This document shows positions 1-64,000 of a stretch of 64,000 bases of DNA, in pieces. The stretch covers positions 186,001 to 250,000 of the forward strand of contig OW569361.1 of assembly GCA_937625935.1 (NCBI GenBank), read 5' to 3'. Below the pieces are notes generated by a model. It was not told the origin of the DNA and made no database searches. It saw only the letters and a program-made list of their open reading frames with translations. How positions within the stretch are numbered: the stretch's first letter is position 1; each line of letters begins with the position of its first letter. The position numbers and the translations under genes were made by a program. This DNA comes from Tetramitus jugosus (taxonomy: Eukaryota; Protista; Heterolobosea).

Positions 1-3000
1 CGACAATGTACTGGTTGAACAACTCTTGTGAAAAGTTGGCAAATCCATCCAAACCAAGCACAATCACAGGTATCAGAGCATCTGTTTCCTTTGGATTAAT
101 AAAGCTGCCAAAGTGTGGCTCCTTTTCATCCTCTGTCAGGTTGCAAACACCAACTTGATAGAGAAATCTGCGAAGGATTTGATTCAACAGAGGCAATAGC
201 AGTGTGTGCGCCAGTTGTACTCTATCTTGATACTCTTCTCTCTGGTCTGCGATCATTCTGAATAGAGTGTTGAAGTACAGTGTAAGAGCCTTGATCTCCT
301 GGGTAATGAACTCTGTTAGAGGAACAGATACAGATACATGGGCCTTGAGGAATGTGGAGAACACTTGCGACGTATTCAAGTTACGTGCTGACTCGTACGA
401 GGTGAACAATGACAGCAAAAACTTTTTTGCATGCCTAGTTTCCATGTTTGTGTAGTGGGCAGCTAAAATATCATTACATGTATCAAGAAGCAATATTTGA
501 GCTCGGCATTGAATGGTAATGCATGTCAAAAAGTTTGCATCTTGATAGGTTGAGGTTGACACTGAGGATGATTGGAAAAAGTTAGATGCAGCATCCATGA
601 TAATAGTCGATTGACCGATGTAATCACAAATCAAATCCCAATGCTCACTTGTGAATCTATTTCCAGTGTTTGTGACCAATTGGTGAATACAACCATTACC
701 AATCTGACATAAAATATCAGTAGGCTTTTCTCTCTTAAAGCAAGCACAGATGATTTGCATCACATCTTTCAGCATAAATGAAATAGTATCAAAGTATTCT
801 ACAAACAAGTCGACGAGACAAAACATTGCCTTGTGACAAGTAGTTCTAATCCATTCGCTATCTGCGAACGTTTTTTCCTGTGCTCCCGCGAATTGCATTG
901 ATAATCGGGCTGTTGTTGGTGACGAGGGTACCTTTTCTTGAGAAGATGGAGAAGTGATTTCAGTAAATATTGGGAACAACACATCATTGAAGATCATGCT
1001 CCAGAAACCACTTGAAAACAATTTTCCAGTCTCCTTCAAAAGTTTAAATAGCGTTTCAATTGATCGAATTCTCATTTCGATACGAGACTCACTGGCACTA
1101 CTGCTTAATTGCAACAGAATTGGTCTCCAAATCTGAGCATGGATCTCAATCTTCTCACTGAATCGTACTTTCTCTGGTTCATCTTCGATAGGTTCAAGTG
1201 GAATAACTTTGGAGGACACAATTTGCTTAGCGCAACAATCAGTCAGCAGCTCGATTGAGCGCAATGCGATCTGTGGTAGCAGCTGTTGCTTTGCAAATGC
1301 GCACAAACATGAAACGCAAGATACAAACGCGTGATTCTTGCAAACAAAGCTAAAGCAAGGCTCCTTCAAAATATTGACGGTAAATTCAAAACCGAGCTGA
1401 ATGATATGGGCCGACTCTGTATACTTCTTTCGAGGCTGGCTCTTTTGAGCAATATTTGGAATGATTCTGTTTGCCCATGAGAGAGTGTGCAAGATCAGAT
1501 GCCATCCACATTCGATGTTTCTGAAGAACTTCATTGCCAAATTACCAATACATTCGATAATTAATTCTCGAATAAGATTGTTATCGCTTTGTTGGATGAT
1601 CTCGTGGAATGGTTTCAAATAGTTTTCTTGGAACCTTTCATCTTGAGCCAACGAATCACATTCGAGTATGTTTGCTGCTAATTGACGTAGTGAGTCAATC
1701 ACATCCATACTCTTTCCAGTGTTTTCACCAGTACCAAACTTCATGTAATGAGCAAACAAGCAGCTCTTCCACAATGGAGGCCAAACGGCTCTAAATCGTG
1801 CATAGCGGTCCTTTGGTACTAAATTGAGAGAAACTGTTTCAACCAGACGTCCTAAGCTGTACTTTCTTGATTCCTCTTCACTCAACTCTCTATCTGATAT
1901 CTTGCAAATCGCTTCTGCGAAATACAAAAAGGCATCGTGGCTCAGTTTAACAGAGTTGGAGAAGACAGCGTCAATCATTGGCGTTTTCACATTCTTTCGG
2001 ATGACGGCACTCAGTTGCTGATACATGTTCAAAGAATCAATAGATGCGGAGCGTCTATGTTGTTTCTTGTCATCTTGCATAGGTTCAGAGCTGGCAAAGA
2101 TTCGCAATCTTTCCAATTCTGATATACATTGGAGAATGTGCTGCCATGATTGCTTGAGATAATCACCTTCCTGCTCTGCGATCTGGAGCAACAACTTTAG
2201 GCAATCCATGTTCTTTTGAGTCAATATTTGTGGCGGTGGTAGTGTTGGATTAAACTGATCCACAGGATTGATGATATTTTTCTTACTCAACTTACTGAAC
2301 TCGGCCAAAGACAAAACAAATGCATCTCTTGAATTATCGAGTTCGAATCTAGCAGTGATATGGATACAGGAGTTAAAGATTAACAAACAAATCTCTATCG
2401 TTTGCTCATCGTCAAATCGCTTTAACAAATCGCAGACTACACCGTGGAAATGTTCCCATGTAATGTTCATCATTTCCTTCAAATGCAAGCAACTGTTAGC
2501 ATTCACTAACAAAGATTCTGCCTTTTTTGCATATTGAATGTTAGCTCGATTGAAGTTAAGCTTCTCTCTCTTATAAGTATTCTGGGTGTCGTAGTCATAA
2601 AGGATTTGCTTCTTCTTTGCAAGTGTCAAGGAGGAAGCAGGATACGCGGTCAGTGGATCTTGATAAATTTGATCATCACCCTCCATTTTGATTTCGTGTG
2701 CCTTGATATCGTGGTACACACCAGTGAGGATGTTTGCTGGAAAATCTCCACCTCCATTCGTCGATGCTAGGGAAGAAATAAACATTGGTTCACCCATTCT
2801 TTCTCTGAAAGCAAAAGCAGGATTGTGTAGCTCTACGTTTAACATGATAACAGCATATGCCAACAAGTAGACTGCATCTTCGTCAGCATAGATATGAGCT
2901 GTAGACTCAACTTCCTTGAAATAATATTTGGAAAAAGATTCCAAGCATCTTTCAACTACCTGACCTTCACCAGGAAGTCTAAAAGTGTTCAAGAAGTTTC

Positions 3001-5245
3001 TCATAGCAGGGACAAGAGCCATATCTTTGAAGGATTGAAGCTCCGTGTAGGCATCTCTGACCTTTGAATTGAAATCAAGCTGACTACCAATATACTCTCC
3101 AATCTTCTTCTTATTCAGTAAATTATGACGGTGCTCATACAACAAGCGTGCGACTGCTTTTGCAGCGACTGCTTCATTGTCCGCAATTGGGGGTAACTTG
3201 TTCTTTTCAATCAAAAATGCGATGCCATCCTTTGGCTTATTATTAAACTTCTGAGCAGCTTCTGCGAAAATCAGCTTCTCGGTTCGTTGATCAGCGACAT
3301 ACTGTTCGTACTCCACAATTTTATGTTCGTCCATGAACTTGACAAGCGATTGTAGAATGGATCCTATGACTTGAAGACATTGGAGTCTAATCTTTTGCTC
3401 TTGAGATTGAGAAATCCAACCCAATTCTGATTTAATATTCTTGCAGAGATCGCATAATGTCTTAATTGTAGCCTCAAACACATTTCCAAAGCCTAACACG
3501 CAATCATAATTGGTGAACAAGTCAACCAGCAGTTGACCATCCTTGGCTATACAATTTTGGAGTGTGGTCAGAACGATTAACTTTTGCTCTGCTGAAGAGT
3601 GTTCACATGAAACACATCTCAACAAGAAAGAGAGGAATAGTGGAGGCAACTCTGAACGCAAATGAGGCACAAATCCTTGTCTAAACAGAACCTCAAGGAT
3701 TCGAATAGAGAGTTCAAACAATGCAATCTGACCCGCTACAGAATTCTTGATCAAACTTAGACCAAGAATATATTTGATATCCCTAATAAATAAGTTTTCT
3801 TTTCCATGGCCACTCGCCAAAATTGCATCGGAATACTTTCTCAGTATATCTAAAATAAATTCTAAACTGATGTGGAGAGCGTTCAGGGTTGTTGGGTTTC
3901 GCGCATCTAATTTTCTCTTCAAAGACAGCTTTAATAGCTGTCTCAATAAATAAAACGCGTCCTTTTCATATATATTCTGGAAGTGATAACTCTGATTGAT
4001 TACTGGTTTCTTTGCTTGTTTCGAATCTGTAGGGGATGATAGAGTAGATGCGTCTCCATTTGGATTAGAATCAGCAGACTCAGACTCAGCCACATCTTGA
4101 GCGACTCTATCAAACAACTCTGTAACAAAATCGTGAACAATTTTCTCTGTTTCGGTCATTTCGGACACGTCCTTCTCTTCTACCAATTGTTGCTCCTCTT
4201 GTCTAATCTGAAGGATCATGTCTTGATCATCTTCATCCTCATCGCCATCAGTTGCAACAGAAGATGGATCATACTCACTCTGATGATCAACCATTCGATG
4301 GAACACTGAGTTTACCATTTGGGAAAGACTGGCCTTTGCAGTCTCGAGCACAACAGTGTCTCTATTCACTAAATAAATATTTAAACAAGTAGTAATGGCT
4401 CTTCTCAAGCTCTTACCATGCATTCCACAGGATGTGATTCCTGTGAGCATAGATTTTACAATCATCAACTGGACAGCACTCGATTTTTTGGAGAGATTTG
4501 TGGCAGAGAAACAATCACAAACAGCCTTCACAACAGCATCAATCAACATAATCTTACTTGGTGTTGTTGCTTTTGTGTTTACGTATTGAATGTTGATTGT
4601 TCCTTCATATAGAATACCCAATTCAATGTATCCATACAAGAACAGTTTCTAATCAAACACAAATAACAACACAAAAATCGACAAAAAAATCAACAAAAAT
4701 GACAAGTGTCATTCACATGATCCATAACAAACTGAAAAAACAGCAATTACGACTATACTACTTACTTGTACACAATCTACGACGTGTTCTTGCATGCCAT
4801 GAATCGTAACCAACAATAATTGTTGTTGAGAATGAGAAGCACCAGTCGTCAAATCATCATGCAATGCATGATGCAGCGGATCAAAATAATAATTGATTCG
4901 TTCTTTCATGTCCTTTTCAATTTTTTCGGCTTTTTTCTCCTTTGTTGTTTCACTGTCTGATATTCGCTTCATGTGACTCAACACCTCATCACAAATTCTC
5001 TTTAGTCTCTCAATATCACTCTCTGTTTGCTGTTGTGATTGTTGTGATGATTGATTATTGCTAGCTGTAGAGAGTCTTGGTGTGCTTGCAGTGGAGGAGA
5101 CATGGGATTGAATCTTGGAGATTGTTTGTTTGATTTGACTGATTGTTTGTTCATAGAAGAGAGACATGCCGTCATGAGTCAAAAACTCTTGTTGTGGTTG
5201 CGGCTTTGGTCGTCCACCAAGCTTAAAAATATTAAACATGCTCAT
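1..5245 (-). CDS. Large Sec7-domain ARF guanine-nucleotide exchange factor (BIG/Sec7 type); 3' end runs off the window; intron 4649-4765
   Basis: Manual minus-strand translation near 2830-3110 gives KKIGEYIG...AMRNFLNTFRLPGEGQVVERCLESFS...DAVYLLAYAVIMLNVELHNP, a Sec7 domain with the catalytic FRLPGE motif. Exon 1 is ORF 4709-5245; GTAAGT donor at 4765 and TAG acceptor at 4649 join DCVQ to KLFLYGYI, resembling the BIG DCB region. The main exon is probably missing from the ORF track because it has no stop inside the window. Confidence 0.93.
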
Positions 5246-5695
5246 TCAATCAAAAAACACAAATGTTGTTATTGTATGTGTGTAGTGGGTGGGTAGGTTG
5301 GGGTGTGATGGATAAAAAGGAAAAAACTCAATTGTGGTGTGTGGGCTGAACAATGATGGCCCTGTTTGTTGTTGTTGATGATTGTAGTTTTTGATACTCT
5401 CTGTGTTTGGTTGATGTTCCTCTTTACAAAACAAAAAAAAAGACGGGATATTTTCAACGGAACAACAGAAAGTATCTCCCGACTCGGAAAAATAGATGTG
5501 GTCTCGCCGTCAGTGACACTCTCGAACAACCTCAGTTCATTGAACACGTGTGAGAAAATGACCAATTAGATCTTGGGGTAGCTCTCCAACGGAATCATGA
5601 TTGCAGTTGGAGATTATAGTTCTTCTGTTCTTCCCGTTCGAAAGGGTTGTAATAACTCCGTTCTGTGTTTCGCATACCGAAAAAAAAACCAGTCA

Positions 5696-6619
5696 ATGTC
5701 CTCACTCACCAAGATCTTTGTTAGTGCCTGTGTGTTCTTGGCCTTCATTCTGTCTTCTGTAACAGTCGCAAGAAGTATCCAAAGAACAGCACCAAACTCG
5801 AAGCAAACCATGGTTTGGTTGTGCTTGGAAAGATGTGGAGAGACATCGGCTGATATCCACAAAAACCTGGATGTGATCCGTGCTGTTGCTCCTCGTGCCT
5901 TGACTGCTGTGTCCTTTGAAATGTTCGATCTCAAGGAAAGTAGCAACATTGTTCAAAATCCAAGATTCACTGATGTGTACTCCCAACTAAGGACCATGAA
6001 AGGAGCGTTCGACAAACAGTTGAGACTGTTGCCAATGATCACAACAGTTCAAATTGATTACATGAGAACAGTTTGGCAAAACCCTGAGCCTTTCATTCGT
6101 CAGTGCATTGATATTGCCAAATCCAATCAATTCACAGGTTACAATATTGATTGGGAACCTGAGAAGGGTGTGCTTGCGAGTGATGCTCCAAAGTATGTTG
6201 ATTTCTTGGGTAAGGTCGTGACAGCCTTTGACCAGCATGGACTTGAATTGAATGTTGATGTTGCCTCATGGACAGTTTTGTACAATTTTACAGGTATCTC
6301 ACAGGCAATGTCTGTTGGTCCTGTAGAGAATCGAATGATCACAATGGATACTTATGCTGGATCCCAGTCAGGATGGGAGAAGGCATTCAATAAAGCGATT
6401 ACAAGCGTGACCAGCGTCGAGAGACTGGGTATTGGTCTCGATACAGTCAATCCTAACAATGGACTTCCATTGACCAAGGAGGATCTGGCTTGGAGGTTTG
6501 GCTACATTCAAGACCACAAGATCCAAGAGGTGGATTTCTGGATGATGAACTCGACTATCATGGGTCAAAGTTCCTACTTTTGGGATGTCATGGAGCAATA
6601 CTTGGACACAAACAATTGA
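5696..6619 (+). CDS. Secreted glycoside hydrolase family 18-like (chitinase/chitobiase-like) protein
   Basis: Signal-peptide-like N-terminus from ATG 5696 (MSSLTKIFVSACVFLAFILSSVTVA); GH18-type motif FTGYNIDWE with the catalytic D-x-E retained; MITMDTY strand motif. Confidence 0.75.
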   Translation: MSSLTKIFVSACVFLAFILSSVTVARSIQRTAPNSKQTMVWLCLERCGETSADIHKNLDVIRAVAPRALTAVSFEMFDLKESSNIVQNPRFTDVYSQLRTMKGAFDKQLRLLPMITTVQIDYMRTVWQNPEPFIRQCIDIAKSNQFTGYNIDWEPEKGVLASDAPKYVDFLGKVVTAFDQHGLELNVDVASWTVLYNFTGISQAMSVGPVENRMITMDTYAGSQSGWEKAFNKAITSVTSVERLGIGLDTVNPNNGLPLTKEDLAWRFGYIQDHKIQEVDFWMMNSTIMGQSSYFWDVMEQYLDTNN

Positions 6620-6853
6620 TTGGTCTTAATGGTAAACTTACTGTAAATCCGACTGCTCAACTTATTCCTGAAAAAACATGTCAACTATTTTTACTACCTC
6701 TTGTGACTTCACTGGAACAGCCATCAAGAAAAGTAGATCCGAGGAAAAACAAGAGATACAAATACAAAAACCATTCAACTTACATACCAACCCCCGAACA
6801 AACACATCCGATCGATTCGTTGCTTAGTTGTCACGAAGAAGAAATTCGAAAAT

Positions 6854-7078
6854 ATGAACATTACGAGAAATCAAAATGGACACGATCTCACGTCAGTCGA
6901 AGCTGCCTCACCTGAATTGTCATCAACACCTCAGAATATTACGATACAGCCATCGGGTATAGTAACAAGAGGCAATACCTCTCGCGGCTATATGGAGATG
7001 GAATGGTGTGGCGACTTTTTGGTGTCAGTGATGGAACACTCTGCAACAACAACATCCACAACGACAGAAGAATTGTAG
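6854..7078 (+). CDS. Possible small hypothetical protein (74 aa)
   Basis: ATG in an A-rich context and AATAAA about 15 nt after the stop; no recognisable motif. Confidence 0.25.
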   Translation: MNITRNQNGHDLTSVEAASPELSSTPQNITIQPSGIVTRGNTSRGYMEMEWCGDFLVSVMEHSATTTSTTTEEL

Positions 7079-7551
7079 TAATACTAATACTAATAAATAT
7101 CTAAAATTGAATCAATGAACTTCGTCTATTACGTATTGCACAACCTGTAATTTTCTATGTAGCCCGTTTCCCCATCCCCTTCAGGAGGAACTCCTATCTG
7201 AGCCAAAAAATAGCTAAATCCCACGCTACCACAAATACTAGTTGCGAGTGAGGGAAATTCAACAACCTGGAAGAACAATCGACTCTACCCACGAGTGCCT
7301 CCCAACCACCTGACCAGGCCCTTTCATCGCGAAACTTGCATTCAGCAGATCGCTCAATCAAGTCGCTGATAGATCTCTTAATCAAGATGATTGGATCTTC
7401 ACTACTCTGATGTGGCTCTCTAATGTACCGAACAGTTCAGACGGTAGTAATCCAGTCAACAATCGATCGCAATAAATTTGATCTTCAGTGGAAATTCTTT
7501 CTAGAGGGCTGTAAATTGAAGATAACGGTCCGGGGAACCGAAATTCCGCCA

Positions 7552-7569
7552 GTTGGTTTGAGGGAGTCT
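7552..7569 (+). promoter_or_regulatory. Conserved upstream motif of repeat unit 1 (GTTGGTTTGAGGGAGTCT)
   Basis: 16/18 identical to 9774-9791; lies 162 nt upstream of ATG 7714 versus 164 nt for the paralog; both are preceded by TGTAAAT about 40 nt upstream. Confidence 0.5.
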
Positions 7570-7713
7570 TCTGAAGGAAAGTCCGACCGATCACGTCACC
7601 TCTGCAGTGTTTTTGTTGGGAGCAAACCACCAACAACCAGAAACAAACACAATCTCTTCAATTTACACCCTTTACGTAAACTGCTTGCTGTACCTGCACT
7701 CTCTTCTATAAAC

Positions 7714-9063
7714 ATGAATTCTCCTGCTCTCTCTGTTCATCCTTTTCTCCCACGACAAATTTCAAGTGTCAATCCCTGGGAAGTCATCTCCATGACGGTG
7801 GCCCAACAAAACCAAAGCTCTCGTCTGCCATTTTACTGGTATCTGAAAGATTTTGGCCAAGAGTGGATTGACAATTCTTTGAAAACACCTATCCCAAGAA
7901 ATATGATCGTCATGAATGCATTGCTTTGGAATGGTTTGCCATTATTGATTGAATTTAAGTTTGGGACACAAACCAACACGATTATTCCACTCTTCTGCAA
8001 TGCTTTTGAAGCTAAACCAGGCCGAAAATCCAAGAGAAACCTAAAGGGTGCTGTCAAGGAAAATACTTTGGGAGAACAGTTAAGCCAATCCAATGGGTCC
8101 AAATCCAAATCCAAACCTTGCACCACCATGTTTGTCCGGTTGAACCCAGAAGTGTCACACGAAGATGTGACATTTTTCATCGACATGCACAAAGGGCAGT
8201 TCACATGGAAACAAATGTCAGGTTGTCGTTTACAACCACACAAGAATGGATTCAAGGTTATTCCCACTCAATCTCTTTCCTCAGGTGCCGAGCTTCCCCT
8301 ATTGAGATTAAGGATGATGTATGGCGGCCAAATGTACATCATTTATCACTTTGGCTTTGCAAACGGAGGTTCTGGAGGAAGATCAAGGAAGTATCTTGAG
8401 AAAACCGCATTACCTATATGTACGACTGTGTCTCTGTTCACAACTGTGGATGATGTATTCGATCATTTGTTAGCAGGAGGATCACTCATCCCACAAGTGC
8501 TCGAACAACCACAGCAAGAAAACAACCATTTGCAGGTATCTGAAACTGCATGCCAATCAGATGTCATGAGAGTACTTGCCAATGAATCTTTGGATCAAAA
8601 ACAGGAAGAGGGTTTGGTTTCCAATGAGGCTGGAATCATTCAACCCATGCCGCACGAGCCAGAGACTTCCAATGTTGAGTCTTTGAGGGATCAAAATGAT
8701 CAGGGCGCAGTCTATGTTGATGACTGCAGTGAGTATTTGAATTTTCCCAGTTGTGATATCAGTTTGATCTCCAACTACGGTCAGAACAGTTTCTCCTCTT
8801 TGGATGAGATTGGAGAGGAAAATGAGGATGAAGACAGTGTAGAACCTGCCTCTAAACGTCGAAAACTGGACACCCATGTGTTTTCTAGCAGCAATAGCAC
8901 CACTTCTTGTCTGATGAATGACATTGCAAACAACGGCAATTCTCCAGTCGCTCCAAATGCGACGTATTTGATAGGTCATCAATCAATTCATAGTAATTCC
9001 ACTGAGGTATCCTCAGTGGAGTTATCTATGAGTGACATGATATATCAAGTAATCAGACAATAA
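7714..9063 (+). CDS. Uncharacterised protein, family copy 1: conserved beta-rich N-terminal domain, acidic tail, NLS-like PASKRRKLD
   Basis: Part of ORF 7423-9063; ATG 7714 chosen because homology with the 9938 paralog starts there. Shared blocks FxFGTQxNTxxPLF, SGCRLQPHKNGF, PLLRLRM, FGFANGGxGGRS. Confidence 0.8.
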   Translation: MNSPALSVHPFLPRQISSVNPWEVISMTVAQQNQSSRLPFYWYLKDFGQEWIDNSLKTPIPRNMIVMNALLWNGLPLLIEFKFGTQTNTIIPLFCNAFEAKPGRKSKRNLKGAVKENTLGEQLSQSNGSKSKSKPCTTMFVRLNPEVSHEDVTFFIDMHKGQFTWKQMSGCRLQPHKNGFKVIPTQSLSSGAELPLLRLRMMYGGQMYIIYHFGFANGGSGGRSRKYLEKTALPICTTVSLFTTVDDVFDHLLAGGSLIPQVLEQPQQENNHLQVSETACQSDVMRVLANESLDQKQEEGLVSNEAGIIQPMPHEPETSNVESLRDQNDQGAVYVDDCSEYLNFPSCDISLISNYGQNSFSSLDEIGEENEDEDSVEPASKRRKLDTHVFSSSNSTTSCLMNDIANNGNSPVAPNATYLIGHQSIHSNSTEVSSVELSMSDMIYQVIRQ

Positions 9064-9077
9064 GGTGCTACTGCTGA

Positions 9078-9274
9078 TGGAAAATTCAATGAATGACTAC
9101 AATGGCCGTGATGAGCCGCTGGAATGAAACGACAAGGGCAGAGTCTAGTAGTTCCTTCTTCAAGTTATTTACGAGGGTAGTAAATAACTTGAAGAAGGAA
9201 CTACTAGACTCTGGACGTTTGACTTACATTCCAGCAGCTCATCACGGCCATTGTAGTCATCTTTGTATTTTCCA
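9078..9274. repeat. ~197-nt fold-back hairpin (candidate structured/small-RNA precursor), copy A
   Basis: 9139-9172 is the exact reverse complement of 9180-9213 (34 bp, 7-nt loop); 9093-9126 pairs with 9227-9260 (33/34); basal TGGAAAAT/ATTTTCCA. It starts 15 nt after the stop of the 7714-9063 gene. Confidence 0.92.
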
Positions 9275-9773
9275 AATGAGTCATCCTTTTATCCAAGATA
9301 TCGATACACCCCCATGTTCAATGATAAAACCCCTTTTGATCACTGTTTATTGCTCACAAGTGTCTCAACACAACTTTGGATGCGTACTATCTTGCTTTCG
9401 CAGCCCCGGCCATTTCACAAGGATCACAACAACAACAAAATGAGTAGAATGGGGGTTTTACTGAGATATTTCAGTCAAATTATACATGAATGACATGCAA
9501 TACCAAGTTTTCGGAAGATGCTATTATTGATAGAACATACAAGAATGGTTCTCAAGCCGCTAGTTTCTAGGATGGTATTCCAAGAACACCTTGAATCGTT
9601 CAAGCAGCCATCTTGTTAATGATCCGAGGTATCCATAGACTACCTTTCTAGACAAATGACGCATGAGTCATATGACATAATATGAAGCTCTATAAATGTT
9701 TTACTTTACACATCTACACTTGTGCGAGTTTTATTGTAAATCTCCCAACGCTTTTCCTTGCGAGAAGGATCAG

Positions 9774-9791
9774 GTTGGTTTGAAGGGGTCT
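9774..9791 (+). promoter_or_regulatory. Conserved upstream motif of repeat unit 2 (GTTGGTTTGAAGGGGTCT)
   Basis: Matches 7552-7569 at nearly the same distance from the start codon. Confidence 0.5.
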
Positions 9792-9937
9792 CGCCTGTTT
9801 GGCGGTCCTCCTTTTTCGCCCTTATTATCACAAAATAACCAAAAAAACGACCAAACATCACATCTGACAAGTAGCACCTGTACTACAACCACGACTGCTT
9901 TTTCTCGATCAATTCAACCACCCTATCATCATCGACA

Positions 9938-11355
9938 ATGATTTGTTCTGTGCCCCCTGTTAACCCTTTGCTCTTTCAAGTTGTTTTATTTGTTGTTAAA
10001 ACATGGGAAATAATTGCCATGAAAATGATGCAACAAAAGGACCAATTACCCCCGGCTCATACCTCGTACGACTCTTTCCTCATGAACAACCATGCAAAGC
10101 TCAAAAATTTTTTGCAAAACAAGCTTCCAAGGGACTTTATGTTCGAGAATCCACCTCTCTCGAATGATGATCCTTTCGGTCGTAAGGTCCTGGGCAAGTT
10201 TCGATTTGGGACGCAATGCAACACACCTGTACCCCTCTTTAACAAAAAAGGTACTCTGATCTTTGTTGAATTGAATGCACGACTTGAACAGGTGGCCATG
10301 TTCATTGACAAGCGTACACATGAGTTTCAATGGGAACAAGTGTCCGGTTGTCGTTTACAGCCACACAAGAATCACAAGAATGGGTTCAGGATTATCCCCA
10401 CTGAACCTATCTGCTCAGGTAGTACTCCATTTCCTCTGTTGAGATTAAGAATGGTGTATGACGAAGAACCATACATCATTTATTACTTTGGGTTCGCCAA
10501 TGGAGGTGCTGGAGGGAGATCTGACAAGTATATCGAGCAGACAATCTCAATATCTTTGCCTGTGCATCAGATACTCTCCTCAACTGTGGATCAGGTTTCT
10601 ACTATGCGTTAGGAGGCACACTCACAGTCCCTCCACAGGGACTTGACCAACAACTATCACAACCACTAAAACAACAGCATCAATGGGATCAGAGAAGTCA
10701 TGGAGTCAGAGCAACAAGAGACGACGATGCTTCTTATCCACTTGAAGATCAGCCGCCAACCAAGCGAGCAAGAACATTGGATCAACAACCACACAACGAC
10801 AACTTACCAAGCCCTGAAACAAACATTCCGTCGTCAGATGACATCAAAGAAAGGATTCAGCAAGTTGAGGACCCTTGGTATTACAATGATCAGGAGGAAA
10901 TCACTATTGACTATTTGATGCGCTCTGATGAGATTGATGAAATGCTGCAGCAAATGGACGAACCAGTTCAAGAAACTTCCGTGAATAATTCACTGAATGA
11001 TCAAAACGATCAGGAAGATACAACAGAATCAAATAGTTCTATTGAGACATCTTTGAATTCGCTCACTCCTGACTTTGTTTTGATTGACATGAATGTCGAT
11101 GAACAAGACAACAATCAATCACTTTTTGATGGCTTAGAAGAAGGAAACGAGGACAAAGAGAGAGCAGAGCCTGCCTCCAAACCTCGAAAAATGGACACCC
11201 ATGTTCTTTCTAGCAGCAAAAGCACCACTTCTCGTCTGATGAATGACATTGCAAACAACGGCAATTCTCCAGTCGCTCCAAATGCGACGTATTTGATAGG
11301 TCATCAATCAACTCAATGCAGTTCCACTGAGGTACCACCTCAGTTCAATTGTTGA
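9938..11355 (+). pseudogene. Family copy 2, split by a single 1-nt frameshift at about 10596-10598 (pseudogene or sequencing error)
   Basis: ORF 9938-10612 is homologous to the N-terminal domain of copy 1. Adding one T in GTTTC restores DQVFYYALGGTL (copy 1: DDVFDHLLAGGSL) and reads openly into ORF 10777-11355, whose end (PASKPRKMDTHVLSSSKSTTSRLMNDIANNGNSPVAPNATYLIGHQS) is nearly identical to copy 1. Confidence 0.75.
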
Positions 11356-11433
11356 TGAGCGACATGATATATCAAGTAACCAGACAATAAGTTGCATTGC
11401 TGATGGGAAATGCAATTGTACCTGCCACGGCCT

Positions 11434-11700
11434 CCACAACAGTAGATGAGATTTTCAATCATTATTAGGAGGCCCACTCATCACCACAGGAGCTTGAATA
11501 ACAACAGATGATGCTTCTACCCAGTTGAAGATCAACCGCCAACCAAGACATCGATGAACAAGATAACAACCAATAACTTTTTGATGGCTTAGAGAAAGGA
11601 AACGAGGACAAAGAGAGAGCAGAACCTGCCTCTAAACCTCGAAAACTGGACCAGCAATGGTGGCGCTTCCAATGTGACTAATTTGATAGATTTATCAAAT
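11434..11700 (+). pseudogene. Internally deleted relic (copy 3) of the 3' half of the same gene family
   Basis: Collinear fragments matching copies 1/2: ACAACAGTAGATGAGATTTTCAATCATT (TVDEIFNH), GATGATGCTTCT...GAAGATCAACCGCCAACCAAG, GATGAACAAGATAACAAC...GGAAACGAGGACAAAGAGAGAGCAGAACCTGCCTCTAAACCTCGAAAACTGGAC; contains stops and large gaps. Confidence 0.85.
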
Positions 11701-11701
11701 A

Positions 11702-11906
11702 GGGAAAATACAATTATGCTAGCCATGGAGCCGCGAGTTCCTGGAGTGGGATGCCAGGACAGACCCGGTAGTTTGTGCGTGAGGATCTTCTTGAAAAATC
11801 AACCAATCGATTGGTTCAAGAAGAACATTACGCCACACTACCGGGTCTGTCCTGGGCATCCCACTCCAGGAACTCGCGGCTGGTGGCTAGCATGATTGTG
11901 TTTCCC
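11702..11906. repeat. ~205-nt fold-back hairpin (candidate structured/small-RNA precursor), copy B
   Basis: 11729-11755 pairs perfectly with 11855-11881 (27 bp); 11756-11772 pairs with 11837-11853 (17 bp, one bulged G); basal arm GGGAAAATACAATTATGCTAGCCA / TGGCTAGCATGATTGTGTTTCCC has U-G wobbles on the + strand; apical palindrome AACCAATCGATTGGTT. Confidence 0.92.
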
Positions 11907-12064
11907 AACCAAACAAGTGCTCCCATTGCCCACCAGCATGTCCCTCGCTAAAATCCATGCAAAAGCTTTTTTGTAAATAGTTTACTGGCTCAATACCCAT
12001 CTTTTTTTGATCACCGCTTATTTTGAAAGCACCGAAATCAAATCAAACACGAACAATTACAACA

Positions 12065-13570
12065 ATGACAACAATGCTTCTCGCTCATCTCTCCTCTGTT
12101 GCCATTCCACACATTTTCGTCATTTTGTTCTCTCTCGGTTTCTGTGCCTCACTGTGTTTCTCACACTCGGCTCCCACACCCAAAGCCGATCGGCGAATTA
12201 TTCAAGTAACAGTTTTATCCCGACACTGTGACAGGACTCCCGCACATGAGACGGGAGGAATTCCAAAGAATCCAGTCAACTGGAAGAAACAACTTGGAGT
12301 TGATATAGGACAGCTAACTGGACTCGGTGAACACCAGTGCTATGAAATGGGAAAGGACTTGAAGAGTCGTTACTTGAATTCGTCTTCGCCATTCGCGATC
12401 CAAGGAATCAACCCTGGTGATGCAGTTCATTTGAACGGAATAACCTTGTATGATCCGAACATTTTTCAATTCCATGCCTCCAATGTAGATAGAACCATCG
12501 TTTCAATGTACTCCATCATCCAGGGTATGTTCCCAGAAGGTACAGGACTCATGGATGACTTGATTCAACAGTATGCGCTGCCTCATGGGATAGCGGTGGC
12601 ACCCGTGCACACTGTTCCCAACGGAGATGATATTTACCTCAGAGCCATTCACAACTGTGGTGTGATTGATAAGAGAGTAAAAGAGTTGCCAACGACCGAC
12701 ACATGGAAAGCTCTGAACAAGAAATGGATTCCATTTGTTCAGAGTCTGAATGAGCCAACAGGTCTCAACATGACCAATATCGATGAGTTTCATGCAGCTT
12801 ATGATGTATTGAACTGCCAAAGAAGCCATAACTTACTTCACATTAAAGAAGTGTTGGATCAATGGGACACAGTCCTACAGCTGGCCTCCGAAATTCAATT
12901 CATGAGGCATTCACGAGAATTGCAGAGCAATTTAGGTGGAGGTCCATTCATTGACAAGGTGCACGAGCAAATGAAGAGTGCAATAGATGCACAAAAAGAT
13001 GACAAGAAACAACAAGCAACAGAAACAGCAGTTCCCAAGTATGTGCACTACTCGGCACATGACACCACCATTCAATCCATATTCTCAACATTGAACATGT
13101 CTGACAACTACAAGGCATTGCAGCTGGGTCCCAAGTATGGAGCACAGATCGTATTTGAGCTTTCTCAGCAAGGAGATGAATACTTTGTAACGTTTTTATA
13201 TAGAGATGTATTCAATGGAGAGTTTCGTGCCTATAAACTCCCAAAGTATTGCACCTCTGATGCATGTACATGGAATGAATTTACAAGATATATTACAGAG
13301 GTGAGCACAGTTCCAATTGATAGTTGGTGTCACAGATGCAACAGCAATCGAAAAGTAGGAACATGCGCACTGATTGTTGTACAGGAGCCTCAGCATCATC
13401 GCACAGCATTGATCATTACTGTTGCGCTACTTGTTATGACTCTCTTAATTGTTACACCAGTGACTTGCGTACTCGCAACTCGTCGTTGCACACTCGCTAG
13501 AAAAGATACAAGCAACATTAGTGAACGAAATTCACTTCTTGCTGTCAATGATCGATACCGTAGACACTGA
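12065..13570 (+). CDS. Histidine acid phosphatase (lysosomal/prostatic type), signal peptide plus C-terminal TM
   Basis: RHCDRTP (RHGxRxP variant), GQLTGLG, SNVDRT and YSAHDTTI catalytic motifs; hydrophobic N-terminus and a TM near the C-terminus. Start codon approximate. Confidence 0.92.
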   Translation: MTTMLLAHLSSVAIPHIFVILFSLGFCASLCFSHSAPTPKADRRIIQVTVLSRHCDRTPAHETGGIPKNPVNWKKQLGVDIGQLTGLGEHQCYEMGKDLKSRYLNSSSPFAIQGINPGDAVHLNGITLYDPNIFQFHASNVDRTIVSMYSIIQGMFPEGTGLMDDLIQQYALPHGIAVAPVHTVPNGDDIYLRAIHNCGVIDKRVKELPTTDTWKALNKKWIPFVQSLNEPTGLNMTNIDEFHAAYDVLNCQRSHNLLHIKEVLDQWDTVLQLASEIQFMRHSRELQSNLGGGPFIDKVHEQMKSAIDAQKDDKKQQATETAVPKYVHYSAHDTTIQSIFSTLNMSDNYKALQLGPKYGAQIVFELSQQGDEYFVTFLYRDVFNGEFRAYKLPKYCTSDACTWNEFTRYITEVSTVPIDSWCHRCNSNRKVGTCALIVVQEPQHHRTALIITVALLVMTLLIVTPVTCVLATRRCTLARKDTSNISERNSLLAVNDRYRRH

Positions 13571-14642
13571 GCAATGGAACAGGCAAATCAGGCAACTCCA
13601 TTTGATCTCGCAACCCATCACCATAATCGTCAATCACCTCCACAATGGAGAAATCGTCAGTGATATCAATGCAAATGGGTTTCCGAATCTCAATTGCCAT
13701 CCAATCACTTTCCTTGTAGAAGCACTTGTGTCTTTCGTGCTTGGACTTGTCCTCATCCAAAATCACATGATACATTGTAAAGTCACAAGCCTCTGTTGTT
13801 TGGAATTTTTCATTGCCCCAAGTTTGATAATAATTGTACACTTGAACCATTGCTTCAATCACAGTACACACGGTAATCACGTGGCCCATTCCAGCCGCCA
13901 AACCAAAAGCAATCTTTCCGAGTGGCACATTGAGCAATAGGCGCGATAGAACACTGTCGCTTCCAACTGCCAATCCTAGTCTCCGCGCAATCACACTGCT
14001 CATTTGTGATGTGATACGACCTAGACTATTCACAGCATAGGGCAACCACGGGAACATGACAATCATTCTTGGATGAAACATGTAGGCAACATATTGTTGC
14101 GATTCCTTGAAAGCCTTGACCAATTTCATTACAATGGACAAATCGTGTCTCAAATGACTCACAAACAGAGTCGACGGCGTCAAATTGATATTACGGCGGA
14201 ACATGATTGTATGATGAATGTTTTTCATCGTTAGTCCACTACCGACAATCAACACGTGATCATCATTGTCAAAAATCGGGTGATAGCACTGTATCACTTG
14301 AGCCAAATGATTCAATTCGTACAAGAGTAGATTCGCACTGGGCATTTCCATCCAAGAATCGTCTTCTTTTTTGCTGTCATCTCCAATCGTCTTCTTCTCA
14401 TCAAATGAACTTTTACAACTTTTGTTACAACTCCTTGACAATTCAAGTAAGGAGTCCGTTATGAAGGAGAGGTTCTGCATGGGTATTAGATCCTCGCTAA
14501 TGAATGGTAATCGATCACTCGAAGTTGTCGTCATTGCATTTTCAAGTTTTTGTAATGTCGCTTGGTCAACCGAGGAATACCTTGACTTGTCAAAATAATC
14601 CTCGTGAAGTAACACGGAATATCCCTTGAGAGAGAGAAACAT
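13545..14642 (-). CDS. Hypothetical protein (365 aa)
   Basis: Long ATG-initiated ORF with protein-like composition; no motif recognised; its 3' end overlaps the phosphatase gene by 26 nt. Confidence 0.7.
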   Translation of the reverse strand: MFLSLKGYSVLLHEDYFDKSRYSSVDQATLQKLENAMTTTSSDRLPFISEDLIPMQNLSFITDSLLELSRSCNKSCKSSFDEKKTIGDDSKKEDDSWMEMPSANLLLYELNHLAQVIQCYHPIFDNDDHVLIVGSGLTMKNIHHTIMFRRNINLTPSTLFVSHLRHDLSIVMKLVKAFKESQQYVAYMFHPRMIVMFPWLPYAVNSLGRITSQMSSVIARRLGLAVGSDSVLSRLLLNVPLGKIAFGLAAGMGHVITVCTVIEAMVQVYNYYQTWGNEKFQTTEACDFTMYHVILDEDKSKHERHKCFYKESDWMAIEIRKPICIDITDDFSIVEVIDDYGDGLRDQMELPDLPVPLLSVYGIDH

Positions 14643-14852
14643 TTATTCAGTTTCAATTTGAAGTCTGCTTGTTTTCTTGTTGCTTATCCCCACTCTATAA
14701 AGCAATGTTCGGTTGTCGTGTGTTGTTGTTTTGTTTTCGTTATCGCTTTCCTGGTTCATTTAATTCTTCCACGAGCCGGATTTTCTTCAGATTAAAAATA
14801 AATTGGTTGCTGTAGGAAAATAACTCGACGGAAGAATTTTAGACCGCGAAAA

Positions 14853-15386
14853 ATGTCACAAACGGTCAACATGTTGACGGCTGATTCTTTGCCTGCAGAC
14901 ACGGATGTGAAGGTAGTACTGCCAGAGGCTGTTGAGGCAGTGTCAAGCAAGAACATTCTGTACACTGTTGGAGGATTCGCTCTTCGGTCCCTGGTCATGC
15001 GCAATCTGACTCTTATTGGCTCGGTGGTTGCCGCTCCTTTTGGCGCCTTTGCCGGTTTGATCACTACAGGAAAAATATTGAAGCGATTGGACGGTCACAC
15101 AAGTTCAAGCTCGAAGGATCATGTGAGCTCTGATAAAGATGACGGTTCGAGGCCAAAGGGGTGGAAGAGTTTCGGTTTGAGACTGTTGCGTGCTGGGGCG
15201 CTCGTTATGGGAACAGGCTTGGGGTTAGGTGCTGGTATCTTTGCTGGAGGAGTCATTGGCTCGTGGGTCAGTATAGGCATTCGTGTTGTAAAGTTGGTGA
15301 CCAATGGCATGAAAGCTTTCATGTTTGTCAAGGACAAGCTTGGCTCCTCAAGTACAACGATTCAGTCCAATAACACGATACAATGA
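14853..15386 (+). CDS. Small Gly-rich membrane protein (177 aa)
   Basis: Two hydrophobic Gly-zipper-like segments (LIGSVVAAPFGAFAGLI; GTGLGLGAGIFAGGVIGSW). Confidence 0.7.
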   Translation: MSQTVNMLTADSLPADTDVKVVLPEAVEAVSSKNILYTVGGFALRSLVMRNLTLIGSVVAAPFGAFAGLITTGKILKRLDGHTSSSSKDHVSSDKDDGSRPKGWKSFGLRLLRAGALVMGTGLGLGAGIFAGGVIGSWVSIGIRVVKLVTNGMKAFMFVKDKLGSSSTTIQSNNTIQ

Positions 15387-15442
15387 GTTTCGGTTTGAAA
15401 CTGTTGCGTGAAGAACACATGCTTCGACTCCATCCAATAAAC

Positions 15443-16852
15443 CTATACAATGAGTTCAATTTTATTGCATGGTATATTTGAAAATGAACTAGCCTTTGAT
15501 TTCTCCACAACCAAGCACTCTAATGTATTCTTCAAATGATCAATCTGTTTGCCAGTGATCGTTGTTTGAAACAAGTTCAAATACTTGAGCTTGGAGAATG
15601 TTGACAAGCACTTTCCTTCCAATATAAAATTATGAGACACAATCAACTTTTTGAGATGAGTGCTCAACGGAGCCAATGTCTCTCCAGTCGAATGATAACA
15701 GTGCGACATGTTCAAATACAGCAAGTGCTTCAAGTGCACAAACGAATCACCTGTTACCTGAGGACAATACGAACAATCCAATGACCGCAACTCTGTAAAG
15801 TTCATCAACGACAAATCTGTTACTTGTGTCGACTCTGACATGTACAAGTACTTTAATCGTTTCAAGTGCATCAAATCCTGATCCATAATCCTTCGATTGC
15901 CACTCATGTTCAACCACTCCAATTCGTGCATTCGAACAAGTGCACGCCCCGTAATTCCCCTACATTGAGCTATATTCAACACTCGTAAATGGATCAGTGG
16001 AGCAATGTCATTGTCTTCGACTTGATAACAACCGCTAATGTTGAGCGCAGTCAACGTGTTGGTCAACATGAGATTGTGGTTGCCCCGTTGAAAGAACAAT
16101 TCACTTGAGAATGTGTTGTTGCAGTGAGAGAGATCAAGACACACTGCACCATCACCACACCCAACAATCACATCACTAGCACTAGCACTACTCGTAGAAT
16201 CATCACTCTTGTTATCACTATACCTACTACTATTCTTGTTTTCAACTTGTTGCTTGGTTGATATAGCAGCAGCAGCAGTCGTGTTGTTGTTGTTGTTGTC
16301 ATGATGACGGTACAAAATATGATTCAACACAATATTCAACACATTTTTAATATCTTGTTCCCTCTTATTAAAACTACTCTTTTCATCACTATTACTATCA
16401 CTATTATTATTATTATTACTATTGTGAATATTAAAAATGTTGGAATTGTAAAATGTGGCAACTGGATGTTCAAGCATGGATATACACTGGTTCATCATTA
16501 TTGTGACACTCTCATTCTTTGCGTTTAATGATAAAAGATGACGCAAAAAAGTGACGAGTAAAAATCGATCGTTCAATGGTGATCCAAACCGAATCATGTC
16601 ATGTTTACATGTGCACCTCAGTGAGTTGATTGTTTTTCTGAGCATGTGAATACTCATGAATGAGAGAATGTGTTGCCAAATGGTGCATGGTATGATGTGA
16701 ATGCTTGTTGTTGATGATGATGATGATGATGATGATGATGTGTGGCGAGATGACGATTTGATTTTTTTGGATTTGGGTGGTGGTGTCGTGTTATGGCTAC
16801 TGGATAGCACTGGTGATGATGATTTGCTGTTTGGACTGATCCTCCGCTTCAT
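15443..16852 (-). CDS. F-box/leucine-rich-repeat protein
   Basis: Probable start MKRRISP at 16852; F-box-like IPCTIWQHILSFM...LRCTCK; repeated LxxLxxLNxSxCxxVT LRR units. Confidence 0.85.
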   Translation of the reverse strand: MKRRISPNSKSSSPVLSSSHNTTPPPKSKKIKSSSRHTSSSSSSSSSTTSIHIIPCTIWQHILSFMSIHMLRKTINSLRCTCKHDMIRFGSPLNDRFLLVTFLRHLLSLNAKNESVTIMMNQCISMLEHPVATFYNSNIFNIHNSNNNNNSDSNSDEKSSFNKREQDIKNVLNIVLNHILYRHHDNNNNNTTAAAAISTKQQVENKNSSRYSDNKSDDSTSSASASDVIVGCGDGAVCLDLSHCNNTFSSELFFQRGNHNLMLTNTLTALNISGCYQVEDNDIAPLIHLRVLNIAQCRGITGRALVRMHELEWLNMSGNRRIMDQDLMHLKRLKYLYMSESTQVTDLSLMNFTELRSLDCSYCPQVTGDSFVHLKHLLYLNMSHCYHSTGETLAPLSTHLKKLIVSHNFILEGKCLSTFSKLKYLNLFQTTITGKQIDHLKNTLECLVVEKSKASSFSNIPCNKIELIV

Positions 16853-16934
16853 TTTTTTGTTCGTTTGTTTTTTTTGGCGGGGGAAAAAGAGCGGTAAATG
16901 AGGCAATACAAAAAGGCGGATGGTGGTGTTGTGT

Positions 16935-19900
16935 TTATTCGTCATCGAGGGAGGACATGCGAAGAGAACGGAGAGACCAAGAGTCGAACTCTGAATCGTT
17001 TTCAGTGACAAATGGAGTGTCGATTGAGTTAATCATAATGTCTCCACAGTAAGGACACTCACTAGAGATGAGATCGTCCAACTCTTTCATGTCGTCCTTG
17101 GCAGCAGTTGCTGAACTCATGACTGGATTGCTCAATTGATCAATATCAGATGCTTGGTTAGCGGATGACATTGAGCTAAGTTGTCCAGACTCAATGAGCT
17201 TCTTTCTCTTTGCATTCAGTTTGACAATCTTTTCGGCCTTGGTTGCACTCACGTGCTTCAAGATCTCTTCAATGAGACAATCCATGTGGAGCATGTGCTG
17301 GCAAGGGAACAAATAAAAGTCCTTGGCCAGGACACTCTTGGCGCAGTTTGTGGCATCACACTTGGCGTTTGCAGTGATATATCCATATCTATGCTTCAAC
17401 TCCTTGATATCTTCACGAATTAGATTTGCATTCTGTGTGGCATCTTGCATTTCATTCTTCAAACTTTCGATGTCATTCTTGTACTCCTCCAGAGACTTGC
17501 AAATCTCCTCTTTAAAGTCATCAATCAACACAAAATCGGGGAAGAAAGGCAATATGTCCTCAAGTTTGATTTTGTCAGTAAAGCTCAGGAATTCAATGGC
17601 ATTCTTCACATTTTGTTCCTTCTCGATGACATGCTTGGCTATCCGGAGCCACAACTTCTTTTTCGAATCATCATCTTCTGGCTTATCGGCACACTCCCTG
17701 GCAAGTTTGATCTCTCCCATACTCAGAGCGAGGTCGACTGCATCTTCATAAAGTCCCATTGAACCATACAGCCTAACACAAGCTTCTGTCTTTCCCTTTT
17801 CTGTACAAATTCGCAATGCATACTTTGGATCGTAAAAATTAAACTCGCCTTCAGTGTTTAAGAATAGAAGCAATTTAGAGTCGTCATCCAAGTTTGCATA
17901 CAAAGATAATAGCAAATTATGAATGGCAGGATCTTGGTTGTTCTGCTTCACACACCATTCCAAATATCGAATTACATGATTTTCGTCGCTATCTGTTCGG
18001 CTGATCGCAATATGTCTCATAAGAGCTGGGATCAATCGACCTGGATTCAGTCTTCGTTTTGTTAGAAGACTAACCATCTCCTTTGGTAAATGTTGCATGA
18101 GAACTGGAGCAAACTTGTAAAAGTATTCCTCGTATTGAGATTCATCTGGCTTGCAGAACTTGTTGAGAATCTTGAGAGCAGCGGCATAATCACCCTCATT
18201 AATGCAGTGACTAATCACACGCTCATAATCCTCAATCAACATCGCGTAATAGAGAGCTTCTTGTACTTGACCATGACTAGAAATCAAATTGAAAGTAGTT
18301 TCTCTATTCAGATGCTTCCTGTTTGATTCCAAAAATATTTTGAATTCGTTCTTCATTGCCTCACATTCAGTCTTTCTCAAATCTCCTTCGTCATATAGTT
18401 CATTAATCTTTGCCAAGTAGATTTCAGTCAACCATGTACAGAGACAACTTAATTGAGTTGCTTCATCGTTCTCCTTGGTTACCTTCGACAAAACTGACTT
18501 CAACTTGTTGAGTAAGAAGACACGAAGAGCATCTTGTTGATCCTTGGTACTGAAAGCAATTGCAACCTCCTCAAAACTCTTGGTAGTCTTTGCGTAAATG
18601 TTGGCAGCATTTCTGTACTGACCCATTCTAAAATAGTAATCAGCCTTGGCAGTCAACACAATATCTCTTGTCTTTGCGTCAGGTTTACACAATCTCAATG
18701 CAATATCAAAAAGTTCTTCCTTGGATGATTTTGGATCCAATGCTTGCGCCAAGTACAAGCGCCAAACATCTCTCTCCTCATTGTCAATCATCAACTTGTG
18801 AACAGAAGAGTTTGTATAAGCATAAATAGTTCCTGTTTGTTCGTCGACGGTCAATCCTAATAATTTTCCTCTATTTTGAGAGAAATGCTCTTGGTACACG
18901 ATTTTCAATTCGGATATTGGTACCTGTGCAATATCAGATGCATCAGGATCACTTACAGGGCTACACAATCCAGGAGGTTGCATGTAGATTTGAATCTTGT
19001 CAGGATGAGCCACAATGATATGGAACTCTGTGATAGCAATAGATACAACTGAAGACTTGCTATCAAATTGTATAATTTCAGATTCACGAATCGCACTGTC
19101 TCCAGGCTTTCTTCTATTGTACACTAAACTACCATGGAGCAACACAGACTTACTCAACCATGCGAAAGAATCGGCTGCACGATCCAACGAAGATCTAAAC
19201 AAGTGAAGCTCGCCACCAGATGATTCGGGTAACTCCTTATACGTCAAAATATTTCTGTTTTTGTACACGGCAAACAATTCTTCAAACGTTGGTCCACCAA
19301 CAAACTCGTAGCATCGGAACGGCGAAATAGCAAACACTAGAAAAGTGTCTGTTTGTTGACTTTTGCTCTTTGGAAAGTATTCGTATCGAAGTCCAGTAAT
19401 AGGTCCCGTTTTCACTAAAATATCGGAACAATCCTTCATATTAAACAACTGTTTTTTGAAGCGTTGTTATCAATGGATTTGTCCAAAAGGCAATAGTGTG
19501 AATAAAAAAGAAAACGGCAATTCAATCACACAAACATACACACAACGAAAACAACACTTACCAATTTCAAATACTTGACAGAGTCTTTTGTGTTCTCCAA
19601 CACTGTTTCAAAGATGCATGAATCTTTTGTACCCAACAGAATAACACCAGTTGATTCACTCTTCTTCTTATTGTGATTGTCCCAAGCTACACTCTTAATC
19701 ACCATATTCTATTTTAACAACAATATATGAAAATAATAACCACAAACATCACGCATATATGTTGTTAGCAAACATGCACAAATCCCATAAATATAGCAGT
19801 CATATAAACTCAGTAAATTGGTCAATTGATCGAATGAATACAAACATTAAACTGTCTCAATTTTTTCGGTTTCTTCATATTGACCGAATTAAAATAATAA

Positions 19901-20371
19901 TTTTCGCCATTTTCCATTGAAATCAACAAATGACAACCAGTTGGATCGACAAACGTGCCTTCAACCTTGGCACCAGTCTTCTCCAATGTCAAATACCTTG
20001 GTTGTTCCTGTGATAGATCCAACTGAGCAACATCTCCCATTTCAGTTGTGAAAAAGAGTGAATTTTGAGAGGCAACCACTTTGGTAAACCTTTGATCCAT
20101 ATCGAATTCAACATCTTCAAACATGAATTGTTCATCGTCTTGTTGATCTTCCATATCATCATCACCTAATCCTTCACTTTCATCTCCACTGTCATATGCC
20201 TACAATATGTATTTTGTTTGAGTTGTTTTCATCATCAAGAGAATGAGAAAAAAGCTTCACACATACGGTTTCACGCTCCTGGACAGTGTCTCTCGTGGTA
20301 GAGAATGTGGTTAGTTTGGTCTTTGAAAAGGCTGTATCCCAATCATCATTCAACAGATCATGCTCGTCCAT
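16935..20371 (-). CDS. VPS18: Vacuolar protein sorting 18 (HOPS/CORVET subunit); introns 20200-20266, 19709-19845, 19449-19561
   Basis: FVDPTGCHLLIS, IAITEFH, KSFEEVA, clathrin-like repeats, LPFFPDFVLIDDFKEEIC, and C-terminal RING-H2 (FYLFPCQHMLHMDC...ECPYCG). GT-AG introns keep the frame across ORFs 20192, 19822 and 16935. Confidence 0.95.
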
Positions 20372-20535
20372 TTTCAATGCTTCCAAATTGTTCTTTTGCT
20401 TTTTTTTCTCTATTTGTTTTGCTTCTCATTCGGAGAAAATTATCCCTTGTTGATTCCAACAACTTTGAGCAAATCTAAAGAAAAACAAGAAAGGAAGAAG
20501 AACAAACACACGAACGAACAAAAAGAGAGATAACA

Positions 20536-21117
20536 ATGCTACAACCACGAGTCCTACCCAAAATCATTCAACAAGCAAATACAGACGGTGTTAAATCCAC
20601 CTTGTTGCTCCACTCCAACGGCTCCCTTCTCTCATCCTATGGCAGCACAAAAGAAATGGATAAATTGATTGCTGCGATTGTGTCCAATGTTTGGAACTCG
20701 TATAGTAAAGCCGGACGTAACGCATTCAAGAATCAAGAAGCAATCAATCAGGCCAATCATTCTACACGAAATTTTGGTGATGATGCCTATGGTGGTGGTG
20801 ATGGTGATGGTGATGAAGATGATGACATGATGGACGATTATCATGAAGACAATGAATATCATGATGATGATGATCATCATGATGGTGATGATGAAGATTA
20901 TGAGAATCGAAACGACAGTAACAAGATTATTGAAAAATTGCAGTGTTTATTGTTGGATTGTGAGGCAGGAAGGCTTGCAATCACTGGTGTGTCATCCAAA
21001 GTGATACTTTGTCTCTGTGCTGAGAAGAAAGTAGAGTTTGGAATGTTGAGAGCAAAGGCAATGACTGTGCGAGAGTATTTGGCAGAGCCATTTGCACTGG
21101 TGGAGAGCAATGATTAG
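20536..21117 (+). CDS. LAMTOR2: Ragulator subunit LAMTOR2 (roadblock fold) with an Asp/His-rich insertion
   Basis: MLQPRVLPKIIQQANTDGVKSTLLLHSNGSLLSSYG, AAIVSNVW, LLDCEAGRLAIT, VEFGMLRAKA match LAMTOR2. Confidence 0.92.
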   Translation: MLQPRVLPKIIQQANTDGVKSTLLLHSNGSLLSSYGSTKEMDKLIAAIVSNVWNSYSKAGRNAFKNQEAINQANHSTRNFGDDAYGGGDGDGDEDDDMMDDYHEDNEYHDDDDHHDGDDEDYENRNDSNKIIEKLQCLLLDCEAGRLAITGVSSKVILCLCAEKKVEFGMLRAKAMTVREYLAEPFALVESND

Positions 21118-21344
21118 TAGATTGAAAAGAGTGAGAAATGGCCAAAAAAAATGATCGTTTCGGTTCTCTCTTGTGTGTGTGTACAGAGACGATTTAAATC
21201 ATGACAAAAACAAATAATATAGAATCATTTGTGTTTTCTTTCAATCTCTGTCACGCACACATTTTTCATCTCATGCACTGCTCTTTGCGTTTCTCGTCAA
21301 ATTCGATCGAGGAGTTTGTTGAGACAAGTCGTTTGCTTTTTGTG

Positions 21345-21632
21345 TTATTCTCTCTGTGTCGTTTCGATGGATGATGATGATGAAGATGAAAGAAGAGTAG
21401 TAGGAGAAGATTCGTTGTTGATATTGGAAGACTCGTTCGTTGAACAAGCTTGTTCTTCTTGCTGCTGTTGTTGTTGTTGTGAAGCTTCTTCTGCGGCTCT
21501 TTTCTCTGCATTTTCTCTTGCTTGCTTTTGTCTCTTGCGGATCATTGGAAGGAATTGATAGTAGGAACTGGCCATACCGAGAACGGCTGGGATCAGATAG
21601 ATCATGAACGGTCTCTTAAAAAGTGCTTGCAT
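21345..21632 (-). CDS. Small single-pass membrane protein (95 aa)
   Basis: N-terminal TM (FMIYLIPAVLGMASSYYQF) followed by a basic stretch and a Q/S-rich tail. Confidence 0.55.
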   Translation of the reverse strand: MQALFKRPFMIYLIPAVLGMASSYYQFLPMIRKRQKQARENAEKRAAEEASQQQQQQQEEQACSTNESSNINNESSPTTLLSSSSSSSIETTQRE

Positions 21633-22220
21633 GATGGTAATGAGAATTCTGTTTTGTTGTTGTTGTGTGAAACTGGGTCGAATGGATAATTATTCTACCG
21701 ATGACGGGAAAAAGAGAACTAGTTGGAGTATTATCAATCTCCGCCTATTTTGTAAAGACGCCTTCACACATCACATGTCAGATGAAAGTTTTTATTGGGA
21801 CAAAAAGCGTTACAACTCCAGTTTCTCCTCTGTGAGCTCTCATTTTCGAGATGCGAACGTCGAGAATCGGAGGATTCGCACAGCTTTTCTGTGGTCCACA
21901 ACTACTGTCTTCCTACCAATCACCGTCATCATCATCATCACAAATTCCCCTCCTGTCAAAAAAACACATACACACGGCAAACACTCCCAACACCACCACC
22001 ACCAGCAAACGTTTGCACTCTCACAACATAACAAAGTAGAAAGTCAAAAAAGCTTTTTCAATTTTTTGTCTCACAAAATAGTAAACAGTCACGCCACCAC
22101 CACATTAAAAAAACACCCTCACACAACAACAACAACAACAATAACGTCACTGACTGTCGACTCTCAACAAACAACAAATAATAAAAAAGCTACACATCAA
22201 AAAAAAACCCCACAGCAACA

Positions 22221-23207
22221 ATGAGTGATGAAATTAGCCTAGAGAACAACAACAACAACAATACTGACTCACAACAACAACAAGTAAATGACGGTAGCAA
22301 TGGCATTGATGCACAAACATCATCATCCAGTGCAGTCGATCCAACCATTCAAATGAAACAATCGTATGAAAATCTGTCATTGGATCAATCGATTGAAAAA
22401 TTGTTGGTCGACGGTAGCAAGCACCTGTCTGACGTGCACGGATTCAAGAGCGTGATTGGAGAGTTGCAACAGGTCAAGGGCGGTGCAGAAGACAACAAGA
22501 AGGAACTTCAGCGAATGGCCTATGCAAAGAATTTGCAACTGTTGGAACCCAATATTCAAATCATGAGGTCCATGAGTCTCTACAGTGAAATCCTGTGCCA
22601 GAAAGTGGTCGAATACGTGGCCAGTGTTGTAAAATCAGAACCGACAAATGCAGTGCCAAGCAGGGCACAAATGGAAACACTCATCAAAGTGTTGGACAAT
22701 GTGTTGATATTGGACTATTTGAAGACATGGCAAGCCGGTCTCAACAATGACTTTTCAATGTACAGAAGAGCGATGCAACACGTGAGAAAGGACTATAGTT
22801 TGACAGATGATGAAACATTGAGACATTTCTTGATCAGTGCCCACAACATTAACAAGGGACTGAAGAAGGATTTGCAAGATAAGGTTGACGGATTCGAAAA
22901 GGTGTTCATCCATGTGATTAAGCACTGTGTCGACTTGTTTGCCAAGGAACCACAACAGCATCAATTGATGCGTGTCTCCGTGTTCTGCGTCTTCTTGATT
23001 GACACCACTTTGGCCAACAATGAAAAAGTGGCATTTGCCAAGAAGCACCTAAAGTTTTCAAAGTTGTCAAAGTTGTTTGACGATCATCCACGTGTCCTCA
23101 TGTACAGCACTGACCTGTTCATGAATGTGCCTTACTACTTGAAGGGAAGCCCCAACTTTGTCCAATGCGCTGAAGATGACTCTGGTTTCAGTTGCTTCTC
23201 CAGATAG
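22221..23207 (+). CDS. CYRI/CYFIP Rac-binding (DUF1394-like) domain protein
   Basis: LDYLKTWQAGLNNDFSMYRRA matches the LDxLKxxxxxxxNDxSxYxR motif of CYFIP/FAM49; HQLMRVSVFCVFLID resembles the CYFIP HMLLKVMGFGLYLMD segment. Confidence 0.8.
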   Translation: MSDEISLENNNNNNTDSQQQQVNDGSNGIDAQTSSSSAVDPTIQMKQSYENLSLDQSIEKLLVDGSKHLSDVHGFKSVIGELQQVKGGAEDNKKELQRMAYAKNLQLLEPNIQIMRSMSLYSEILCQKVVEYVASVVKSEPTNAVPSRAQMETLIKVLDNVLILDYLKTWQAGLNNDFSMYRRAMQHVRKDYSLTDDETLRHFLISAHNINKGLKKDLQDKVDGFEKVFIHVIKHCVDLFAKEPQQHQLMRVSVFCVFLIDTTLANNEKVAFAKKHLKFSKLSKLFDDHPRVLMYSTDLFMNVPYYLKGSPNFVQCAEDDSGFSCFSR

Positions 23208-23539
23208 ATGATGTTGCACGCCTCTTGAGCAACAACAACTGACTGAAGCTTCATATTAGTAGTAGATTAGTAGTAGTAGTAGATAATGAACCACCACCGC
23301 CACCACACCAACAACTCATTTTTGACGGCAACGACCTTCCCACTGACACACACACATACGCACACCAGCAAACAACAACAAACACATACAGACACAACAA
23401 CAGCAACAATATATTCCAATATAAACATTTATTTCTAATTTGTTCCTGTTCTTCATTTCTTCTCAAAAAGAAGAGAAAATGCTTTACGTATGGTATTCAA
23501 TTGGGATTTTTTTAATATATTAAAATATGAGCGAAAAAA

Positions 23540-24430
23540 TTAGTGAGTGCCACGATTTCCACTGGTGGTTGGCATCATGGTATGCTGTCTTGACTTTTGC
23601 TTCTTTCTCTGTCTTTGAATGTGCTTGTCACGTTGAGCACCAGTCATCTCATCTCTCTTTCGTTTCAGAACGAGCTGCTTCAGTTCCGAGTCCTTTAGGA
23701 AATATGGTTTCTTTCCCGTTTCAGCCACCAACTTTTTCTCATTCTCATAAAAGTCATGCTTCACCTTATCAATCAACTGATCGTGTTCAAAGCCCTTGCT
23801 CTTTGAGATGAGACGTGTCATCTTTCGCTGTATATCTCTCTTGACATTATAATCTAAATCGCGATTCTTCAGTGCAGCCTTGTACTCTTCAATCTCTTGT
23901 TGTTGCATCTCTCTCACGAAACCATACTTTCTGTTTAGCGAATTCTTGAGTGTTTGATTTTCCTTGAGTTGTCCCGCCGTAGCTGACGACAAGTCATCGA
24001 ACCGAGGATCACGAGATTTTATTTTTCCCATGGTTTGATACTTGCCCACTACATTAACAACTTTTGGTACCTTTGCCTTGGAGGATAGCTCTCTCGGTGC
24101 ATTCTTGTTCTTTTTCTTTTTTGGTTCTCCGACTCCGACACCACCATCTCCGACAGTTTGGGCGCGCATTACGTTGGTGGGCAATTCGCTCGTGTCATTT
24201 TTGATTTTTTGTTTCCGGACGCGATCCATTTCTTTTGCATGACGCTCCCGACGCTTTTGTGATTGTTGCTTCTTGAGCAATTGAAGTCGTTGTTCAAACG
24301 AAAGTTCTTTCAAATTTTCAACTTCATCATCATCGCTGTCTTCTTCTTCTTCATCATCATCATTGTCATCTTCTGTTGGAAAAGACTGTTCATTGTCATA
24401 TTCGTCTTCTTCTTCGCTGAATCGATTCAT
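23540..24430 (-). CDS. RRP36: rRNA biogenesis protein RRP36
   Basis: KNAPRELSSK, SRDPRFDDLS, KYGFV and GKKPYFLKDSELK motifs; acidic N-terminus; start MNRFSEEE at 24430. Confidence 0.92.
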   Translation of the reverse strand: MNRFSEEEDEYDNEQSFPTEDDNDDDEEEEDSDDDEVENLKELSFEQRLQLLKKQQSQKRRERHAKEMDRVRKQKIKNDTSELPTNVMRAQTVGDGGVGVGEPKKKKNKNAPRELSSKAKVPKVVNVVGKYQTMGKIKSRDPRFDDLSSATAGQLKENQTLKNSLNRKYGFVREMQQQEIEEYKAALKNRDLDYNVKRDIQRKMTRLISKSKGFEHDQLIDKVKHDFYENEKKLVAETGKKPYFLKDSELKQLVLKRKRDEMTGAQRDKHIQRQRKKQKSRQHTMMPTTSGNRGTH

Positions 24431-24566
24431 GTTTTTGGTTGTTGTTTGATTGTTTTTTTGCTGAGGCGGGGTCAATCTTTTCGTTGAACAAAAAACACTA
24501 ATTCTCCTCTCCCATCGCGCCAAAAACGCAACAAAAGTGAAACACAAAGACAGCAGTAGTTTCATT

Positions 24567-25859
24567 ATGGGCAAACGAAAGCGTTCCAATCAACAACAAT
24601 CATCATCATCTTCTCCATCTTCCATGCTCTCTACTGTTGCCAAACAACTCTCTAAAAAATCCAAAATGACTTCTGTAGTTTCTCCTCTCAACACATCAAC
24701 AACAACAACATTTTCAAAAATGGGTCGCAATCGTTCACTCTCCACCAGCACCAGCACCACCAACAACAACATTCCCATTCTTTTCAAAAATCGATCTGTT
24801 CTCATCATTGATAAACCATTTGATGTTCATTTGGACGGAAAAAATGAAAAAACTGTTGAAAAATTGATTAATGAACAACATTCGGATATGAATGAATGGT
24901 TAGAAGATGAAATTGTAGATCTTCGATTCAAGACTGAACGTCGAAAATTAAAATTTTGTCATCAATTGGACTATAGCACAAGTGGAGTCATGTGTCTCGC
25001 ATTTACAAGAGAGAGTTGTGCCCGAATCTCAACGTGTTTTCAATTTAGAACAGCTCAAAAGTGGTATTTGGCTGTGGTGTTGGGTCATTTGCACACGAAT
25101 GATTTGTTGTGTTTGAATAGGAATGATAATGATAATGATGCTGTGGAACCAACAGAGACAGAATTAGAAACAAAGAAAAAGAAGAAGAAACATGGGTCGT
25201 CAAAAGAGGAATTATTGTGTAGGATGCAAGGTGTGCGTGTCATTCATGACAATTCAAGTGGTGATGGCACTGAAAAAGAGTCGATTCAAATTGAGACGTG
25301 GATTGGTAATGATTTGGATGATGCACGTGGATTTCGAATGAGGAATTGGAACAAGTTGGATGCATCTGTTGATTCGCAAGCTGCGGTGACTGCACAAGAG
25401 GAAAAGATGAAGTTGAGTGATGCGAGATTGGGTGAGACGAATTGCACAATATTGAATCGAGGTTACTATTTGGTTCCTGTGCCCGTGTCAGAGGATCAGT
25501 CGCAACAAGGCAGTGCAGATTCGAATGAGACGGCACAAACGACTCAGCCACCAAAATTCAAGCGAGTTCCAGTGACAAAGGTACTGCTGAAGCCAAAGAC
25601 TGGTCGGAGGCATCAATTGAGGCTGCACATGAAGCATATTGGTCATGCCATATGTGGAGATGCAACATATGCAGAAGATTTTGAAGCTCATCGGATGATG
25701 CTTCATGCATGGCGCCTCACACTGCCCATTGATTTCAATGATCAGAGCTATAAGAGGCCGACAAGGTATACGAACAAGGGTGTGAATGAACGGACGCCAA
25801 TGATTACATTTGAAACAGAGGATCCATTCAAAGGTGTCTTGTTCAAATGGGATCAATAA
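24567..25859 (+). CDS. RluA/RPUSD-family RNA pseudouridine synthase
   Basis: IIDKP, HQLDYSTSG (catalytic Asp), KWYLAVV, PKTGRRHQLRLHMKHIGHAICGDATY, MMLHAWRL. Confidence 0.95.
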   Translation: MGKRKRSNQQQSSSSSPSSMLSTVAKQLSKKSKMTSVVSPLNTSTTTTFSKMGRNRSLSTSTSTTNNNIPILFKNRSVLIIDKPFDVHLDGKNEKTVEKLINEQHSDMNEWLEDEIVDLRFKTERRKLKFCHQLDYSTSGVMCLAFTRESCARISTCFQFRTAQKWYLAVVLGHLHTNDLLCLNRNDNDNDAVEPTETELETKKKKKKHGSSKEELLCRMQGVRVIHDNSSGDGTEKESIQIETWIGNDLDDARGFRMRNWNKLDASVDSQAAVTAQEEKMKLSDARLGETNCTILNRGYYLVPVPVSEDQSQQGSADSNETAQTTQPPKFKRVPVTKVLLKPKTGRRHQLRLHMKHIGHAICGDATYAEDFEAHRMMLHAWRLTLPIDFNDQSYKRPTRYTNKGVNERTPMITFETEDPFKGVLFKWDQ

Positions 25860-25905
25860 ATATTTATATTTTGTTGGATTCATTCCTAGTTTCAATGCTT
25901 GTTGT

Positions 25906-27516
25906 TCATATCTTGTTCTCTACTTTGTTGAATTGTTGTTCCAGTTCATAGGGATAGGAACTGTGAAGGTACGTCCTATTCAATCGAATGACCATGGACC
26001 TAACTATTTCACTCAATGTTTTGGTTGGTTGGAATGGTATGTTGTTCTTGAGTTCAACTCTTTGTGACTCCACAAAGAACAGTCGCTTATTCAATTCTTC
26101 TTCTCGTTCAACAAAGTGAATCCTTTGCATTTCTACATTGGCTTGGATCTGCTTAATCTCCCTTTCAAACTTTAGTTTCTCAGAGGTAAACTTGATCTTC
26201 TCTTGTTTGACCTCATGAATGCTATCGTTCAAGATTTTCTTCTGTTGATCCAGTGTCCTTTCCTTTTCTTCTACTTCCTTGAGAGAAACTTCAAGTAGAT
26301 GCTTACTCTGATCAAGAGATAATAACGAAGCGTAAAAAAGATCGAAGTTGTCCTTAAAATTCTCTTTCTTTGGAGTGTTCATTGGTGAAAATAACGAACG
26401 TTCTGCATGTCGAGCCTGAGTCTTGATAGGAGAGAGAGCAATTGTGGAGTTAAAGTCTTCAGGATACTCTGATATCACAGAGTAGTCTAAAAACTCGAGA
26501 GAGGTGGTGGATTCACTCCAAACATCCTCTATCAAACCTTCGGATGACCTCTGGAACTTGTACACATGAATACTTCTGTTACTAAACGACATCCACATGA
26601 AATTCTTAATAGATATCATCGCATGAACGTAACCTTTCAGTATCACCAATTCATGAACTTGTTCGGCATTAGAAGCTCTAAACACTCGTATCTTCTTGTC
26701 ATTTGATGCTGCTAGAACAAGTCCATTTGCTATGTGCAAGCAGTTGATGATGCTATTCAAACAACACACAGACTTTACCAAGACAAGAGAATCATTCTCA
26801 ATATTCCATACATTAATCATTCCTCCCTTACAAGAGCTCCATATTCGATCATTTTCGGCATCATACACCAGTTGAAGGATGCTATTCTCGTGGACTTTTT
26901 CTTCGAACAAAATCGAACCAGACATATTCCACAGTCTAACGTTACCATCATCACTCCCTGACCATACTCTCTCACCTACACAAATAACACTATTGATCCA
27001 TCCTTTCAATCCAAAACTTGTATGTACAAGTTCTCCCTCTTCATTCCAGTACTTTATCGTTCCATCCGCACTCACACTAATGATGACACCATTCAAACAA
27101 AGAGTCATATCTGAAATAGGAGCCGAGTGACAACTATCACAATTTTTCAACAGGCATCTTTTTCGAATGGACCATATCTGAATCTGACCATTTGCACAAC
27201 CACACCACATATTCTGTCCCACAATTGTGAATACCACGACATGAGTTCTTTGCGATCGTGCTGTCCTGCATTGAAATGACTCTGATATCGTTCCAACAAG
27301 TGTAGTGACTATAGAGGCGTTAGAAGCATTTCTGATGATAATATTACCATCTTTTTGTCCACACCATACTTCGTTGTAGGATCGAACATAGCAGAATGAC
27401 CTGGCGTCCACCTGATGATAATGTTTCACCCATTGAATCACCGAATCTGTACCTGGAGTCGGCTGAGTAGTAGATGTATTGAGAGGCAACGGATAAGTTC
27501 TACTTCTCTTTCTCAT
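25906..27516 (-). CDS. WD40-repeat protein with C-terminal coiled coil
   Basis: Repeated VWCG/VWSGSDDGNVRLWN/SVSADGTIKYWN blades; heptad-rich C-terminus. Confidence 0.88.
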   Translation of the reverse strand: MRKRSRTYPLPLNTSTTQPTPGTDSVIQWVKHYHQVDARSFCYVRSYNEVWCGQKDGNIIIRNASNASIVTTLVGTISESFQCRTARSQRTHVVVFTIVGQNMWCGCANGQIQIWSIRKRCLLKNCDSCHSAPISDMTLCLNGVIISVSADGTIKYWNEEGELVHTSFGLKGWINSVICVGERVWSGSDDGNVRLWNMSGSILFEEKVHENSILQLVYDAENDRIWSSCKGGMINVWNIENDSLVLVKSVCCLNSIINCLHIANGLVLAASNDKKIRVFRASNAEQVHELVILKGYVHAMISIKNFMWMSFSNRSIHVYKFQRSSEGLIEDVWSESTTSLEFLDYSVISEYPEDFNSTIALSPIKTQARHAERSLFSPMNTPKKENFKDNFDLFYASLLSLDQSKHLLEVSLKEVEEKERTLDQQKKILNDSIHEVKQEKIKFTSEKLKFEREIKQIQANVEMQRIHFVEREEELNKRLFFVESQRVELKNNIPFQPTKTLSEIVRSMVIRLNRTYLHSSYPYELEQQFNKVENKI

Positions 27517-27659
27517 CTTTAGATTCTGAACTATTGCAACGGTCGTACAATGTTTTTTGGAGCCAAATCAATTTGGCCGATCCGAAAAGATATTCCGGTC
27601 AAACCCACGGCGAACAAACAAAACAAACAAAACAAACAAAGCAAACAAAACAACCAAAC

Positions 27660-28418
27660 ATGATGATCAATGAGATGAAGATTGCCCTCAGGAAACAAAT
27701 GAGAAAGGCCTTACGGGACGGATTATCCCTCAAAGACAAGCAACTTGCGAGCTCTCAGCTCATTCAATTACTCACAGCTTCCAAGATCTTTCAAGAGTGT
27801 ACACACATTTGTTGTTATGCACCCATGTTAAGAGAAGAAGTGGATACATTGCCATTGATCCATCAGGTACTAGGTACAGACAGTTACAAGTCATTGTACA
27901 TGCCTGTCATGCACAACAATCAAGACATTCATATGCTTCGTGTGAGAGACATGGAGGACTTTGGTACGTTTGAAGGACATCGAAATCCGTTTGGTATCTT
28001 GGAGCCACCAGAGAATTCTCTTTTATATCGGAGTAATTTGATGGATGATCTGAAGGAGTGGGCAGAGAAGGAGAAGGAGCGGAAAATGAAGGGAAAGCAG
28101 GAGGATCTGAGAGAGAGCACAGAGGACGGAGGATCTGTTACAAGGCAACAAGTATCATTTGTGCCGAGAGTATTGGTGGTTACTCCTGGATTGGCATTTG
28201 ATTTGAATGGTCGAAGATTGGGCAGAGGTAAGGGATACTATGATCGATTCATTCGTTCTCTCAGGAATCTCACGAGAGAGAACAATATACCTTTAACTTT
28301 GATTGCTCCCGTTTTTCCATGTCAGATCGTGGAAGAGGTGCCAGCAGAGCCTTCTCATGATGAGAATGTGGACATTGTGTTCAGCACGACCGTAACTGAA
28401 CCTCTCAATCGTCTGTAG
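27660..28418 (+). CDS. MTHFS: 5-formyltetrahydrofolate cyclo-ligase
   Basis: KIALRKQM, EVDT, FGILEP, VVTPGLAFDLNGRRLGRGKGYYDRF, HDENVD. Confidence 0.95.
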   Translation: MMINEMKIALRKQMRKALRDGLSLKDKQLASSQLIQLLTASKIFQECTHICCYAPMLREEVDTLPLIHQVLGTDSYKSLYMPVMHNNQDIHMLRVRDMEDFGTFEGHRNPFGILEPPENSLLYRSNLMDDLKEWAEKEKERKMKGKQEDLRESTEDGGSVTRQQVSFVPRVLVVTPGLAFDLNGRRLGRGKGYYDRFIRSLRNLTRENNIPLTLIAPVFPCQIVEEVPAEPSHDENVDIVFSTTVTEPLNRL

Positions 28419-28676
28419 AGTCCTTCAGTGAACTAGTTCTGGTAACTAACGACAAGGCATGTGCTCAACTTACAAATTGTTGCATCCTTGTTGTTCGATA
28501 AGATTAGTTGACGAGGGTGAAAACAGTTCACACAGCGAACAATATGATTCCCAATGAAGACTTAGGATCACAAATTTCCTCCCTGCGAGAGTTCATCTTC
28601 TAAGAAACAAACACACATGATGATCTTCGTTGTTTATTCAATTTCTTGATATCCTGGTGTGTCGAACATGGATAGG

Positions 28677-29150
28677 CTACTTGTTAGGGTATGGAGATGT
28701 TTGGCGAGCTTGAGCCAATGATTCTCTGAGTACCTCCACTTCTTCCTTCAACTTCTGATTTTCTTCTCTCAAGCCTTGGCATTCCTCAGTAACAAGATTG
28801 AGCTTACATGTCATTGCACTTTGATACCTTGAATGCTTCTCATTGTCCTTCTTTACCTCTTTTCTAAGGTTTCGGCTTTCCTTTTGATTCTGTTCAAGAA
28901 GAGTCTTCCAGTGTCTACTCTCTTCTTTACTTTTTTCAAGTTCAAGTCCTCTTTGCTTGCTTTCTTCTTTGACATCAACTATTTTTTGAAGGGTCATTTT
29001 CAGAAACTTATCCTTGTCTTTGAGCTTTGTTGCGAGTAGTCCCACTGCTTTCTTAGTTACAGCATTATACTGGCAACCACGGGCACACTCTTCGTGAATA
29101 TCCTCAATATCAAGAATGTTGATAGATGCGTTGTTGTTCGAGCTGTTCAT
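28677..29150 (-). CDS. Coiled-coil protein, short paralog (157 aa)
   Basis: N-terminal ~90 aa nearly identical to the 29267-30151 gene (ILDIEDIHxECARGCQ...DKDKFLKMTLQKIVDVKEESKQRGLEL). Confidence 0.8.
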   Translation of the reverse strand: MNSSNNNASINILDIEDIHEECARGCQYNAVTKKAVGLLATKLKDKDKFLKMTLQKIVDVKEESKQRGLELEKSKEESRHWKTLLEQNQKESRNLRKEVKKDNEKHSRYQSAMTCKLNLVTEECQGLREENQKLKEEVEVLRESLAQARQTSPYPNK

Positions 29151-29266
29151 GTTGATTAATTTTGTTAGTTGAAACTTTACAGTTGTTTTTCAATAGGTGG
29201 AAGACAAATGAGGGATATGAATGGGCAATTTATTCAAGGATACACGACCCCATGGGAATCTTAGTT

Positions 29267-30151
29267 CTACTTTTTCTTTGACATACTATCGATTGCATCG
29301 TTGATACTGTTCTTGAGCTCTTCGATGTCAATTTCAAGGTAATTATCCAAGAATAGTGTCTTGGAGACATCCTCATACACTATCTCTCCCTTTGTTTCCA
29401 AGTAGTCCCTCACATGGGTAAGGAAATCAACCTTTTCTTCCTCCCTCATTAAATCATATTGAGCTTTGATATGGTCAATGTGGGCGATAGAGTTTCTGGT
29501 AGCCTTGAGGTTCCCTCGACGGAGTCTCTCATGAAACAAACATACTAACTTTTCCACACCAATTATCCACTTCATGTCTTTCAATTCTTTTCTAATTTCA
29601 TTGTCAGACTCTCTGAGGGTCTCTAATTCCTTGGTCGTAAGGTCCAGTCTGTGAGTGAGTGAGTCAATCTTCTCCTTTTGGTTCTCCACCATGAGTTTCA
29701 AACTTTGGCGTTCCTTTTGGTCTTGTTCAAATTGTACTTGGTTCTGCTTGACGACTAGCTCCAAGCGTCGACGCTCCTTTTGATCTTGTTCAAATTGTAC
29801 TTGGTTCTGCTTGATTCTGAGTTCCAAGCGTCTACGTTCATTTCTGCTCTGTACAAGTTCCTTTTGGTTCTCTTCAAGTTGTCGTTGGTTCTGCTCAAGT
29901 ATGAGTTCCCATCGTCGAAGCGCTTCTTGACTCTGTTGAAGTTCAAGCCCTCTTTGCTTGCTCTCTTCTTTGACATCAACTATTTTTTGAAGGGTCATTT
30001 TCAGAAACTTATCCTTGTCTGCGAGTTTTTTTGCCACGAGTTCTACCGCTCTCTTTGTTACAGAATTAAACTGGCATCCACGGGCACATTCTTGGTGGAT
30101 ATCCTCAATATCAAGGATCTTGGTTGAAGGGTTGATGGCAGTGCTGCTCAT
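29267..30151 (-). CDS. Coiled-coil protein, long paralog (294 aa), with 21-aa repeats and a C-terminal RNSIAH motif
   Basis: Tandem paralog of 28677-29150; internal repeats ERRRLELxxKQNQVQFEQDQK; C-terminal helical region containing RNSIAH. Confidence 0.82.
   Translation of the reverse strand: MSSTAINPSTKILDIEDIHQECARGCQFNSVTKRAVELVAKKLADKDKFLKMTLQKIVDVKEESKQRGLELQQSQEALRRWELILEQNQRQLEENQKELVQSRNERRRLELRIKQNQVQFEQDQKERRRLELVVKQNQVQFEQDQKERQSLKLMVENQKEKIDSLTHRLDLTTKELETLRESDNEIRKELKDMKWIIGVEKLVCLFHERLRRGNLKATRNSIAHIDHIKAQYDLMREEEKVDFLTHVRDYLETKGEIVYEDVSKTLFLDNYLEIDIEELKNSINDAIDSMSKKK
29711..29836 (-). repeat. 63-bp coding tandem repeat (two close copies plus degenerate flanks)
   Basis: 29711-29773 and 29774-29836 share TCTTGTTCAAATTGTACTTGGTTCTGCTTGA...TCCAAGCGTC. 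Confidence 0.85.
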
Positions 30152-30606
30152 GTTGATTAGAGTTGTTTTTCAGTTTTATCTTCTTCTCTTGCGAAAAATT
30201 ATTCAAACTGTTTTACGAGTATCAGTTAACAGATCAGTTAGGGTGGTTAATCAAATTCTCCGAGACAGTTCTTCTATTCAAACCATTTCCAATGATTCTA
30301 TTACTGTAGAATACAAACGGGAAGAAGACTTCGTTGAGAGGAAGTGGGAGATTGATTGAAGGAGCATAGCTTTTTACCGTCAGACTGAATTCCTCTCAAA
30401 ACTCTATGAAAACTATTCTATCTAGGTCTTGTGCAGATTAGGCAACTATCCAAGCTTTTAGATTCAATATTTACAAATGGCACCACATCGTCCAACTATT
30501 GACTCTGTTCACACCACCTTGTCGGAAGCTCACGAGCGAGAGATAAAAAAACTTATTTTTGGAATCACAAAAGAACAACGGAAAGCACCAAACTAAACAG
30601 AAGAAC

Positions 30607-31314
30607 ATGAACGCATTTGAACAGTTCTCTCAGGATCAAAACAAGCTGATTGATAGCAAGTACCAAGCCATATATCAACTCAGAGAAGATATCTTGCGGT
30701 TAAGATCACAGATCCATTCAGTCCATGACCCACAAGTGAATCAACTGAAGCAAAAGTTGAGTGAGCTCAATGTGTTGGAACACGAGTTGGCACTGATCCA
30801 AAGAGAGTCCTATCACGTGCTAGAAAAGTACTTGCAATTGGACGAACTCAAAATATCGACCATCTTTCCTCATTGGCAACACGACAAGCACAAGTCTCAT
30901 TTGAAGAGCATGATGTCGTCATCCATGTCATCATTGTCTAGTGGAAGTGGTGGAAGTGGTGGTGGTAGTGGTGGTGGTGAAGTATCATCGTATCACGACA
31001 CACCTGGCTATAGCTTTTCAAAGAATTACAAGATTAAGAGCGCATTGTCGAGTCTCTCGCTCGCACCACCATCCAGTGCGAGTGAACAACATGTGCGATC
31101 CGGTATTCCATCGCCTTTGCCCGATGATTTAGACGAATTGATGGATGATATTAGAGAGAGTAGGTCAAAGTTGCTAAAGTATAAAGAGAAGAAGCACTTG
31201 GACAACAAGGATATTGCGACCAAGTTTCTGCTGGAGCAGAGGTTGAAGGAAGCAGAAGAGAAGCGTGAAGAAATTGTGCGCAGAGGCGCATTGTACAAGA
31301 GACACATTGTATAA
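30607..31314 (+). CDS. Hypothetical coiled-coil protein
   Basis: ATG 30607 (MNAFEQF); coiled-coil ends flanking a Ser/Gly linker; AATAAA after the stop. Confidence 0.75.
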   Translation: MNAFEQFSQDQNKLIDSKYQAIYQLREDILRLRSQIHSVHDPQVNQLKQKLSELNVLEHELALIQRESYHVLEKYLQLDELKISTIFPHWQHDKHKSHLKSMMSSSMSSLSSGSGGSGGGSGGGEVSSYHDTPGYSFSKNYKIKSALSSLSLAPPSSASEQHVRSGIPSPLPDDLDELMDDIRESRSKLLKYKEKKHLDNKDIATKFLLEQRLKEAEEKREEIVRRGALYKRHIV

Positions 31315-31344
31315 CGAAAATCGTGTTCAATAAACAGTGAGTTG

Positions 31345-33864
31345 TTATTGCTGCATGTGGAACCATTGTACCTTGTGTTGATTCTCCGAATCAGTTACAC
31401 TGACTACGAGATGTTGTTGATCTGGACTTACGGCAACAGCATAGGGGAAGCCTCCAATCAAACTGGATTCAAACAAGCATACGAATCTGTAGTCCAAGGT
31501 ATCAAATAGTTGGATCCGTTGATTATCTTCATCACAGACGGCAATGAATTGAGTGTGTTTGTCTGCAGAGTCAATAATACATATTCCTCTTGGATAACTT
31601 AGTTTACCCTTTGCCCTACCGCATTCTCCAATGACGTGTTCGAACTTTCCCTCTTTGGAAAACACTTGTACACAATGAGAGTCGCGATCTGTAACATATA
31701 TTCTTCCATCATCACCAACACCAATTCCATAGGGGTACTTAAATTCTCCCTCATCAGATCCTTCAGAGCCGAAAGTTGATTTAAATGCTCCATCACTCCC
31801 AAACACCTGGATACGACAATTTCCGGAATCAACAACTAGGAAATTTCCTTCACTATCTACTGCGATATCTCTAGGATTTTGGAGTTGACCCTTCTGTACT
31901 CCTTTCGTGCCGAAGCTAAACAAGTGATCAAGCTCTGGACTGAACACTTGAACCCGATGATTTTGGTCATCACACACCGCCAAATTACCAAATGAATCAA
32001 ATGCAATACCCTTTGGATGATCAAATAGACCATTCTCTGTCCCACCATCTCCGAAGCTATATGCCAATGATCCATCTGCAGCAAAAATTTGAATTCTGTT
32101 GTTGGATGAATCGCTAACAAAGAAACGACCACTGGAGTCCACAACAACAAAGTTAGGATGATTAAACTCTCCTAGTTTATCTCCCTTTCTTCCTACACTT
32201 TGTTCCAGTTCTAAAATGAGAGGAGAATCCGAAACAGTGACCAAGAAGGGACTATCTTTAATGTGATGTCCGTCTACTGTGACACTTATTGCGATCGATC
32301 CCATCTGGTTCGGTCTATATCGAACAGTGTATTTACATGTGTCGAACTCTCGAATTCTATCAACCTTTGGCTCTATCGTGATCCCTGTCTCTATCACATC
32401 TATGAATACGACTAACTGTCCTTGTCCCGTGTATGGCTCGCCTTTCGAAGAGAAAAGAGTCACTTCAAACATCGCTGATCGACCTTCACAAGCATGTTTT
32501 AACCCCGATCCTGAAGCTTCTGATAAGTTCAAACTTATTGTTACATCATCTACCGATCCCCATTGAGTAATTTCGTTTAGCACTGGTTCATGATTGGATG
32601 TAATTGAGAATGAATCAATATCTGGAAGAATACTGGGTTTGGATAATTCCTTACCAAGTTCTTCGACCACCAATGAAGCTGCATTGGCTTCTTCAATAAG
32701 CATAGAATCGGAACAACTTGATATCATTTCAACTGTATAACTCCTTAATTGATTTTTCAGCTGATTTAATACCTTGAGGCGATTTTCCATTTGTTCCAAT
32801 CGAGGATAGGTTACTTCATGGATAATAGTGCGTAATTCGTTCATCCGAGCCTCTAAATTCGTCTTTAATATCTCGTAATCGCTAATAATTCTAGTAAGGC
32901 TGTCGTCTCTCTTCTTCATGACAGATCCTAACACCGATTCTATATGATTTGTTTCAATCAGTATTCTCTCAACATATCCATCTACATTTCTGGCTAGTCC
33001 TAGTAATTCGTTTTTTCTTTCTCCAGCTATTTCATGCACAAACACATAATCGTGCACCTTATGTTCAGTTAAAGCACAATCCTTACATATCAGCTGATAA
33101 TCACATGTTATACAAACGAGTGAAACTTTTTTTGAAGAATGGGTGCCACAGTGTTTCTCAACCGACTTGTTGGGCGACGATAATTCGTTGCAAGTGTGGT
33201 CCTTTGTTTTTTTCGATTTCATGTGGGCAGAAGCCTGTATCCTACACAAATACATGCAACAGTTCGTGCAATAATGAGTAGCAATTTCCTGAGTATCATT
33301 ACACTCTTCGCAGTAGTGTATCTCTATGGAACTAGGTTGTTGGACCTGATCAGTTCTATCATCAATCCTTGATTGTTCATGTTGGTCCTTCAATGGATCA
33401 TTATCTTCTCCTTTTTGATCACTTGAATCAAGTTTCGTTCTCTCTTGTGTAACCTCCTCCAGTTTGCTCTCTTTGTCAATGGCTTCTGTATCTACTTCTT
33501 TTCGTTGTTCTGAATCTTCACTTGAACTTTTCTCTTCTTGCTTCTCTGCTACTTCTTCGCTCTGTTTGTTATCGTCTTCTTCTTGTATCTCATGATCAGA
33601 ATCCCCTTCAACTTCTTCATCTTGTCGTTCTTTTATCTGTGATTTGGAAGCTTCTTCCAATGGCGATTGTACTTCAAGTTCTGAAGAAACATCGAGTGAG
33701 GATGATGGAGAGCTTAAAACTTGGGAAATACTTCCTTTAGGATTGTGAGGAGTGGACACTACAGTGTTCTCTTCCTGTTCGTCCAACGAGGAGTGATAAC
33801 TCTCCGTTACCGAACTAAAGTCCTCACTGGATGTAGATATTGTGTCATCTGAGTCTGTTGTCAT
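31345..33864 (-). CDS. RING-less TRIM-NHL-like protein (two B-boxes, coiled coil, filamin repeat, NHL repeats)
   Basis: CEEC...ATHYCTNCCMYLC...H..H; CGTH...CITC...CKDC..EHKVH; filamin ASGSGL...ISVTVDGHHIKDSPF; several NHL repeats (F.HP.GIA.D..G...V.D..N.RIQVF). Likely start MTTDSDD at 33864. Confidence 0.9.
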   Translation of the reverse strand: MTTDSDDTISTSSEDFSSVTESYHSSLDEQEENTVVSTPHNPKGSISQVLSSPSSSLDVSSELEVQSPLEEASKSQIKERQDEEVEGDSDHEIQEEDDNKQSEEVAEKQEEKSSSEDSEQRKEVDTEAIDKESKLEEVTQERTKLDSSDQKGEDNDPLKDQHEQSRIDDRTDQVQQPSSIEIHYCEECNDTQEIATHYCTNCCMYLCRIQASAHMKSKKTKDHTCNELSSPNKSVEKHCGTHSSKKVSLVCITCDYQLICKDCALTEHKVHDYVFVHEIAGERKNELLGLARNVDGYVERILIETNHIESVLGSVMKKRDDSLTRIISDYEILKTNLEARMNELRTIIHEVTYPRLEQMENRLKVLNQLKNQLRSYTVEMISSCSDSMLIEEANAASLVVEELGKELSKPSILPDIDSFSITSNHEPVLNEITQWGSVDDVTISLNLSEASGSGLKHACEGRSAMFEVTLFSSKGEPYTGQGQLVVFIDVIETGITIEPKVDRIREFDTCKYTVRYRPNQMGSIAISVTVDGHHIKDSPFLVTVSDSPLILELEQSVGRKGDKLGEFNHPNFVVVDSSGRFFVSDSSNNRIQIFAADGSLAYSFGDGGTENGLFDHPKGIAFDSFGNLAVCDDQNHRVQVFSPELDHLFSFGTKGVQKGQLQNPRDIAVDSEGNFLVVDSGNCRIQVFGSDGAFKSTFGSEGSDEGEFKYPYGIGVGDDGRIYVTDRDSHCVQVFSKEGKFEHVIGECGRAKGKLSYPRGICIIDSADKHTQFIAVCDEDNQRIQLFDTLDYRFVCLFESSLIGGFPYAVAVSPDQQHLVVSVTDSENQHKVQWFHMQQ

Positions 33865-34383
33865 TTTTCCTAATGCTAATGTGAATGTGAATATCTCACA
33901 AAAAAATTTCCTGTAAAGCGGAGATTTCAAACAGTAACTGTTTAGCTTGCGTGGCATAGTAGATATCAGCCCTTTGATCATCACATTCCCAGTTATCAAA
34001 AAGAGACGATCTTGCTTTTGTAGATCGATATGTACAACGGTTCTTCTTGTGTTCGTAATTAGAATGAGAAACCGTTCATACCTCCTTGGTAAAGCAAATA
34101 GCTGCAAGCTTTCAGTGAGAAACCAAAGATACCTCCTCCAGTAAAAACAGCACACCGAGTTCATACCCTTTCATTATTCTTTCCCGCGGAAGATGATAAT
34201 TTTAGCTAGTAGGAATTCCACTCGTTGAGCGAACTTGGTTGTTCGAATCATTCTTCTTCAAAAATATTTGAGTTCCTCCACACAGTGATAGTACCACCTC
34301 ACCACCATCAACAACAAACAGCCCTATCGCAACCACCACCATCCAAGTCGGTAGAAGACAGAGAGAACAACATCAATAACAAC

Positions 34384-35886
34384 ATGACGGTCCAACCACA
34401 ACAGCAACCAAAACAGAACAAAATTCTCTTTTGTGGCAATTTTGTCAAAGACAACATTATCCACTTCAAAAAGAGCACGAATGAAACCATTTCTCAAACG
34501 TGTTCCCTGGGCGGGTCAGTCACATTTGGTTCACTTGCCTTTGCACACTACATAGCAGACTTGAGCAACAACAAGAACAGCAGTGACGAATCTTCCTTGT
34601 TCAAAGTCGAAATCATTTCCAACGTCGATGGCTCCAAACTGACAAGATCGGAATCTCAACTGATTCATGACAAAATCGTGGCAAGCAAAAAGAAGCAGAA
34701 GTTTGAAGCGCAAGCACCTTGTGCGATCCAACTACCCAACTCTCTAGAGTGTCAAGTGCTCTCAACTGATGACCACGGATCGGTTGAGGAAGAACAGGAA
34801 CCCTATCTCACGAGCTATGACTTGTTGTACAATGATGAAAACACGCTCACGAACGAAAGAACATTGATTTTGTCGTGCCAAGGTCCCACCATGAATGATG
34901 CTCATTGGTTGAGCTCTCAGTGCATCTCAAGTGGTGGAATGGAGGATGATATTCACTCTTCATCACTCCCTCTTGCTCTGTTCTTTGTGCCTGTTGCGGC
35001 CGAGTTTGACGAACATGCTGTTTGTCACGTCATGGATCAAATGAGTCAAAAGTATCAATCTCAATTGAGGCACAAAATGACTGTCGATGACCGTTTCTGC
35101 ATGCCTCGTTTTCCACTGGTTTGCTGCGATGTGCAGGGATTCTTGCGCTGCTTCTCCTCTCATCACCACAATGACAATAACTTCAACAACCAGGATAACA
35201 TTAAGAGAACATTGGAGACCAATGTTCAAACACATCCGAGCTGTCTCATGAGACAAAAGCTTGAACGATTGGGAAAGCACGTCTTTCTGTTGAAGGCAGA
35301 TGCTTCGGAAGCCAATGCTGTGCTCAGGGATGATTCAAGCTCCGAACAAGAGCTCAAACCAATCGAATGTGCCAAACGATTGCACAAGCTCTTTGATTTT
35401 CCAGTCATTTGCATTACGATGGGACCACAGGGATGCCTCGTCTCCTGCAAACAAAACAAGAAGAATGGCAAGATCAACATCTCTCACAACAGCAACAACA
35501 ACAACAACAGAGACAAGAACGAACAGCACATCGTTTATCGATACATCCCAGCCTATAAACCAAAGTGCACAGTGGACGAAACGGGATGTGGAGACACTTT
35601 TCTCTCTTGTCTCATGGCAGAGATTCTCATCAGCAGCAGCAGCACCAATTCTTCCTCCACTCATCATCATCATCATTCACCTGATGAACATGATGATACA
35701 ACTGCTGATCATAACGCTCCTACCTATTTAGACACTGAACACTTGTTTGAAGCAGTGAAAATGGCAACGGCTGCCACGAGCTTTGTAGTCGAATGCATGG
35801 GACCACAGGGATTTGTCTCTCGATCCACAGCACTCTCAAGAGTGCAACACGGAGAAACGATACCGCTCTGCATTGAACTCGAATGA
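34384..35886 (+). CDS. PfkB/ribokinase-family carbohydrate kinase with low-complexity insertions
   Basis: GNFVKD, LGGSVTF, CDVQG, LKADASEA, ITMGPQG and TVDETGCGDTF (DxxGxGD signature). Confidence 0.88.
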   Translation: MTVQPQQQPKQNKILFCGNFVKDNIIHFKKSTNETISQTCSLGGSVTFGSLAFAHYIADLSNNKNSSDESSLFKVEIISNVDGSKLTRSESQLIHDKIVASKKKQKFEAQAPCAIQLPNSLECQVLSTDDHGSVEEEQEPYLTSYDLLYNDENTLTNERTLILSCQGPTMNDAHWLSSQCISSGGMEDDIHSSSLPLALFFVPVAAEFDEHAVCHVMDQMSQKYQSQLRHKMTVDDRFCMPRFPLVCCDVQGFLRCFSSHHHNDNNFNNQDNIKRTLETNVQTHPSCLMRQKLERLGKHVFLLKADASEANAVLRDDSSSEQELKPIECAKRLHKLFDFPVICITMGPQGCLVSCKQNKKNGKINISHNSNNNNNRDKNEQHIVYRYIPAYKPKCTVDETGCGDTFLSCLMAEILISSSSTNSSSTHHHHHSPDEHDDTTADHNAPTYLDTEHLFEAVKMATAATSFVVECMGPQGFVSRSTALSRVQHGETIPLCIELE

Positions 35887-36057
35887 AAAAAATAAAGACA
35901 CTCGCGACATCGTGACGACTTCACCACACTGATAGAGAAACGTGCATCACCAGGAAAAAAATGGAGAGATATAAAGTGATGAAGTAAGTGATTTCATAAA
36001 TATAGTAAAATCTTGTTGTTGTTGCATCAAAAAAATTGTCCATGAATGATCGATCCA

Positions 36058-36612
36058 TTAGTTGTTTCTCCTGTTGCCCAAAATCAAATTTTCGCGATAT
36101 TCCTTGCGTGCCTTACTAGACAACTCGACATCTTCATCCACTTGTTGTTGATGCAGTTCTCTGGCCAAGGTCAATGACACTCTAGAAGGTCTCTCAAACG
36201 TATGATCCTCCCGATGTGCATCAGCCATCGTCATCTGATTGGCACCACCAGTGCTATGACTTCCAAAACCAACTCTCGACTCATCCAACAATTTCTGAGC
36301 AGGATAAAGCTCCAAATGCAATTGCTTATATCTCTTGTAAAGATCAGTTGCCTTACTGAGACCAATGCTAATGGCAATGGCATAAAAAATCCATAGTGGC
36401 CACATGAACCAATTATCAGGTCTCTCGTATATTACATTGTACACAATTGTGAAAATACTGAGAACGAGTGATAAGAGGAAGCAGAGAACAATGAGAACAA
36501 TGACTGAATTGCGCGTTTGAACATATTCAATGTATGTGTGACGTTGAGAACGAGTGAGAACAATGTCGTCGTTGTGGAGAGCTGATGTGGTTGGTTGTTG
36601 TGTGGTGGTCAT
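36058..36612 (-). CDS. Small two-TM membrane protein (184 aa)
   Basis: Two hydrophobic segments (VIVLIVLCFLLSLVLSIFTIV; WFMWPLWIFYAIAISIGL). Confidence 0.7.
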   Translation of the reverse strand: MTTTQQPTTSALHNDDIVLTRSQRHTYIEYVQTRNSVIVLIVLCFLLSLVLSIFTIVYNVIYERPDNWFMWPLWIFYAIAISIGLSKATDLYKRYKQLHLELYPAQKLLDESRVGFGSHSTGGANQMTMADAHREDHTFERPSRVSLTLARELHQQQVDEDVELSSKARKEYRENLILGNRRNN

Positions 36613-37654
36613 GAGTCGTCTCGATTGTAATTTATATTATTATTGTTGTTGTTGCTTGTTGCTTGTTGCTTTTTGCTTGGAGGCGAAACTTGATTTTTGA
36701 GCAAAGATATTTTCTGTCGGCGGTGATTAGTGCTAAGTTTCCGCGATGATCATTTACGGTTGAAAAGAGGACAACCAATCTTAAGTGAATAGAAGTGGTT
36801 GTCTTCTCGTGAAATGTACATCTATAGGCTCCCATTAGTAGAGCAATGAGTTCTTCCACAATCTCATTGTCCTTTAGAGATGTTGAACAAAGAATGACTT
36901 GGAAGTGATAGAACTCACTGCACCAAGAATCGCCCAGACAAGCTTTGCGGGTTGGTGATTTATAATGAGTGGACAGGAGGATAATTAGAAACTTCCAACC
37001 ATGGTTCTTATCGGGTTTTGAGTGATGTCCTTTGGTTAATATGCCCCAACGGAAACTCACAATTTTTGACCCTGCCGTTCTCAGAGATAAAAGCTACCTC
37101 TTCACGCTTTGGAAAGCGACCTTTGGGGGAGGCACGTTGTTGTTGATTCCTTTGCGAAAAGAAAAACTTACAAAAGTGGAAGCCTCATCCTATCTATGAT
37201 CACATACACCTGAAGGATATCGAAGATTGGCCTCTCGGTGGGACAAATTGCGATGCCGGCTTGATCGGCGAGATTGGCGGATTATTCTTGTCCAGTCGGG
37301 CCATTGTAATGGTCATGATGTTTGACACTTCGCGACAACCGCTTCTCCACCACACCACAGAAACACAGCTGGAACAAACAACAGAAAAAGACGGCTCAAA
37401 AAACCAGTGTTCCCATTTATTTCTTTCATTCTTTTTGGTGGTGGCGTGTTTGAATAGTCCCATCAAAATCATCTCATCAACAACAACAACAACAAGACAA
37501 ACAACAACCCCTCATCACATTCATCATCTGCAAAACAACAAACAAACAAACAACTCTTTTAGCAAAGTGAAGACAAACGAAAAAAGCCATTGATCATTTT
37601 TCCATCACTTAACAAGCAACAACAACAAATAGTATCATCAGAGAACACATCAAC

Positions 37655-40313
37655 ATGACATCTTTTTCATCAATCTTTCTCTCGCCCATCCTCTGTACAG
37701 ACGATACCAGCAACAACAACAATGACTCTATCCCCCTAGAGAAACAACAACAACAGACACAACAAAGAACATCAATAACAGAAGCAATTGCTGCACCACG
37801 GTTATCCATCTCCAGTTCTTCTGCCCACAACAACAACAACAATGATGAGAATGGAGGTGGTGAATATGAAAATGAAGAATTTGGAACCATGACAAAAGTC
37901 GTGGACGATTTACCGAAATCCAATACACCTCTCAGACTATCCATCAGTAGCAGCAACCACAGCAGCAGTGGTCGATTGAGACGAAATTCCTCTCACGTCC
38001 TACAACGACGCTCCTCATCTGATCAATCTCTATTGACAAATGATGAATTGTCATACATTGAAGAGAGCGAAGAAGATGAGATGCGTAAGCTAAAGGAAAA
38101 GGAGGAACGAGAAGCTCATGAAAAGATGCAACGGAGGCAACGTGAGCGAAAACAGGTCGAAATGGAAATTTTGAGCACAGAGAGAGATTATGTGAGGAAT
38201 TTGGACATGTGCAGTACACATTTTATTAAACCAATCAAGGACTCACTTCAGTCTGGTAAGCCCATATTGAATCAGGATGATTATGAGACCATGTTTGTCG
38301 ATTTGGAGACCATTATTCCAGTCAATAGAGAAATGTTGAACAGTTTGGAGAATTTTGCAAAGAGAGAGAAGGAGATTGAGGAGATGAGACAGCGAGGAGA
38401 ACAAGTTGTGATTGATCCAAAGGCTGAGACACTGGGAACGATATTTTTGAGAATGGTACGTTTTTTTGTTGTTGTTGTTGCAGTTGTTGCGGTTGTATTC
38501 ATCAATCGATTGTTGTTGTTTTTTTTTAACTGGGGATGATTGAAAGCTAACACACATTTTTTGATTGCGGCGGCCGCTACCAAAAAAAAAACAGACACCC
38601 TATCTCAAGTCATACACTGCCTTCTGTAACAAGTACGAAACGATATTTAAGCTGATTGAAGATCGGAAACTGACCAGAAAAGTCTTTAGAAAATTCCTAG
38701 AGTCCAAAGAATATCAACCAGAGGTCAACTTTCAAGCTCTCATTGGTTTCCTCATTCGCCCCGTGCAGAGAATTCCAAGATATAATCTCCTGTTGAGAGA
38801 ATTGATCAAGAACACGGAGGAAGATCATCCTGATTTGAACAATCTGACCAAGGCCAACACCAGTGTTGTAAATTTAGCCAATTATGTGAATGAGAAGTTG
38901 AGAGAGGCCATGAATCAGGAAAAATGTATACATATTGAAAATATTGTCGGCGGATTGAATTTTGAGTTGATTCAAGCGAGCAGAAAATTCATCAAGGAAG
39001 GAGCACTAGGATATATTTCAAGCAAGAATGGTATTCAGTCACGATATGTCTTCTTGTTCAGTGACATGCTCTTGTCGACCAAGTCAAAAACAACCATCAT
39101 AGATTATAAGACCAATGACAGCACGGGAACCAACGCACCCAACTTTAATAATCCAGAGGCAGCAATGACCGCATCTGCAGCTCACGATCAGATAGAAGTG
39201 TCTGGTGGTGATGACGATCAGAAGAAGCGTGAGAAGGGACGCAAAAATAGGGAAAAATTCACATTGAGAAGTGCCATTTCATTCCAGAGCGTTCCACTCG
39301 TATGGCTCAATAATCTGCCTGATGGTTTCATCAGACTGAACGCATTCCAGATTGTGACCAGTCGGAAAACATACACCTTCTTTGCGTCTGATGCCGAGGC
39401 GAAAAAGGAGTGGGTCACGGCGATATCAAAGCACTTGGACATTCAACACGCCAGTCCGCTTTTACAGGGAAAGGAATCTTCTGAGATATGCATCTCTGAA
39501 ACATCAAAGTACCACGTATTTGCAGGCACAAAGACTGTTGAAGATTTTCATACAATGGGTGATTCTTCGTTCGATACGATTCTTGGCTCTCTCAAGTGTG
39601 AGCGACATGAAATGTCTCCTACAATCAACCGATTGAAATTTGGTATCGCGAGACGGAGTTCGAATCCAGAGCGATTAGAGGGCACATCTCCAAAGAGTCC
39701 AAGACATCGTCGAAGCTTCTCCACATTCATCAAGACTTTCACAAAGAGGAAAGACAAGAATAAGAAGGTACTTTCGGACGCAGAAACTGTGGTGGTGAGT
39801 GATTCTGAAGACGAAGAAGAGGAAGCAACTAAGGACATGCTCCCATGGATGACTGACTACTATGAGAGACTACTAGAAAAACAAACACACACAAAGTTCA
39901 TTAAGAAGTTAAATAACGTAGCTGAAGAGTTCAAACCAGTGCTAGAGGACTTACAACAAGTTGAAGCAATGGATAACATTGTTCTCAATCCTCTGTACGG
40001 TGTCAAGGTGAAAACAACTAGAAGTTATCGTGTCAGTGTCTGTGAAGAGCTAAAGGGTGAAATCGATTTGTTGGAATCAAAATTGAGCCCTGCGTCAGCT
40101 TCTTCATCAGTGACACAGCAACACAACTCGCTGCCCTCCACCAGAAATCAGAGGAATTCGCTGCCTCTGGAGGATAACTTTGACGAGTTCGTGAAAGCAT
40201 ATACAAACAAAGCCAACATCAATGCAGCCGCCATGGAGTCAATCTCGGACACTGGAGCACCAAAGGAGAAGAGACGTAGAAGCTTGTTTGCCTCACTTAC
40301 TCAAAGAAAGTGA
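37655..40313 (+). CDS. RhoGEF (DH-PH) protein; intron 38456-38594
   Basis: EILSTERDYVRNL, spliced FLRM|TPYLKSY, LIRPVQRIPRYNLLLRELIKNT, PH domain RYVFLFSDMLL...EKKEWVTAI; GTACGT donor, CTAAC branch point, CAG acceptor. Confidence 0.95.
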
Positions 40314-40490
40314 TCGTATAAAGTTTGAACAAACATCATTCATAGCATACCATATTTGTAAATTTTTGATTGTAAATCAAACGATCAAATTTTTTGCGGC
40401 GCGAGCTCTCAATGGCTAAAATGTACGATTGCCACCAAGCTTGCCGCGCATCATCTCTTCCAACAGAATTGAGAGAACACTGAGCCGAAA

Positions 40491-43384
40491 ATGTACTCGC
40501 CAGAGGATCAGAAAGTATTAGTTGCGGTTCGTGTGCGGCCCAAACTCGATAAGCCAAGTGAGAGGTATCAGGTAGAATGCATTCAAAAGGTGAATGATGG
40601 CGAAGACAAGACTATTATCGTTGCACAGAATGAAGGAAAAGATAACAAATTCAGTATGTGAAATCTTGTTGTTGTCTTTTTGTCGTTGGTACACTGTGAA
40701 TTAACAAGATTGTAATTGTAGACTCCTTCTCCTTTGATAGAGTCTATGATCAAGAGTCTACCCAGTTGGAATTTTATCAAGAATCTTGTTTAGAGTTGGT
40801 TGATAGTGCGCTGCAGGGTTTTGATGTAACAATATTCACGTATGGACAAACAGGTAGTGGCAAGACTTGGACTGTTCTTGGAAAGGTCGGAAACGTCAGA
40901 TCTGGTGAAGATATCATCACAGAGGACAGTGGCTTGTTCCTTAGAATACTTTCAGACCTATTTAGGTTCAAGTCTCAGAGCACAACAATGCATGTTCAGA
41001 TATCAGTTTCGATATTGGAGATTTATTTGGAAGAGTTCCGGGACTTGCTGGCCGATTCGAAGGATCGAGGTAAAACTGTGACTCTACGAGAGGTTGATAA
41101 TGATGGTACGTACTTTATGAATAATGAATGTAGTACTTGAGCATTGTTGAATAACTTACTTGCAATGATAGTCCAGATGCAAAATTTGACGACTGATAGA
41201 GTGGATTCAATAGAGGAAGTGTACAAGCTGTACAAATATGCAGAAAAGAACAGAATGGTTTCTGCTACAAATATGAATGATGTTTCCAGTAGATCTCACT
41301 GTACTTTCCTATTGGACATTGAACAAACAGAGAAGTGAGTACACAAATATTTCACATACAATCTCTTTTTAGCGAACGTCGTGCTTGACACTATCAATAG
41401 GGACAGTAACAATAAGATAAAAAGCAGGATATGCCTTGTAGATTTGGCTGGATCTGAGAGAGTAAAGAAAAGCGAGGTTGAAGGTATTCATATGAAAGAA
41501 GCACAGTCGATTAACAAATCACTATCTGCTCTTGGTAATGTGGTAAATGGTTTGTTTTTGGACAAGAAGCATATTCCCTTTCGAGATTCGAAACTTACAA
41601 GAATTTTAAAACCTAGTTTCGTTGGAAAGGGAAAGATTTTACTAATTGCGAATCTATCACCAACTCAAGCGAGTTGTATGGAGTCACTATCGACCCTGCG
41701 ATTCGCAAATCGGGTCAAGGAGATGAAGGCTCCTTCGATTCAAGATGATGGTATAGAAAGACAGAAGGAATCAGAATTGTTAGAGTTGATGAGACAGAAT
41801 GAGCGATTATACTCCTATCACAACATAGCTACGAAGGTATTTGGTTATGAACCTCAGTTATCAGATTTCTCGTACCGAGATAACTATATTGTTGCTTTGG
41901 AGGCTCAGATAAAAGAAGTCCCCAAAGGATACTCGGACATAATGAAGAAGAAGGAGGAGCTTAGAAAAGTTCAAAGAGATAGACAGCTCCAGGAAGAAAT
42001 TGCGAAATTAACGAGGGAGAAAGCTGAAGAGTGGCAAGAGAGAGTAAAAGGTGCATCACAGAGGCTTGACGATCGTAAAAAGAAGTTAGAGCACGAAAAA
42101 CAACAAGCAAGACAAAGGGTTGATAAATTGAAAGAGGAACTCAATTCAAAGAAGGAAACATTTGTTGACTTACAGAGAGAGTACAGTCTGAAACAAGATA
42201 ATTTAGTAGAACTTCGAGAGGAAGTTTCAGAGCTTCATAGTAAGAAGGAGAGACTCGAAAATGAAGTAAAGCAGAGTCATGTAAAGTATCAAGCTCAAAT
42301 CGAAGACTACGAAAAGAATTGGCGGAAGGAAGAAGAATCCATGCAGTCAGAGACCCAAAACCATGAGCTGGTTAAAAAATTGCACTCAATGACAATGTCT
42401 CTACGATCGGATCAATTGAAGTATTTACATCTAAAGCAGACTCTTCATAACTCGCAAAAGAATCGAGATATGATACTAAAGAGACTCGTTCAACATGAGA
42501 TACGGGTGCATCTCCGTGACACAGTGTTGAAACTGGCTGATGATGCCATAGATATTGCCAAAGTAATTCCTGCATCTCTTGTTCCTAAAAGAACGATGGA
42601 ACCCAAAATTCAATCAAATTCCCACATATTCAACTCTCCAACCAGCAAGCTAACACCCACTCCTGTGGATATAATACCGGAACAAAAGCATTTCATTCCT
42701 TCTACCAACGAGGAGATCTTCGAAGTATTGAAGAAGTCATATCCTTATGATCGAAAGAATATTTTAGCAATGGTTGTGGATTACTTGAAAAGTGGAAGTA
42801 TTTTAACTTTGCATTCCAGAGGAAGGAAATCTCGTCGTTTTTTCTTCGCTGTTTCAGAGGATTTGCAAAGTTTACTCTGGAAGGATGAAAATTTCGCGGC
42901 AATGGAAAGTGTCACTGTCTACACTCTTCCGTTATTTTCTATCCAGAGTATTGTTTTGGGTCAGTACTCTGAGACATTTAGAACTAGCCTTCTTACAAAG
43001 GAAGATGATTTTTACTATTCATTTTCTCTGGAACATTCCTCCCAGAGAACCGTTGATCTATCTGCCACAAACTGTTTTGATTTTGAAGCATGGGTACTGG
43101 CGTTGAGTGCCATATTGGGTCTCAAACCACAGTGGGGAGGGATGATGCGACATGTTGGACAGAAAGAAGCAGTGGCCCTTCTCACTGAGAGTGAACTCGA
43201 GCTGTGTTCCAGCAATCATATCTATGTGGAAGCATTCTTATTTATTCGAAATTTGATCAACGAACTCAGGGAAAATAACATGGTAGATCTGACGAGAGGT
43301 CAGGTGCGAGTATTGTCACAGTTGGATGTCATACGATCTGATAAACTCATGTCATTCTTTTATCCAGATCAACAATCCACATAG
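40491..43384 (+). CDS. Kinesin (N-terminal motor, coiled coil, PH-like domain, SWIRM/HTH-like tail); introns 40654-40721, 41106-41171, 41335-41400
   Basis: VLVAVRVRP, FSFDRVY, YGQTGSGKT, NDVSSRSH, LVDLAGSER, HIPFRDSKLT; the three GT-AG introns keep the frame. Confidence 0.95.
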
Positions 43385-43399
43385 CAATAAATTATAAAT

Positions 43400-46138
43400 T
43401 TACTCAAATGCTTTCAAGTCATTTTCTGTGTCTTGTTTTGAGATTTTCGAGCCGAAGGTGTTCCTCAGACTTCTCAACAGACCAGCCATAAATCCGGAAG
43501 GTTCTTCAACAATTTGTGATCTCACAGTTGTTTGTGGGTGGATTACTGGCGGATTCGTGTTTGTAGTTGCAACAGAAGGTGCTTTCTTACCACTTTTAGC
43601 TGCTCTTTTTTCGATAGCTTCCTTCAGTTCGGTCGGTATTTTACGAAACAGTTTTGTTCCTGCTAATCTTTCATAGTTATCTATCATGTATACAAAGCAT
43701 CTTTCTCTCAAAAAGAAGGCGTTGTTATATGCACAAACATTCAACAATGGGAAAATTGTTGAATCATCTAAATATGATGTGATGGTATGTTCGACTACTC
43801 GTTTATACGAGGGATAACTGAAATAATCTGCACATACCAATGATTCACAAGTGTTTGTTTCATCCAGCAAATCAGCTCTTTCTGTATATGCATATGCCAA
43901 CATAGGAACGATAGTATGTGATTGGAATGATGACATAATTTCAAACGTATCCAGGGTTGATTCAAAGTTTCCTCCGGTCAGAGCTGCCCTGAAGAAATCC
44001 ATCTTTGTTGATAGTATCGCTTTGTGTACAAGGATATTCTCAGTGCCCTCTGTAGGTTTTTGTACAACAATAATCCAGTCAGAGAATGTGTCACTGCTAT
44101 TGAAAATGGCCATCATATGCTTACTGAATGTATTGTCAAGAGGATTGTTAACGATACTCTCGGGCAATTTGGCCATGTTGGCACACAGCTCAATTAATCG
44201 AGCACATCTCGAGCCATAATGGAGCAAATCACTAGACTCCACTGTTTGTTGATATGCCTGAGCAATCATCCCACGGAGTTGCTCTAGAGTGGATGCACCA
44301 TACTTTTCCTGTAGGATTGAAGCCAAAGAGGATACATAGTGTCTATCCACCTTCTCTTCGCGCACCAGGGGCGAGCAAGAGAACTCAAGGTAGTGAAACA
44401 ACTTTGCTAGGCTTAGAAGTTGTTCTATACTTGCATTTGAGGTCTCCTCTTTGATTATTGTAGCATCGTCTGCATAAAGATACGTCAAAAATCTCAAGAA
44501 GAGTTCTAAATTAACAATCTCTGACGAAATATACACGGTTGTTGGGTTTGGTTTCTCGGACACTGCGGTGTCAGGCACTTGATCAAGATTTGAGAGAGCA
44601 GAGTACAGAACTCGATCCAATAGATTGCATTCAATTAATGCTAACAAAAGTGGACATCTTGCTAGTAGGATGCAGTTGTGAGCATAAACTGTATCATCAC
44701 CAATTTGAAACGTTTTATCGCTGAAGAGTTCATTATTTATCAACGCACCGTACGTCTCAATCGGTTGATCAGCTAAGCATGCTGATGTTTGATATCCAGA
44801 GCTAATTTGAATTACTTTTTGACCGTATAGAGCCTCAACCAAAGTAGGGAAAATGGTATAGTTTCGATCCCAACAGGATCCTACTTGCCCCAGCTTGTTG
44901 TAACCCCAACCAAAAACACTACCGGATTCAGTCAGAGCCATGTTGTGATACTCTGTGAATCGCGCACTAAGATAAAGATCTCCATCATATGGAACAACTA
45001 CACTCATTCTGTGTATATCCGAACAGGTTAAATCGACAATTGAGGATAAATATCTCTCTAATCGAGGAGTCTGATCATCAAACAATGACTCCTTTGTATA
45101 CAATCCAACAAAATCTCTTCCAATTGTGTATACACAACCGGTCATTGTTCTCATCAACGTGTGGGTTTTGCCCATATGAGCACTTACAAATCGATCTGTG
45201 GAGCTATCAGAATTAGGATCAGTTTCCTTTGGATAACTTCTCCACTCTTGAAATTCATACATAGAAGATTTACTATCTCCCAACATTCCATACGGATTGT
45301 GACCCCTATAAAATACGTGACCCATATCTGTCACAACGATCATTGATTCTGAGTCTCCTGCAATACTCACGATACGATCCTCGGGTTGTACCAAATTCTT
45401 CAATGAACAATCTGTCCTCCAAATGTCAGAATAATGCCTGTATAGGACTATCTTTGACAATTCTGCATTTTCATGAAGCAAATATTCATCACTCAAATCA
45501 CGATCGTTCATAATACAACCTTCATCGTTCTCAACAAAGCTCGTAGTTCTCATTTTTGCTGATGATACCTTTCGCATTATGACAGAAACACCCAAATTGC
45601 TCGCAAACAGCTTATCAACCACATAGTTATAACTTTGGTCATTCTCAAAATTTTTAGGGAACACATCCACCACAAAAGTATCATTTAAAGGAGTGAGTGT
45701 AGCACCATAAGTGTATGGAGTCCTGTCTCCCATGGCCAACGTGAATAATCTGCCCATGTTTGTCAACGCATAAAGTGCAAAACAGTCAGCAGCCAGCTGC
45801 ACAAAGTACTCTTCCTTGTACGTTTCCTTGTCTTCTTCATTGACTTGTGGAAGCTTAATGATTGTAAAGTGTTCATCCCTGGTTGGTGGATCACTTGTGA
45901 GATATTCAGTCTTTTCAGCCCCAAATGCCAATGACGGTGACTGCTTTGTTCCCCTGTTGGGCAACTTGGTCACCTTGTCATACTGGAAAGAAAAACGGTA
46001 AACTTTCTTGCTGTACTTTTTGAGCGCGAAAAAGTGTACTCCGACACAAGCAATTTGGGCAATGTCAATCTTGTTCTTTGTGAAGTAATCGATAGGGGTT
46101 GGGTCTTGGTTGTTACCCCAGATATAAACGACTCTCAT
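43400..46138 (-). CDS. RCC1-repeat plus tandem BTB-domain protein
   Basis: GHNPYGMLG and VFGWGYNKLGQVG RCC1 repeats; BTB motifs FSDKTF...AHNCILLARC and FSDWII...VHKAILSTKMDFF. Confidence 0.9.
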   Translation of the reverse strand: MRVVYIWGNNQDPTPIDYFTKNKIDIAQIACVGVHFFALKKYSKKVYRFSFQYDKVTKLPNRGTKQSPSLAFGAEKTEYLTSDPPTRDEHFTIIKLPQVNEEDKETYKEEYFVQLAADCFALYALTNMGRLFTLAMGDRTPYTYGATLTPLNDTFVVDVFPKNFENDQSYNYVVDKLFASNLGVSVIMRKVSSAKMRTTSFVENDEGCIMNDRDLSDEYLLHENAELSKIVLYRHYSDIWRTDCSLKNLVQPEDRIVSIAGDSESMIVVTDMGHVFYRGHNPYGMLGDSKSSMYEFQEWRSYPKETDPNSDSSTDRFVSAHMGKTHTLMRTMTGCVYTIGRDFVGLYTKESLFDDQTPRLERYLSSIVDLTCSDIHRMSVVVPYDGDLYLSARFTEYHNMALTESGSVFGWGYNKLGQVGSCWDRNYTIFPTLVEALYGQKVIQISSGYQTSACLADQPIETYGALINNELFSDKTFQIGDDTVYAHNCILLARCPLLLALIECNLLDRVLYSALSNLDQVPDTAVSEKPNPTTVYISSEIVNLELFLRFLTYLYADDATIIKEETSNASIEQLLSLAKLFHYLEFSCSPLVREEKVDRHYVSSLASILQEKYGASTLEQLRGMIAQAYQQTVESSDLLHYGSRCARLIELCANMAKLPESIVNNPLDNTFSKHMMAIFNSSDTFSDWIIVVQKPTEGTENILVHKAILSTKMDFFRAALTGGNFESTLDTFEIMSSFQSHTIVPMLAYAYTERADLLDETNTCESLVCADYFSYPSYKRVVEHTITSYLDDSTIFPLLNVCAYNNAFFLRERCFVYMIDNYERLAGTKLFRKIPTELKEAIEKRAAKSGKKAPSVATTNTNPPVIHPQTTVRSQIVEEPSGFMAGLLRSLRNTFGSKISKQDTENDLKAFE

Positions 46139-46251
46139 TTGATTTTGCTTTCGTTGTTTTTGTGTTTTGTTGATGAATTGACAAGGCTTTGTTCTCCGAA
46201 AGTTCAGTGCTCAGTTCGTCAACGTGAAATGTCAGTTTACTTTTTGGGAAT

Positions 46252-48747
46252 CTACTGTTGGCGAAGGAGATCCTTTGATTTCTGGGCGGCAACACCAAGA
46301 CCAACAAGCCAATTACATGCTGTAAACACATCTGTGTCCATGATGATTTCGATGACCCGTTTTGGCGTTTCAAGAACCAAACCATATACCGTCTTACCAG
46401 CGTTCCGTGGTCTCTTCAGACCAAATCTCTTCATCGCTAGGCCAGTAGGCATCTCGAGACAGGTTATGGTATCGATATCCTTGAGTGAAATTGTTCTCGA
46501 AGATCCAGGAGTTGTGGCTGAGGTGGTCTTCTTAGTTGAGGTAGTACACCAGGCCAAAGTAAGGTTAATTCTATCGACGAAGAAGAATCTCTGGTGGGAC
46601 TTATTCATGTATCCATTCGGTGTACATTTCCATAGATTTTCTCCCTTGGCCACAATACGAAGAATATCTTCTTCATTTTTCACGGCTCTTGCTAACATCT
46701 CTACCTTCTTGATACTTTGGATGAAGTTACCATTGAGTTCGATTCTCATTCCCTCCCTTGATCCTCCTTCAGATCCGCTCTCATAAATCCTTAAACGTTG
46801 TTTACTGATGTAGTGGAGGGACTTTGTATTCGAAGATGCTACGGTGTTACTAATTGGAGCTTCTCTATCTTCAGGTGTGTTGGGTTTCCTGAAGTTCATC
46901 GAAACATTTCCAAATCTTTGATCGAGAGGACTCAATGGCTGATATCCTCCATTTGAAACTGTGCGAAGAGCAGAAAGCGAACTCGCTTGTATACTCTCTC
47001 TATTCCCTGCAGATTCTATATCGGATTCTCTTTGTTGAAGAAGCCCCGGACTGCTTGGACTTCGAATAAATGATTTTGAGGTATGTACATTGGGAGAAGG
47101 AGATGGTGCTCTCAAAGAGTATCTACTCTCTCTTAAGGGAAGAATTATGGTTTCAGATTGATCATCCGTTTCAGTTTCTTCCTCCATTGGAACTCTTCTC
47201 TCACTCAATATCTCTTGCGTCTCCTTGGATATGTAGTGATGGGCTTGATATTGCTCTGCTCGATAATCGGTTATTCTCCAAGAATCATTGTGAAGAGTTA
47301 ACTCATCTGTTTGTACATTTTCTTTTTCAAGCTGGTGGGGGTTGAAGCGTCTGTTGTTCTCAAAAGAATAAGAGTTATTTCCATGATTCATACTATTACT
47401 AACTTCATCGTTGCCAAAGTTGTAACTATTGTTTCGATTGGGGGGCGATCTTTTAAATATCTCTGATACTCGAACTTGTCTCATTGGAATCGAAATGCTA
47501 GGTCTGGAATCCACTCTAGCAGCTGTATCAACTTTGACTGGAGAAATATTTTGAAGAAACATACTAATTTCCATATCCTCAATGATGTCAAAATTCTCTG
47601 TTTTTGGAACTGACCATTGTTTGCCTCGAGTATTGTTTCCGAGGGAATCAAGCATCTCATCCGGTTGATAGTTCCTTCTCGTTATAGATGCCATTTGTTC
47701 ATACTCAGAATGGTGTTTGAATGGTTTGTCGTTAATGAGAATTGTTGCTGCTGGATGATCTCTAATGGATTCTGGACTTTCCGATTTAACAACTGAGTGA
47801 GTATCCGACGAGGGCACAAGAGTGTTGGGAGTATTGGATAAGTGCGGGTTAGGTTCTGGAGTAGACTGAGGAAAAGGAGAACCACTTGTGGTCAGAGAGC
47901 TAAATTTGTTTGTTCCAGTTCTTTCTCGTCTTCGTTGAATTATTCTTTCCAGCTCTGACTGAAGTTTTGAGTCAGTGTCTTCGTTCATCATTTGTTTTCT
48001 TCGCTCTTGAAGCTCTTGAAGCTTCCTGTTTCTTTCGAGCTGTTCTCTCTCCATTGTTTGTTGTGTAAGATTTTGGACTGGAGTTATGCTGACTCCAGAA
48101 AGCGTCTCTGTTTCATGATTCTTAGAAAGCTCTGGGGATGTTGATTGTGGAAGTTGTGATTGTTCTCTCATTTGCATGAAATTTGTACGATTGGGCGTTA
48201 ATTTTTCTTCAATTTTGTCTTCTTTATGGATTTCTCTTACTCTATTTGCTTCCAGTTCATGTGATAAGTGGTTTTGTGGTGTTCCCAAATGATTCTGTTT
48301 TTGTACGGGAGTTTGTACATGCTTGTACGGAGAGGTGTGTGCTGTAGTTATTTTGTTAGGAGATATCTTGAATTGTCTGCTAGAGTCAACTTGAGATGAT
48401 TTGAGAAAAGAATTATGAGATGGAGAAGGTGAATGGATCGGTGGTTCTCTGACTCTCGGATGACCAAAGCTGATCTCATTATTGATTTCTATCGCGAATG
48501 AGGTAGTTTCTTCTCCCTTCTCAATAGGCGATAACCCAATACCATCATTTTGAATTGGAGTGGAAAATTGAATTTCACCAGAATGAACAGCCACATTATT
48601 TGATCTTCTCGCTGGTTTCGCTGGGGTTTTGACAAACGATGGTGGTTCTTCATACAGAGGTTCGTCATCACTCTCTTCGTGCTGTACGAGAAAGGGAGGA
48701 ATAGTAGCCGATGCATGAGAATTATAGTACTTTGGTCTGCTAGACAT
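46252..48747 (-). CDS. Largely disordered protein with a C-terminal PH domain (Num1/Mcp5-like PH)
   Basis: S/P-rich body; C-terminal KGENLWKC...HQRFFFVD...TLAW...NWLVGL. Confidence 0.8.
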   Translation of the reverse strand: MSSRPKYYNSHASATIPPFLVQHEESDDEPLYEEPPSFVKTPAKPARRSNNVAVHSGEIQFSTPIQNDGIGLSPIEKGEETTSFAIEINNEISFGHPRVREPPIHSPSPSHNSFLKSSQVDSSRQFKISPNKITTAHTSPYKHVQTPVQKQNHLGTPQNHLSHELEANRVREIHKEDKIEEKLTPNRTNFMQMREQSQLPQSTSPELSKNHETETLSGVSITPVQNLTQQTMEREQLERNRKLQELQERRKQMMNEDTDSKLQSELERIIQRRRERTGTNKFSSLTTSGSPFPQSTPEPNPHLSNTPNTLVPSSDTHSVVKSESPESIRDHPAATILINDKPFKHHSEYEQMASITRRNYQPDEMLDSLGNNTRGKQWSVPKTENFDIIEDMEISMFLQNISPVKVDTAARVDSRPSISIPMRQVRVSEIFKRSPPNRNNSYNFGNDEVSNSMNHGNNSYSFENNRRFNPHQLEKENVQTDELTLHNDSWRITDYRAEQYQAHHYISKETQEILSERRVPMEEETETDDQSETIILPLRESRYSLRAPSPSPNVHTSKSFIRSPSSPGLLQQRESDIESAGNRESIQASSLSALRTVSNGGYQPLSPLDQRFGNVSMNFRKPNTPEDREAPISNTVASSNTKSLHYISKQRLRIYESGSEGGSREGMRIELNGNFIQSIKKVEMLARAVKNEEDILRIVAKGENLWKCTPNGYMNKSHQRFFFVDRINLTLAWCTTSTKKTTSATTPGSSRTISLKDIDTITCLEMPTGLAMKRFGLKRPRNAGKTVYGLVLETPKRVIEIIMDTDVFTACNWLVGLGVAAQKSKDLLRQQ

Positions 48748-48947
48748 GATTCACTGATTATGCTTTTTGCACCTGAACCAATCCACGAAATTTCCGTAGA
48801 GGGATTTTAACGGCTCATGGTCGGGGTATTTTGTGATTGAACTTTCGTGCAACAAAAAATTGCACCTTCAAAAATTTCACACTTTCGCAAAAAAAACATA
48901 ATTTTTTTCCTCCAGCGCAGGGAATCAACAACAAACAAGATACAGAC

Positions 48948-51900
48948 ATGAGCAATCAAAACAACAATAAAGTCAGAAAAAAGATTGATTCTAGAATTAG
49001 AACGCTTGTTGAAAATAGCGTAAAAACGAGACACAGAAGTTTCTTTGTCATTGTTGGTGATGATTCCAAGGAACAAATTGTCAATCTCCATTATATGCTG
49101 ACAAAGGCCAGAGTACAAACGAGACCAAACGTCTTGTGGTGCTACAAAAAAGAACTTGGCTTCATGGCTGATAACAAAGCTCGTTCACGTCGTTTAAAGA
49201 AGAAACAAACCGAAGTGAACAAGAAGAGAAGAAAGGGAGAAGTCGAAGAAGTGGACGAGGAAGAGTTGTTGAATGATCCATTCCATTTGTTCCTTGCCGC
49301 AACAAACGTTCGTTTCTGCTACTTTAAAGAAACTCAAAATATTTTGGGTAGCACTTATGGCATGCTTGTGTTGCAAGATTTTGAAGGAATAACACCAAAC
49401 ATTCTGGCTAGAACGATTGAAACCGTTGAAGGAGGTGGAATGGTTGTCTTGTTGTTGCCAGGAATGGATTCTTTGAAACAATTGTATACAATGACCATGG
49501 ATGTTCACTCTAGATTCAGAACAAACACTCAACACGAGATTACTGCACGTTTTAACGAGAGATTTTTGCTCTCTTTGGCCTCGTGCTCTGATTGGTATGT
49601 CAGCTTTGATTTTTTGTTGGCGCTGTAGTCTAGACAAGTTTTTGCCGCCATCTTTTTATTTTGATTGTGTATTTTGCTAACATTGTACTTTTGATGATGA
49701 CAACAATAGCTTGGTGTTGGATGATAAACTGAACGTTCTTCCCATCTCTTCCCATGTCAAGGACATTAAGCCAATTACAATTGCTGAAGAAGAAAGAGCT
49801 GAAAATCACATTTTGTCTGGAAAGGAAAAGGAACTTCGATCCCTTCAAGCTTCCCTCGAAGACAAGCAACCAATTGGTACTCTGTTAGCTCAAGCTAGGT
49901 CCCTTGATCAAGCCAAGGCTGTCATGCAATTCGTGGATGCCATCTCAGAGAAGACTCTTCAAACCACTGTAGCTCTCACTGCTTCTAGAGGTAGAGGTAA
50001 ATCTGCTGCACTTGGTCTCGCCATTGCTTCTGCTGTAGCCTATGGATACTCCAACATTTTTGTCACTTCTCCCACACCTGAAAATTTGAAGACTCTGTTC
50101 GAATTTATTCTAAAGGGTTTCGATGCTTTAAAGTACAAGGATCAACAAGATTATGAGATTGTTCAGTCAACGAACCCTGCATTCAATGGAGCGATTGTCA
50201 GAGTGAATATCTTTAGAGAGCACAGACAAACAATTCAATATATCCAACCTCAGGACTATCAAAAGTTGGGTCAGGCTGAATTGTTGGTGATTGATGAGGC
50301 TGCTGCTATTCCATTGCCAGTCGTTAAGAAGTTATTGGGACCATATTTGGTTTACATTTCATCTACAATCAACGGTTACGAGGGAACTGGTAGATCTCTT
50401 TCGTTGAAGCTTTTGGATCAATTGAGAGAGAAGAGTCAATCCAACGCTGCAAACGCTGGCAGGATTTCATCCTCTGCTAGAAAGTTTTATGAGGTAAAAT
50501 TGGAAGAGCCTATTCGTTACGGAGAGGGAGATCGCGTTGAAAGATGGTTGTATGATCTATTGTGCCTCGATGCAACATCTGCTGCCTCAATGGCCAACAA
50601 ATGTCCTCACCCTAGTGACTGTAGCTTGTACTATGTAAATAGAGATACTCTATTCTCGTACAACCAAGCATCAGAGGCATTCTTGCACAACATGATGTCT
50701 CTCTATGTTTCCTCTCACTACAAGAATACTCCAAATGATCTTCAATTGATGTCTGATGCACCAGAACATCACTTGTTTGTTTTGTTGGGACCTGTAGACG
50801 AAAATACTACATCCCTGCCTGATATCTATTGTGTGATTCAAGTTGCCTTGGAAGGTAATATCAATAAGGAAATTGTGATGGCCAATCTTGCCAAGGGTGT
50901 TAACCCTAGTGGTGATCTAATTCCATACTTGATCTCCAAGCAATACCAAGAATCAGAGTTCGGTTCTCTCTCTGGAGCCAGAGTTGTCAGAGTTGCCACA
51001 CATCCTGATTATCAAAGATTTGGTTATGGTGGTCGCGCAATTGAACTCTTGTCCCAATATTATGAAGGTGAACTCCAAGTAATCTCGGAAGAAGAAGAGA
51101 CATCTGACGACGAGGAACAAGATGAGACGATGGAAGATTCAGAGGACAAATCTGGATTGCAAGACGAAAACATTCGGCCAAGAGACAAGATGCACCTACC
51201 TCCTTTGCTCCAGTCCTTGGAGGATCGAAAGCCAGAGAGCATTCAATATCTGGGTGTTTCCTACGGTATGACACAAAAATTGTTCAATTTCTGGAAGAAG
51301 CACGAGTTCAAACCAGTATATGTCAGACTGACTCAGAATGATCTCACTGGCGAACACACTTGCGTTATGCTACGTTTGCTGAAGCAATCAACAAACACTA
51401 CGATAGATTGGTTGCAATCATTCTATGATGATTTCACCAAGAGATTGGTTTCTTTGCTTGCCTTTGATTTTAGAGACCTTCCTTTGGCTCTAAGTTTGAG
51501 TCTGCTCGACTTCCAGATGGTTGGTGCTGATGTTCTACAAAAGAGATCCCTACCAGTTCAGGAGCTTGATGCCTATGTTTCCAACTTTGATATGAAGAGA
51601 CTAGAGTCTTATTCAAAGAATTTGGTTGACTATCACGTAATCTTGGATTTGTTGCCAATCATTGCTCGCTTCTATTTCCTGAAGAAGATTCCATTTACCA
51701 TCTCATATGCCCAGGCAGCTATCTTAGCCGGTGCTGGTTTGCAGTTCAAGAAGATTGAAGAGGTTGGAAAGGAGGTTAACCTTCAGAGTAATCAAGTTTT
51801 GGCTCTGTTTAACAAAGCGATGCGTAAGTTTATCAAATATTTCAAGGAGGTATCCAAGCATCGTTTTGCCATTCAACCAGTGGCTCAACCAAAACAGACT

Positions 51901-52425
51901 AGCAAGGCTGAATCAAAGAAAACTTCGAAGAGAGGCAACATTCAGGAAAAGGACTTGAAAGATGAGGTTAACGAGACTGCTGGGGGCAGTAACGAAGATG
52001 ATTTTGGTGGTGTGTTTGAGAAACCTTTGAATGGTACTGAAGCAAACAAGAGAAAGAGAACTGAGGAGTCTAGTGATGACAGCGAGTCAGACGAAGAAGA
52101 AGAAACAAAGACCGTTGAGAAAGCAAAAAAGATCGCAAAACGGAATGATAAGAAGATTGATCCTGAATTAATGCAGGAGCTTCTCACAAACAATGAGTAC
52201 AAGATCACCGGTGTGACTGCTGCAAGCATCACCAAGGGAGTTGGCTCTCATTCTGGCTCTCTTTCCGATGGTACAGTCCAAGTCGAAACAGAAGGAACCC
52301 AAAAGAAGAAGGAAATTAAACCATATATGCTGAAGGACAAGAAGGAAGTTCAAGCTCAAAAGGACAAGTTCAAACAAAAACTCTATAAGAAAGGAGGAAG
52401 GAAAAAGCGCAAGGTCAAGAGCTAA
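48948..52425 (+). CDS. NAT10: RNA cytidine acetyltransferase NAT10/Kre33; intron 49595-49709
   Basis: RKKIDSRIRTL, RPNVLWCYKKELGF, ARTIETVEGGG, TASRGRGKSAALG, IDEAAAIP, SSHYKNTPNDL, RVATHPDYQRFGYG; splicing gives SDC|LVLDD. Confidence 0.98.
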
Positions 52426-52442
52426 AGAAATCCTTATTTTAC

Positions 52443-55400
52443 CTAAAGATTCATATTTTTTCTTTTCATTTCTGCCAATATCGACTCAAGCGCCACCTTC
52501 TGTGCACTTGGGGCTATGAAATGGGAAGCACGTTTGTCCAAAGGTGCCTTTTCTTTCTCTGTCGTCTCGTAACTTATGGGGACTGACCTTCTGGAAGAAC
52601 CCAACAGTACTGTTGCCGCTCTCCTCGTCCGGTTCACTTCTGTATCTGCGCTCTGTAGATGTTCCGCTGGAGGAGGGAGATATGAAGGAGTCCTTGTTTC
52701 TTCTTTCATATTTTGTTTTGGTGTCGCAGGCACTGGTTGATTTGATTCCTTCTCTGGAAGCAGAAGGTTGCCAGACATCTTCCGAACAGGAACAGGGAGA
52801 GGTCTGCTATCTCGAACAGTCTGAGGGCTTGTAGGAGACTGAGGAGTCATTGGTGATTGGGGAGAACTTTCACCTATTCTTGTTTTATGAGGTAGATTAA
52901 TCATGGAAGCATGTTTGTTCAGGACTGTTCTTTCTGATAACAAGACATTCAGCCGCTTCACCTCTTCTTCGGCTGAAGTTAACTTTTTCTCAAAAGCTTG
53001 ATTCTTCTCTTGAATCTCGGATAACATGTTCTTCTGTCGTTTCAACTTTTCTTTCAACTCTTCATTTTCAACAAGTATGCCTTCAGCTTTGATCAACTTG
53101 TACTCTAGACTTAAATTATTTAACTTCGAAATTTCCAATTCGTTCTGCAGCTTGTCCATAACCGCAGAATGTTCATGAAGACCAGAACATTCTTGAATGC
53201 ATTGATTAAATAACTCGGTCATTTTTCCTTCGTTCTCAGATAGTAAAGTTTTGTAAGTCTCAACTTCTTGACGAAGATCTCTATTCATGGCTTTCAGCTT
53301 TTCATTACTTAACGATAATGATTCCCGTTGATAATTGTGCACTGAATCAAGTAATTGCATCTTTCTAATGACCCCCTGGATCTCGATTTCCTTTTCTTTT
53401 CTTCTTTGTGAGAGTGTCTCTTGCATGTTCTTAATCTCTTGTTGGAGGTTGGTATTTTGTTTATCTTTCATCAGGACAATTTTTTCTAATCTTGCAACAT
53501 CTTGGAATGGTTTTGAAGATAGGGGAGGTCCAGCTTTGGGAGATGTAGAGGCTACGAATTGTTGCATTGACTCTTCTTTCTCCTCTTTTTCTCGTCTTTC
53601 AAGTTCTTTCTGTAGAGTACATATCTGTCTCTCCAAGTCTATACACCTTTCAGCCAAATGCTTATTGGTTTCTTCCTTTTGATTAAGTTGTTTTTGAAGA
53701 TGTTCTCTCGACTCTTCGATATGGGATACGTGCTCTGATGTCTTGATTTGTTCTTGGATAATATTAAACTCTGCTTCTTTCATCAATGATGGAATAGCCT
53801 TCGAAATCTCATCAAAAATAATCCCACTGCCATCTTTTGTCTTTGAACTGAGCACTTGTGAGTATTTATGTTGCAAGTCGGATATGACAGCAAAAGATCG
53901 ATTCAGCTTGCTATTTAGAAGGTCATTCTCTTTTTCTGTGTATCGAACCTTGGTCTCTTGACACTTCAATTTTTGTTCTAAGTTGATCAACCTGTACAAG
54001 AGCTCGTAGTTTTGTTCATTGTAATCAATATCTTTCACTGATTCTAATAAACTTCCTAGTTCTAGTTCATAATCGACCTTCAATTTTTCAAAATGTTCTT
54101 TCAGGTCTGAATTGATCACCCGAGGAGCAGCACTTTCCTTGTTTAGACTAACTTCAGAATCAAATGTCTTGAAGTATGATAGGTGATCTGAAAACATACT
54201 AAATGTATTTCCAAAAACAGATGGAAATACATCAGCTTCGTTTCTGAAAATGGTTTCGAACAGTTCTTTGCTTTCTTTCCCCACTTGAAGAGTTTGTTCC
54301 ATCTTTTTTAGGCTATCAACCTGGTCTCGGACTAGCAGAGCTCGTGCTTCTGCTATTTGCTGGCGTTCTGAGATATGTAGGGCTAATTTGTGCAAATATT
54401 CTTGCACATCTTTTCTCATTGCATCAATCAATTGAGTGACTCCTCTGGATTGTTCCTTGTTCTGTGCGAGCTTGTCTTTCAGAACATCCAAATCTCTTCT
54501 CCGTGTTTCTGCGACCTGTAGTGTCGTAATCCATTTTTGAAGTAGTTCCTTCGTACCCCCTTGAATCCCATGTTCTTCTGCGAATGCTCTCTCTTTTTCG
54601 ATACATCTCTGGAAATCTGATACCCAATCTTTCATTTCTTGTTCATCTGAGAATTGAACTCGACAGGAGTTTGTCTCCTTTGGATAGCTGTTCAGCTCTA
54701 CAGCTAAAGAATCCTCAGGCAATTCAACAATATCTGTGAGACATATATACATGGTGCGAAGTTCATTGTCCTTGATGAAGAAAAATACATCATTGGCCAT
54801 AAAACAGTCTATCCACACTTCCTTCTGAGATCCAATTGGATATGTCAGTTTCAATCTACCCTCTCTCACATACTTTCTCCATCTCTTTAAGAGAATACTC
54901 TGAGTCATATTGTCTAGGCCCCATTCACTTGAAATTCGTTGGTTAAGTTTTTGTTGATTTTCGTACATTCTTTTGGATTCGTTGATAAATAGTACAAGAT
55001 CCTCCATTTGCTTATCCAGAGTTATTAACTTCATATAAGAGGCGCTCTCTTTGGGAGTCAATGATATCATTCTGTTGAAGATATTCTTGTAAGCAAATAT
55101 TCGCTGGAATGGCTTTGAAATTAGATCCCTTAGATCCAAACCTTTGCTTCTGGGGCTATTCCGAGCGTTCTTCAAGAAAATAGCAAATTCTTTGTCCTTT
55201 TTAAGCTTCTCTGTCATTAGAATGACAGCTTTATCATAGTTTTGAACATAAACGGTGTACAACTTAAGAAAAGGCAGGATGCGCATAAAGACTTCTGAGA
55301 GATCTTTAGAAGAATCTGAAGAAGCTGTCGTGAGATTATCAAGAATTTGTACTGCTAAATTGAGAAGTTGCTCCACTGGTTGTGAATGTTAGTAACCGAT

Positions 55401-56204
55401 ATGATTCTACATAAAACAATGGTAGTTACTTACAGTTTCCAAATAATATTGATATCTCTGCATCAGTAAGAATCTTTTTCTTGTTCTTCACTTTCTCCCT
55501 CAAAGGATTGATGTACATCTAAAGCATTAAGAGTAAGTTTATCGATTCATGAACAACATTGAAATAGCTCATTCACTTACATCTCTCATCACCATTAAAT
55601 ACTCTACATAATTTTGCTCGGATGTTATCAACTCCTTCACCAAATTAATTCTGACTCTTATATTCTTCAAAAACTCTTCAAACAATAGAGATTAGTTTAG
55701 AAACAACTAGAAAACACTCTTTCAATAAAATCATACTTTCAACTCTCTTTCGGTATTTGCTCAATCTCCAGTAATTCACAATCATTTCAGCAGCTTTGTC
55801 TTGTGAATATTTTGGCTCAGAATGTGGTTGCGGTGGAGTAAGCACTTGTGATTTCTCTTCACTAGCATGTTCATTGCTCTGTACAGTGTGAGGAGGCTCC
55901 TCACTACTACTTGACTCAGAGTCAACCAAGGTATCGTCTTCGATCCTTTCTGCATAGTCCGTTGGGAAATATCCAAACATTCCATTTTGAAGTACACCTA
56001 AACAACAATTGACAATCAATCATATGGACTCAGAAAATAGAGGAGAGGAAATAATGATCACCTACCTGTTGACCATCCTTCGAAAACTTGAGTCACATGA
56101 ATAATATCGCCTTCTCTGATACTCAGTTCGTCCTCACTGGTTGCATCAAAGTTGAAGCATACCCTAACCTTGAACAGTACCTCCAATTCAGAGCTCTCAA
56201 TCAT
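52443..56204 (-). CDS. SH3-IQ-RhoGEF(DH-PH)-coiled-coil protein with four short introns; start approximate
   Basis: SH3 (FNFDATSEDELSIREGDII...GW..G|...GYFPTDY), IQ-like IVNYWRLSKYRK, DH (ELITSEQNYV; LISKPFQRI), PH, long coiled coil; GT-AG introns between about 55375 and 56065. Confidence 0.88.
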
Positions 56205-56408
56205 GAATGTCTTTGCTTTATCTTGCAGTGATTCGTGGTAAATTGTAGATTTTGACGCGGTAATTTGATGACGGTTCACATTTTGCCCGCCATTTTCAGA
56301 AAAGATTGAGACTGTTCGAGTTGTTTACAGTGCATGTGATTCGGTCAGCTTCATGTCATCAAGTTCTTCACCTGATGAGCAAGAATCCGCACCGATCGAA
56401 TTTTATCT

Positions 56409-59336
56409 TTAAATGAATCCCATTGACTGCTTGTACGTGAGTTCCTCTTCGACCGTAAAATGATCGTTCCGCCAATCTCTTGAGCTGGTCCGCTTTCTTG
56501 TGGCAACTTCCGTGTTAGCGAGAGAAGGGCCAAAAATCTCATTCAGATCGCATGTTGTTACTGGAGCAAAGATGAGGTCAGGATCGAGCTGAGTGGAACG
56601 CAAGATCTGTTCTTTCAGTCCAGACCCCGAAGCCCAGTTAGGAATTCTCTTTCCGACTCTCCTTCTCATTTCTTGTTCCTCGTCCTCTCCACAATCAGAT
56701 TCGAGACTCAACCGATATGTATCCATACTTGTCCTTGGTACCTCAGGAGCAGGTTGCGAATTCGTGTTCACCTTAATGTCTGTCAGATCTGGCTTTTTAA
56801 AACCTGGTTTCGTTGCTACTGGTTTTGTACCAGGTTTGACTTGAGTAGAAGTGCTGGTTGGCTTAATGATCTTACTAGGACCACTTGGTGCGGCTTTTGG
56901 TTTGTCGTCCTTCTTCAATTCATCCCTCTTTTTCTTTTGTGCCTCCAGATTTTCTCTGAGTTTCTTCTTCTTAGCATCTGCTGCCCGTTCCTTTTCGAGT
57001 CTTCGTTGTTCTTCCTTCCTCTTGGCAAGTTCTGCTTGTTGTAAGCTTTTGATTGGTCCATGCTTCTTTTTCTTTTCTTCAGGTTTCTTGGCTTTTCCAC
57101 CAGTCAAGAAACTGCCCATACCACCGATAATGTTTTGAATCCATGTTTTTGGTTCAGATTGTGAACTGACATCACTTGCGCAACTCATCTTTCCTCCAAC
57201 ACTTGGATTCATTGTACTCACGGAGGTGAAGGACGACGTTGAAGAGATTGACAACTTCGACAATGCTTCATCACTCATTCTCATTTTCTTTGGTTCGTTG
57301 GACTGTGTTGAAATATCCTCATCTAACTTTCGTTTAGTTCCACTCTGAGTAGAATCCCGATTATCATCCTCATTCTCGATCAACGAGTTTGCAAGAGTAT
57401 TATTGTTACCCATTGATTTAGCACTTGAGGTTCGTTTAGGTTGAAAACTAATATGAATTGGAGATAGGTTTGCAGTGTCCGTATTCCAGTTGTTCTTGGG
57501 TTTCTGTGCAGTTGAATGCAAATATACGTCTTTGTTGGCTCTGATTTGTTTCAGCTCCTCATCAGTTGGTGGTCGAGGAGACAGGGAGACAAACTTAGTT
57601 GGTACAATGTGTAGTCTTGGAGGAGATTTTTGCACTGTTTTGGACTCTGGTGTCTCTGGAGAGTCAGGTTGTGCTGGCTCAACTTCAAAAAACTTTCTCG
57701 TTGTTGGAGGTGGACTGGAGTATCCAGTCGAATTACGCTCCATTATCTTCATCACATCAGGACTCAAGAAGGAAGCCGGTGCTGGCACAGTAAGTTTCTC
57801 AGGTGTCATACCTTGCCCTTTAAGAGCTTGAATCTTCTTTTCAAGATCCGAAAGCTGCAGAACTTGTGAAACGTTGCCACTTGAGTGATTGGTAACTTGA
57901 ATTTCAACAGTGGATTGATTGAGAGTTTGATTTTGCATCTGCAATTCGAGTTGCTGTCTCTCCATAAACTTCACAGGAGATTCATATGTATCCATTGGCT
58001 CAAATTGTTGTGGAACTGACAACATGATAGTATCATTGAATTCATCCTCCATGTAGTAGGCATCCTCGCTTGATGATCGTTCGGGGAATGGATCCAACTC
58101 CACTCCAGAGCGCCTGTCCTGCTCAAAATCAACAATCTGATTTTCACCAAAATGAACACCGTTAGTGATGGTTCTCTCTTCCTTTGTTGGAGTGTGAACA
58201 GTATTCTCTGGCAGGTTGTCAATGACACCTGTGTCTTCATCAAGTACAACCTCGACTACCTCCATCTCATCACCCATTGGAGCATCGGTTTGCTCTACAT
58301 CAATGATAATAGCCTCAGACTTGTTCGTTCTTGACTCTCTGGTCGATGTTTCTTCAGTTGGCTTTGGTGAAAGTGTGTAGCTTTCAATTACCATCGGTTC
58401 CGAAACTGTTTTTTCACTTTGCTTTTCAATTGCTTCAGATTGGTCATCAATCTCCATGGCATCCGAAGTAATGGGAGTCATTTCTGGTTCGTTTGATTGG
58501 ACATCAACTTCCTCTTGTACTGTTGGCGCAGTTGAGTTGTGGCCAGATACTACAGATTGTTCACCTGTAGGCTCAACCGATGTCGATTCTTTGATCTCGG
58601 TGGTGATTTCTGTAGTATTGTCATCGGCTGCATTCTTAGCTCTTCTGTTTCTTCTGGCCCTTCCCTTTCTAGAGATCACTTTCGTTATTGGTTGATTCTC
58701 CTCATCAGCTTTGGCAGTAGTTTCTTCATTGGCAGGCTTTTCATCACTTATTGGCTGCTCAAAAGTGTTGACAACATCAGGAGTTTCTTTCTCCTCGATT
58801 TCATCACTTGTAGAGTCGATTGTAGGTTTGATTGTCACTTGTGGCTCTTCGCAGGATTCTTCACGGGATTCTTCTTGAACGATTGGAGCAGATTCTGCTG
58901 TTGGAACATTTGTAACAGTTATTGTTGGTATCGAAGAAACATCTGATTCAGACAACTGAGTGGATGTAGTCCTCCTCCTGCGTCTTCTTCCAGTGCGAGG
59001 AACTACTGGAGTCTTGTGCTCTTCTTCGTTCTCCTCCTCTTGTGCATTGTTCTTCTTTTTAAGTGGGGTTTCGCTAAATATTATTTTACTGTTGTTGGTG
59101 GTGGTGTTGATAGATGGCAAGTCATTTTCCTTGTTCGATAAAGTAGTGGAAATAGTTCTCGTTGATTTCTTCTTGGTTTGAGGTGTGAATAACACGTGAC
59201 CTGTTCCTGCTTTGAATTGTCTGCAAGTGGTATCGACCATCTGCTCCAAGCAGTCCGATTGTTCAGTGTATAGTAATGTCAGCTCCCTCAGTGAGCCATC
59301 AGTCACATTTCTTAAAATGTTTACAATATTATCCAT
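56409..59336 (-). CDS. INCENP: Inner centromere protein INCENP (chromosomal passenger complex)
   Basis: C-terminal IN-box IPNWA...DPDLIF....CDLNEIF...RKRTSSRDW preceded by a charged single-helix region; disordered body with many S/T-P sites. Confidence 0.9.
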   Translation of the reverse strand: MDNIVNILRNVTDGSLRELTLLYTEQSDCLEQMVDTTCRQFKAGTGHVLFTPQTKKKSTRTISTTLSNKENDLPSINTTTNNSKIIFSETPLKKKNNAQEEENEEEHKTPVVPRTGRRRRRRTTSTQLSESDVSSIPTITVTNVPTAESAPIVQEESREESCEEPQVTIKPTIDSTSDEIEEKETPDVVNTFEQPISDEKPANEETTAKADEENQPITKVISRKGRARRNRRAKNAADDNTTEITTEIKESTSVEPTGEQSVVSGHNSTAPTVQEEVDVQSNEPEMTPITSDAMEIDDQSEAIEKQSEKTVSEPMVIESYTLSPKPTEETSTRESRTNKSEAIIIDVEQTDAPMGDEMEVVEVVLDEDTGVIDNLPENTVHTPTKEERTITNGVHFGENQIVDFEQDRRSGVELDPFPERSSSEDAYYMEDEFNDTIMLSVPQQFEPMDTYESPVKFMERQQLELQMQNQTLNQSTVEIQVTNHSSGNVSQVLQLSDLEKKIQALKGQGMTPEKLTVPAPASFLSPDVMKIMERNSTGYSSPPPTTRKFFEVEPAQPDSPETPESKTVQKSPPRLHIVPTKFVSLSPRPPTDEELKQIRANKDVYLHSTAQKPKNNWNTDTANLSPIHISFQPKRTSSAKSMGNNNTLANSLIENEDDNRDSTQSGTKRKLDEDISTQSNEPKKMRMSDEALSKLSISSTSSFTSVSTMNPSVGGKMSCASDVSSQSEPKTWIQNIIGGMGSFLTGGKAKKPEEKKKKHGPIKSLQQAELAKRKEEQRRLEKERAADAKKKKLRENLEAQKKKRDELKKDDKPKAAPSGPSKIIKPTSTSTQVKPGTKPVATKPGFKKPDLTDIKVNTNSQPAPEVPRTSMDTYRLSLESDCGEDEEQEMRRRVGKRIPNWASGSGLKEQILRSTQLDPDLIFAPVTTCDLNEIFGPSLANTEVATRKRTSSRDWRNDHFTVEEELTYKQSMGFI

Positions 59337-59557
59337 TATGATTGTTTGTTGCTTTGTTGTTGTTGTTGTTAATGATATGATGGGGGGTAGTTATTCAATG
59401 CTCAAGCACATTCGGCGTGAGAAGGATCTTATTCAACGTTGTCTCAAACAAAAAATAATTTAGCTTGCTGCTTTTCGTTTTCGCCCAAAAGATTTTTCGT
59501 TCTGTTGGACCAGAAAATTGAGTAACGGTAAAAAATTTTCGTCATCTGCCGCCTAAT

Positions 59558-60265
59558 TTATGTCGGGTTTAATTTTCGTTCAATGGCGGCCAATTCAAGC
59601 TTGAGGTTGGCCATTTGAGTGAACAACTTGAGGCAGGTTTGGAAATGAGTCTGTGCCGTCTGTACATGGGGTCTCACTGCTGTTCCAAACCAATAGACAG
59701 GGTCTTGCTTCTTCAGAAGGGCTTCCTTGTTTTCTTCGGTTTGTGGTTCGTCTTGTTCTTCTTCCTGCTTGGTTGTGGGCTTCTTCTTGGTATCCTCATC
59801 ATCGGTGGAAGCTTTTCCCTTTCTCTTTCTCAGCGTCGCAGATGCACTGCTATCGACAGTGTCTTCCGTTTCCTTGCCTCCTGTCTTTGAGCTTGAATGT
59901 TTCAAAAGTGTCAGTTGTCCCCGGTCGTCCACCTTGATCTTATACAATGGCTCAATCTCCAAGTGAGTAGGGACATGAAATCGAGTGATCGCGTCTTCAT
60001 TGTCGTCTCTTCGCCCAAGAGTAAACTCAAAAAGACCCTACAAAGATTTTGCACGGTCAGCAAACAATAAAACACAACCATAACAAAGCATGAATAAATG
60101 CTATGCTGAAAATTTGAAAGTCATTCAACAAAAACTGATCGATCGTACATTTTTGATCAAACTCGCAGCTTGTTTCGAGAGATCGTGATACTGTTCAATA
60201 ATGTCCAAATAATTGATTGTCAATTCCTCCACTGCCTCATCCTCTGGTTGTTCTTTCAATGCCAT
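59558..60265 (-). CDS. CCDC115: V-ATPase assembly factor Vma22/CCDC115; intron 60038-60148
   Basis: YLDIIEQY...LIKN|GLFEF; DPVYWFG.AV.PHVQTAQTHF matches the Vma22/CCDC115 DPxxWFG motif. Confidence 0.85.
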
Positions 60266-60405
60266 TCTCTCTTTTTGTTTTCGAAGCTTTGATTGGAAGG
60301 AAACAACCCGCCCCGGTTCAACCAAAATGCTGAGAAGAAAAAGCCACAAAAAAAAATTTCACAAACAACAGTCAAATCACATTCGACCAACAACCATACG
60401 GAAGC

Positions 60406-61897
60406 ATGTTGCGACACAAAAGCAGAATTCAAACAGTGGTACAACAACACCTTAAAATTCATCATCACCACCACATATTCTCTCCCACCACTTCAACTCC
60501 ATTCTCTCATTTTTCATCCATCATTCAAAACAACAACAACAACAACAACAATACCAATACCAATCATAATAATAGTAGCCATGCAACAACTACCACTACA
60601 GCACTAGAAGTGGATCAAAGACAACAAGAATCATATCATGTACACAGTGTAAAGAGAGATGTTCAACTGTTTCAACAACCCATTCATAAGCAGAGTGATT
60701 TACTGTTGAGAGATTTGTCATTTTTGGTGCAGGATGCCAATGATTCCGAACGTACGTCTATTGCTTTTTTTTTGTGAGTTATCAACTCGTTCGTTATCAT
60801 CCTAATATTAACATGTCATTATTCATTTTGTTGTTGTTGTTATTGTTATTGTTGTTTTTTTACTCTTGGATATAGGAACTGTTGTGTCAAAGAATGAACA
60901 AGACAGAAACACAATGCTCGTCTATGCACTGAAACCAGTGTCATTGACAGATTCACAGAGAAGAGAACTCGTGTTGCATGAACCATTTTCCTATGTCAAG
61001 AGAAGAGTTGTTCAACTGAAACAAGTCAGAGTGATTGAACAATGGATTCAATCCAATTTTTTCTCCATGGTTTTCAACGCGAGAGACATGATTGATCCAC
61101 ACCTGGTCAAATGCTTCATCAACAGAGCCATGCTCAAGAAGAGAGAGAGAAATTTAGTGTACGAATTCAATCGATCCAACTTGCAATTGGAGATGCAGGG
61201 CTATGCTCATTTGGATTATGCCATTTCACGTTATTTGCACGATTTCAGAGCAGATCAGAGAAGAAGAGGAAGTGAAGAATATGCGTTGATGAACAGTGAG
61301 AAGAAGAGCACTACTGATGGAGCAAGAGTAGCCGAGGTCGGAGAAGGAGCGGAAGCAGAAGAGGAAGAAAACATGTTGCTTGACTTTTCTCACGATCAAC
61401 AGTTGACTCATATTAAATCTCTGTTGATTCATCAGGACACTCTGCGGTTGTTTGCTCAGAGCATAGGAATCAATGATGAATTGTTGGTTCATTTCCAAGA
61501 TTTTCCACAACAAAAGACTGGACTCGATATTCTCATGTCCATCATTGGTCAAACAAGTAATTTAATTGGTGTGGAGCAATCTCGGCGGCTGTTGACAGAG
61601 TACATGATTCCTGCTTTATTGCAAATCATTGAGGAGAATCCGGTGCCAGAGATAAAGACGGAAGACCTCGTGAGAAGTCTGTGTCAAGAGCTGTACAAGC
61701 AAGATCCAGTGCTACAGATGAGAGAGTACAATATGAAGTTTGGTAGAGGCTACAGGATTATATACAGTACACTTGTCATTGTTGATCAATCCATCAAGGG
61801 TCAAGGCTTAGCGAACGATATTCAACAATCAAAGGACATGGCACTACGCAATGCATATGATCAGCTGCAAAGCGAATCTACGGATGCACTTTTATAA
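60406..61897 (+). CDS. Degenerate RNase III domain plus dsRBD protein, probably mitoribosomal mL44-like; intron 60752-60875
   Basis: SNLQLEMQGYAHL is a degenerate RNase III signature (NERLEFLGD) lacking the catalytic Asp; C-terminal dsRBD-like GQGLANDIQQSKDMALRNA; basic N-terminus compatible with a mitochondrial presequence. Confidence 0.65.
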
Positions 61898-62313
61898 AGC
61901 AATAATTGTCTCATCCTCTCTCTAATCAGTTATTCCAATCTGAAAATCAGGTCCGGTGATAGATTGTTGTGGTCACTTGAAATCGGGAGCTTCTTGACAC
62001 CATCATCACCATAATGATTTCCCATCTTTAGTTCCTTGAACACCAGGATAGTGCAAATCCAAAAACTGTTCTCAAAAAATGTTGTCTATTGGTCACAACA
62101 ACAAACTCGTATCGATGTGTCAACGATTGAAGAATCGTTGAAGACACATTTAACAGATATGGGTTGCTTAGAGCGTTGAAGCTTGCGACCTCAGGACGTA
62201 TTGGTCCATGTTAGTCCATGTTCTCAAATGTCATCTAAAGAAGGAACATAAAATTGTAATTTTTCCTTGAAAATCTTCACATCATTACCGTCACATCCAT
62301 TTGAAAACAAATC

Positions 62314-62688
62314 ATGAACAATGCGATCTACTACCCTCAACCACACAAACTGCAACAACATTGCAATTTTGATGGCGCAGCTGATGCCATAGAACACTTT
62401 GATACAACAACAGCTGAAGTTGACTCCTCTCCTACTACTCCTATGGTTTCTGGCCCAGTGATGCCTCATCCTGATGAGACCAATGCCCTAGTCTTGCTGT
62501 TGTTGAGCTTCTTTATCGGGATGGCATCGATCACGCTGTGGGTCGTCATCTTTGTCATGTACAGGAATAGTCCATCAGAGAGGGCCAGAATGTATGCCAA
62601 GATTGCTGCCATTTTCACCAGTGGGGTCATCCTTTTCTTTGTCTATGTTTTCTTGTTGGCGCTCCATTCTTTCTCTCTTGAGAGTTAG
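62314..62688 (+). CDS. Small two-TM membrane protein (124 aa)
   Basis: ATG in an AAATCATG context; two TM segments separated by YRNSPSERARMYAK. Confidence 0.65.
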   Translation: MNNAIYYPQPHKLQQHCNFDGAADAIEHFDTTTAEVDSSPTTPMVSGPVMPHPDETNALVLLLLSFFIGMASITLWVVIFVMYRNSPSERARMYAKIAAIFTSGVILFFVYVFLLALHSFSLES

Positions 62689-63741
62689 CCGGTCTACTGA
62701 AGCACGGTCGCAACTCAACTCGTTCTTCCGAAGCGAAGTATGTTCAAGTTCAACTGCGGAAAGGTTTTCCAATAAACAGTACTGCAACATTTAAATCAGT
62801 CTATTCACTAGTGGAGCCACCGACAACTGTCCAGAAGATTCAAGTGTCCTGCTGTACGAATCATTCTCTGTTTGTGGTAGTGTCAGAGGAGTGTTTTATT
62901 GTGAATTAGAATTTTTCCACTTTCCCAAACAAGCTATTCGTGACATAGCAAAAGGTGTTGATGCGATACAACTATTGTCGTCAGTAGATAACATTTGTTT
63001 CTATTGCCATAAGATCAGGTTGAGCACCACATGTTAAGTTGACAAAACTCACACCCCAATCAGACACGAGCAACAACGCCAGAGGACCTACCTGAATGGA
63101 AGTGAAAGACGGAAGATATGTAGTAGTATGTTGCTGGATGTCCTCTCCACAAGCTGCTCTGAACCGAACAGAGAGCCAATATTTTTTCCCTCTGCCTAAA
63201 TCTGTGTGTCAGAAAAGTTATGGTTTCAGCGATTTTTCATCTGGATACTTCGAGCCGACTACAGAGTAAGCCATCGTTGTTTCAGGAGGCTGGTGCTTGC
63301 TTGATGATAGGATTATGTGAGGCATGTGGCACTGCATGACATTAAGGCTGTTTTGTTTGGTGATTATCCGTGGAATAGAGATGCTACGGAGGAGCATTTG
63401 ACTGCTTCAGTGAGAAGAGTGCTGGATTGGACTCAGGACGTTACACACAATGGTACCGACAGAAGCAAACTCCTTCTTCAAGTCATCACTGGTAGTTTCA
63501 AAGCTCAAGTTACCGGCATAGACCTTCTTGCCACTGACTAGAGCAGGGGAAGAAGTGTATCATCTCCATTCTTGGCTGCCATTGAAAAATTCCAAGAGTT
63601 CCAATAATCTTGCCCTTGATTGACACTTGGATTACAGCCACTCAAGGTTGACCAGATTGCCATTCTATGGCCAAGGGAAAAAGAGACTTGTGTGAGTTTG
63701 CCCACTAACGGAAATTTATTAACAGATTGATACTACACCAA

Positions 63742-64000
63742 CTAGTCCCTAAACTTGATTACAAATGACTTGAGGTTAGTTATGTCACTACCTCCAAAGA
63801 AGCGGAATCCTCGTATTTTTTCAGTACCAGTGAATGATGCAGTTCCAATCAGTTGATTGGTGCGTTTTTTAAAGAATGCGACTGATGTTCCTGAGGCATT
63901 GGGCCCAGAACCTGAGAATCCTTTCACTCCTTGTCCAGCGTGATCTGCTTTTACAAAGTAAACTTGGTTAGTTCCTGGTGCACTAGAGTTGGATTGAAGA
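63742..64000 (-). CDS. 3' end of a gene entering from beyond the window
   Basis: Frame is open from the window edge (LQSNSSAPGTNQVYFVKADHAGQGVKGFSG...FVIKFRD*); AATAAA on the minus strand at 63715-63720. Confidence 0.6.
   Translation of the reverse strand, partial: LQSNSSAPGTNQVYFVKADHAGQGVKGFSGSGPNASGTSVAFFKKRTNQLIGTASFTGTEKIRGFRFFGGSDITNLKSFVIKFRD

Follow-up and report, generated by a model that had tools for sequence, protein, structure and literature searches.

The window analysed here is a stretch of 64,000 nt (C18:186001-250000) from the soil amoeba Tetramitus jugosus CCAP 1588/3C (Heterolobosea). It contains a tandem cluster of an orphan gene and two hairpins of about 200 nt, designated A and B, with the following features (coordinates in the window).

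7423-9063, + strand: gene copy 1, a 546-codon ORF encoding an orphan protein with a predicted beta-sandwich domain, an acidic low-complexity tail and the NLS-like motif PASKRRKLD
7552-7569, + strand: first site of an 18-nt upstream motif common to copy 1 and copy 2
8985-9035, + strand: small hairpin across the last codons of copy 1, with a weaker homologue at ~11310-11360
9078-9274, + strand: hairpin A, beginning 15 nt past the stop codon of copy 1; 86 pairs, 1 of them G-U
9334-9351, + strand: 18-nt 3' flank motif behind A, found genome-wide only here and behind B
9460-9656, + strand: decayed unit C, with a gene-end relic (9460-9547) and a B-like 5' arm (9533-9590, ~72% to B); no RNA coverage
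9774-9791, + strand: second site of the 18-nt upstream motif, ~60-80 nt 5' of the RNA-contig starts (9853-9856)
9938-11355, + strand: gene copy 2, its ORF split in the assembly by a frameshift near 10600; the reading frame is open there in the wild relative P0002
11405-11416, + strand: 12-nt stub of a hairpin 5' arm behind copy 2, the remainder lost at the junction with the relic of the third copy
11430-11701, + strand: relic of a third, deleted gene copy, now within the 3'UTR of copy 2 and running directly into B, with continuous RNA-type coverage
11684-11892, + strand: absent from one X4 contig (depth 22.9), which joins 11683 to 11893 at a 4-nt direct repeat; ends TG..CA
11702-11906, + strand: hairpin B, 0 nt past the third-copy relic; 90 pairs, 4 of them G-U
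12005-12022, + strand: 18-nt 3' flank motif behind B, directly preceding a histidine phosphatase gene

The true start of gene copy 1 is probably later than 7423. Compared with window 7423-8130, the first half of ORF 1 in the wild contig L011 differs by indels of 2, 7 and 6 nt, and because two of these shift the frame, the N-terminal part of the ORF may be free of coding constraint. The gene tails (8814-9090 versus 11139-11416) are 87% identical and the folded domains ~74%; judged from this alignment, the excess identity of the tails appears to be recent conversion between the copies. In the small gene-end hairpins, the arms match better in copy 1 than in copy 2 (8985-9035 and 11310-11360), as after a local template switch, and the wobble pairs are found on the sense strand. 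A short piece at ~10670-10782 was matched in several runs with long unlike flanks, at a very high X4 depth of ~620, and is a motif common to another, highly expressed locus. A scan of the window for bacterial promoters and terminators stayed at background level and is not relevant.

Pfam holds no family for the gene product, and protein searches revealed homologues only among near-identical JGI sequences, the matches in P0003-P0005 being repeat-driven noise. No relative of the protein was found in viral contigs, and the Atlas search was blank. Within the genome, a conserved, undescribed domain of ~110 residues occurs at seven places (window 7939-8460 and 10064-10609; C32, C42, C44 and C51; L054-L058), with the invariant residues W, C, P-x-x-R, G-x-x-N and R-x-x-x-Y. 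The domain is predicted to be a beta-sandwich. Fold searches returned generic, non-specific Ig-like beta-sandwiches (Z at most 7.3), with Velvet (Z 6.0) and NFAT/NF-kB listed but not standing out. The architecture, with its acidic tail and NLS-like motif, suggests that the gene product is a transcription factor, and the domain is possibly a lineage-specific DNA-binding domain.

In the C32, C42 and C44 members the domain is located at the C-terminus. The C51 paralogue has the same layout as the genes of the window and carries a 3'UTR hairpin (L056:385-545, minus strand; C51:102372-102532; z -7.6) with a 16-bp perfect stem, unique in the genome and with no detectable sequence homology to A or B. 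In a wild strain this hairpin holds 4 of the 6 differences in the 3'UTR, three of which break pairs, and its inner stem varies more than any other part of the UTR. No such hairpin is present in the four other family members; the flanks of the C32, C42 and C44 members were examined and contained none. A hairpin of ~20 bp was also observed at L056:2360-2404, ~60 nt past the end of the gene that lies upstream of the C51 paralogue, which suggests that hairpins of 15-25 bp in 3'UTRs are no rarity in the T. jugosus genome.

An earlier note, made from the sequence of the window, had described the two hairpins at 9078-9274 and 11702-11906, and both were recovered by a stem search and by folding. Hairpin A consists of an outer stem (9093-9129/9224-9260; 37 nt, 95% paired match) and a perfect inner stem of 34 bp (9139-9172/9180-9213). 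Hairpin B has 27 perfect pairs at 11729-11755/11855-11881, within these a stem of 22 nt at 95%, and a base of 23 nt at 87%. The minimum free energy is -137.9 kcal/mol (z -20.7) for A and -164.9 kcal/mol (z -21.0) for B, and none of 200 shuffles was as stable. No other 200-nt fold of the window comes near the stability of the two hairpins (-153 and -109, the next being -63; mean -41, s.d. 10); the background for hairpin frequency in the genome covers ~108 kb only. An assembly artefact was rejected, as the arms are imperfect, are common to the paralogue and are present in independent wild DNA samples, both hairpins being contained in groundwater and soil DNA runs.

The two hairpins had also been called homologous. 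The score of 5' arm against 5' arm was reached in 4 of 5000 shuffles and that of whole against whole in 5 of 3000, which points to a homology that is real but modest; it is further supported by the same position behind a gene, the same stem base and the 18-nt 3' flank motif limited to A and B. Their divergence is ~30%. In the alignable part (9079-9153 versus 11703-11773, 75 nt), 43 pairs are identical and 12 carry two-sided changes; 3 changes are one-sided, all of them G-U, and 10 pairs are open in one copy. When uncoupled mutation was simulated at the same divergence, the mean was 0.7 two-sided changes, with a maximum of 6 in 20,000 runs. The claim that substitutions appear on both arms together thus stands in its total (12 versus 3, far over the null), but two of the four examples given for it depend on the alignment chosen: GCCGTGA/GCCGCGA allows a second register (GAGCCGC is common to 9113 and 11728), and CTTCTTsAA lies beyond an indel of ~10 nt, where the alignment is uncertain. 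The excess of two-sided changes over the uncoupled null supports the view that structure was kept while the sequence diverged. The shared stem base and flanks show a single origin of the inverted repeat, ahead of the duplications and as part of the duplicated unit, so that the arms truly changed in step.

Selection on an RNA fold and arm-to-arm conversion had been proposed as alternative causes of this pattern. The two are not exclusive, and it is conversion that fits as the source of the covariation. Stepwise compensation in RNA goes via G-U pairs and favours transitions. Only 5 of the 176 pairs of A and B together (3%) are G-U, indels of 1 nt and 3 nt are present on both arms, and transitions (8 of the 11 clear two-sided changes, against 52% in the background) are not in significant excess (p 0.15). 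Because of these three observations, we consider it probable that each change, and each indel with it, was carried from one arm to the other by template switching or gene conversion, a process that would give a pattern without G-U intermediates. The wobble pairs, few as they are, tend toward the sense strand, those of the small gene-end hairpin included, in numbers too small for proof. Template switching has been described as giving rise, in stems, to matched indels and to two-sided changes of several bases (PMC8794818). Since DNA copying yields the same pattern without selection, the covariation shows coupling, not selection on the RNA fold.

Two broken copies lie in the cluster beside the two intact hairpins. 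In unit C, between genes 1 and 2, the 5' arm leads into an apical mini-hairpin (9590-9604), the 3' arm is missing and a homologue of the 3' flank follows; in shuffle tests the score of the 5' arm against B was reached in 0 of 3000 and that of the 3' flank in 4 of 3000. The other is the stub behind copy 2. With its two intact and two broken copies, the cluster is a natural illustration of how strong covariation along a long stem can result from DNA copying, and strong covariation alone should not be taken for selection on an RNA fold.

Contigs of four runs, which tell neither strand nor level, were placed on 8600-12200. Run X4 is from the same organism, its library type not being on record, and X9 is a soil metatranscriptome; both were treated as RNA-type because their depth is zero across the intergenic 9326-9809 and their contigs begin near 9853. 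X4 coverage runs unbroken from 9853 to ~11745 (gene 2 and the relic), drops over B and resumes at 11893, and an X9 contig spans 11780-11985. B therefore lies inside a transcript. Over A there is no X4 depth and little X9 depth; the JGI contig L011, presumably of RNA origin, runs from gene 1 into A, and A probably lies inside a transcript as well. Position and RNA-type contigs together support a dsRNA element in the 3'UTR, one of the possibilities raised earlier, for B and probably for A.

Besides the stretch skipped over B in X4, L011 skips 9130-9199 within A at a 3-nt repeat; it also carries G9121A, which changes one side of a pair in A and so disrupts it (one contig). Spliced introns were rejected for the skips, as the ends are not GT-AG. 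Reverse-transcriptase template switching at structures typically leaves skips of this kind (PMC4176328), and loss of RNA-seq signal across the arms is known for Drosophila hpRNAs (PMC10317233). The depth of the X4 joint, 22.9, is that of the non-reference haplotype contigs (21.8-25.6), so a genomic loss of B from the second haplotype and a template switch by the reverse transcriptase are equally likely explanations.

The genome encodes four tandem-RNase III proteins, one of them with PAZ and dsRBD, a fifth protein in which one RNase III domain was detected, two Argonautes and three RdRPs; Dicer and Argonaute are thus available in the host. The five RNase III genes differ in layout (C4, C12, C15, C29 and C41; L015-L022), PAZ being detected only in the C12 one, and form an expanded Dicer/Drosha-like set for a heterolobosean. 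One adenosine deaminase gene was found, possibly that of the tRNA enzyme ADAT1.

The reading that we favour, at somewhat less than even confidence, is that A and B are cis-acting dsRNA of the 3'UTR, an hpRNA-like Dicer substrate kept paired by DNA copying. One inverted duplication would have produced a stem of ~95 bp immediately after the stop codon of an ancestral gene, Tetramitus-specific and transcription factor-like, and the unit of gene and hairpin was then duplicated in tandem, as the shared stem base, position and flanks show. The copies would have diverged while template switching or gene conversion carried each change from arm to arm. Transcribed in the 3'UTR of the mRNA (shown for B, likely for A), the hairpin could be cut by a Dicer-type RNase III, which would remove the poly(A) end and yield siRNAs against the same mRNA, keeping the regulator low or short-lived. 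Any siRNAs would act on the same mRNA because the stems match only themselves. Under selection for such a role, each transcribed gene copy would keep one intact hairpin and surplus copies would lose theirs. This is the distribution observed: one intact long stem stands at the end of every transcribed gene copy, and the untranscribed unit C and the surplus stub have lost theirs; the case for selection is drawn from this retention and loss. The 3'UTR hairpin of the distant C51 paralogue also counts for the cis-acting reading. The possible deletion of B on one haplotype, the G9121A change, the pair-breaking variants of the C51 hairpin, the seemingly not rare occurrence of shorter 3'UTR hairpins and the inferred nature of the transcription factor role count against it, and it is weakened by covariation that, arising from DNA copying, needs no selection. 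A broader version, in which a heterolobosean family of beta-sandwich transcription factors has built-in 3'UTR hairpins that are cut by Dicer into self-silencing siRNAs and repaired by template switching, is possible but doubtful. If true, Heterolobosea would have a first defined substrate of endogenous RNAi, and the mRNA would be self-limiting by design.

The same data could be explained by a neutral quasi-palindrome in DNA that was spread by tandem duplication, homogenised by template switching, slowly deleted and transcribed merely as 3'UTR. The mutation pattern is that of DNA copying, two of the four copies are already broken, B is possibly deleted on the second haplotype, and the arms are conserved no better than the 50 nt of gene relic directly before B, all in agreement with neutrality. 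However, both intact copies persist over ~30% divergence, also in wild groundwater and soil strains, and because long inverted repeats are prone to deletion, this persistence counts against a neutral palindrome. Moreover, the 3' flanks beyond the 18-nt motif can no longer be aligned whereas the arms still can, and a perfect mRNA duplex of 34 bp is unlikely to be without effect in a cell with Dicer and Argonaute. Neutrality seems to us possible but less likely than the cis-acting reading.

Descent from a foldback transposon or MITE that had inserted behind the ancestral gene ahead of its duplication would concern the origin only and be compatible with either the cis-acting or the neutral reading. 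The length of ~200 bp, the palindrome over the whole length and the sharp shared ends (GGAAAA...TTTCC) resemble such an element. Many dispersed copies with target-site duplications had been named as one finding that would speak against an RNA role. Searches of the genome by blastn, pattern and covariance model, which score best candidates only, revealed no further hairpin copies, and a pattern scan of metagenome contigs for the shared arm motif gave 24 matches, none with a hairpin or real homology. Visual inspection of A, B, C and the stub revealed no target-site duplication, although age could have erased one. An active family is disfavoured on both grounds, and we regard an origin from such an element as improbable. 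The hairpin small-RNA family that the earlier note had envisaged comes down to two intact hairpins in a single tandem cluster, together with two broken copies.

Its suggestion of miRNA-like precursors lost ground. Size and shape fit the long precursors of plant or amoeba type, from which one precise duplex would act on other genes; Dicer-type and Argonaute proteins are present, and miRNAs occur in unicellular Amoebozoa (PMC11014262). However, the longest word shared by A and B is 7 nt and their best 21-mer matches at 15 of 21 positions, so that no mature sequence is conserved between the paralogues. A blastn search of the genome for a trans target gave self matches only, where weak or short matches could be missed, and the Rfam matches were sub-threshold and generic, reflecting a mere hairpin (best 41.6 bits versus a gathering score of 101.7). 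With no shared 21-nt window and no target found, a miRNA role is quite unlikely. Still less probable is a Dicer-independent structure acting on 3' end formation, export, translation or editing via dsRNA-binding proteins, to which the position at the stop codon, the small hairpin immediately ahead of it (whose G-U pairs are on the sense strand) and the conserved 18-nt motif behind both stems could point, but against which stand the single, possibly ADAT1, adenosine deaminase gene and the four family members that lack such a hairpin.

Among known systems, stems maintained by template switching (Monttinen and Loytynoja 2022, PMC8794818) share with A and B the multi-base two-sided changes, the matched indels and a long stem; they were described in rRNA and miRNA, in stems ranging from a few pairs to tens of pairs, whereas A and B have ~90 pairs and are paralogues ~30% apart. 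Foldback transposons and MITEs are likewise palindromes of ~200 bp over their whole length, but A and B lack dispersed copies and target-site duplications and are bound to one gene cluster. The miRNA precursors of Amoebozoa and other protists (PMC11014262) are also hairpins, in a unicellular amoeba with RNAi machinery; A and B differ from the amoebozoan ones in having no mature sequence conserved between paralogues and in belonging to a different supergroup. The Drosophila hpRNA/endo-siRNA loci (PMC10317233) are long, near-perfect, lineage-specific inverted repeats born in tandem paralogue clusters; they show a drop in RNA-seq across the arms and have Dicer and Argonaute available. A and B likewise form an extended duplex from a long inverted repeat, and transcription is seen for B in X9 and X4 and weakly for A, in the low X9 depth and L011. 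Drosophila hpRNAs are, however, mostly stand-alone non-coding loci whose arms match a target gene or transposon, whereas the stems of A and B lie in the 3'UTR of a protein-coding gene, are not complementary to any separate gene or transposon at blastn level and have a putative siRNA output. Because a separate target is missing and small RNAs from the stems, the key criterion, are only predicted, A and B are described as hpRNA-like stems and not classed as hpRNAs. For endogenous RNAi substrates in Heterolobosea, the literature yielded only miRDeep predictions in Naegleria fowleri and no study of a hairpin locus. Such substrates are thus almost undescribed in this group, and A and B, in a cultured strain, are ready test cases for small-RNA sequencing.
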